A stretch of DNA of 51,504 nucleotides from Promethearchaeota archaeon (GTDB taxonomy: Archaea; Asgardarchaeota; Lokiarchaeia; Sigyniarchaeales; SOKP01), in NCBI GenBank assembly GCA_011364925.1, contig RDOA01000022.1:1-51504 (forward strand). The letters are read 5' to 3'. Position 1 is the first letter of the stretch. Every line of letters starts with the position of its first letter. Positions 1-51,504 of the stretch are shown here, piece by piece. The notes below the pieces were generated by a model that worked only from the letters and a program-made list of their open reading frames with translations, was not told the DNA's origin and ran no database searches. The translations under genes and the position numbers were made by a program.

Positions 1-532
1 CCATAAAATGCTGAAAAATGCTATCCACTAGAAGTTTAACTTCAGTTTTAATATTATCGAAGGCGTTTTGGGTTTTTTTAATATTTAATTCTGTGCAGAA
101 CACATGATCCGTAGGAATGCTTAATGCATTAGCCACATTATACGCAAAGTGAGAATAACTAGTAGATCTAATGTAAATCTCCCATTGACTGCGTAGTTCT
201 GCCATTAGTTCAACAGATCCCGGTAACAAGCCGAGATTTTGTTTAGCTAATCTTATTAAATCCTCATCTGAATAAACAGAGATGTATAATGGGGCAATTA
301 ACCTCAGTGTATCACCTGGTTGGTAGTCTGGTACGTTCAGCTTTTCTTTGACGCCTGGAACATCGATTAGATAATCGTCGTAATCCGATAACATTTTATA
401 GAACTCTCCTGTGTTATATTTCTGTAATCCAAGGTTAGAATTCGTGCTCAATAATTTTCCTAACTCAGCAGCAAAATCGAGAACACTAATTGGTCCTTCT
501 AAATCCCAACAACAAATATTCTTCGCGGTCAA
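1..532 (-). CDS. HAD-like hydrolase (EhaR/COG4030-like), runs off the window edge
   Basis: Absent from the ORF track because it has no stop in the window. TTG at 532 opens MTAKNICCWDLEGPISVLDFAAELG...YDDYL...YQPGDTLRLIAP...LLPGSVELM...IRSTSYSHF, open to position 2. DxEGP motif I and STSY motif II are HAD-like. Confidence 0.75.
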   Translation of the reverse strand, partial: MTAKNICCWDLEGPISVLDFAAELGKLLSTNSNLGLQKYNTGEFYKMLSDYDDYLIDVPGVKEKLNVPDYQPGDTLRLIAPLYISVYSDEDLIRLAKQNLGLLPGSVELMAELRSQWEIYIRSTSYSHFAYNVANALSIPTDHVFCTELNIKKTQNAFDNIKTEVKLLVDSIFQHFM

Positions 533-667
533 ATATTCAAACTCTAATAGTTAATATTATAAGATATATTCAGATGAATGGTTATTGTTTATATTTAATT
601 CTAATTGTTTCTGTGTTAATTCGCCTATATTAGTAGAAAATAAGGAGGACAAACTAAACTAAAAGGG

Positions 668-1159
668 TTACATTGAAAGTTCGAATATATCTTGTATAGA
701 TTTTTCTTTTCTTTCCCTTTCAATAATGTGACGCCAATTAGGTAAAATTGTATCAAATGCTTTTTCTGTAAGGTTAACAAGCTTATCATCAGAAGAAGTT
801 AAAAAATAACTCAGAGCCTTTAACGCTCTTTTATCCTTTATCCTTGTTAGGCTTTCAATAATAAATATAATTCTTAACTTGTCGGCTTCCGTTTCTGGTT
901 TATTAATCTCTACTTCTAATTTTTCTAAAATCATAAGAGTCGCTCGCCCATCTTCAATTTTCCCTAATGCTTCTATTATTCGATTTATTACGATAGGATC
1001 CCTCTCACTTTTTAAAGCGCGACATAATAAGTTGACAGCTCGACCATCTTGGAGAAATCCAAGTTGTCTAGCTGCTTCAGCTCGTTTTTCTGATTCCTTC
1101 GCGTGGAAGACTTGTTTTATTAGGTTGTTAAATTGTTCGTTTTTCGCGTGCCAACTCAT
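668..1159 (-). CDS. HEAT/PBS-lyase-like repeat protein
   Basis: Repeated units RAEAARQLGFLQDGRAV / IIEALGKIEDGRAT / IIESLTRIKDKRAL. Confidence 0.85.
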   Translation of the reverse strand: MSWHAKNEQFNNLIKQVFHAKESEKRAEAARQLGFLQDGRAVNLLCRALKSERDPIVINRIIEALGKIEDGRATLMILEKLEVEINKPETEADKLRIIFIIESLTRIKDKRALKALSYFLTSSDDKLVNLTEKAFDTILPNWRHIIERERKEKSIQDIFELSM

Positions 1160-1257
1160 AATCTAAATAGATTCAAAATCCAAATTATTATAATTTGTTC
1201 TTTATAAATTATAATTTTTTAAGTAATTAACAAAAATCTATGAATTGAAGTCTACCC

Positions 1258-2580
1258 CTATTGTAGAAGTGAATCCATGTGATTAATTCTTTTTTGAAGT
1301 AATCGTTTAGTTCCAATATCTTTTCTATAAAACAATCTACCACTAATGCATTGAACTCCTTGTTCAGCTACTTTTTCTGCACTTTCCAAGTCGTTAGCTA
1401 TCCCAATGATGCCCATAGCTCTTGAAGTTGTTGTATAAATACTATCACCCTCTCTATAAACAGACGCATAGTAGTATTTTGCTCCAATTTGCTCTAGTTT
1501 TTCCTTATCTATGATTACTAATTCATCCTTTTTTGGAGAAATAGGGTACCCTTCAGGAGCCAAATATTTACACACTGTAGCTTTGTTTTCAAATTCAATA
1601 TTTGGTTTTAGATTTCCATTAATAATACCAGTGCAAATATCTAAGAAATTTGTTTTTAAGAGAGGTAATATGTTCATTGCTTCGGGGTCTCCTAATCTAG
1701 CGTTAAATTCAATTAGCTTAATGCCTTTTGCGGTTTTGATGTAGCCCCCATAAAGGAATCCTTTGTATTCTACTCCGGTTTCTGCTTTTGTTGCCGCTAC
1801 CACTTTCTTCATGTCTTCAAGCGCTTCGTTAACATCTTTTTGTGTAATATATGGCATAAGGTGGTCCTCCATTGAATAACTCCCCATACCCCCCGTATTG
1901 GGGCCTGAATCGTCTTCGTAAGCTCTCTTATGATCTTGAACAAGAGGCGTAGCGATTACTTGCTTACCATCAACGAACGTTTGGAGAGTAAACTCTTCTC
2001 CCTCAACTTTCTCCTCGAGAAGAAAAGAAGATTTTTGAGCGACTAAAGTTTGGCAATAATCCATTATGTCTTGTTTAGAAAAAAGATGATCTCCGTAGAC
2101 TTTTACTCCTTTCCCTCCTGTCAAACCATCTGGTTTAACGACTACATTTTCTAAACCTAAATCCTTGATATAACTTTCTACATCAACCATAGAATTGAAG
2201 TTTTTACTTCTGAGATTTGAGTTTATCTTATATTTATCAAGTAGAGCTCTGGTGAATATCTTAGAACCTTCTAACTGAGCGGCTTCAATTCTCGGACCTA
2301 CGCACGGAATTCCATTTCTTTCCAATGCATCGACAATTCCGATAACTAAGGGAGCTTCCGGACCAACTACTGCAAAATCTATACCGTTTTCTTTGGAAAA
2401 CCCTATAATTTCCTTAAAATCAGATTCAGAGTGAACTTTTATCCTTCTATTACTTAGATCTTCTAACCCAGCGTTTTTAGAACTCATAAATGCGTATAAT
2501 TCGGCTCCACTTCTAACTAGGGTTTCGCCTATAACATGTTCTCTCGCCCCATGACCAATTATGAGTGTTTTAACAGTCAA
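1258..2580 (-). CDS. purD: Phosphoribosylamine--glycine ligase (GAR synthetase)
   Basis: IGHGAREH, VGPEAPL, LEGSK, GLTGGKGV, QDHKRAYEDDSGPNTGGMGSYS and EFNARLGDPEA motifs. Confidence 0.97.
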   Translation of the reverse strand: MTVKTLIIGHGAREHVIGETLVRSGAELYAFMSSKNAGLEDLSNRRIKVHSESDFKEIIGFSKENGIDFAVVGPEAPLVIGIVDALERNGIPCVGPRIEAAQLEGSKIFTRALLDKYKINSNLRSKNFNSMVDVESYIKDLGLENVVVKPDGLTGGKGVKVYGDHLFSKQDIMDYCQTLVAQKSSFLLEEKVEGEEFTLQTFVDGKQVIATPLVQDHKRAYEDDSGPNTGGMGSYSMEDHLMPYITQKDVNEALEDMKKVVAATKAETGVEYKGFLYGGYIKTAKGIKLIEFNARLGDPEAMNILPLLKTNFLDICTGIINGNLKPNIEFENKATVCKYLAPEGYPISPKKDELVIIDKEKLEQIGAKYYYASVYREGDSIYTTTSRAMGIIGIANDLESAEKVAEQGVQCISGRLFYRKDIGTKRLLQKRINHMDSLLQ

Positions 2581-2698
2581 TTTTTATACTCTCTAATAAA
2601 TGAATTTCTTATGAATACTAGGATTATTTAATTGAATTTAAATTGTATTGCATCAAAATTAAAGTAATTATTAATCAAAGATTATTATTCAACCAAAA

Positions 2699-3340
2699 TT
2701 ATTCATTTAAAAAGTAGAGATATCTATTATCTATCTTTTTTCTAACTACAACATTATACTTTTTCAATATATTGAGATATTTAGCAAGAGTATCTATATG
2801 CATTTTCAATTCATAAGAGAGTTTTGATTTGGTTACACCAAGATCATCTTTTTTTAGAAATTTTATGATTTCTCTGCTTTTTTCCTTTGATATAAAGTAT
2901 TTAGAAATTATGTTATCAAATCCTTTTGTAGCGTCAAAATAAACTTCATGCTTATCTAAAACTTCTTTATGAATAAAATCAAATTTTAATAGCATGTTTA
3001 GGTGCCACACAACTACATGGTTGCTATAGTTTAATTCGTTAACGATTCTGTTGAAATATGTTCCAGGATTATCAACAATGTACTCGTAAATTTTTTTACG
3101 CTTCTGATTCTCTAAAACATCGCTCTTAGCAAGTTTCGATCCTTCAACTAAGAATTTTTTTTTTGTTAATGATTTTAAAATTGCTTCAATACCTTCTCTA
3201 TTAAAATTTAATGAATCTAATCTCGCTCTATAAATAATGTAAGGAATTATTTCTTCAAAAGTAAATTGTCGGTTTTTATCCAAATAATCATGAACGATCT
3301 CCAGTATTGTTTTTTCTTGTTCTGCTAGCTTTAATATCAT
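2699..3340 (-). CDS. Multi-winged-helix (ArsR-like) transcriptional regulator
   Basis: RKKIYEYIVDNPGTYFNRIVNELN...VVWHLNMLLK plus a second wHTH (KSKLSYELKMHIDTLAKYLNILKK). ATG at 3340 lies 1 nt after the upstream stop. Confidence 0.85.
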   Translation of the reverse strand: MILKLAEQEKTILEIVHDYLDKNRQFTFEEIIPYIIYRARLDSLNFNREGIEAILKSLTKKKFLVEGSKLAKSDVLENQKRKKIYEYIVDNPGTYFNRIVNELNYSNHVVVWHLNMLLKFDFIHKEVLDKHEVYFDATKGFDNIISKYFISKEKSREIIKFLKKDDLGVTKSKLSYELKMHIDTLAKYLNILKKYNVVVRKKIDNRYLYFLNE

Positions 3341-3341
3341 T

Positions 3342-4724
3342 TTATCTGTAAAGCCTCGTAGAATCATCAAGTCGATCTTTTTTTTGTTGCTCAGATTTAT
3401 TTATCATTTCGTTGAAAACTGCCTTTCTTTCTTCTGGAGTTAAAGAGATCATTTCCCGGACAAAGTCCACTAAATCATCCTCTTCCCACTCAAACATATT
3501 AATAATTTTAAAAAAATCTTCAGATAGTGCGGTCAACTCCATTTTTTTAATGTTAGAATCTGTATCAGATGATAAGCTTTTTAACTGGTTTAATATTTTT
3601 TTATTACTTAATAATGATTCCACCTTTTTAGTACTAAATTTCACGCTATTATGTCCAATACCCTTTTGTATATTTAATTTAGAATAATGGTCTTGAAAAA
3701 TCCGTTCTCTATAGTGATATACCGCATATCCGATACTAATACTTGTAGAACTTAGAAGGGCGATAAAGATTATTAGGAACCAAGGTTCGTTAACTACGGT
3801 ATCAAATTTATAAATACCCTCGATCCCAACCTTAGGATCATGATAAATATGTATTCCTTGAGAATAAATTAAGTATATTCTTTGTTCATCCTCTTCATAG
3901 TCATCAACACCGATATTGCTACTTGCAATTTCTTTAGAAATGCCATCAATAGAAGCATTGTTTTTCCATTTAAAAATTCCTGTAAATTTATTTATTTCAG
4001 TACTAACTCCTTGTTCGTTTTCAGAATACTTTCTCACTTCGTCTTCAGTTTCATTTTCTTCTCTATAATTATTTTCAGATTCTAAGGATGTATATAAAGC
4101 TAGCTGGGAGCTACTATTAAGAAAAGGAAAATTTGAAAGCTCAATCTCAATTTTTGATTGAACGGGTGTAATTAAAGTGTCATTAATTAAAAAGAATTCT
4201 TCAGAGAAGTAAATATGGGCGGTGAAAATGCCATTTGTAGTATTTACTATAAAGTAATGAAGCTTAGTATCTGATGTAATGCTTATCTGAGAATATTTAA
4301 CCGGTTGAAAATTGTCAAGGTTAAACTCCTGAATAGTATCGTCAATACTCGGATCGTAAAGCTGATTCCCATTGATATCAACAAACTCTATAAGCTTTCG
4401 AAAAATTATTCCAAATTCTAATTCAAAATTGGTTAAATTTTCAGACGTTTTCTGGGATTCGTAACTAACTTCTATTCTCAATCCATCGCTATCGTTGGTT
4501 ATTTCAAGTTGGATCTCATCAATAGTCTCTCCACTACGAAGTGTGGATTCAACTTTAATTTTATCGGCTTCTATATCGATATTGATATTTCTTTTATTGA
4601 GTTCTTCAAATTTGTCATCAATCCCATCGTTATCATTATCAGAAGCAAAAATTAATTTAGAGTTTAAACTCGTGAATAGTATTCCCATAAGAATCGTTAA
4701 AAAAATTAGTTTCTTTCTATCCAA
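3342..4724 (-). CDS. Secreted single-pass membrane protein with cytoplasmic C-terminal domain; paralog of 4874..5902
   Basis: Signal peptide, DNDNDGIDD acidic loop, many N-X-S/T sequons, HIYHDP motif before a TM helix (WFLIIFIALLSSTSISIGYAVY), cytoplasmic tail of about 120 aa. Confidence 0.8.
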   Translation of the reverse strand: MDRKKLIFLTILMGILFTSLNSKLIFASDNDNDGIDDKFEELNKRNINIDIEADKIKVESTLRSGETIDEIQLEITNDSDGLRIEVSYESQKTSENLTNFELEFGIIFRKLIEFVDINGNQLYDPSIDDTIQEFNLDNFQPVKYSQISITSDTKLHYFIVNTTNGIFTAHIYFSEEFFLINDTLITPVQSKIEIELSNFPFLNSSSQLALYTSLESENNYREENETEDEVRKYSENEQGVSTEINKFTGIFKWKNNASIDGISKEIASSNIGVDDYEEDEQRIYLIYSQGIHIYHDPKVGIEGIYKFDTVVNEPWFLIIFIALLSSTSISIGYAVYHYRERIFQDHYSKLNIQKGIGHNSVKFSTKKVESLLSNKKILNQLKSLSSDTDSNIKKMELTALSEDFFKIINMFEWEEDDLVDFVREMISLTPEERKAVFNEMINKSEQQKKDRLDDSTRLYR

Positions 4725-4873
4725 TTTTAGTTCCCTTCTAAATTTTCACTCGAGATATTAATTATTTTTGATAAATTTCTTAAATCGGCAACTTTAAGAT
4801 TATTCTTTAGACTTGATTAAAAACCTTTGGCTTTATAAAATAAAAAAAAAATATAATATTTTGTTTTAGATCT

Positions 4874-5902
4874 TTATTCTTTTCTTGTTCGTCTTCTTAG
4901 TACAACAACTAGAATTACTCCAACAATTCCAACACTAGATACAATTGATATAATAATTATAATTGGTATGTTTGATGGGGAATCAGGAATCGACATAATA
5001 CCCATTACAGGATCATGATATATGTGATTTCCGCGAGCATAGTTCAAATACATTTTCTGCTCGTTTATGTCATCATCATCAACTTTCAGCGGACTTGCTA
5101 AGACTTTCTTAGAAATTCCATCAATTGTTGCGTTTTCTGCCCAAGCAAAGAATCCTGCAAAATCGACATTGGACGTAACAACGCTTTTTTCATGGCTGGA
5201 GTGTCCATCTTCTTCGTTTTCAGTATGTTCGTTTAGTTGGTACTCTGTTCCTGATTCCAGTTTGGTATATAGCGCAAGTTGGGAAGAGCCATGGATATAG
5301 TTGAAGTTAGAGATTTCAATGTCTATCTTCGTCTGCGTTGGTTTGACGAAAGTTCCATTAATAATATCAAATTCTTCTGCTAAGTAAATATGTGCTCTAA
5401 AAACACCATCTGTAGTATTTACAATAAAATAATGCAATACAGTATCCCCAGAAATACTTGACATAGAGTAGACAACAGGATGGAAGCTGTTTATTAAATA
5501 TTCTTGAATTGTGTTATCAATTGAAGGATTATAAATACCATTACCATCCATATCAACGAACTCGATCAATTTCCGAAAAGTAACGCTGAATTCAACTTCT
5601 AGTTCAGTATCATTTCCGGTCGAAATATCTTTTTCATAACCGATTTCTATGCTCACTCCTTCACTTTCATACCCTATCTTCAATTTAATTTCGTCTTTTC
5701 GAGCTCCATTCCTTAAAGTTGACTCAATTTGGAATTCACCCGAACCAATTTGAACTTGAACATCTCTCTTCTGTTGTTCCTCGATATCATCATCGACTCC
5801 ATCGCCATCATTGTCAGCTGCCAGTACTAAACTCGATGAACTATTTAGAATTAAAACACCTAAAAGTAAAATCCCAAATAAGCTGTATTTATTTAATTTC
5901 AT
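4874..5902 (-). CDS. Secreted, C-terminally membrane-anchored surface protein; paralog of 3342..4724
   Basis: Signal peptide, DNDGDGVDD, FRKLIEFVD, HIYHDP, C-terminal TM helix followed by RRRTRKE. Confidence 0.82.
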   Translation of the reverse strand: MKLNKYSLFGILLLGVLILNSSSSLVLAADNDGDGVDDDIEEQQKRDVQVQIGSGEFQIESTLRNGARKDEIKLKIGYESEGVSIEIGYEKDISTGNDTELEVEFSVTFRKLIEFVDMDGNGIYNPSIDNTIQEYLINSFHPVVYSMSSISGDTVLHYFIVNTTDGVFRAHIYLAEEFDIINGTFVKPTQTKIDIEISNFNYIHGSSQLALYTKLESGTEYQLNEHTENEEDGHSSHEKSVVTSNVDFAGFFAWAENATIDGISKKVLASPLKVDDDDINEQKMYLNYARGNHIYHDPVMGIMSIPDSPSNIPIIIIISIVSSVGIVGVILVVVLRRRTRKE

Positions 5903-6293
5903 TACAATTTTCTCCTAATTTTCTGATTTGTTTTTAGAAATTTTTATCAATATAAAATAAATCCTCAATTTCATTATATAAACCAAAATGGTAAAACTTT
6001 GAACTAAGAGGTTATCAAAAAGGTTTTTCCGACTAATTGTTAATCGATTTCAGCAATCATTCGAAATGTAGCAGTCTGATATACAATATTCTAAATCAAG
6101 TTAGTTTTAAATTTCGTTTGTTTTAAAATTTGATTTGGAACTACCTAACTATGAAAAATTCCTTAGGAGTTTCATAATCTAGCATCAAAATCCGAAGTTA
6201 ATAATACAAGTTAATAATTTATGTTAAATTTAATTAAAAGTGACTATCAGAAATTACATTAACTAAAATACAGATAGCTGATAACTAAATATT

Positions 6294-8945
6294 ATGAAAG
6301 CTAAAGGTATATTCACTCTAACACATGAAAGATTAAGGTGTGCCGCTATGCCTTTAGGTGGTATAGGAACAGGCACTATCGCTTTGGGAGGCGATGGACT
6401 TTTAAAACAGTGGCAAATAACTAATACAGTGAATCATCGCGCTTTCGTGCCCAATAGCTTTTTTGCTGTAAGAACTACAGTTCTAAATAGCTCAAACGAT
6501 AATCCAATCACTCGAGCGCTCATATGCACTAAACCTCATGAAGGAAAAGATTTCATTCCCGCCAAATCTGTAAGTGATCATAGAATCACTAGCAACATGA
6601 GAGAGTTCTTTGAGAAATTACCCCAAGTTGAGAATATTATATTTGATGGTGAATATCCCATCTCTTTTTTAAAATTCGAAGACCCTAAACTCCCCATAGA
6701 GATAAATTTGACAGCGTTTAATCCTTTTATACCGTTAGATCCAAAAAGTTCTGGTTTACCGATAATAATCTTTCGATTTGCTATTAAAAATGTATCAAGA
6801 GAGCCAATTGAAACGATATTGTTGGGAAATTTAATGAATTTCTTAGGATGGGATGGAATAAAAACAATTAGAGGAGAAATGGATCCTCTTTTTGGAGGAA
6901 ATCAGAATATCCATCGAAAAGTCGACCATTGGAATGCCTTAAGTATGAAATCTAATACGCTTCTTAAAACGGATAAAAGGTATGGAAGTTTAACGCTCGC
7001 TATTGATCATGAAGATGTCATGGTGGCCCCTCAATGGAATAATTTAGATGATTTTTGGGCACAATTTACGGAGAAGGGTGCATTCCTAAGCAATAATTCA
7101 GAAGAGGGAAGCGAACTTGGAAAAACGTGGACTGGCAGTTTAGCAGTAAAGAAAAGGTTAGATTCCAACGAAGAAGTGGTTATCAATTTCTTTATAGCGT
7201 GGAATTTTCCGAATCGGCATGTAGATTGGCACATTAACTATTCGTTAATTGAGGACACTAAATCTGAATACTGGATAGGGAACCGATATAACGAATGGTT
7301 TAAAAATTCTTTAGATGTTGTTAGATATGTTAAAAATAATTTACAATTACTTACTGAGTACACATCTAAGTTTCACGATGTGTTTTATTCCAGTACCTTA
7401 CCACCTGAAGTTTTAACATCAGTTTCAGCTACTTTTTCGACTATTAGAACTCCTACTTGTTTTTGGATAAGGAATGGATCATTCCACGGATTCGAAGGGT
7501 GTGAAGGCGCATCAACAGGAGGAAGTTCAGGGGGTTGTTGTCCATTAAACTGTGCTCACGTTTGGAATTACGAATTTAGCTTGGCTCATTTATTTCCTAC
7601 GCTAGAAAGAACCATGAGAGAGACAGAGTTCAAAATTCAACATAATTTAGGGTATTTACCGCATAGAACGGTTCTTCCACTATACCTCCCTCAATTTGGT
7701 GAAATACCTGATAGGGGCGATGTTCCTCCTGCTATTGATGGAATGTTTGGTATGATTCTTAAGATTTATCGCGATTATTTGATCACTAGAGATCTAGACT
7801 TTTTAAAGGGAGCTTGGAATCATATTCAAAAACTTATGGAATTTATTTTTAAAGAATACTATGACAATTCCAAAGGAACTATAACTCGCTCTCAACCGAA
7901 CACTTACGATTGTTCTATATATGGCTTAAACACATTTATCGGATCACTTAACCTTGCTGCATTGATTGCTTGTGAAAAAATTGCTTCAAAACTAAATTTT
8001 CTTGATTGGGCAAAAAAGTATAAAGAATTGTATACCACGAGTCGAGAAATCTTAGATAAAGTGTGCTGGAACGGCGAGTTTTACATCCAAAAATATGAAG
8101 AAAACGAGGTAAAAGATTATCAGTATGGTATTGGATGTTTTTCAGATCAATTAGTTGGTCAATGGTGGGCTTTTTATTTAGGTTTTGGATTCATCCTCCC
8201 TTCAGATCATGTTAAGAAAGCAATAGATGCAATAATAAAATACAATTTTAGGAAGTCTCTAAAAGGTTTTAAGCAAACACCTCGAGTTTTTGCTTCTCCG
8301 TCAGAATCTGGTCTATTGACTTGTTCGTGGCCAAATGGAGGAAGACCTAATACTCCAACATATTACACAGATGAAGTATGGACGGGTCTGGAATATGAAG
8401 TAGCAGCGTTAAATATCTATACCGGAAATATTCATGTGGGTTTGAAAGTAATAGAAGCTATTAGAAAAAGATACGACGGTTCTCACAGAAATCCATGGAA
8501 CGAAATAGAGTGTGGAGATCACTATGTTAGACCCATGTCATCGTGGACCTTATTCCATGCTCTTACTGGAATCCTATATTCCAAAGAGTTTTATCAGTTT
8601 TCTATTGCCCCCAAAATTAATGCAAGTGATTTCAAGTCATTCTATATTACAAATTCCGCCTGGGGGGTAGTAAAGCTACAGGTATCGGAGGAGAAAATAA
8701 TATTTTTATTAAGAATTTCCTTTGGAGAGCTAATGTTAAAATCAATACACCTTGAACTTCTAGAAAACATTGCAAATCGTAAAATCCAAAGTTGTGAGAT
8801 AATAAATTCAAAAGATGAACTTAGTATTAGCACGAAAACTGATAAGAAGAACTTTATCATCGATATTTTATTACCTAAAACAGTACTCCTGAAAGAAAGT
8901 CAACATTTTCAGGTTGATATAAAGATCACAATGGAAAAAAAATAG
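6294..8945 (+). CDS. GH116 family glycoside hydrolase (GBA2 / non-lysosomal glucosylceramidase-like)
   Basis: MPLGGIGTGTI N-terminus, SSGLP, GFEGC, NCAHVWNY, QPNTYD, WNGEFY, DQLVGQW, DEVWTG and ECGDHYVRPMSSW motifs. Confidence 0.92.
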   Translation: MKAKGIFTLTHERLRCAAMPLGGIGTGTIALGGDGLLKQWQITNTVNHRAFVPNSFFAVRTTVLNSSNDNPITRALICTKPHEGKDFIPAKSVSDHRITSNMREFFEKLPQVENIIFDGEYPISFLKFEDPKLPIEINLTAFNPFIPLDPKSSGLPIIIFRFAIKNVSREPIETILLGNLMNFLGWDGIKTIRGEMDPLFGGNQNIHRKVDHWNALSMKSNTLLKTDKRYGSLTLAIDHEDVMVAPQWNNLDDFWAQFTEKGAFLSNNSEEGSELGKTWTGSLAVKKRLDSNEEVVINFFIAWNFPNRHVDWHINYSLIEDTKSEYWIGNRYNEWFKNSLDVVRYVKNNLQLLTEYTSKFHDVFYSSTLPPEVLTSVSATFSTIRTPTCFWIRNGSFHGFEGCEGASTGGSSGGCCPLNCAHVWNYEFSLAHLFPTLERTMRETEFKIQHNLGYLPHRTVLPLYLPQFGEIPDRGDVPPAIDGMFGMILKIYRDYLITRDLDFLKGAWNHIQKLMEFIFKEYYDNSKGTITRSQPNTYDCSIYGLNTFIGSLNLAALIACEKIASKLNFLDWAKKYKELYTTSREILDKVCWNGEFYIQKYEENEVKDYQYGIGCFSDQLVGQWWAFYLGFGFILPSDHVKKAIDAIIKYNFRKSLKGFKQTPRVFASPSESGLLTCSWPNGGRPNTPTYYTDEVWTGLEYEVAALNIYTGNIHVGLKVIEAIRKRYDGSHRNPWNEIECGDHYVRPMSSWTLFHALTGILYSKEFYQFSIAPKINASDFKSFYITNSAWGVVKLQVSEEKIIFLLRISFGELMLKSIHLELLENIANRKIQSCEIINSKDELSISTKTDKKNFIIDILLPKTVLLKESQHFQVDIKITMEKK

Positions 8946-8969
8946 TATGAGCTGACCAATAACTATGAT

Positions 8970-9494
8970 CTAATCGAGAAGTTTTTGCTTAAACACTTCA
9001 ATTGTATCTGAAATTTCGTTTAATCGTACTGAAAACTCTTTAGGTTTTAGTTTTCTTAACTTTTCAAAGTTATTAATAATTTCCTTAAATTCGTTAATCC
9101 AAATTTTCATCAAAATCTCGCTTTCTTTCCCTTCAATTCTCCTATTAAGAATATTTGTAATGGATGAATTCATTTTATCCATCAACTTTTTTTCGTTAAT
9201 CGTATACGAGATTTTAAGGACATCCTGTTGAGTTTTGAGTTGTTGCATGTCCTCTTGCATCGTAGTTTTGTGTTGTAATAGTTCATCGTTAAATTTTTTA
9301 ATCATATCCATAATAATTTCTTCTTGAGTCTTTATGGTTTGTTCAATCCGCTCCTGGCTATATAAGATATCGCGTTTGATGGAGTCTATCTCTTCTTTAA
9401 TAAATTGAATCTCTTTCTCAGTGTTATTTACTTGATCAATTAAGATTTGAAAATCTTTAAGCGTTATTTCTTCAATTTTATCTTTTTTAGGGAT
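8970..9494 (-). CDS. Coiled-coil hypothetical protein, probable ATC start (174 aa)
   Basis: The track ORF (to 9311) stays open 61 more codons to ATC at 9494 (PKKDKIEEITLKDFQILIDQVNNTEKE...). Minus strand reads AAGGTGA-TAAGAA-ATC with an in-frame TAA two codons upstream. Confidence 0.7.
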   Translation of the reverse strand: MPKKDKIEEITLKDFQILIDQVNNTEKEIQFIKEEIDSIKRDILYSQERIEQTIKTQEEIIMDMIKKFNDELLQHKTTMQEDMQQLKTQQDVLKISYTINEKKLMDKMNSSITNILNRRIEGKESEILMKIWINEFKEIINNFEKLRKLKPKEFSVRLNEISDTIEVFKQKLLD

Positions 9495-9510
9495 TTCTTA
9501 TCACCTTAGA

Positions 9511-10479
9511 TTATTCCAGCTCATTGGATTCTAATTCCAAAATTGAATCTAATTTTAATTCAAAATCTTTCTTCAGATTAGATAAATCTTCCAAGGATTT
9601 ATCAATACTATTGATTAAAGTGTCGATAGGAGCTTTTTTTAGATTTGATATCAGATCGGAAATAATTGATAGGTTGTTCTTGAAGGCTATGATTATATTT
9701 TCTTTAATCAGATTCTTATCGATATTGTTCTCTTGAATTTGTTTTAGTTTTTTAATTTCTTTAAGAAGTAATGGTTCGCTATTAGAAACCTGAACATTTT
9801 TTTTAACAATCGTTGGAATAATTTTATTGTAGAGACTATTCGGATCAATATTATCTAAATTTATAATTAATTTCTCTAAATCTTCTTTAGATTTGCCAAT
9901 AGATTCCAAGAATTTGTTAGAAATGCCAACAAATTGTTGTATTTTACTGTCCTTTTCTATTTTTTTCAGGAAATTGAATATAGCTAATGAAAATACTTCA
10001 GAAATATTATCTTGAGTCTTAGCTGAAACAAATATAATCGGGATTCCTTCAATTTGATATTTCCGTATATTATTTAGAAGTATTTCTGAGTCTTCTGGTT
10101 TTATTAAATCAGATTTATTCCCTATTAGATAAGTTATGCAATCTGGAGAATATTGGGTTAAATTTTTCATGTATGTGTGGAGCAGTTCTTGTAATGTTTC
10201 TTTTGGATTTTTTAGGTCAAAAATTAGTAAAGCGGAATCTAAATTACTAAAGAAAACGGGATTCATTGGATTAAAACTTCTTTGACCTCCAATATCCCAA
10301 ATATTTAATCTAATATGATTCGAAGGCAATTTGTATTCTTTTCTTTGGATGTTACTGCCAATCGTAGGAACATACATCACTGGGAACTCTTTACCTAAAA
10401 TAGCATTAACTATCGATGTTTTACCAACGCCCCATTGTCCCATCATTGTAAGTTTAATATTGATTTCAGAGACAATCAT
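9511..10479 (-). CDS. Rab/Ras-like small GTPase with helical C-terminal extension
   Basis: G1 GQWGVGKT, G2 YVPTIG, G3 WDIGGQ, G4 GNKSD, G5 SAK; about 150 aa extra at the C-terminus. Confidence 0.92.
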   Translation of the reverse strand: MIVSEINIKLTMMGQWGVGKTSIVNAILGKEFPVMYVPTIGSNIQRKEYKLPSNHIRLNIWDIGGQRSFNPMNPVFFSNLDSALLIFDLKNPKETLQELLHTYMKNLTQYSPDCITYLIGNKSDLIKPEDSEILLNNIRKYQIEGIPIIFVSAKTQDNISEVFSLAIFNFLKKIEKDSKIQQFVGISNKFLESIGKSKEDLEKLIINLDNIDPNSLYNKIIPTIVKKNVQVSNSEPLLLKEIKKLKQIQENNIDKNLIKENIIIAFKNNLSIISDLISNLKKAPIDTLINSIDKSLEDLSNLKKDFELKLDSILELESNELE

Positions 10480-10602
10480 AGTCCGTCATTTGAAAAAAGA
10501 TAAATTAAATTTCCAGTGTATTAATTGTTAATTAATACTTTATCTATATAAATTTGCTTTAACTCTCGTCAGAATCAGTCACAACATGCATTAATTGACT
10601 CA

Positions 10603-19654: not shown

Positions 19655-21343
19655 ATGAAAGATTACTCTGAATGGGAGCCTATTTATGATTATAATAACG
19701 AATCACCCTACTTAGAAAATCCAAATAGACCGTGGCTGAAGTATAGACCATCTAATGTTCCAAAATCTATAAAATTTGATCCTATACCTGTTCATGAGCT
19801 AATAAAATTGTCTGCTCAGAAGTTTTCAAATAATGTATGTGTACATAATAAATCAGATGGTAAAAAATACACTTATCGAGAACTGGGTTATATTACTGAT
19901 AAGATTGCAAATGCGTTAATCCAAATGGGCGTAAAAAAGGGAGATTGTATAGGAATAATGACACCGAATTGTCCAGAATTCATTTTTTGCTGCATAGGAA
20001 TAATGGAAACAGGCGCAATTGTAGTCCCAATTAACCCACTACTAAAGGAAAACGATGTAGCGCATATAATTAAAGAATCAAGGAATATGCGAACTATATT
20101 TGTCCATAAAGGAAACCTTAGAACAATCAAAAAGGCACAAAAAGATATAATCGAAAATATCATTCTTTTAGAATCGAATATATCCAAAGAAGGAACAATA
20201 ACACTCGAAGATTTTATTGAAGATATCACACCTATTCAACCAGAAATAGATTTGGATCCATCAAATGATATTGCAGCTCTATTGTTTACAGGTGGGACTA
20301 CGGGTTTGCCGAAAGGAGTTATGCTAACACATACAAATCTAGTTTCTTGTACCCTCTCAACTTTATTAATGCGTGGAGAACCAGAAGAGGGGGAAGAAAG
20401 GTTTGGTAAAACGGTTAACTTATCACTACTTCCCTTGTGTCATTCTTTTGGCTTTTTGGTTATGATCGCAGCAGTTTTCGGGGCTGCTATGTTAATAACG
20501 TTTCCTTCTTTCAACGCTTCTGATGTTCTGGAAGCAATTGAATATTTTAAAGTCGACAACCTTGTTGCTGTTCCAGTTATGTATCAAATGTTAATAAACC
20601 ATCCTGATTTTACGGAACGAGATTTATCGAGCCTTGAAACGGCACATTCAGGATCAGCTGCTCTACCGCAAGAATTAAATAAGAAATGGGAGGAGATCCT
20701 AAGATTTAAGGTAGGACAGGGATTTGGATTAACAGAGACTTCACCAGTCACTCATGCGGCAGCTAAATGGATGCCAGAAATACGTTCAAACAGCATAGGT
20801 GTTCCAATTATTGATACTGATGCTAAAATCGTCAATCCAGATACTTTAGAAGAACTGGATACTGGCGAACTTGGAGAACTAGTTATACGAGGGCCTCAAA
20901 TAATGAAAGGGTATTGGTATAATCCCGAAGAAACAAAAAAAACAATTGTTGATGGTTGGTTGCGAACCGGTGATCTAGCAAGGATGGACGAACAAGGTTA
21001 TTTCTATATAGAGGGCCGCTCAAAAGATATCATTAAATATAAAGGATATAAAGTAATGCCGTATGAAGTGGAAGAAAAATTGTATGAGCATCCCGCAATT
21101 CACGAAGTTGGCGTCGTTTCAGCACCAGACCAGAATATTGGTGAGACTATTAAGGCGTATGTAGTTCTAAAACCTGAATATAAAGATGGGAAAATTACAG
21201 AACGTGAAATAATAGAATGGGCTAAAGAACGACTTGCAGCGTATAAATATCCTCGCCAAGTGGAGTTTATAAATGTGCTACCTCGCACCGCTGTAGGAAA
21301 AATATTCCGGAGAAAATTAAGGGAAAGGACAATGAAAAGTTAA
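19655..21343 (+). CDS. Long-chain fatty acid--CoA ligase (ANL superfamily)
   Basis: FTGGTTGLPKG, GFGLTETSP, GWLRTGD, LPRTAVGKI. Confidence 0.95.
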   Translation: MKDYSEWEPIYDYNNESPYLENPNRPWLKYRPSNVPKSIKFDPIPVHELIKLSAQKFSNNVCVHNKSDGKKYTYRELGYITDKIANALIQMGVKKGDCIGIMTPNCPEFIFCCIGIMETGAIVVPINPLLKENDVAHIIKESRNMRTIFVHKGNLRTIKKAQKDIIENIILLESNISKEGTITLEDFIEDITPIQPEIDLDPSNDIAALLFTGGTTGLPKGVMLTHTNLVSCTLSTLLMRGEPEEGEERFGKTVNLSLLPLCHSFGFLVMIAAVFGAAMLITFPSFNASDVLEAIEYFKVDNLVAVPVMYQMLINHPDFTERDLSSLETAHSGSAALPQELNKKWEEILRFKVGQGFGLTETSPVTHAAAKWMPEIRSNSIGVPIIDTDAKIVNPDTLEELDTGELGELVIRGPQIMKGYWYNPEETKKTIVDGWLRTGDLARMDEQGYFYIEGRSKDIIKYKGYKVMPYEVEEKLYEHPAIHEVGVVSAPDQNIGETIKAYVVLKPEYKDGKITEREIIEWAKERLAAYKYPRQVEFINVLPRTAVGKIFRRKLRERTMKS

Positions 21344-21413
21344 ATATTAACTTTTTAATTAAGAGAATTTTCTAAGTTTAAAATAATTAATTGCTACGAA
21401 GATGTGATAAGAT

Positions 21414-22832
21414 GTGAAGAAAGAAGAAATATGTTTTATGCCCGCTTTTGAGATGTTAGAAACTATTAAAAATCAAGAATTAACGTCTGAAGAAATAACT
21501 GAGATTATTATTGAACGAATTGAAAAAATAAATCCAATTATTAACGCTTATTGCACTACTACTTTTGATTTAGCTCGAGAAATGGCAAGAAGAGCGGATA
21601 ATAAAGTAAAAAAAGGTGAAAAACTAGGATTATTGAATGGGATTCCTACATCAATTAAGGACCTAAATAATATAAAGGGGATTAAAACTACTTATGGTTC
21701 TAAGATTTTTGAAAATAACATAGCTGATCATGACGACATTGCTGTTAATAGGTTAAGAAAAGAGGGATGTGTCTTTCTAGGAAAAACTAATACGCCTGAA
21801 TTCGGTTTTAAGGGTGTGACAGAAAATTTAATTTTCGAGCCTACGCGTAATCCATGGAATTTAGAACTCACGGCAGGAGGCTCTAGTGGAGGAGCAGCTT
21901 CAGCAGTAGTAGCTGGACTAGGACCTCTGGCTCAGGGATCAGATGGGGGAGGATCGATACGTAATCCTTCAAGCTTTTGCGGAGCATACGGTCTTAAAAC
22001 AAGTTATGGAAGAGTTCCAAGATACCCTTCAATATTCCCTATAGATTTGAATATTTCTGTAATTGGTCCAATCGTCCGATATGTTAAGGATGCAGCGCTA
22101 ATGTTGGATGCCATGAAAGGTCCATTTGAAGGTGATAAATTTTCACTACCTAAAGATGGAATTCGATATATTGATAAAATTAATGAAGTTCCCGAAGGAA
22201 TAAAAATAGCGTATTCCTTAGATTTAGGTCACGCAAAAGCATTAGACCCTAAGGTTGAGAGGAATGTATTAAATTCTGTAGAATTATTTCAAAATTTTGG
22301 ATGGACCGTTGAACATGTTAAAATGAAAATGCGAAAAGCTACAATCTCTTTTAACACCATCTATACATCTGAGTATGCGTATAATTTGAAACCTTATTTG
22401 AAGAAGTGGAAAGATAAAATAGATCCTAACTTAATAAAATTAATCGATGCCGGTTTAAGTTATGATGGAATGGCATTACCAAGAGCTATAGCTATTCGGG
22501 ATCAAATGTATAAAACCATTTATAACCTTTTCAAAGATTATGATGTTATAATAACTCCTTCAACTGCTGTTCCTGCTTTTGAATTGGGAATAATGAATCC
22601 TTGGAAAATAAATGGGATTAATGTATCTCCAACTGGTTGGACACCATTTGCATTTCCATTCAATATGACAGGACACCCTGCAGCAAGTATTCCTTGTGGG
22701 TGGACTAATGAAGGTTTACCTATTGGAATGCAAATAGTTGGTAATAGGTTTGATGAACTTACGGTTTTACAAGTTTCAAAAGCGTTCGAAGAAATGGCAC
22801 CTTGGCAAGATAAAAAACCTAATATTACATAA
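21414..22832 (+). CDS. Amidase signature family enzyme
   Basis: IKDL, GKTNTPEFG, GGSSGGAAS, GSDGGGSIRNPSSFCG. Confidence 0.95.
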   Translation: MKKEEICFMPAFEMLETIKNQELTSEEITEIIIERIEKINPIINAYCTTTFDLAREMARRADNKVKKGEKLGLLNGIPTSIKDLNNIKGIKTTYGSKIFENNIADHDDIAVNRLRKEGCVFLGKTNTPEFGFKGVTENLIFEPTRNPWNLELTAGGSSGGAASAVVAGLGPLAQGSDGGGSIRNPSSFCGAYGLKTSYGRVPRYPSIFPIDLNISVIGPIVRYVKDAALMLDAMKGPFEGDKFSLPKDGIRYIDKINEVPEGIKIAYSLDLGHAKALDPKVERNVLNSVELFQNFGWTVEHVKMKMRKATISFNTIYTSEYAYNLKPYLKKWKDKIDPNLIKLIDAGLSYDGMALPRAIAIRDQMYKTIYNLFKDYDVIITPSTAVPAFELGIMNPWKINGINVSPTGWTPFAFPFNMTGHPAASIPCGWTNEGLPIGMQIVGNRFDELTVLQVSKAFEEMAPWQDKKPNIT

Positions 22833-22942
22833 CTTGCATAATTTTTTATTTTAATTCTGTTAAACTATTCTTCTTTAAAGTAATATTAAATATGCTTAGT
22901 TAAATGGATAATCGTGAAAAGAATCACTGGTAGAATGTAAAA

Positions 22943-23785
22943 ATGAATAAGAAACATTTGAAAAAGGAAATAGCTGAATTTCAAGGGACTGAGTTAACAC
23001 AAGAATATAGCAATTTAGATTTCACTATAGTACTCATTCGACCAGAACACGCCGCTAACATCGGTTCTATAGCCCGAATAATGAAGAATTTTAATTTCAA
23101 CAATCTAGTTGTATTTAATCCAGTTGAAAACGCAGAAATCATTCAAAGCCACCACACTCAAGGATTTGCCATGCATGGAAAGGATATCCTATTAAATGCT
23201 CAAATTATTGAACTCGACAATCAAAATACACACTTAAATAAGTATAAAGAATTAATGCAACAATTTGATTTAGTAATAGCGTCTACTGCAAAAGGAATGC
23301 ATTATAAAAATGTTAGAAGGTTATCGATTTTTCCTAAAGATTTACAATTTCCTATATCTGATAGCCCTGTAAAAATTGCTATAGTTTTTGGAAAAGAATC
23401 GCGTGGTCTTACAAACGAAGAAATAGAACTCGCAGACATGCTAATTAGGATTCCCTCCAGTGACGAATATCCTACATTAAACCTATCTCACGCTTGTGGA
23501 ATAATTCTCTACGAAATCTATAATAAAATTCATAAGCTTTCTTTGGGAAGAGGACCCAAACCAGTTATGTTAGCAAGTAGAAGTGATAAACAGATTCTAT
23601 ATAAAATGATTAGAGATATTGTCAATAGCTTAAAGATTCGCGCCTATACAGCAGAAAATGTTTTATTTGCTTTTAAAAACGTGTTTGAAAGAGCAGTCGT
23701 CTCTAAAAAAGAATTAAACCTTATTTTAGGAGTCTTTTCAAAGCTTAATTCCCTCTTGAAAAAAAGAAAAATATATAACGATTGA
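22943..23785 (+). CDS. trmJ: tRNA 2'-O-methyltransferase, TrmJ/TrmH SPOUT family
   Basis: VLIRPEHAANIGSIARIMKNF, VFGKESRGLTNEE, YPTLNLSHA. Confidence 0.88.
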   Translation: MNKKHLKKEIAEFQGTELTQEYSNLDFTIVLIRPEHAANIGSIARIMKNFNFNNLVVFNPVENAEIIQSHHTQGFAMHGKDILLNAQIIELDNQNTHLNKYKELMQQFDLVIASTAKGMHYKNVRRLSIFPKDLQFPISDSPVKIAIVFGKESRGLTNEEIELADMLIRIPSSDEYPTLNLSHACGIILYEIYNKIHKLSLGRGPKPVMLASRSDKQILYKMIRDIVNSLKIRAYTAENVLFAFKNVFERAVVSKKELNLILGVFSKLNSLLKKRKIYND

Positions 23786-23794
23786 AAAAATGTC

Positions 23795-24013
23795 TCAAAC
23801 TGCTTGATAATAACGTGGTTTTCTAGAATTAATGACAATTAACTTCTCAGGCATATCATTCACTATTCTTTTAATAACCTTGGCGAGCGCGTTATGTGTG
23901 TCGTATCCCATTGCGTTTGCCCATTCACTCGCAGTAGATCTCCCCATTTCTTTTAACTTATCGAGACAAATTTGTTCAAACGTTCTTGGTACTATCTTTT
24001 TTGTTTTTAAAAT
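23795..24013 (-). CDS. Small winged-helix protein (72 aa), probable ATT start; absent from ORF track
   Basis: Minus strand GAGGAGGTAA-AAAGTA-ATT then LKTKKIVPRTFEQICLDKLKEMGRSTASEWANAMGYDTHNALAKVIKRIVNDMPEKLIVINSRKPRYYQAV*; three-helix-plus-wing pattern. Confidence 0.7.
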   Translation of the reverse strand: MLKTKKIVPRTFEQICLDKLKEMGRSTASEWANAMGYDTHNALAKVIKRIVNDMPEKLIVINSRKPRYYQAV

Positions 24014-24616
24014 TACTTTTTACCTCCTCTTTCACTTATTCTAATGGATAAATTTAATATATTTACAAAAACACATTGAGGATGAATTACATATAGAATA
24101 GGTTTTCAAAACTTCCCAGGGCGATACGAGAAGTGGAACGTTTTTTTGCAATCTCCTAGTATTCCAATATACTATATATCTAGATTTAAAATTAGTACTG
24201 AGGCTATTTAAAAGATAATGTTAGATTTTTGTAGAGTTATACAACTTTTATGTATAAGAGTTCAAATTAATCTATATGACATATCCAACACTGAGCTAAT
24301 TTTTCTCCCGACATAAATGGATTTTCATTGACAAAATCGTATTTAATTTTAATAAGTTATAAAATTATGATTGAATTTGATAATGTAATCCCAAATTTAT
24401 AAGAGTTCTTTAAGTAGCATAATAGTCTTTGAATTAGCTCTATTTCATTAGCAGGATTACCTTCGTTTAATTTAACCCATTTAAATATTTCTTCAAAATT
24501 GGGAATATTTTCCCGCACTGTGGTCAATAGTTGAGAGGACATGCATAAATTTACAATAAACCGACAAAGTGAGGTAATTTATATAAATCAGAAGTGTTTG
24601 ATGATCTGACAATCAA

Positions 24617-24730
24617 GACTCCTGTGCCACCTTGGATTTTTGTCTTTTGGTAGCGCGATAATATAAAAATTGCGCCATGCTTATCCTATACTAATTTTGA
24701 CCATTTCGTTAGGTCATGGCGACAGGAGTC
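24617..24730. ncRNA. Putative structured non-coding RNA (three-way junction), strand uncertain
   Basis: Closing stem GACTCCTGT-GCCA / TGGC-G-ACAGGAGTC (13 bp, one bulge); inner hairpins GCGCGAT/ATTGCGC and TGACC/GGTCA; GGAT/ATCC stem; no long ORF over it. Confidence 0.55.
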
Positions 24731-24775
24731 ATCCTTATTCATAGATTAAAAATATTCAGTTAAATTTTAACCTAA

Positions 24776-24789
24776 GTTTAAACTTTTCG
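24776..24789 (-). promoter_or_regulatory. Candidate BRE-TATA promoter pointing toward the structured element
   Basis: Minus strand CGAAAAG-TTTAAAC fits the archaeal BRE + TATA consensus, about 45 nt upstream of 24730. Confidence 0.45.
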
Positions 24790-24996
24790 ATTGAAAGTTA
24801 GGTATTGTAAGACGCAATGCCATAATTAATCATAACGCTTATTAAATCTTCGCGTTAATTTATTCTTATCAATTAAAACCCTATTACAAAAAAACTGTAT
24901 TACAATAACATTCGGCGGTATTCCTACCCACAATAAGTGAGCGTGCTTTTAAAATAAAAAGATATATATAGCCTAATGTGGTATTTTTATTTAACC

Positions 24997-25461
24997 ATGT
25001 CCCAATCGTATAAAGATTTCTTAGAAAAATACAGTATTGACGATTTTAAAACGAGTTTAAAGCTTGCTGGACACACAAAAGTAGATTTCTACAACGATAT
25101 TGACAAGTTATTGAAAAGTATGAGTACAATCTTCGATAAGCTCGCAACTATTGGAACTATGAGAGGCGCTCAAGTATTAATGGCTATTGCAAAGTTATCT
25201 GGGCCAGATAGTGTGGTAAATAAGACAGATGTGAAAAATTGTCTGAATGTTGATAGATTGGAGAAAATATTACCAGCGATTGAGTATCTAGAAAAATCAA
25301 AATACATTAAGATTGAGGAAAAAACAAAAAAGTTTCATATTATCAAACTAAATGAAGAAGATTTTCCAGATTTACGAGTATTCAGGGAGATTATTCAGAA
25401 ATATTGGAAATCACCACAGGAAGAAGTAACACAAGCAAAGAAATGGAGTGAAATTAAGTGA
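24997..25461 (+). CDS. Winged-helix-containing hypothetical protein
   Basis: QVLMAIAKL..VNKTDVKNCLNV..ILPAIEYLEKSKYIKIEE..HIIKLN wHTH pattern; AAAAAGATATATATA promoter-like motif about 27 nt upstream. Confidence 0.7.
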   Translation: MSQSYKDFLEKYSIDDFKTSLKLAGHTKVDFYNDIDKLLKSMSTIFDKLATIGTMRGAQVLMAIAKLSGPDSVVNKTDVKNCLNVDRLEKILPAIEYLEKSKYIKIEEKTKKFHIIKLNEEDFPDLRVFREIIQKYWKSPQEEVTQAKKWSEIK

Positions 25462-26459
25462 GGAACTCCTTAAAAAGCGTAGCAGAGTTGAATTTTGAGG
25501 ATGAGCAGGGCTATCTAGCTTCTGTCAAGACAATTAGGTCAGAGTATGTTAAGAAAGCGCTAAAGTCAGCGGTGTATATTTCTATTGTTATTTCCGTAGC
25601 GATTTCATATCTACTTTATGCGTATCTACCATATATCAAAGTAAACTTCTTTAATAAACTACTCATAACTGAAAACCCTAGTTCCGAAACTGCTGGCTTT
25701 CCCTTAAATTTAACTATAAGTTGGGCTCTCTTTAGCACCTGTATTTTCTTGGTGATATATTTTGTTCGATTGGGTCAAGTAAAATTTACACCTTCTTTAA
25801 TTAAATATATCAAAAAGGAAACGAAATATGCGGGATTCGAATTTATACAAAAAATCGAGAGTGTCGGAATATTTATTATCCTTACAGCAGTCTCCATAGC
25901 AATTTTCTTTTATATAGACACGAGACTTATCCAATTCAACGACACATTCTGGAGCTTATTTTTCCAATATTCGTTCTTCGCCTATTTATTGGTAAACTTG
26001 ATTCTCCCTATCATTCTCATTTATAGAAACGATAAATTTGTAATTAAAGTAAAAGATAATGTATTCGTTCTATGTGAACTACATTACAAGGTACGAAAAA
26101 AGAAAAGTTATGATCCAAATTTATTAGGCATAATTTTAACATCAAATCGATTATGTTCTAAGTTTGACCAATCAGGAAAATTTATTTACTCCAAAATTTC
26201 AGAAGATAGATGGTTAATAAGAAACGAACCCTCTACAATAAAGCCATTTCTCCACTTTGAAGAGTATTCTGTTCCCTTAAACTTCCAAAAACAATTTTTA
26301 AACATTGTTCTAGCTCTTAACGATTGGGAAAATAATTACATTTCAAACTTCAATTCTATGAACTATTACTTTTCAAACACATTTCCATATCATAAATATG
26401 GAACGAAACCAGAAGAAAAATCAGATCATCTTATTTACTTGAAGTTCTTAAATCGATAG
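25458..26459 (+). CDS. Membrane protein (4 TM) with soluble C-terminal domain
   Basis: Four hydrophobic segments; GTGA overlap with the upstream gene (translational coupling). Confidence 0.75.
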   Translation: MRNSLKSVAELNFEDEQGYLASVKTIRSEYVKKALKSAVYISIVISVAISYLLYAYLPYIKVNFFNKLLITENPSSETAGFPLNLTISWALFSTCIFLVIYFVRLGQVKFTPSLIKYIKKETKYAGFEFIQKIESVGIFIILTAVSIAIFFYIDTRLIQFNDTFWSLFFQYSFFAYLLVNLILPIILIYRNDKFVIKVKDNVFVLCELHYKVRKKKSYDPNLLGIILTSNRLCSKFDQSGKFIYSKISEDRWLIRNEPSTIKPFLHFEEYSVPLNFQKQFLNIVLALNDWENNYISNFNSMNYYFSNTFPYHKYGTKPEEKSDHLIYLKFLNR

Positions 26460-26593
26460 ATCTATTCTTCTTTGGTAATATTCTTCGTAGAAATTTTTAT
26501 TGACAAAAAGAGCTACATTATTAGGATTTCTTATCTTTAGAAAATAGAGAAAAAAGTAATATTTACTTATAGTTCCCTACAGAAGGATAGTTG

Positions 26594-27235
26594 TTAGATA
26601 AAGTATTTCTGCTGAAGCTTAACATAGCTATTATGCTCTGTAAATTCTTCCTCAACAAGATTCGCTACAATTCCATATAACTGCCGAAACAATTCCTCTG
26701 GGAATGCTTTATGCTCGAATACTATATCACAAACTAATTGCTCAGTTAACACTTGGGAATTTACAGGCTTGTTATAAAGCAAAAATTTCATTAATGCAGA
26801 ATCGATTTTAGACTTAACAATCTTTTTAATAATCTCTAAACTTAAGTCTCGTTCAGGATCAATGAAATAAGGGAAATTCATGTCGTCAAGAATCTTTATA
26901 TATCCAAAACTGGACGAAATCTTCTCAACAGAATATTCTAACGAGCTTATATCTAAATTAAACCTTTCGCAAAAATCCTTTTTACTTTCGTGAACAGGAA
27001 ACGCAAAGGGATGTCTTGTAACTATGTAATATGCCGCAATAAAAAATTTATACAAATTATGTGGAATTTTACCTTGAATTCTTAAATACCTATAAGTTAA
27101 AGAGACGGTGTCAATTATAAAATCGCAATCAATGTCAAACTGCTTTAAGAATTCTTCTCCATCTTTGACTAAGTCGATAGTTATCCTATCTTTCGTGTTT
27201 AATTCTTCAAAATTTGAACTATATAATTCTAACAT
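26594..27235 (-). CDS. Cyclin/TFIIB-fold-like hypothetical protein
   Basis: FFIAAYYIVTRH...SKKDFCERFNLDISSLEYSVEKI resembles TFB core repeat helices; no zinc ribbon. Confidence 0.6.
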   Translation of the reverse strand: MLELYSSNFEELNTKDRITIDLVKDGEEFLKQFDIDCDFIIDTVSLTYRYLRIQGKIPHNLYKFFIAAYYIVTRHPFAFPVHESKKDFCERFNLDISSLEYSVEKISSSFGYIKILDDMNFPYFIDPERDLSLEIIKKIVKSKIDSALMKFLLYNKPVNSQVLTEQLVCDIVFEHKAFPEELFRQLYGIVANLVEEEFTEHNSYVKLQQKYFI

Positions 27236-27283
27236 TTAACACACACAGCCTTAGCATTTTACTTTTTCTCAAAGGAATATCGA

Positions 27284-27356
27284 AATATCACTTTGATATT
27301 ATATGAATAACACTAATATTATTTAAATGTGATGCAATTCGCATCACTTCGATGCA
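27284..27356. promoter_or_regulatory. Palindromic operator candidates between divergent genes
   Basis: AATATCA-CTT-TGATATT (27284-27300) and GTGATGC-AATTC-GCATCAC (27329-27347) followed by another GATGCA. Confidence 0.5.
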
Positions 27357-27436
27357 TTTTTTGAAAATATTTAAATATGGAAAGTTTTTCATATCTATTA
27401 ACAGTAAAGATATCGACATAAATATGAAACAATAAA

Positions 27437-27895
27437 ATGACATCTGAAAGCACTGAAGACGAGAAGAATAAGCGAATAACAGTTAATCTTGATGATATCG
27501 ATTTTAAAATAGTAGAAACACTTGAAGGAGTTATCGCAAGAAAAAAAGCATCTGTTATCGCTCAGATGATTAAGGAGTGGATAAACCAAAATTCCGAACG
27601 AATAATGAAAACATGGGATATCGATCTTGCTGGTATAAGAAGGCAAGTGTTAGCGGAAACTAAAGGTTTAGCAATAAAAGAAGAACTTCAGGACTTGGAT
27701 AAAGAGGTAATAAACCAACTACCAAAATTATTTAAAACTATAAAAAGTATAAACATCGATGAATTAGCAGAATTAGTAGAAGTTAATCAAAGAACTCTAA
27801 AAAGAGTCATTTTTGGTCATAGAGATGAACTTCTATCGTTAGGTTTAGACTTAAAATATGAAAATGGCTTAATCACAAGAGCAATTAAAGAATAA
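27437..27895 (+). CDS. Ribbon-helix-helix protein with C-terminal HTH-like domain
   Basis: KRITVNLDDIDFKIVETL..KKASVIAQMIKEWI RHH pattern; SINIDELAELVEVNQRTLKRVI HTH. Confidence 0.75.
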   Translation: MTSESTEDEKNKRITVNLDDIDFKIVETLEGVIARKKASVIAQMIKEWINQNSERIMKTWDIDLAGIRRQVLAETKGLAIKEELQDLDKEVINQLPKLFKTIKSINIDELAELVEVNQRTLKRVIFGHRDELLSLGLDLKYENGLITRAIKE

Positions 27896-27916
27896 AATTA
27901 AATCAAAAAAAATACA

Positions 27917-28084
27917 ATGAAATTTACAAAACTTAATCTAATTGGATCATTTGAAGTCATTAATATTGGAAAAGATATCTATTCAGGCGAAGAAAAAATG
28001 CTATTTGAAAATCGTCATCCGATTTTTAAAACGCTTATGAAATTAGAATTTGAGGAAGTTCTTCGTAATTTCTCAAATAAGTAA
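27917..28084 (+). CDS. Small hypothetical protein (55 aa), below ORF-track cut-off
   Basis: ATG 21 nt after the RHH gene stop: MKFTKLNLIGSFEVINIGKDIYSGEEKMLFENRHPIFKTLMKLEFEEVLRNFSNK*. Confidence 0.45.
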   Translation: MKFTKLNLIGSFEVINIGKDIYSGEEKMLFENRHPIFKTLMKLEFEEVLRNFSNK

Positions 28085-28164
28085 TTATCCAAATTTTTAT
28101 TATTAAGCGATTAGTTGATCGCACGAATCTAAATATAATTCAACACTATTATGGATTTAGATTA

Positions 28165-30816
28165 TTAAGAATCTTGGATTAGTCCGAGATCTTCAAGAGC
28201 TTGAGTTATCACATCGAGAATTGTATCCGCTACTTCTTGAGAAAGTAAACCTCTATTTAGTAAACAACTTACAGTGCACCGGGAGAATTCCAGTATACAC
28301 TGGACGCAATACAACTTACAATCGATATCAAGATTCATTGAAGACATAATAAGTGCTTTTTCAATCATTCCTGCCGCTGTTTTAAGAAAGAACATTAAAC
28401 AATACCGATAACTCCAATTGACATGATCTTCAACGTAATCTCCTAGATTAAGGAGGTTGACCTCAATCTGAGCTAAACTAGCTCCAAGTTCGGTGCCGGA
28501 GGAAACGCCCATTAACATTACTATATTATTCCTTATTTCGTGGATAGAATTTTCAATATATTTCGCGTGTTCGTCTTCTATACAATCAAACCAGTTTAAA
28601 AATTCAGTTTTAAACTCAACAATTTGTACCATTAGTTTCGCTAACGCGTCGTGATACAATCCACACGAAACGCTTCCATTTTCAGCGTATTCAAACGCTT
28701 CGTACAAGTACTCTTGAGCTCGCGTTAACTTCTTGTTAAGACAAAAGGCAAGGTGCTCATTAAGAGTCTCATTAATATAAATTTTCAACTGTTCTATTTG
28801 CCATATAATATATTCGTGCATTTGGAAAAAGACATTTTGAAAGACTCCTCTCAGAGTAGATGTTAACGTATCGTTAGGGCGATCGTTATCAGCATCCTCA
28901 ACATAGATCACAATTTCAGGAGTTCTACTCTTGAAGAGCCAGTTATTTTTTAGAATGTAAGAGTAAGTGTTTTCAACTTGAACTTTCGATAAAGGTGAGG
29001 TTAACTCTCCATTTATAAGAAAATATACTTCTCCGATTCCGCTATAATCGGTTGCATCGAATGTAACATTTATCTCGTATATATCCGGAGATATAACTAG
29101 ATTTGATAATTCAGGGGGATTAACATCATCGTCTACTATCTCTTGCTCTTGTGACAATTCAGAAGTGAGGGAATCAATAATTAGGGTACGATCATCATCG
29201 TTATCTCTGGCGGATATTGTAATTGTGTAAAAACCAAGGTTGGAAGGCAGATTCCAAGTTCCCGATTCAGTGCCATCTAAAGGGATTGTGTAATTAGTTG
29301 ATCCTTCTGTAGATTCATAATTGATTGTTATATTTATTTCGCTTAATCCCGAATCCGCATCCGAAACAATCCAGTCGAAATAGCCAGGGTCGTTGTCGAA
29401 GCCACTACCAACATATTGGATGTCAATATCAGGAGGTGTATTGTCGTCATCTACAATTAAATTTGAGACTATCGCAGTACTTGTTAACGCATCATTTGGT
29501 CTATCACTATCACTATCCTTGGCAACGATCTCAATAGTGTAATTACCTAGAGAATTCGGCAAATTCCATGTTCCTGTTACGTTACTCCCTAGGTCTATAG
29601 AGTAGTTGCCTAAACCTTCTGGAGAATTGAAAGTTACCCCTATATTTATTTCACTTAATCCCGAATCAGAATCCGAAACGCTCCATTCAAAATAACCGGG
29701 ATTGTTATCGTCACTATCACCGATGTATTGAACTATAATTTCTGGAGGCGTATCATCATCGTCTACAATGTTTATCGAAACGGATATAGTCCGTGTTAAT
29801 CTATCGTCTGGGCGATCGTTATCGTTGTCAGTGGCGCTAAAAGTAAACCCGTGATTTCCAAGCGATCCTGGAACCGTATATGTTCCAGACGGATCTATGT
29901 AAAGCCCTGACGCGTCCGAGGCGGATATAATAATTACTCCAGGATCGTTATCTGTCCCATCTCCGTTATAACTATAGGATATCGTAGGGCGCTGTGCATC
30001 GTCATCTATAATTCTAATTTCTGCTGACATTGTGGATGGACAACCGATTACATTCTCAGCTTCTACGTATATAGCATGCAATGCGGGAATATTAGGAACA
30101 TCATACTCGCCGAGTGAAAATCCAACAAGTTGGCCATCAACCCAAACATTTACCGAGTCTTCATCGATACGGCTCTCTGGATCACTTGCATAGACATTCC
30201 ATTTGCCCGGATTCGCGTCAGTACCATCTCCATCTAGATAATCGATGCTAATAATCGGTGGCGTATCGTCACCCGCGGGGCTAGCAGCTATTAAATCTAC
30301 AAAAAAATAACGATCTCCCCCACTTACGATATAACTGCGATCTTCAAATCGAACCCAGACTTTTTGAATGGATCTCGACTCGTCAAGGGGGATGACATGA
30401 AATCCATTCGGCTTTTGGGAGGTTCCATCCGACGTACCATCAGTATAATAAACCACTATCGATGTTGTTTGCGTTTGAGCTGCATTGATTGCAAAAAAAT
30501 CCAGATAGAGCTCGTCACACTGTATCTCATCAAAGAAAAAGTATAGATTTACATAAAAATCAAAGTACGCACCACCCCAGTACCACGCTGCTTGTATACC
30601 AAGAGCATTATCGTCATTCTCGTATACCGATTCTAAGTCTCCGGAAATCCTTTCTCCACTTACAAGCGAATACCCATAGGGGCGAATATCACAAACCCCA
30701 AGTTGGACATCTTTATATGCTAAAAGAGGTGAAAATGAGAAGGAGATGATAAACATTGACATTAAAGTTAAAATTTTAATTTTGAACAAAAATTTGTTAA
30801 ATTTTAACTTTTTCAT
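28165..30816 (-). CDS. Large secreted protein with tandem acidic Ig/cadherin-like repeats and a Cys-rich helical C-terminus
   Basis: Signal peptide; AAGGTGA RBS; five (I/V)DDDxxPP-type linkers and four DxDxDR motifs; 35/38-nt direct repeat at 29330 and 29642. Confidence 0.85.
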   Translation of the reverse strand: MKKLKFNKFLFKIKILTLMSMFIISFSFSPLLAYKDVQLGVCDIRPYGYSLVSGERISGDLESVYENDDNALGIQAAWYWGGAYFDFYVNLYFFFDEIQCDELYLDFFAINAAQTQTTSIVVYYTDGTSDGTSQKPNGFHVIPLDESRSIQKVWVRFEDRSYIVSGGDRYFFVDLIAASPAGDDTPPIISIDYLDGDGTDANPGKWNVYASDPESRIDEDSVNVWVDGQLVGFSLGEYDVPNIPALHAIYVEAENVIGCPSTMSAEIRIIDDDAQRPTISYSYNGDGTDNDPGVIIISASDASGLYIDPSGTYTVPGSLGNHGFTFSATDNDNDRPDDRLTRTISVSINIVDDDDTPPEIIVQYIGDSDDNNPGYFEWSVSDSDSGLSEINIGVTFNSPEGLGNYSIDLGSNVTGTWNLPNSLGNYTIEIVAKDSDSDRPNDALTSTAIVSNLIVDDDNTPPDIDIQYVGSGFDNDPGYFDWIVSDADSGLSEINITINYESTEGSTNYTIPLDGTESGTWNLPSNLGFYTITISARDNDDDRTLIIDSLTSELSQEQEIVDDDVNPPELSNLVISPDIYEINVTFDATDYSGIGEVYFLINGELTSPLSKVQVENTYSYILKNNWLFKSRTPEIVIYVEDADNDRPNDTLTSTLRGVFQNVFFQMHEYIIWQIEQLKIYINETLNEHLAFCLNKKLTRAQEYLYEAFEYAENGSVSCGLYHDALAKLMVQIVEFKTEFLNWFDCIEDEHAKYIENSIHEIRNNIVMLMGVSSGTELGASLAQIEVNLLNLGDYVEDHVNWSYRYCLMFFLKTAAGMIEKALIMSSMNLDIDCKLYCVQCILEFSRCTVSCLLNRGLLSQEVADTILDVITQALEDLGLIQDS

Positions 30817-31256
30817 CTACGACTCACCTTATCTGTTACGATTAAATCTAACTAAATAATTGTTTTGGCTGTATTTAAAGGTTCTAATTGAAGCCCTTCC
30901 TTTAAAAGCGTCAAAAAATGGTGGTAAAAAAATTTTGAATTTTTTCACACAAAAAAAGTAACATAAAAAAACTGCAGAAAAGAGAGCCAGAGATAGAATA
31001 TTAACAATCATCATTAGCGGGAATATGGAGATCGATAAGAATTTTGTATGAAATCAATTATATGCGCGCTTTTACGCAAGTATTAAGGTAAAATTGTATT
31101 CACATATTAATTCACATTTCTTTCCTTTCAATCTTTATAATACGTATATATTACATATGGCAATTAATCGGAATTGTTATTTAATTAATGAATCTATAAA
31201 TTAGTTAAGCAATAGCTTAATTAAACTTGAATTTAATCAGAATAGGGAATAGAAAA

Positions 31257-31460
31257 TTGAGTACTGAAAAAATTAGGAAAGCAATTCGAAAAAGATTAGA
31301 GGAAATCTATGCATCCGAATTAGAATATCAGTATGATCTCTCTAAAGTTGTCATTCCATTTTCAGAATTTTTTAAAAAGACTGATAGTGATGATGAAAAC
31401 GAAAAGTCTCCCAAAAAAGGGAAAGAGGAATATAAAAAACTTTTATTAAAAGAACTTTAG
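31257..31460 (+). CDS. Small charged hypothetical protein
   Basis: TTG start, amphipathic helices; weak similarity to 36486..36707. Confidence 0.6.
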   Translation: MSTEKIRKAIRKRLEEIYASELEYQYDLSKVVIPFSEFFKKTDSDDENEKSPKKGKEEYKKLLLKEL

Positions 31461-31673
31461 CGAAGAGATAATAAAATTCGATTCAAATTTTGCTCCAATG
31501 CTTATTAGATGAAAAAACTCGTTTTGAACTAATAATTACATTCAATTTTTCTTAGTTTAAATGCATTAAAACTGTAATGCTTAAATAATAAGAATCAAGG
31601 TTAATCAATATAGCAAAATATTTTTAACATTTGAATGTTAAATTAAGAAGTTGGAACTTTAAAACAGAATGAT

Positions 31674-32834
31674 ATGATAGCAGAGAATCGCATTAAAAAA
31701 AATCTTAGAAAATTTAGCTTTCCTCGATTATCTGGAACGAAATACGAATTAGAAGCTTTCAACCATGTAAAAAGCGAAATAGAAAACTTAAATCTAGATT
31801 TTGAAGTTCAAAATTTTACGTTCAGTTCGTTTTATTCTCGAACTTATCCCAAAGTAGCATTTACTTCCGGATCATTAATATTCTTTACGCTCTACTTGAA
31901 GTACCACCTTATTGTCTCAACGATCTCGCTTGTACTATTTGGTTTTATTTTAATCTCATCCGTACTCATGACAAGGAAACCTGAAAAAATCCGGTTTCTC
32001 AAGAACCTTAACTCTCAGAACTTACTAGTTAAAATAAAATCTATTTCAAATAAATTAAAAAGTAACGAAAGAATTGCGTTGTTTATAAGCCATTTAGACT
32101 CAAAAAGTCAAAAGTTTACAATTCGACTTCGAATAAGAATGATTAAATTATGGATTGCTACAACAATTATATTAGGTTGTTGTCTCCCATTTCGGTACTT
32201 AATTAATTGGCGATTTATGGACCTTTTTTATGTAATAGCAATGTTTCCTCTAATTATGAACCTTTTTTCTGCTCTTTTGATAATTCTTAACATTACAAGT
32301 AACAAATCTGAAGGAGCGGTTGATAATGCTTCAGGTATCGCCTGTAATTTAGAACTTTTGAATCATTACAGTAATAAAAAAAACAGATTAAGTAACTACG
32401 ACATGTGGTTTCTTTTTACAGGAGCCGAAGAATGCGGAACGATGGGAGTTCGGCATTTTTATAATACACTCAAACAGTATAATCCAAAATTATCTGTAGT
32501 GTTTAATTTTGAGTCTATTGCACATAATGTTTTTTTGTTCCCTGGAGGACAAGAGGGGGATAACGCTCAAGATATTAACTTCTTACTCTTAAACAACACC
32601 AGGAACTTGAAAATTCAACATTACATTACCAATAGAGTTCTTGGTGCCCATTCTGACGGAGGGTTTCTGGGAGATAAAGGTTTTCAAGGATATGGAATTG
32701 GTGAAGTAGATGCTTATAGTTATATGCATACTCCAAACGATACGTTGGATAAAATTAACACGGGAATATTGAAAAAACTATGTTTAGTCTTAACAGATAG
32801 TTTGAAAAAGCACGATTCTACTTTTTTCGACTAA
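31674..32834 (+). CDS. M28 family metallopeptidase with inserted TM segments
   Basis: FPRLSGT, SHLDSK, GAVDNASG, TGAEECG, HSD and HTPNDT motifs; four hydrophobic insertions. Confidence 0.9.
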   Translation: MIAENRIKKNLRKFSFPRLSGTKYELEAFNHVKSEIENLNLDFEVQNFTFSSFYSRTYPKVAFTSGSLIFFTLYLKYHLIVSTISLVLFGFILISSVLMTRKPEKIRFLKNLNSQNLLVKIKSISNKLKSNERIALFISHLDSKSQKFTIRLRIRMIKLWIATTIILGCCLPFRYLINWRFMDLFYVIAMFPLIMNLFSALLIILNITSNKSEGAVDNASGIACNLELLNHYSNKKNRLSNYDMWFLFTGAEECGTMGVRHFYNTLKQYNPKLSVVFNFESIAHNVFLFPGGQEGDNAQDINFLLLNNTRNLKIQHYITNRVLGAHSDGGFLGDKGFQGYGIGEVDAYSYMHTPNDTLDKINTGILKKLCLVLTDSLKKHDSTFFD

Positions 32835-32934
32835 AAATAGTTACAAGAAATAGTTACGAGAATTTATGTAAAACTTTTAAAAATAGGTCTTTTCATATAA
32901 CTTAATAATATTAAAATTAAATGAGGCTAATGCA

Positions 32935-33294
32935 TTGGAAGAAGAAGAAAATGGCTATGCTTTAGACGAAAAAGAATTAAATATATTCTACGAGGTATTA
33001 TTTAAAAGAATTATGAATATTATGGAAGACCCAGATGTGGATGTTAACCCATTTGAGAATATGATAAAGATTTTAAGCCGATTGAGCGAAATATTTAGTT
33101 TCAAAAGCATGATAACCGTGATTCCTGCGTTAATCGCGTATTCCATAAAATACGGTATTATGGTTGAAAAGGCTTACGACGAAGACTTAACTAACCTCAA
33201 GGAAGACCAACAAGGATATGGACAAGAAGAAGAAAATGAAAGAAAACGAGATGTAATCCAAAAAGATTTAGATAAACTCAACATGTATCTATAA
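32935..33294 (+). CDS. Acidic hypothetical protein
   Basis: 119-aa ORF with GAGG upstream of TTG; fills an otherwise empty gap. Confidence 0.65.
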   Translation: MEEEENGYALDEKELNIFYEVLFKRIMNIMEDPDVDVNPFENMIKILSRLSEIFSFKSMITVIPALIAYSIKYGIMVEKAYDEDLTNLKEDQQGYGQEEENERKRDVIQKDLDKLNMYL

Positions 33295-33386
33295 AAATAT
33301 CTATTTGTTTATTAATTTTAATTCTAAATAAATTCATCAGTTTTTTATAGCTTAAATGCGTATAACCTAAAAGAAAGTGATATTGA

Positions 33387-34013
33387 ATGGACATTGTCAT
33401 TAAACAACTTGATTCAAGCCTTTTAGATGATTTTTTATATTATTTTGACAGGGTAGCCTTTACCGACAATCCTGAATGGTCTGGATGTTATTGCCAATTC
33501 TACTATTTTGAAGGAAAAATAAAAGATTGGGCTCAACGAACCGGTAAAGAAAATAGGGAAGCAGCAATAAAATTAATTATTTCAGAAAAGATGAATGGAT
33601 TCTTAGTATATCACAATGGAAATCCAATCGGGTGGTGTAATGCTAATTCAAAAGATTTTTATCCAGTATCAAGTCAAGATGAGTATCCTGTAGTTTATTT
33701 GCCAGATATTTTTACTACTGGTATTAAACAACAAGATAGAATTACTAATTATGTATCTGAGGGAAAAACTGCTTCTTTTGTCTGCTTTTTAATTGCTCCA
33801 GAGTAAAGAAAGAAGGGGATCGCAAGAAAGTTATTAGAATTTATTACGGAATATTATACCACTAAAGATTTCGATTTTATTGAAGCTTATCCAAGAAAAA
33901 ATGTGAAGTTCACATATTGTGCAGAAGGTCCAATGTCTCTCTTTGAATCTGAAGGATTCTTAATATATAAAGAGTTTGATGACTTCTATATAGTAAGAAA
34001 AGAATTGAAATGA
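33387..34013 (+). pseudogene. GNAT acetyltransferase interrupted by in-frame TAA at 33804-33806
   Basis: Frame continues CFLIAPE*RKKGIARKLLEF...IEAYP...GPMSLFESEGF...VRKELK to TGA 34011-34013; the stop lies in the acetyl-CoA-binding motif A. Confidence 0.85.
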
Positions 34014-34151
34014 AAGCCTTTCAGCATTTTTTTTAACAAAAAATGGATCAAAAAAGGAAAAAAAAGGTTATTGTTTAGATTTTAAGATTTCTTTAATTTA
34101 TTGCTTATTAGGATTGAAGCAACGGATAAAATGCTAAGTAGAATTAAAATG

Positions 34152-35336
34152 TTACACTTCTTTTTTTTTTTCAATTTTTCTCTCTATTAACTTAGAAAAA
34201 AAGTAAAGACCTAATCCTACTAAAAATCCTATTGTAATGTTAAAAATTAGACAAAATAATGCGGATACAACAATAATCGGCATTGTTTTCAAACTATAGT
34301 CCTTGAAGGAAATTTTTGCCAATAAGAGGGCAGTATATAATAACATAGCGCCTAATATAGCTTGAGGAAACGCGCGAAATATCAATAATAAGGTTTCGGA
34401 TAAAAATAGTCCAAGAAAAATCTCCAAAATTCCTTCCAAAATCATCGATCCTCCTGTCCTTGCTCCAAACGCGTACTGAGAAGCTAAACCTCCCGATCCA
34501 TGACATAAAGGCATTCCTCCTAAAAAGGGATTAATAATGTTCATAATACCCATATTAAGAGCGAGATCGCTGGCAGACACTACATCCTTTTTTTCAGGAA
34601 ATAATTCTTTAATAAGGCTTACTGTAGCTATCATCACATTGGTTAAAGTGAGAAAAAGCTGAGCTATACCAGCGATTATCATGCCCCACAAAATATTATC
34701 CCAATCAGGGATTTGAAATGTAAAAACGGGCAATTTGATAGAGATATCAGATAAAGTAATGGACTGATTCCATATAATTAGAAGTATCCCGAACACTACT
34801 AAAATTATCGAAGAAGGAACTTTTTTAAATTTAAAAGAAACTAAGATAACAGCAAACGAAATAACGCCTATTAGAATATCAGTACCTATTAATTGTAACG
34901 CAGTCCAACCTAAAATTAGCCCTAAACCCAATTGTATCCCCCGAACTGAAACTTGAGGAATTTTCCTTACAATCTTTTCTAAAAATTTAGTAAATCCTAA
35001 AACTGTCCATATTATTCCCGTTCCAAATCCCGTTGAAATAACTAAATTAGGACTCCAAGCTTGAGATATTGCTATTGTCCCTATTGTCTTTTGAGGTTGG
35101 ACTGGTAGTGGTAAGTTAAATCTAATTCCTAAGACAATATTAGTAACTCCCAAGCACAAAAATATGCCAGCAGGATTTAACCCAACGATTGAGATATAAC
35201 CTATAACGAAGGGAATTAATGTGCCCCAATCCCCAAGTGATCCAGCAAATTCTCTTAAATTGAACTTGGCAGAAAACCTCTTTCGAGTGGAATGTGGTTC
35301 CATCTCTTCTTTGGGCATTTCAGAAGTGTTTCCCAT
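34152..35336 (-). CDS. Molybdate/sulfate transporter (MOT1-like)
   Basis: EFAGSLGDWGTLIP, LPLPVQPQK, GGMPLCHGSGGLASQYAFGARTGG. Confidence 0.92.
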   Translation of the reverse strand: MGNTSEMPKEEMEPHSTRKRFSAKFNLREFAGSLGDWGTLIPFVIGYISIVGLNPAGIFLCLGVTNIVLGIRFNLPLPVQPQKTIGTIAISQAWSPNLVISTGFGTGIIWTVLGFTKFLEKIVRKIPQVSVRGIQLGLGLILGWTALQLIGTDILIGVISFAVILVSFKFKKVPSSIILVVFGILLIIWNQSITLSDISIKLPVFTFQIPDWDNILWGMIIAGIAQLFLTLTNVMIATVSLIKELFPEKKDVVSASDLALNMGIMNIINPFLGGMPLCHGSGGLASQYAFGARTGGSMILEGILEIFLGLFLSETLLLIFRAFPQAILGAMLLYTALLLAKISFKDYSLKTMPIIVVSALFCLIFNITIGFLVGLGLYFFSKLIERKIEKKKEV

Positions 35337-35479
35337 AATAATAGACTTAAATGAAAAATAAACCAAGTAGTACTGAAGTTTAATTATTAAAAAAATTTAT
35401 TATAAAGTGTAGTCTAAAAGTATATTAAAACTTAGTAATTTTTTACAAGGCAGAAAATTTAGTTATAACTTAGAAATCC

Positions 35480-36382
35480 GTGAGTATTATTATGGTCGAA
35501 TCAAAAATTGAAGGAGTCCCTTTTTTTATTGTTGATGTTTTTGCAGAACGTAAGTATTCTGGAAATCAACTCGCTGTAGTAATAAGTGGAGACATTTTTA
35601 CCAGCGAAGAAATGCAGCGAATTGCAAAGGAAATGAACTATTCTGAAACTACGTTTGTCACTTCGGTTGAAAACGCAACCGTGAGAATATTTACTCCAGA
35701 AGTCGAATTACCTTTTGCGGGTCACCCCACAATTGGGACCGCGTTTGTCATGCAACAGGAATTTATGAAAGGAAAAATAACAACAATGACCTTAAGTCTA
35801 AAAATTGGTGAAATTCCAATTCTATTCAAGTATAAAGGCGATCATTTGACTGAGACGTGGATGGAGCATAAGGATCCAATTTTTGGCGGTTATTTTGCCC
35901 CAGATCTAATTGCTGATGTTTTGAATATCGACGAAAGCGATATTGATAAAAGATTTAAAATTCAAGAAGTCTCAACAGGGATTCCAACTATTATTGTGCC
36001 GTTAAAATCCTTAGATGAATTAAAACAAGTGAAGATAAATAAAGTCAAATACGACGCTTTGATTCACAATACTCAGGCTAAGACAATTCTAGTTTTTTGT
36101 CCAGAAACTTACGACAAGGCAAACGATCTAAATGTAAGATTCTTTGCCGATTACTATGGTGTTCCTGAAGATCCAGCTACGGGGTCTGCTAACGGTTGTT
36201 TAGCCGCTTACCTGGTGAAACACGACTATTTTGGTAAGAGTCGGATTGAGATACGCGTTGAACAAGGGTTCGAAATAGGGAGAGAATCAATATTGTTGCT
36301 AAAAGCTGAAACGAAAGGTGGAAAATATTTCGTTACCGTAGGAGGTAAAGTGATCCTCGTTGCTAAAGGGGTTTTATACTAA
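35480..36382 (+). CDS. PhzF family isomerase
   Basis: VDVFA..GNQLAV, NYSETTF, ELPFAGHPTIG, EDPATGSANG. Confidence 0.95.
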   Translation: MSIIMVESKIEGVPFFIVDVFAERKYSGNQLAVVISGDIFTSEEMQRIAKEMNYSETTFVTSVENATVRIFTPEVELPFAGHPTIGTAFVMQQEFMKGKITTMTLSLKIGEIPILFKYKGDHLTETWMEHKDPIFGGYFAPDLIADVLNIDESDIDKRFKIQEVSTGIPTIIVPLKSLDELKQVKINKVKYDALIHNTQAKTILVFCPETYDKANDLNVRFFADYYGVPEDPATGSANGCLAAYLVKHDYFGKSRIEIRVEQGFEIGRESILLLKAETKGGKYFVTVGGKVILVAKGVLY

Positions 36383-36485
36383 ATCTCGACTTTTAAAACC
36401 AAATTCTACTTCTTTATATATTTCATTCTAGAATATCCTACAAATTATTCTTCTAATTTAAATTGGAAACTAAGACTCCAAATAA

Positions 36486-36707
36486 TTGAAAAAGATGCAA
36501 AATAATATGGCTCCAAACACTTCTAAAAGAAAAGAATACGACAAAGATTTTGGAATAGAACTCAAATTATCCGAAATTGTAATTTCGTTTAAAAAATTAA
36601 TCAACCAAATTTCACCTATAGATGTTTACAACGGAGAAGAAAACATCCCCTTCTCTAAAAAAGAAGCAGAATTCCGTAAAGTACTTAAAAGTGAATTTCT
36701 GACTTAA
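36486..36707 (+). CDS. Small hypothetical protein
   Basis: 73-aa ORF (true start possibly a downstream ATG); weak similarity to 31257..31460. Confidence 0.5.
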   Translation: MKKMQNNMAPNTSKRKEYDKDFGIELKLSEIVISFKKLINQISPIDVYNGEENIPFSKKEAEFRKVLKSEFLT

Positions 36708-36773
36708 TTTTAAAAATGAAGTTCATAATGTGTTGAAAATTTGCTTAAAAAATAAAAAAAGAAAAAGATTTGA

Positions 36774-37175
36774 TTATTTACCCCTTTCTTGATCAAAGTA
36801 AAACCAGGCAAAAGCGACAAAGAAAAATATTAAAATGCCAATTTGAATCCAAACTATAAATGGATTCCCATAATTGGGAAACATAAATACAGCAACAATT
36901 TGGACAGCTGTGCCTATGAAAAGCCAAACGATTTCCATTTGTACAACGATCTTCACCTTTTGCCATTTAGTCTCTCTCCAACATAGTAGTGAAGCTGCAG
37001 CGAGTCCTATAAATACTGCTCCTAAAATGCGTCCAGTAACAGGATCATAATACTTCCAACCAGTTATATCCTTATAGAGTTCAAGTATAAAGGTAAAAAT
37101 TAATCCAAAAATGATAGCAACAAAGAAATGTATTAGAAATGTTAATTTTAGCAGTTTCGAGATATCTTCTTTCAT
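36774..37175 (-). CDS. Four-TM membrane protein
   Basis: Four hydrophobic helices, DPVTGRILGA motif. Confidence 0.8.
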   Translation of the reverse strand: MKEDISKLLKLTFLIHFFVAIIFGLIFTFILELYKDITGWKYYDPVTGRILGAVFIGLAAASLLCWRETKWQKVKIVVQMEIVWLFIGTAVQIVAVFMFPNYGNPFIVWIQIGILIFFFVAFAWFYFDQERGK

Positions 37176-37322
37176 ACTTTCTTCTCACTCTTTCATTTAT
37201 TTTAGTATTTTCTAATTCACGTATTTATTTTATTTCGAATTTCATTAAAATAAGCTATCTGCTCTACAATATAAATCTTACTCATGCACCAATTAACAAA
37301 TTATTGAAGAAGTTAGATTTCG

Positions 37323-38111
37323 TTATTTGTTTAGTTTAATAAAATCTGATAGAGGATTGAAATATTCCTCTTCGAAAGCAAGGATATTATTATGTCCAGC
37401 ACCTTCGATTAATACAAATTTTTTGTCGATACCATCTGGCAAATTTTGATAAAGCAAGTTAGCTTCTGAAGAAGGTATTATCCAATCAAGAGTACCATGG
37501 ATAATCAATGTTGGCTTGGTAAACTTCTTTACTCTAGTATCGTTTGAATAGGGATTTAGTGATTCTGGTGTTAGGATTGGACTACTTATCCTAAAAAGGT
37601 TCACCATCATATTATAAGTACTAGCAAATCCACTTTCGAATATTATACCACGCAAATTAATGGGATTATTTGCTCCAATTTCGGCAGCACAGATACTCCC
37701 TAAAGACCTTCCTTGAACGAATAAAGAATCAATTAGATTCTTACTTTCCATCCATTTAGTGAATGCTGTGTAAATAGGCATCGCATCAGAGATTAAGCTA
37801 GAATAAAAGGGCTTCCCGGTGCTGAATCCGTATCCCCTAAAATCGACTACTGCTAAATTTACGCCACAATCATGAAACATCGGTGCTATGTATTGATAGT
37901 CTAAGGCAATTTCTCCGTTTCCATGAAACAACAATATTGTAGGAACATTTGTAGCGTTCTTAAAAAAGAATCCTCCAATCACAATCTTTTTGTTAATATG
38001 AAACTTAAGAATTTCGACATCTTGTTCTAAATTGTTAGGAATCGCCGTCTTTCGAGGATAAAAAACTACATTCGAAACTGTGGGATTATCAATCAGAGTG
38101 TGCTTTTCCAT
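37323..38111 (-). CDS. Alpha/beta hydrolase (ABHD13/ABHD17-like)
   Basis: FHGNGE, DFRGYGFSTG, GRSLGS, IIHGTLD, GAGHNN. Confidence 0.92.
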   Translation of the reverse strand: MEKHTLIDNPTVSNVVFYPRKTAIPNNLEQDVEILKFHINKKIVIGGFFFKNATNVPTILLFHGNGEIALDYQYIAPMFHDCGVNLAVVDFRGYGFSTGKPFYSSLISDAMPIYTAFTKWMESKNLIDSLFVQGRSLGSICAAEIGANNPINLRGIIFESGFASTYNMMVNLFRISSPILTPESLNPYSNDTRVKKFTKPTLIIHGTLDWIIPSSEANLLYQNLPDGIDKKFVLIEGAGHNNILAFEEEYFNPLSDFIKLNK

Positions 38112-38305
38112 AATTGTTGTTTAAATACGAATGTATCTTTTTAAATTCTTCTTTTCTGCGTTGAAAAAGACATTTTTATTAATTTTAAAAATTTATAAGA
38201 TTTGACATAATATTGTAAATACACTCATAAGTAAAGCTAAGACTTAATTATGAGGAGTATTATTATTTAAACATAAATTTCTATATCGATAATAAGTGAC
38301 ATAGC

Positions 38306-38977
38306 ATTCTTTTCGAGAGATATGATATTCTAACTCACCGGATTAATCGACATTATTTAAGAGTTATTGGAATTCTTATTCCTATTTTTACTATAATTAT
38401 CTCTGTCAGTATTTACGCAACAAACGATGCTTCTTTCAGCTTTCTAACCCACTATTTAAGCAATTTAGGAGGAGGTCCCAGTGGATCTGGCATTATCTTC
38501 AATGTCGGAATCATGATTTCAGGCGTGTTAATGATATTTTTTTTCCTTAATTTAAGCGCGTATTTACGTAGAAAAAAAGCGAACGTGTTTCTCATCTACC
38601 TTGCGTTTATCCCTAGCTTAATATCATCGATTGGGACTTTCTTTACGGGTTTTTTTCCGTACACTTCTACCCAAGTATTGCATAACCTTTCAGCGAGCAC
38701 TTTTTTCATGGGAGGATTTGCGTATTGCATTTTGTATGGATTCTGTGAATGGATAACTAAAGGAATATCTAAAAGGCAAGCTATTTCAGGATTTATTGTT
38801 GCTTTATTCTTCCTTCTTTTCATCATATTTACAGCAATAAATTATTATAATCCTGCGTTAGCTTTAGAAGAATCTCATCTTACTGAATGGTTACTCATTT
38901 GTGTTTTGATGTTTTGGGTTATTCAACACGAAGCTATTATGACTTTGGATAAGAAAAGGGCTTCAAAAAAAGATTAA
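38306..38977 (+). CDS. DUF998-like membrane protein, probable ATT start
   Basis: The track ORF from 38513 is open 69 codons further upstream, through a TM helix and the family-type HYLSNLG...IIFNVG motif, to AAGTGA-CATAGC-ATT; no in-frame ATG/GTG/TTG in the extension. Confidence 0.72.
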   Translation: MLFERYDILTHRINRHYLRVIGILIPIFTIIISVSIYATNDASFSFLTHYLSNLGGGPSGSGIIFNVGIMISGVLMIFFFLNLSAYLRRKKANVFLIYLAFIPSLISSIGTFFTGFFPYTSTQVLHNLSASTFFMGGFAYCILYGFCEWITKGISKRQAISGFIVALFFLLFIIFTAINYYNPALALEESHLTEWLLICVLMFWVIQHEAIMTLDKKRASKKD

Positions 38978-38995
38978 GATAAAAAAAAACATAGA

Positions 38996-39745
38996 TTACT
39001 TTTCTGCTTTTCCTTGCTTTTCTACGGTCTCGATAGCTTGCTTAATTGCCTCTGGATCGCCCAAATAGTAGTGCTTAATTGGTTTAAGGTTATCATCTAG
39101 TTCATATATTAAGGGGATTCCAGTAGGGATGTTCAATTTAATTATTTCTTCCTCAGATAACTCATCTAGATATTCCACGAGAGCTCGTAAACTATTACCA
39201 TGCGCAGATATTAATACTTTTTTGCCTGCTTTCACGGTTGGAGCAATCGTTTCGTGCCAATATGGTAAAAATCGTTTCACAGTATCTTTTAGACTCTCAG
39301 TTAAGGGGATATCTTTAGGATCTAAATCCTTATATCGCACATCAGTCCCGGGATATCTTGGATCTGATGTTTTAAGGGCGGGTGGAGGAACATCGTAACT
39401 TCTACGCCAAATAAGCACTTGTTCTTCCCCCACTTCAACTGCCATTTTTGCTTTAGAATATCCTTGTAGCGCACCATAATGTCGCTCGTTCAATCTCCAC
39501 GATTTAAACACCGGTATCCACATTAAATCTAATTCATCAAGTACAATCCATAGTGTCCTTATCCCCCTTTTGAGGAAAGAGGTATACGCTATGTCAAAAG
39601 TAAAGTTGTTCTCTTTCAACACTTTACCTGCCTTCTCTGCTTCTAAAATTCCTTTCTCTGAGAGATCTACATCGGTCCAGCCAGAAAATCTGTTTTCTTT
39701 ATTCCATACACTTTCTCCATGTCGGAGGAGCACTAATTTTTTCAA
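38996..39745 (-). CDS. gpmA: 2,3-bisphosphoglycerate-dependent phosphoglycerate mutase
   Basis: [47 protein letters not shown]. Confidence 0.97.
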
Positions 39746-39860
39746 TATTCAATACCATTAAGAAATAAATTTAGGTTTTTAAATTCCGATTAATTATAAT
39801 ATTAACTAATCAATTGGTAGTTTTAATATAAGAAGACTATGCTTTTAGGTGTTTTGAAAA

Positions 39861-40526
39861 GTGCAAAAAAAAGGTATCTTAAAGGGAGGAAACCGTAAAG
39901 AAGCAATATGGAATCGAACAAAACTTGGCGAACCATTTAAAGAAGCTCTAGATAGGTTTAGAAAAGAAGTATTACCTCGCAAGGATTTTGATCCTACTTC
40001 TCTATTACAATTTGGATTATTTATGGCTATGGCAGTAATAAATATTTTGAAGGAAACGGAAAAAAAATTAGGAAAGGAGGGTCAAGAAGTTATAAATAAC
40101 GCTTTAATTAAAACGGGGTATCAAATGGGAACCCAAATTCTTGAAAATCTTCAAGTACCTTCGGAAATTTCCGATATAGAATTGATGAGCTTTTTGGCAA
40201 CGGTTATTAATACACAAAGTTGGACATCAATTGAAGACCCGCGAATTGACAGCGATGATCAATGTTCTTTGGACATCATTTGGTGTCCGTTGCAAGATAT
40301 CTACAGTCCTTTTGATTGTCGAGTTCAAAGATATTTAGTGCAAGGAATAACTAACGCTTTTAAAGATTCTGGCTTCTTGTCTAGCGAATATCAAGTGGAA
40401 TTTAAGTCGACGATTCCAGCAGGAGCAAAAACTTGCCACTTTGTAATAACGAAGAAAAAACCGAATGAAACTGATAAATGGGAAGAGTACTCGAAAATTC
40501 TCGAGAAGAAAGCGTTAGAAAAATGA
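39861..40526 (+). CDS. V4R / ATC-hydrolase-like ligand-binding domain protein
   Basis: WCPL...DC...IPAGAKTCHF Cys pattern. Confidence 0.65.
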   Translation: MQKKGILKGGNRKEAIWNRTKLGEPFKEALDRFRKEVLPRKDFDPTSLLQFGLFMAMAVINILKETEKKLGKEGQEVINNALIKTGYQMGTQILENLQVPSEISDIELMSFLATVINTQSWTSIEDPRIDSDDQCSLDIIWCPLQDIYSPFDCRVQRYLVQGITNAFKDSGFLSSEYQVEFKSTIPAGAKTCHFVITKKKPNETDKWEEYSKILEKKALEK

Positions 40527-40636
40527 CATCTGTAGCTTGATATATATCAAGATATATAGAAATCTTATTGTCTAAACTTAAATATTTAAAATGAGTATTA
40601 AGAATTATCTGATTATCTAAGATTAACCCGTAATAA

Positions 40637-41347
40637 TTGAATAAAAGAATGAATTACAAAAGGATTTGTAAGATTTCCGTCTTGTTTTTATTAATATTTT
40701 TAATCAAGTTCCCTAGTTCTCTCTCTAACGCAACAATATTAGGCGAATCTGAATTTCCCGCTGAAAAAGATGACACATTCGTTTGGGAAACCGTAAATGC
40801 GACAGAATCATGGTATATTGATGTTGATTATGTAAGATTTACCGTTTCTGACATATATAATGAAACGTTCAACTCTCATAATTACTTATTTATGAACTAT
40901 ACTCTCGAATTTTATCATCGATATAATTGGGTTCCGAAATATGAGAACTCTTTCTATATGGCTTACAATAAGACCTTAGATTATTTAAATTGGTCCATGG
41001 AAGGCTATCGAAATGGAAATTTATTTTTATTCCCAACACCGGTAAATTACACACTAATTGGAGAAGCAGTAGAAACTTTAGGCTATTTAAACTTCTCAGT
41101 TAACGGAACAAAAATTATATTTAACAATCAAATCAACAACACGAGAATTGAGATAACCATAAATCCTTTGGGTATTGCTACAATCATCGAAAAAATTACT
41201 AACGATACTACGATTTATAGGTGGGAACTAAAAACAGAAACAATTATCGTGAAAGTTCCATTCGGGATGTATTTTATATCCATTTCGATTATATCGATCA
41301 CTATCCTCACATTTGTTAAAACAAAGAAATTGAAGAATAGAACATAG
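40637..41347 (+). CDS. Secreted, C-terminally anchored surface glycoprotein
   Basis: Signal peptide, many N-X-S/T sequons, VPFG + TM helix + basic tail. Confidence 0.8.
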   Translation: MNKRMNYKRICKISVLFLLIFLIKFPSSLSNATILGESEFPAEKDDTFVWETVNATESWYIDVDYVRFTVSDIYNETFNSHNYLFMNYTLEFYHRYNWVPKYENSFYMAYNKTLDYLNWSMEGYRNGNLFLFPTPVNYTLIGEAVETLGYLNFSVNGTKIIFNNQINNTRIEITINPLGIATIIEKITNDTTIYRWELKTETIIVKVPFGMYFISISIISITILTFVKTKKLKNRT

Positions 41348-41437
41348 CGGTATTTTTCCTTCTAAATTCCTAAAGTTTTAGATATAATCACCATTAAATT
41401 CAGTATCAAAATTTCAATTTTCAAAAGATGAAAAGGA

Positions 41438-42970
41438 TTGAGTGGAGAATATTTTTTTTGGTGGACTGAAGAACAAAAAGCTATATATAAAGACGTTCGC
41501 CAGTTTGTAGAAGATAACTACGAAGAAGCAGAAGAATACTTTTGGAACACTAAATTTCCTTGGCCATTGGTTAAAAAAGTAGCGGAAAAAGGCTACTTTG
41601 GAGCCGGAGTTCCAAAAGAATTCGGTGGATTGGAATTAGGGGCAACGGGAAGTTGTATAGTCGCGTCCCAATTGGGGAGACTCTACGCGGTAGGACACGT
41701 TTTTACCGTAAGTATGTTAGCAGGATTGGAACAAATATTAAGATTTGGAACAGAAGATCAAAAACAAGCGTGGCTTCCTAAAGTCGCAAGAGGGGAAGAA
41801 TTAGGCGCTTTATGTATTACCGAACCGTTTGCAGGATCAGACGCTGCTAATGTTTTTACATCAGCAATTAGGGATGGAGATGAGTGGATTTTAAACGGAA
41901 AAAAACGATTTATCACGGGAGCTGGTGTGTCCGATAGGTACTTTATATACGCTAAAACGAGCGATGATAAAGCCACTAGAAAACAATATGGACATATAAC
42001 CGCTTTCATGGTTGAAAAAGGTCGACCAGGATTTAGTTTAGAAAAAGTTAATCCCTTAATTGGCTTTGATAACGTCCCAAATGGATACATTGACTTTGAT
42101 CACGTAAGAATCCCGGATAGTAATCGAATTGGTGCCGTTGGTAACGGTTGGAATGTTATGATGGCAGGATTAAACTTTGAGCGTTTAATCGGGGCGGCTG
42201 TGTTTAGTGGGTTGTTTGAAGATCTTATTAAGTTATTGTTCAATTTTACAAAAAGGCGAGTTCAATTCAATAGAACAACTAATCAATTTCCAGGAATCCA
42301 AGATGGAATTGCTGAAATTATTTCCAAAGCAAAAGTATCAAGTCTGTATTCTTACCACTGCGCCAAATTACTGGACGATGGTAAAGAACCGATGGTAGAA
42401 GCTTCTATAGCTAAGATGATCAACACAGAATACGCAAGAGAAATAGCGATTAAAGCCATCCAAATCTTAGGGGGAGACGGTTTAACCAAATTTTTACCGG
42501 TTGAACGATATTTACGCGAGGCTAAAATTGGAGAAATAGTAGCAGGAACTAACGAAGTACAAAAAATGATCATTTATCGTTTTTGTGCTATGCTTCCTTC
42601 CTATACCCAAGATATCAGGTTAAGATGGAACGAGAAAGTAAACGCGCCCGTGATTTCAAATCGTGAGTCTGAATTCAAGGGACTAGATGTAACCGAAGAA
42701 AATGTGTTGAAAGTAATCGCCCACGATTATAAAGTAAATCCTGGTTTGTATATGACTCCCGATGATGTGCGTGAGGACATCGGGGGCGGTAGATCGGAAC
42801 TAAGGAAGATTTTCGAACAATTAGAAGAACAAGGATTAATTGTAACTCATAGAGATCGTTCAGAAAAAATAGTTTTAGTTAAGGCTACCTACGAGGGATT
42901 ACAGAAATCGTTTCCCAAAGAATATTACCAATGGTTTCCGGATTGGTACGACGATGCGGATAAGTTTTAG
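41438..42970 (+). CDS. Acyl-CoA dehydrogenase with C-terminal winged-helix domain
   Basis: CITEPFAGSD, LNGKKRFIT, LNFERL, RRVQF, QILGGDG, GTNEVQK; about 120 aa C-terminal extension. Confidence 0.92.
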   Translation: MSGEYFFWWTEEQKAIYKDVRQFVEDNYEEAEEYFWNTKFPWPLVKKVAEKGYFGAGVPKEFGGLELGATGSCIVASQLGRLYAVGHVFTVSMLAGLEQILRFGTEDQKQAWLPKVARGEELGALCITEPFAGSDAANVFTSAIRDGDEWILNGKKRFITGAGVSDRYFIYAKTSDDKATRKQYGHITAFMVEKGRPGFSLEKVNPLIGFDNVPNGYIDFDHVRIPDSNRIGAVGNGWNVMMAGLNFERLIGAAVFSGLFEDLIKLLFNFTKRRVQFNRTTNQFPGIQDGIAEIISKAKVSSLYSYHCAKLLDDGKEPMVEASIAKMINTEYAREIAIKAIQILGGDGLTKFLPVERYLREAKIGEIVAGTNEVQKMIIYRFCAMLPSYTQDIRLRWNEKVNAPVISNRESEFKGLDVTEENVLKVIAHDYKVNPGLYMTPDDVREDIGGGRSELRKIFEQLEEQGLIVTHRDRSEKIVLVKATYEGLQKSFPKEYYQWFPDWYDDADKF

Positions 42971-42990
42971 AACCAATTTTTTTTCATTAT

Positions 42991-43341
42991 TTATTCTTCA
43001 ATTTTAAAATCATTAATTAAACTAACATTATTATTTACATCTATAGCAACGGCTAACAACTTAATTTCTTCTTCGTCTTCAAATTCTGGATCGATCATCA
43101 CAAAATAAAAGACTTCATCGCTTGCATTGTATCCCATCTCTAATTCTCCGCAATTCTCTGGTAAGATATTTAAAATATCTTCAGAAGCGTGTTTTTTCAC
43201 GATTTCAAATATTGCGTTTTCAATATTGGATTGTTCTTTTCGAATCTCCTTTATTTTTGAGAAATCAAATTGTCCCATTGATTCTCCCGCTTTTGTATTT
43301 AACTCGTCCCATTCCTTAAAGAGATCGCTTATTTCTGACAT
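42991..43341 (-). CDS. Hypothetical acidic protein
   Basis: ORF with helical N-terminal half and beta-rich C-terminal half. Confidence 0.7.
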   Translation of the reverse strand: MSEISDLFKEWDELNTKAGESMGQFDFSKIKEIRKEQSNIENAIFEIVKKHASEDILNILPENCGELEMGYNASDEVFYFVMIDPEFEDEEEIKLLAVAIDVNNNVSLINDFKIEE

Positions 43342-43437
43342 AGCTAGTCTATTACTCAGACTCAAAATAAATGTTTTTATTATCCTAAAAATAATAGAAC
43401 ATTCTATTCAATATTTATAAAAAGAAAAGATGTACTT

Positions 43438-43707
43438 CTACAGTCTAATAATCCAAATTAAGAGAATAAAGAATCCAAAAAATGCTGCCACGAAAAATAT
43501 TGGTACTATTGCCATCCAAGGCGAAAAGGGGCCAGATTTAGTGTCTTTTACTTGCTTCTGCTCTAGCCGTGCAATTTTTTGTTCTAGCTCTTCAATTTTA
43601 ACATCTTTATCTTCGGAATCTGATTTTTCCTCAAATTGAAATCCGCAATATGAACAATAACTTGATACAGAATCTCTTTTAGCGCCACAATTTTGACAAT
43701 AAAGCAT
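43438..43707 (-). CDS. Zinc-ribbon + coiled-coil + C-terminal TM protein
   Basis: CQNCG...CSYCG, KIEELEQKIARLEQ, hydrophobic tail. Confidence 0.85.
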   Translation of the reverse strand: MLYCQNCGAKRDSVSSYCSYCGFQFEEKSDSEDKDVKIEELEQKIARLEQKQVKDTKSGPFSPWMAIVPIFFVAAFFGFFILLIWIIRL

Positions 43708-43792
43708 AATATCCCCTAAAACAATTCTTTAAGAATGAATTTAATTTTGATTAAATTAATTATAATTATAATACGAGAAGGTTTTTTTAAAT

Positions 43793-44734
43793 ATGCTGAA
43801 ATTAAGTTCTAACAATATGAAGACTCCTTTAGCTCATACTTACTCAATCGTCGCAAAAGATCCTAAAACGGGTGAGATGGGCGTCGGAGTACAAAGTCAT
43901 TATTTTTCTGTAGGTAGTATTGTGTCTTGGGGTGAATCGGGAGTGGGAGTCGTAGCTACTCAATCTCTCGTTAATGTATCTTTCGGAATAAAGGGACTTG
44001 AGTTACTAAAACAAGGAAAATCGCCTAGAGAAGCCTTAGATATCCTCCTCGCCGCTGACGAAGGAAGAGAAGTAAGACAAGTAGCAATTTTAGACGTTCA
44101 AGGAAGGGTTGCTACTCATACCGGGTCAAAATGCATTAAACACGCAGGACACATCGAAGGAAATAATTATTCGGTACAAGCAAACATGATGCTCACTGAT
44201 AAAGTATGGCCTACGATGTCAAAAACTTTTGAGTCCCACAAGGATCTTCCCCTCCCGGAACGAATTATCAAGACTCTAGCATCTGCCGAATCCGTTGGAG
44301 GCGATATTAGAGGAAAACAATCGGCTGCAATTTTAATCGTTGGCGGAAAGAAAGTTGAAAACAAATGGGAAGACAAACTAATTGATTTAAGAGTGGAAGA
44401 TCACGAGCAACCCGTGGAAGAACTTGCAAGAGTACTTAGGCTTTATAGGGCTTACAAGCACATGGATGAAGGTGATATGGCTATGGAACATAGCGAAATG
44501 AAAGCGGCACTCAGAGAATACGACACTGCTCTTAATATGTTTCCAAAGAATCTTGAAATGAAATTTTGGACAGCTGTAACTTTGGCAAATAATCAAAATA
44601 TTGAAAGAGCAATTGAACTATTCAAGGAAGTATTTAGAGTAGATAATAATTGGCGATTGTTGGCAGAAAGATTGCCTGAAAGTGACCTATTAAACGTTTC
44701 TAAAGAAGAACTCGATAAAATTCTCTCTCTCTAA
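43793..44734 (+). CDS. DUF1028 (Ntn-hydrolase-like) protein with C-terminal TPR
   Basis: TYSIVAKD, GVGVVATQ, GGDIRGKQSAA, DLRVEDH; TPR-like helices follow. Confidence 0.9.
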   Translation: MLKLSSNNMKTPLAHTYSIVAKDPKTGEMGVGVQSHYFSVGSIVSWGESGVGVVATQSLVNVSFGIKGLELLKQGKSPREALDILLAADEGREVRQVAILDVQGRVATHTGSKCIKHAGHIEGNNYSVQANMMLTDKVWPTMSKTFESHKDLPLPERIIKTLASAESVGGDIRGKQSAAILIVGGKKVENKWEDKLIDLRVEDHEQPVEELARVLRLYRAYKHMDEGDMAMEHSEMKAALREYDTALNMFPKNLEMKFWTAVTLANNQNIERAIELFKEVFRVDNNWRLLAERLPESDLLNVSKEELDKILSL

Positions 44735-44753
44735 TTCTCTCTTTTTTTCTTAA

Positions 44754-45245
44754 CTATTGAAATTGGTTTAAATAATCGACTTTGGTAATTAGAAAAAACA
44801 TGACTTTTGAATCTTTCCCCTCATGAAAAAAATCACCCATATACTTCATTCCAGACCTCTCAGCAACTTTCCACCCTCGCACATTTCCTTGTTCTACATA
44901 AGCTACGATCTTTACGAAATCATCGTTTTGAAATATGTGATCAAAAACTTTCCTTAAAGCCTCAATTGCGTAACCATTCCCGGTATATCTTGGAAATAGC
45001 GTATAAAAGCACTCAATTGTTTTGTCCATTTCGTAGATCCGTAGAAATATATAACCAATGATTTGATGAGACTCTCGTAATTGTAGCAAAAAGCAATAAA
45101 CATCTCGTTCCTTATAATAACTAAATATAGGATACTCTTCTTCGGGGAAAGTGTCATTTACTTTATTAATTAGTAATTCGTAATCTTCTTGTGTCAATTG
45201 ACGAATGTATAATCTTTTTGTTTCTAACGGCTCAGTAAGTTTCAT
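44754..45245 (-). CDS. GNAT N-acetyltransferase (RimJ/RimL-like)
   Basis: LETKRLYIR, YTGNGYAIEAL, NVRGWKVAERSGM. Confidence 0.9.
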   Translation of the reverse strand: MKLTEPLETKRLYIRQLTQEDYELLINKVNDTFPEEEYPIFSYYKERDVYCFLLQLRESHQIIGYIFLRIYEMDKTIECFYTLFPRYTGNGYAIEALRKVFDHIFQNDDFVKIVAYVEQGNVRGWKVAERSGMKYMGDFFHEGKDSKVMFFLITKVDYLNQFQ

Positions 45246-45322
45246 TGATAAAAGAATCCTAAAGGATACTATCTTTTTTACTTGTTAAGAATAAGAAAAG
45301 TAAAGAAAAATAATAAATATAA

Positions 45323-45709
45323 TTAATTAGCAAGTAATTTTACGCTTTTTAACAGCTGTTGTGGTCTAATTCCGTAGAGAAACGCCGAATGAAGCATCTT
45401 TACTTCTTTTTTTATGTATCCATTGTTTTTTTCTCGCGTTTTGTAAAATCTCGCAATCTCTTTTAATTTCGAATTAGTAACATCCTTTGAATTACTCAAT
45501 TGCGAAAAATAACCTCCAAACGCAGTAAACATGTTATGCATTAGCTCAATCTCAATATCTGAAAACGATCTTGAGCAATTTTTACAGATTACTCCGTAAG
45601 AAGTCCCCATTTTTTTTATGGTAATTTCTGGATTTGCGTTGTTGTGACAAATTCTGCATTTTACAAAGTTAAAACTCTTCTTCTCTTTTACAAGCTCAGG
45701 AGTTATCAT
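45323..45709 (-). CDS. Zinc-finger (CxxC...CxxC) hypothetical protein
   Basis: CRIC...CKNC; 10 nt downstream of 45720..46880. Confidence 0.75.
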   Translation of the reverse strand: MITPELVKEKKSFNFVKCRICHNNANPEITIKKMGTSYGVICKNCSRSFSDIEIELMHNMFTAFGGYFSQLSNSKDVTNSKLKEIARFYKTREKNNGYIKKEVKMLHSAFLYGIRPQQLLKSVKLLAN

Positions 45710-45719
45710 GAAGTCCAGA

Positions 45720-46880
45720 TCAGTCTAGAGTATTTAAACAAAAATTATGCTCAAGATCATCTAATTTTTTTAATAACCAATTTTTAAATTCTTTAAAATC
45801 CTTAATAGAGGGTATTGGCTCGACGGCTTTGTTAGTTTTTTCTTTTGTTATCTCTGAATTTCTTTGAGAACGATTTTTTGTAGGACTAATCTCTTTTTTA
45901 ATGCTAAAGGGTTTTACAGAGGAAATTCCCAACTTATCGAAAATGTCCTGAAAATCAGATTGATCGTTTTCATCTAAGTGAGAATTTTCGTTTAATTTTT
46001 GTATCCAAGTCGCAATAAAGTCTTGAGAAATCCCTTTTTTCCAATGATGGTTCCTTAAGTAATTATATAACTTGTTTGGATAATAAAGCTGGTCAAGCTC
46101 TAAATGAGCAGGATTGACTTTTTCTGCCCTATAATCGTGAAGTAGCTGAATAAATTTCTGTCCGATTTTTCGATTAGTCTTCAAAATAAATTCGTATTCC
46201 TCAGAAAAGTCCTTAATCGGAACCGTATTCTTTTCCTTTACTTCCGCTTTTGGCCTTTTAACTTCAGGAATTTGAACATTGAAATATTGCTGCGTAAAGG
46301 ATAAAATTTTGTCCCAATATATCTGGTCGTATTCACGCATAAGGGTAGGAATTTTATCAGGATTGTTGTAATTGTTAATTTCAGTAAAAATCTTGCTTGC
46401 TAACCTCTTGATTTTGGAAACCTCATCCAATAGAACTTGCTCGTTTTGGGAAATCTGAAAAAGGTATTGTTCAAACTTGAGGTTTTCTCTTTCTGATTGA
46501 TAATTAAGGAATATCCGATTTTTTTTATTATAGAAAATGTATTTATTACTGTTCGCTAAATGTTCTACACTATCAGAGGTGTTGATAATGCAGCGAATGT
46601 TTTGGTATTCCATAATTTTCTCTAGATCTTCTGCACATACATTTAAAAGGAAATAAAGGGTTGGTTGTTGCGAGTATGAATTGGTCGATTCAAACTCAAT
46701 TATGTCGTGGATATTACTTAAACCGGTAGAATCAATATCTACTATATCATGACCAACAGTAAAACAATCTAAAGAATGAAGGTGTTTTACATCAACATAT
46801 GGGAATATAACCAGATTTTTCTGCTTAAAAAATAAAATGTCGAAAAACTCCGGGGTTATAAAATCGTATCCGGTGTCCAT
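45720..46880 (-). CDS. Hypothetical protein in the mglBA-like operon
   Basis: 386-aa ORF, 27 nt downstream of the GTPase gene. Confidence 0.8.
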   Translation of the reverse strand: MDTGYDFITPEFFDILFFKQKNLVIFPYVDVKHLHSLDCFTVGHDIVDIDSTGLSNIHDIIEFESTNSYSQQPTLYFLLNVCAEDLEKIMEYQNIRCIINTSDSVEHLANSNKYIFYNKKNRIFLNYQSERENLKFEQYLFQISQNEQVLLDEVSKIKRLASKIFTEINNYNNPDKIPTLMREYDQIYWDKILSFTQQYFNVQIPEVKRPKAEVKEKNTVPIKDFSEEYEFILKTNRKIGQKFIQLLHDYRAEKVNPAHLELDQLYYPNKLYNYLRNHHWKKGISQDFIATWIQKLNENSHLDENDQSDFQDIFDKLGISSVKPFSIKKEISPTKNRSQRNSEITKEKTNKAVEPIPSIKDFKEFKNWLLKKLDDLEHNFCLNTLD

Positions 46881-46907
46881 AATGTTCTCAAACTTCCGAT
46901 TTCGATT

Positions 46908-47573
46908 TTATCCTCTAAAATAATTGAAAATGATTTGAATCATTAAATCTTCGAAACACTCCCTAACTGAATCTCCCTCTAATGCGACTGTTGGATATAC
47001 CACGAGCGTTTTATCAGCGTATTCTTCCGCTTGAGGCAACCCGAGCTCTTTTTTAAATCTTTCAAGAGGGATTGCCGAATCAATATCTCTTTTATTTAGC
47101 TGGATCACATATGGAATGTTCTTATCTTGTGTAAAGCTGATTAATTCTCGAAAACTTCGCTTGTTTTGTTCCATTTTTTCTGGATCGGAATCGGCTACAA
47201 ATACAACGCCATCAGCTCCATCAAGAACATACTCTCTCGTTGACAAAAAGCGCTCCTGTCCTGTAGCTGTAACAATCTGGGTTATTATATTGAATTTAAT
47301 ATCTTTAAGGTTCAGATAAAAAGACAACCTAACTGAATCTTGCCACAAAGTTCGTCCGTCAGTTGTTTCAATGGAATAACCTGAATTTAATTTTACCCCG
47401 CTAAACTTCTCTCTAAGGCGATAGTAATTGGTGGTTTTACCTGATTCTCCGGGACCCCAATAAACGACCTTAAACTGTAACACCTCTTTGAGTATGTTCG
47501 TGCTCGAATCATTACTCAGAACTGCCTCTTCTTCCTTTTTATCTTTTGAATTAACTATCAAGTTTTCATCCAC
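46908..47573 (-). CDS. MglA-like small GTPase
   Basis: KVVYWGPGESGKTTN, GRTL (Arg finger position), TATGQ (MglA has TVPGQ), GADGVVFVADS, QLNKRD. Confidence 0.92.
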   Translation of the reverse strand: MDENLIVNSKDKKEEEAVLSNDSSTNILKEVLQFKVVYWGPGESGKTTNYYRLREKFSGVKLNSGYSIETTDGRTLWQDSVRLSFYLNLKDIKFNIITQIVTATGQERFLSTREYVLDGADGVVFVADSDPEKMEQNKRSFRELISFTQDKNIPYVIQLNKRDIDSAIPLERFKKELGLPQAEEYADKTLVVYPTVALEGDSVRECFEDLMIQIIFNYFRG

Positions 47574-47585
47574 CTCGAGTGAATA

Positions 47586-48131
47586 TTAAGTCGATTCAAA
47601 TACTTTCTTCTTGAGATCTTTTAGGTGGTCTTTGAGTTCCTGTTCGGACATCTGTAGTTTATTCATAATCTCCTGACTCTTTGTGATTTCCTGCTTTAAC
47701 TTAATTGAAAACTTTTTCATCTGAAGAATTAAAACGCCAATATTAACCATATTGTCTACAAGCAGTACAACTAATATCTCCCTTTTGCCTTTCTTAACAA
47801 GCACGATATCGCCTATGGATTTTACATAAAGTTGTAAGTCTTTAAAGATCAAAGTAGCGCGGACTAACGCGTCAGAATCGAAAAAATCTTGCGCTTGGCG
47901 AGCGACTCCGTATAATGCCGCACCGATTGAGCTCAGATCCCAGTAATTTAACTTTCGATCAAACCGGGAATCTATTGCTATTATTTTAGCGTCTTGATCT
48001 ATTGCTATCAAGCCATAGATATATCCTTTCCTAGTTAACATTCCGTAATTGTAGCGTATCTCGTCGAGAACATTAGAGATTTTGTTCTCGTAAAGCGCTT
48101 TTGGTACATATAACGTCATATTTTCTTTCAT
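47586..48131 (-). CDS. Roadblock/LC7 (MglB-like) protein
   Basis: GLIAIDQDAKIIA...LSSIGAALYGVARQ...ILVVLLVDNMVNIGVLILQMKK roadblock pattern; 12 nt upstream of the MglA-like gene. Confidence 0.82.
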   Translation of the reverse strand: MKENMTLYVPKALYENKISNVLDEIRYNYGMLTRKGYIYGLIAIDQDAKIIAIDSRFDRKLNYWDLSSIGAALYGVARQAQDFFDSDALVRATLIFKDLQLYVKSIGDIVLVKKGKREILVVLLVDNMVNIGVLILQMKKFSIKLKQEITKSQEIMNKLQMSEQELKDHLKDLKKKVFEST

Positions 48132-48196
48132 TCACCAACGATTGTGATTTGAACATCTAATGATCTTTTTCTTTTTAAAGAAAAAATTTTGTTAAT

Positions 48197-48862
48197 TTAC
48201 GCTTTAAAAATATAATACGCTAAGAAGACCATAAACCCAACAATTGAACTTAGTAAAAACCATTCCATGAGGGGAATACTGATAATAGAATAAAGGATTA
48301 CTAAAAAAATAGGGACAACTAATCCAAAAACCCCTAAGTTCTTTAACTTACACCTATGAGAAAGAATTATGTTTAAACTAAAAAAGAAAATCGAGATAAT
48401 ATACCCACCGAACGAAAAAAATGCTGTTAATCCATGATAAATCTGTCCTGGACCGGCTCGGTCAAGACTAAACACTCCTAACAGGATATAACTTATGTTC
48501 CCAACTACTCCTGATACTGCTCCTAATTCTAAAAAGAGAATTGAATGTTTAGATTCTTTGTACCGGATTCGAAGTTTCTTTCTACCATAATATTCAGTAG
48601 GAAGACTTATTAATCCTCCAAGAACGCAAGTTAAATCGTTAAAGTAAGGAAATGGAATAACATTTTTGCTACCTAAATCGCTAATATAATTTAAAGTGAG
48701 GTTAAAACCATAAAATGACGAAATTATCACATTAATGACAAGTAAAGCAACATATATCGCCGTTCCATAGAAGAAAAAACTAGCATACCGCGGGATTATG
48801 ACTCTATTCTGCTCATTTAGCTCAGTAATTTCGTAACCATCCAATTCTTGTTTAGTTATCAA
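48197..48862 (-). CDS. DUF998-like membrane protein
   Basis: NYISDLGS..FN motif, GVFSLD, conserved His (YHG), several TM helices. Confidence 0.8.
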   Translation of the reverse strand: MITKQELDGYEITELNEQNRVIIPRYASFFFYGTAIYVALLVINVIISSFYGFNLTLNYISDLGSKNVIPFPYFNDLTCVLGGLISLPTEYYGRKKLRIRYKESKHSILFLELGAVSGVVGNISYILLGVFSLDRAGPGQIYHGLTAFFSFGGYIISIFFFSLNIILSHRCKLKNLGVFGLVVPIFLVILYSIISIPLMEWFLLSSIVGFMVFLAYYIFKA

Positions 48863-48946
48863 ATTCTTCTCCGTTCGAAACTAAATTTTTCCTTTGCAAA
48901 TAATTCAAATCTCGATATTTAAAAAAAAAATTGTCGACAGAAATTA

Positions 48947-49819
48947 ATGGAGTTTAAAAACTTTAATTTGGATAATTATTTAATCCTAACGCATATTCTC
49001 ATGATCGAGCTAAAATTAAAGCAATCGGAATCATTCGAACATCTCAGAATAAAAGAGTACTTCTACGAGAACATTCCCATCGATAATGAAATTGATGATA
49101 TTAAAAAAGAACAACCAATTGGTAATCGTAAAGCAGATGTTTACTGTAAGCTAGTTAATGGAAAAGAGATCGTAATCGAAATCCAACATTCAATGATACT
49201 CACCAAAGATCTCCTCCAACGCACTAAAGAGTACAACGATAATGGTTGCTATGTGCTCTGGGTATTCAACGGTAGCGCCTTTGAGCGTTATCCGAACATC
49301 GAAGACAACATTTCTATGTTGAGTTTCGAGAAATGCTCTCACATTCTCTATCGCGGTCGAGTATATTACATCAATATGACAAAACAAGGCATTCACAGCC
49401 CTATATATCCTCTCCATTTTGCTAACTTTTACGAAAGAAAGAATTCAAACTATGGTTTTTGGTATTACCGTAGGTCCATCAACAAAAAAACTATAATACC
49501 GGGGAATATTCCGTCTTTATTTTTTAAAACTTTTAAGAACAATGGATACAAATTAGCTGGTTTTTACGATGAGAATATTCGACAAATGTGTGTTCATGAG
49601 CTCCAACAGCTATTAATGGACTACGAGAGTATCGATAAAGAAATTAATAGTATTAAGAAATTGAAACCTCATCAAAAGAAACTCTTCATTATCATAGCAA
49701 TGTATGGACAGCAATATGGATTACACCTCATTTTTAATGTGTTATCGCACCTAAAGGTTGTTACAAAAGGAGATTTTCCCTATTTGAATACTGTGTATCA
49801 GTTTTTAAGGTCTAGTTGA
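48947..49819 (+). CDS. CoiA-like PD-(D/E)XK nuclease-fold protein
   Basis: ESFEH, RKADV, IEIQHS, RTKEY, VLWV; true start possibly ATG at 49001. Confidence 0.82.
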   Translation: MEFKNFNLDNYLILTHILMIELKLKQSESFEHLRIKEYFYENIPIDNEIDDIKKEQPIGNRKADVYCKLVNGKEIVIEIQHSMILTKDLLQRTKEYNDNGCYVLWVFNGSAFERYPNIEDNISMLSFEKCSHILYRGRVYYINMTKQGIHSPIYPLHFANFYERKNSNYGFWYYRRSINKKTIIPGNIPSLFFKTFKNNGYKLAGFYDENIRQMCVHELQQLLMDYESIDKEINSIKKLKPHQKKLFIIIAMYGQQYGLHLIFNVLSHLKVVTKGDFPYLNTVYQFLRSS

Positions 49820-49835
49820 TATTTCGATGGTTTAT

Positions 49836-50789
49836 TCACACAATTTCTAAAGTCGAATTTTTCGTGAAAACTAATTCTTTTTCGTTGGTATAACTATTGG
49901 TTCTTACAGCCACATTCGAAATCACTACAGTGTCTTGATCGCTAATTATTTTTAAGCATTCAATCGCGTTCATTCCCCATATAATAACTCGAATCGTTGT
50001 TGAGTCGTCACTCAGGAGTAATTTGAGTAGAAATGTCTTTTCGCCAGATTTTTTAGTGATTTCTTTGAAAACTTCGATTTGAACCTGACCATATATCTGT
50101 TTGAGGTAATTGAACTTCTTTACTAACTCCGATATCCCTTTCATAGATTTTGATTCCAATTCGTTCTTCCTCGAAGCAACACTATCTATGTTTTCTAAAC
50201 GATCCTTAAAGTCTTTATTTCCGATTTCAGGAGAAAAAATTATTTTGCCTCTTTTACCAATATGGAGTTCTAAATTATCTTGTCTTCCTCTTTTACAATA
50301 AGCTCCAACGATTCGGATTAGTTCGCCAACTCGAAAATTTTCACTCTTAATCAAGTCTACCTTTTCGTCCCACAGGATAACTTTAATTTCCTGAGTAATG
50401 TCTCCAAACAAGAACGAAACGACTTTACCTACGGTTCCATCCTTTCTTAAAAACTCTCTTGGTTCGTAAATCTTAAGAATTTTGCCAAGTAAAACTACAT
50501 TCTTCATATCTTCTTTAACTTCTGATAATTCAATCGTAAATTCGTCGTAATCGATTTTTTCTTCGAATTCTTTATAATTTTGCTCCTCTATCTCGGGCGA
50601 TTGGATGTGTATGCCGTTTTCTTTAGCGATTATAAACAAAATGCCTTGCTTTGACATAAATCCTCCAAATTCGTTCTCTTTATGCCGTACCTGCTTCTCT
50701 AATTCTATTTCTGAAATACCTGAAGCTAAAATCATTCGATAAAGTTCATCTATAGAGATACTCATATTCCTACTTAGTTGATCATACAC
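49836..50789 (-). CDS. Replication protein A / OB-fold ssDNA-binding protein
   Basis: FLRKDGTVGKVVSFLFGDITQEIKVILWD and a second OB fold (LSDDSTTIRVIIWG); N-terminal GGFMSKQGILFIIAKENG helical domain. Confidence 0.88.
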   Translation of the reverse strand: MYDQLSRNMSISIDELYRMILASGISEIELEKQVRHKENEFGGFMSKQGILFIIAKENGIHIQSPEIEEQNYKEFEEKIDYDEFTIELSEVKEDMKNVVLLGKILKIYEPREFLRKDGTVGKVVSFLFGDITQEIKVILWDEKVDLIKSENFRVGELIRIVGAYCKRGRQDNLELHIGKRGKIIFSPEIGNKDFKDRLENIDSVASRKNELESKSMKGISELVKKFNYLKQIYGQVQIEVFKEITKKSGEKTFLLKLLLSDDSTTIRVIIWGMNAIECLKIISDQDTVVISNVAVRTNSYTNEKELVFTKNSTLEIV

Positions 50790-50891
50790 TTAAGTATAAA
50801 ATCAAACACCCTTATTTAAAAAAAAAATAATCGTACTAAAAAGAAAGAAATGAAATATAGAAAACGGAAATTTCAAAATAGCGCTTTGCAT

Positions 50892-51461
50892 TTATTTTCG
50901 AAAAATGTATACATCGTGAAAAGAGGTTTCTTTTAGTTCTAATGATAAATGCAAACCATTAACGTATTTTCTTGGATCCACAGCATCTGGATGATCTGGA
51001 TGTTTACTTGCCCGAATTTTGGCTATAGATTGGGCTTTTGGTTCAAAGATGCACAACACTCCACTAGGTTTGAGCACCCGAAAGCTTTCGTTAAATGCTG
51101 CTTGTCTATCGTGAATGTGATGTAAAGAACCTGATATAAAAATCGCATCGAATGATTCGCTCGCAAAAGGCATTTTTTCAGCGTTAAACGGTTTGTAGGT
51201 TATTAAATGTTCCACTTCTGCTTTTTTAGCGGTTTCTAACCAATTTTGTTTTGCGTATTCGGACTTATCGCTTTCTAATTCTCCAGTAAGCACTTTATAA
51301 CCGCTTAATGCTAGCGTTATTGCCATTCTACCCTCTCCAGTTCCCACATCTAGGATTTTCGCTTTCTTATCTAACGCGAGATATTCTAGAATTGGTATGG
51401 TGTTTTTGAAAATAAAATCAAACTCAGAACCTAAATGCTTCTTAACTTCGTTAATCTCCAT
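50892..51461 (-). CDS. Class I SAM-dependent methyltransferase
   Basis: ILDVGTGEG, MPFASESFD, RVLKPSG. Confidence 0.93.
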   Translation of the reverse strand: MEINEVKKHLGSEFDFIFKNTIPILEYLALDKKAKILDVGTGEGRMAITLALSGYKVLTGELESDKSEYAKQNWLETAKKAEVEHLITYKPFNAEKMPFASESFDAIFISGSLHHIHDRQAAFNESFRVLKPSGVLCIFEPKAQSIAKIRASKHPDHPDAVDPRKYVNGLHLSLELKETSFHDVYIFRK

Positions 51462-51504
51462 GTTAAAAAGTAAACTTAGAGAATATTTATTGTTTGTATT
51501 TAAG

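Follow-up and report, generated by a model that had tools for sequence, protein, structure and literature searches.

A family of small RNA genes in one Promethearchaeota family, with complementarity to the platform region of 16S rRNA

Does the compact fold in the middle of the window (the whole stretch of 51,504 nucleotides of Promethearchaeota DNA analysed here) mark an independent small RNA gene, a regulatory leader of a neighbouring gene or something else, and if it is an RNA, what might it do? A sequence-only reading had described a GC-rich, multibranched element within a 1-kb intergenic gap and left its strand undecided. The composition is as described, with 42% G+C in the element against 27-28% in the remaining gap. 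The element does lie in a gap, but the gap is not empty: its left part holds a minus-strand ORF at about 23795-24016 that encodes a winged-helix-like protein of 72-74 aa; this ORF has a strong SD and begins with a codon other than ATG (its ortholog at locus L002 has a Met start). Folding of the plus strand of the element gave -38.9 kcal/mol (z -4.68), matched by none of 200 shuffles, whereas the minus strand gave z -3.11, with 2 of 200 shuffles as good.

Structure and conservation of the element

Most of the helices proposed from the letters are present in the window copy (Table 1). The 13-bp closing helix carries its single bulge (a G on the plus strand, a C on the minus strand), the TGACC/GGTCA hairpin is there, and the second hairpin contains one G-U pair on the plus strand. 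The proposed GGAT/ATCC arm (24634-37/24683-86) was lost from the picture, since it is missing from the minimum-energy fold and is unconserved: its partner columns are mostly C, with the needed U in 11 of 77 copies and the needed A in 17 of 77.

Table 1. Features of the small-RNA gene in the window
Feature	Position	Strand	Remark
Small-RNA gene	24617-24730	+	
Promoter: conserved upstream/BRE-like motif and TATA box (24578-24585)	24558-24585	+	
P1 5′ strand, closing helix	24617-24629	+	All 12 modelled P1 pairs with double-sided changes (82 sequences)
Invariant core: 3-bp P2 helix closing a 17-nt U-rich loop	24629-24651	+	Invariance and family restriction
Sm-site-like tract within the core loop	24635-24642	+	
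BHB-intron insertion point of homologs, projected on the window	between 24637 and 24638	+	
P3 hairpin, spacer between two arms	24653-24675	+	Paired strands 24653-24659/24669-24675; variable sequence, conserved structure
Arm B: pyrimidine-rich linker and P4 5′ strand	24676-24702	+	Weakened in the window copy
P4 hairpin	24698-24716	+	Paired strands 24698-24702/24712-24716; double-sided changes in 5/5 pairs; missing from some subfamilies
P1 3′ strand, with bulged G at 24721	24717-24730	+	
3′ tail: short C-rich motif and U-tract	24731-24740	+	Pyrimidine/U run after P1 in most copies

At the DNA level the element was found, equally sharply bounded, in 35 of the 36 genomes of the genus. A covariance model extended this to 119 of the 126 genomes of a single family of Promethearchaeota, with 1-18 copies in each; the window's own genome carries two, the second on contig C20. 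From 5′ to 3′ these RNAs share the closing helix P1 (12-14 bp, variable in sequence), a 3-bp P2 that closes an invariant U-rich loop, the hairpin P3, a pyrimidine-rich linker of 25-35 nt, the hairpin P4, the 3′ strand of P1 and a tail consisting of a short C-rich motif and a U-tract. Compensatory change, as expected of a functional fold, is widespread: in 82 distinct sequences, aligned by fitting to the model and hence biased toward it, double-sided changes occur in 19 of the 20 modelled pairs and 94.9% of cells are paired, compared with 29-50% in slid controls. P1 was recovered by independent duplex folding despite wholly different sequences, and both its sequence and the position of its bulge are free to vary among copies. 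P4 (99% of cells paired) is lacking in the copies of genus g20. A P3 stem of at least 6 bp lies directly 3′ of the core in 69 of 82 copies (10% of shuffles) and is built from 53 different stem sequences. Some subfamilies (copies L028, L029, L092, L200 and L440) have an extra covarying hairpin within the linker, at two different positions.

The commonest locus (L005-L035 and other copies), which has a gene for a small membrane protein on one side and a large gene on the other, has a 5′ leader that can pair for up to 13-16 bp with the linker in a manner interleaved with P1; some copies carry matching changes, and the pairing would mask the part of the linker discussed below as complementary to 16S rRNA. 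Many copies other than the window's have a 5′ leader of 40-110 nt. Leader-linker pairing reaches the top 5% in 9 of 82 copies, versus 2 of 82 for a control region, and is absent from the window copy.

The invariant 19-nt core was found in 127 of 134 genomes of the family. Its counts in other Asgard families were at control level, as were those of a separate 16S-derived antisense pattern outside the family, and the 18 candidates inspected there lacked the family fold. The single copy assigned to another family comes from a contig of 1.8 kb and could be a binning error, and core-bearing records titled Thor-, Hod-, Hermod- or Odinarchaeota are probably mislabelled, judging from their Loki-type neighbours. 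One copy with compensatory stems lies on the minus strand of a complete 224.8-kb virus contig with direct terminal repeats (G400:102483-102590, equal to L058:38-145), amid short co-oriented ORFs; this virus has one weak protein match to the window's own genome. One ortholog has kept its genomic position in about 48 of 130 loci, some copies lie in pairs, others are decayed, and the most divergent copies keep only the core. A decayed core remnant with two changes, intergenic and without the full fold, was seen on the plus strand at about 40300-40330 of contig C91 of genome G000 (locus L205), and also at L044:42-73.

Strand, promoter and introns

Three observations point to the plus strand as the transcribed one: the excess of G-U over A-C in the stems, a shared promoter, and introns in homologs that are readable on that strand. 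G-U occurs 100 times and A-C 23 times, in 16 columns versus 1. At unrelated loci, 22 of the 126 copies of the family are preceded by a 28-nt promoter motif, and the TATA box that had been noted on the plus strand of the window belongs to a site which is among the two best matches to this motif in the genome (4 mismatches). Paralogs at unrelated loci have about 200 nt upstream in common, including the BRE/TATA motif; the window promoter is homologous to theirs, with a leader deletion placing it directly before P1. The BRE-TATA sequence proposed for the minus strand (24776-24789) exists in the window but is absent at the orthologous loci L002-L004. From archaeal TATA spacing, transcription is predicted to start at about 24608-24611, and the 3′ tail is likely to be the terminator region. 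A sigma-70 and terminator scan, with models not suited to archaea, gave nothing above shuffles. Just upstream of P1, at 24598-24610 on the plus strand, C-box-like and D-box-like words stand back to back; they are probably there by chance because they are absent from the orthologs at L002-L004.

The genomic setting speaks against a leader acting in cis, which had been the other option at the outset, because the genes downstream fall into 63 unrelated clusters, 34 on the same strand and 29 on the opposite one. Convergent neighbours lie closer and divergent ones further away, fitting a plus-strand gene. Sequences from RNA libraries offer weak support for transcription: the commonest copy of the family is present in metatranscriptomes of several studies, in one run as a contig extending from the leader to just beyond the U-tract and in another as an adapter-bounded insert over most of the RNA, which would be of the plus strand if the library was dUTP-stranded. 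Both derive from a paralog of the window copy and could reflect DNA carry-over; such contigs give no level, ends or strand, and the flanks that they leave uncovered carry no meaning.

Strong indirect evidence for a stable plus-strand RNA comes from insertions. Six copies (L348-L353), from four genomes (G130, G116, G121, G134) in three genera, carry different inserts of 29-31 nt at one site in the core, and deleting the insert restores the core exactly in all six. Each insert can form a central 4-bp helix (6/6) with two 3-nt bulges and an intron stem of 2-8 bp, which is the HBh′ form. We know of no earlier bulge-helix-bulge (BHB) intron in a small RNA other than tRNA and rRNA, and no earlier case in a small non-tRNA RNA was found in the literature searched, so that this is apparently the first small RNA of its kind to carry tRNA-type introns. 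The inserts resemble archaeal tRNA BHB introns in their length of 29-31 nt, 4-bp helix, two 3-nt bulges and intron stem, and the HBh′ splice-site form is known from them (PMC4090602); they differ in their host, here a small RNA that is neither tRNA nor rRNA. From these features we predict that they are tRNA-type BHB introns and are spliced.

Taken with the covariation, the conserved promoter of its own, the random orientation of neighbours and the RNA-library contigs, the introns favour the independent small RNA among the possibilities first raised. There is very little doubt that the window contains a real, previously undescribed small RNA gene, and the RNA family to which it belongs is new and well supported: an Rfam scan (gathering thresholds and E <= 10) returned only chance matches, with no Rfam family for the element, and no description was found in the literature searched, a search that was incomplete.

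Known classes of RNA were compared with the family. As had been stated, the element is neither a tRNA (ARAGORN gave 0 matches, and the alignments have no T loop or anticodon stem, which speaks against a tmRNA as well) nor a 5S rRNA (no model match; the 5S of this lineage is a separate, circularly permuted gene). The idea that it supplies a missing 5S was rejected, as the family genomes lack an Rfam-grade 5S but have the permuted gene elsewhere. The permuted gene starts in helix III, has its native ends joined via a UUCG-type loop and is flanked by an inverted repeat (about 22715-22900 on the plus strand of contig C53 of G000; about 1490-1680 of L051; also L254-L269); Rfam misses it because of the permutation, and family f2 has ordinary 5S genes. 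A resemblance to Y RNA, offered earlier as speculation, did not hold up. The family shares with Y RNA and YrlA a bulged stem that joins the ends around a pyrimidine-rich loop, but Ro60/TROVE was found in 0 of 61 family genomes, the window's own included (a Deinococcus control was positive), there is no Rfam match, and P1, whose sequence and bulge vary freely, offers no conserved bulged-C Ro-binding helix. SRP RNA and RNase P RNA are separate genes in family genomes (SRP RNA was not found in the fragmented assembly of the window's own genome). Against a box C/D sRNA stand the lack of a conserved C box in 83 aligned copies and of a kink-turn, with CUGA in only part of them; against an H/ACA sRNA, a 3′ flank that is C-rich and then a U-tract rather than ANA, and P3 being a plain variable hairpin. 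A small ORF or leader peptide was dismissed, given that an ATG precedes P1 in frames 0, 1 and 2 in 24, 25 and 10 copies and is absent in 23, including the window copy. The 7-nt repeat implied by a telomerase-like template never occurs in tandem in the window's own genome. An HDV-like ribozyme has a helix order similar to that of the copies with a leader, but these lack both P1.1 and a catalytic J4/2, and pairing of the leader occurs in only part of the family.

Complementarity to 16S rRNA

The first clue to a partner came from a genome-wide search with the core, in which the 16S gene of the same genome was among the top non-self matches. The linker is complementary to a site 60 nt upstream of that of the core, in antiparallel order. 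Two arms can thus be laid along the 16S platform (approximate E. coli numbering, anchored at the 790 loop): arm B opposite about 664-698, comprising the 5′ strands of h22 and h23 and the 690 loop, and arm A, the core, opposite about 757-775 (the h20 3′ strand and the h24 5′ strand), with one bulged A. The match was seen post hoc, and the limits of the arms were set afterwards.

A blind, wobble-aware profile of arm B was run over 7.8 Mb, where 16S 665-698 was the top non-self site (the E-values of this search are meaningless and only the rank counts). The profile scored 27.9 there, compared with 18.1 +- 2.2 for column shuffles (0 of 400 as high) and 12.6-16.9 on 23S and antisense rRNA. With both arms the score was 62.2, versus 44.9 +- 2.4 for shuffles (0/150), and in a two-arm genome scan 16S scored 61.2 and the next non-self site 51.5. 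Against 16S and 23S together, arm B was equalled by none of 100 shuffles in all 12 scoring and block-shuffle settings, even without credit for G-U, a test failed by two control segments taken from the RNA's own stems. Copy by copy, the best 16S site fell at 650-675 in 41 of 83 copies versus 12% of shuffles, and further metagenome copies, less than 90% identical to the first set, hit the same site in 24 of 68 versus 5.5%; these counts overstate the case because the copies are kin.

The variation among copies is informative about pairing. The 16S target sites are almost invariant in 28 16S sequences, within the family and beyond, and covariation between RNA and rRNA is missing because the rRNA side does not vary. 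On the RNA side variation is of the wobble type only: an RNA G faces a 16S U 158 times while an A faces a C 13 times, and an RNA U faces a 16S G 786 times while a C faces an A 31 times. The linker's only purine columns sit opposite a 16S U or C. Variation within columns keeps the 16S pairing, and this speaks against a minus strand that merely drifts as a copy of 16S.

The case for arm A is marginal when taken alone. By energy it was matched by 4 of 400 shuffles against the 5′ 800 nt of 16S; against 16S and 23S together, 4-15% of shuffles were as good, and the signal was gone without G-U. Five U's of the core that face G never become C, a constancy that pairing alone leaves unexplained, although the invariance of the core is due in part to the selection of copies on the core. 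Pairing of the core with 16S 757-775 is therefore only something that may occur, and the invariant U's, placed where C would pair better, suggest a protein site. The U-rich core probably binds a protein as well.

Energetic comparisons also temper the picture. Against folded 16S 570-820, the net gain was only 1-4.5 kcal/mol; the folded rRNA is hard to invade. Unconstrained co-folding placed the target region at ranks 3-18 among 178 with five copies and at rank 151 with the window copy, and alternative registers within this G-rich stretch of 16S scored equally. The register of arm B differs among subfamilies; in several of these, the orthologs of the window copy included, the stretch opposite the 690 loop is gone. 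Many copies have a weak arm B: for the window copy alone p = 0.2, compared with 0.02 and 0.05 for its orthologs at L002 and L004. The window copy keeps arm A, whose duplex of -21.8 kcal/mol has a G-U as its sole change, and with core and promoter intact it could be a paralog that has weakened or become specialised. On balance, we judge that pairing between these RNAs and 16S rRNA probably does take place in the cell.

Other Asgards have the same 16S target, and the small RNA was not found in them outside this family; genomes of family f2 likewise yielded none. Three features of rRNA genes were seen along the way. In most f2 genomes a bacterial-type pair closes the h23 690 loop, unlike in f1 (16S loci L226, L229 and L231-L234). 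The 16S of G014 (L207) is about 89 nt shorter than its relatives between h23 and the 3′ end, through deletion or assembly error. In G008 (contig C3) and G134 (contig C1), 16S and 23S are unlinked, lying about 50 kb apart, with a 23S of about 3.4 kb.

Possible roles and known systems

What might such pairing achieve? We propose a transient, box-less archaeal functional analogue of snR30/U17, that is, a chaperone of 30S-platform assembly, and put the probability of this reading at about 0.4. An independently transcribed RNA of about 120 nt would have its ends joined by P1, while P3 and P4 would keep two single-stranded arms open. Arm B would bind the 5′ strands of h22 and h23 and the 690 loop on nascent or unfolded pre-16S, since these sites are paired in mature 16S; the core would perhaps clamp 757-775, so that 699-756 loops out opposite P3. 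Binding would delay folding of the platform, keeping it open for a time, after which the RNA would be displaced. In many copies, we speculate, leader pairing could mask arm B until processing. For the protein of the core, an Sm/LSm ring is our leading guess and a candidate only. The Sm-site-like tract had been remarked on before; it is present, with its U-tract at 24636-24642, is invariant in the family and is followed immediately by P3. The window's own genome has four LSm paralogs (L053-L056); by eye, one of them neighbours an rpl37e-like ORF and another is close to a gene resembling a RIO kinase. No LSm gene adjoins any copy examined or occurs in the virus; a Krr1 KH model found no match in five genomes, which is uninformative. 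Slightly less probable than the chaperone role is the full proposition that a box-less, intron-bearing, virus-borne Asgard RNA forms a duplex of 30-50 nt with the platform of 16S in 30S assembly, possibly as an Sm/LSm RNP, and is the first prokaryotic counterpart of the rRNA-chaperone snoRNAs.

Two other functions compete with this proposal. The function might instead lie in the core, the RNA being bound by Sm/LSm in the manner of an snRNA or acting as a sponge that takes up an RNA-binding protein, with a C-rich linker that targets SD sites of mRNAs or nothing at all and a 16S match that is an ancestral relic or chance. We consider this unlikely but worth serious attention: only the core survives in the most divergent copies, its Sm-consensus-like tract is followed by a hairpin in a genome with four LSm genes, and the linker often has an anti-SD-like run. 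It sits poorly with a linker whose base order, beyond its composition, fits 16S and whose purine columns face U or C there, with mRNA targets of the core that were no better than those of a reversed-core control, and with the lack of LSm genes beside the copies or in the virus. A somewhat fainter prospect is that the 16S pairing is inhibitory, an antisense brake that slows translation or the assembly of ribosomes in dormancy or stress, with nucleation at the exposed 690 loop or on pre-16S leading to storage or decay. All the complementarity applies equally to it, and nothing separates chaperone from inhibitor; a copy number of 1-18, restriction to one family and the virus copy even suit a regulator better than an essential biogenesis factor. 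The loss of the part facing the 690 loop in several subfamilies, including the window's orthologs, tells against a brake, as do near-universal presence in family genomes and retention of orthologs at their loci, as for a housekeeping gene. Were the RNA an inhibitor, it would be an antisense ribosome switch in very slow-growing sediment archaea, used by a virus too.

The remaining alternatives carry much less weight. U13/snR45 and snR4 are two-site acetylation guides, and the arrangement here, in which two arms border a target loop, one to each side of an upper stem, resembles a guide pocket; a guide that directs modification or cleavage of rRNA within or close to the looped-out 699-756 is nevertheless improbable, with no conserved C/D boxes, kink-turn or ACA box, an unpaired target stretch of 58 nt, not two, and registers of arm B that differ among subfamilies. 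Least probable of all is a non-autonomous, MITE- or SINE-like mobile element without a function in the cell, for which P1 would be the terminal inverted repeat. Dispersal in up to 18 copies, of which some lie in pairs and some are decayed, and the upstream sequence common to paralogs are what such an element would leave behind, but here the ends vary freely, with compensatory and G-U changes, around an invariant interior, the opposite of what a MITE shows. Synteny of the loci extends across species, the copies have no transposase-like cluster in common among their neighbours, copies carry predicted spliceable introns, and, in agreement with the sequence-only reading, no target-site duplication flanks the window copy. 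As the sole explanation, a MITE is largely refuted.

How, then, does the proposed platform chaperone compare with known systems? Archaeal ribosome assembly has been described with modification guides and proteins. In eukaryotes, U3 and U14 are stand-alone box C/D RNAs that control the folding of rRNA through transient pairing with conserved parts of it, and to our knowledge trans-acting RNA chaperones of rRNA folding that guide no modification (U3, U14, snR30/U17) are known only from there. A further rRNA-chaperone snoRNA is reported to be snR190 (PMC8536666). The RNAs described here are likewise stand-alone and small, with predicted rRNA pairing, but have another target and no conserved C/D boxes. 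Small archaeal RNAs that act on the ribosome include rancRNA_s194 and a Val-tRF of Haloferax (PMC6104027, PMC5711459); their structure is unrelated, and the portions of these reports consulted mention no 30-50-nt pairing with 16S. With Sm-class snRNAs (U2, U7) the family shares an invariant purine-A-U5-G tract that immediately precedes a hairpin, and the window's own genome has several LSm paralogs; here the tract lies inside a closed multiloop, there is no spliceosome, and binding of Sm/LSm is putative. The ligands of archaeal SmAP offer a comparison for the core tract (PMC9887622).

The closest parallel is snR30/U17, in which two internal-loop motifs keep hold of the central domain during the assembly of h20, h22 and h23 with uS11 and uS15 (PMC12095548, PMC7601244); it provides a eukaryotic precedent both for an RNA chaperone of these platform helices (PMC12095548) and for two-arm pairing that loops out the intervening rRNA (PMC7601244). 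Common to both are two separated single-stranded motifs of an internal loop that pair with the SSU central domain and loop out the rRNA between their sites (in our case a prediction, marginal for arm A), action on the platform, and no guided modification. snR30/U17 has H and ACA boxes, binds Cbf5, Nop10, Nhp2 and Gar1, pairs with the eukaryote-specific ES6 and is backed by proven compensatory changes, whereas the archaeal RNA is box-less, about 120 nt long, multi-copy and family-restricted and would target h22/h23 themselves; we claim no homology. It was found in a single Loki family, so nothing requires it to be the ancestor of any eukaryotic RNA or system. If the proposal is right, the RNA-chaperone strategy that snR30 applies to the platform helices exists in archaea too, in a small system of 120 nt with a defined target and a candidate Sm partner, and relatives of the eukaryotic ancestor possess an rRNA chaperone with an Sm-site-like tract.
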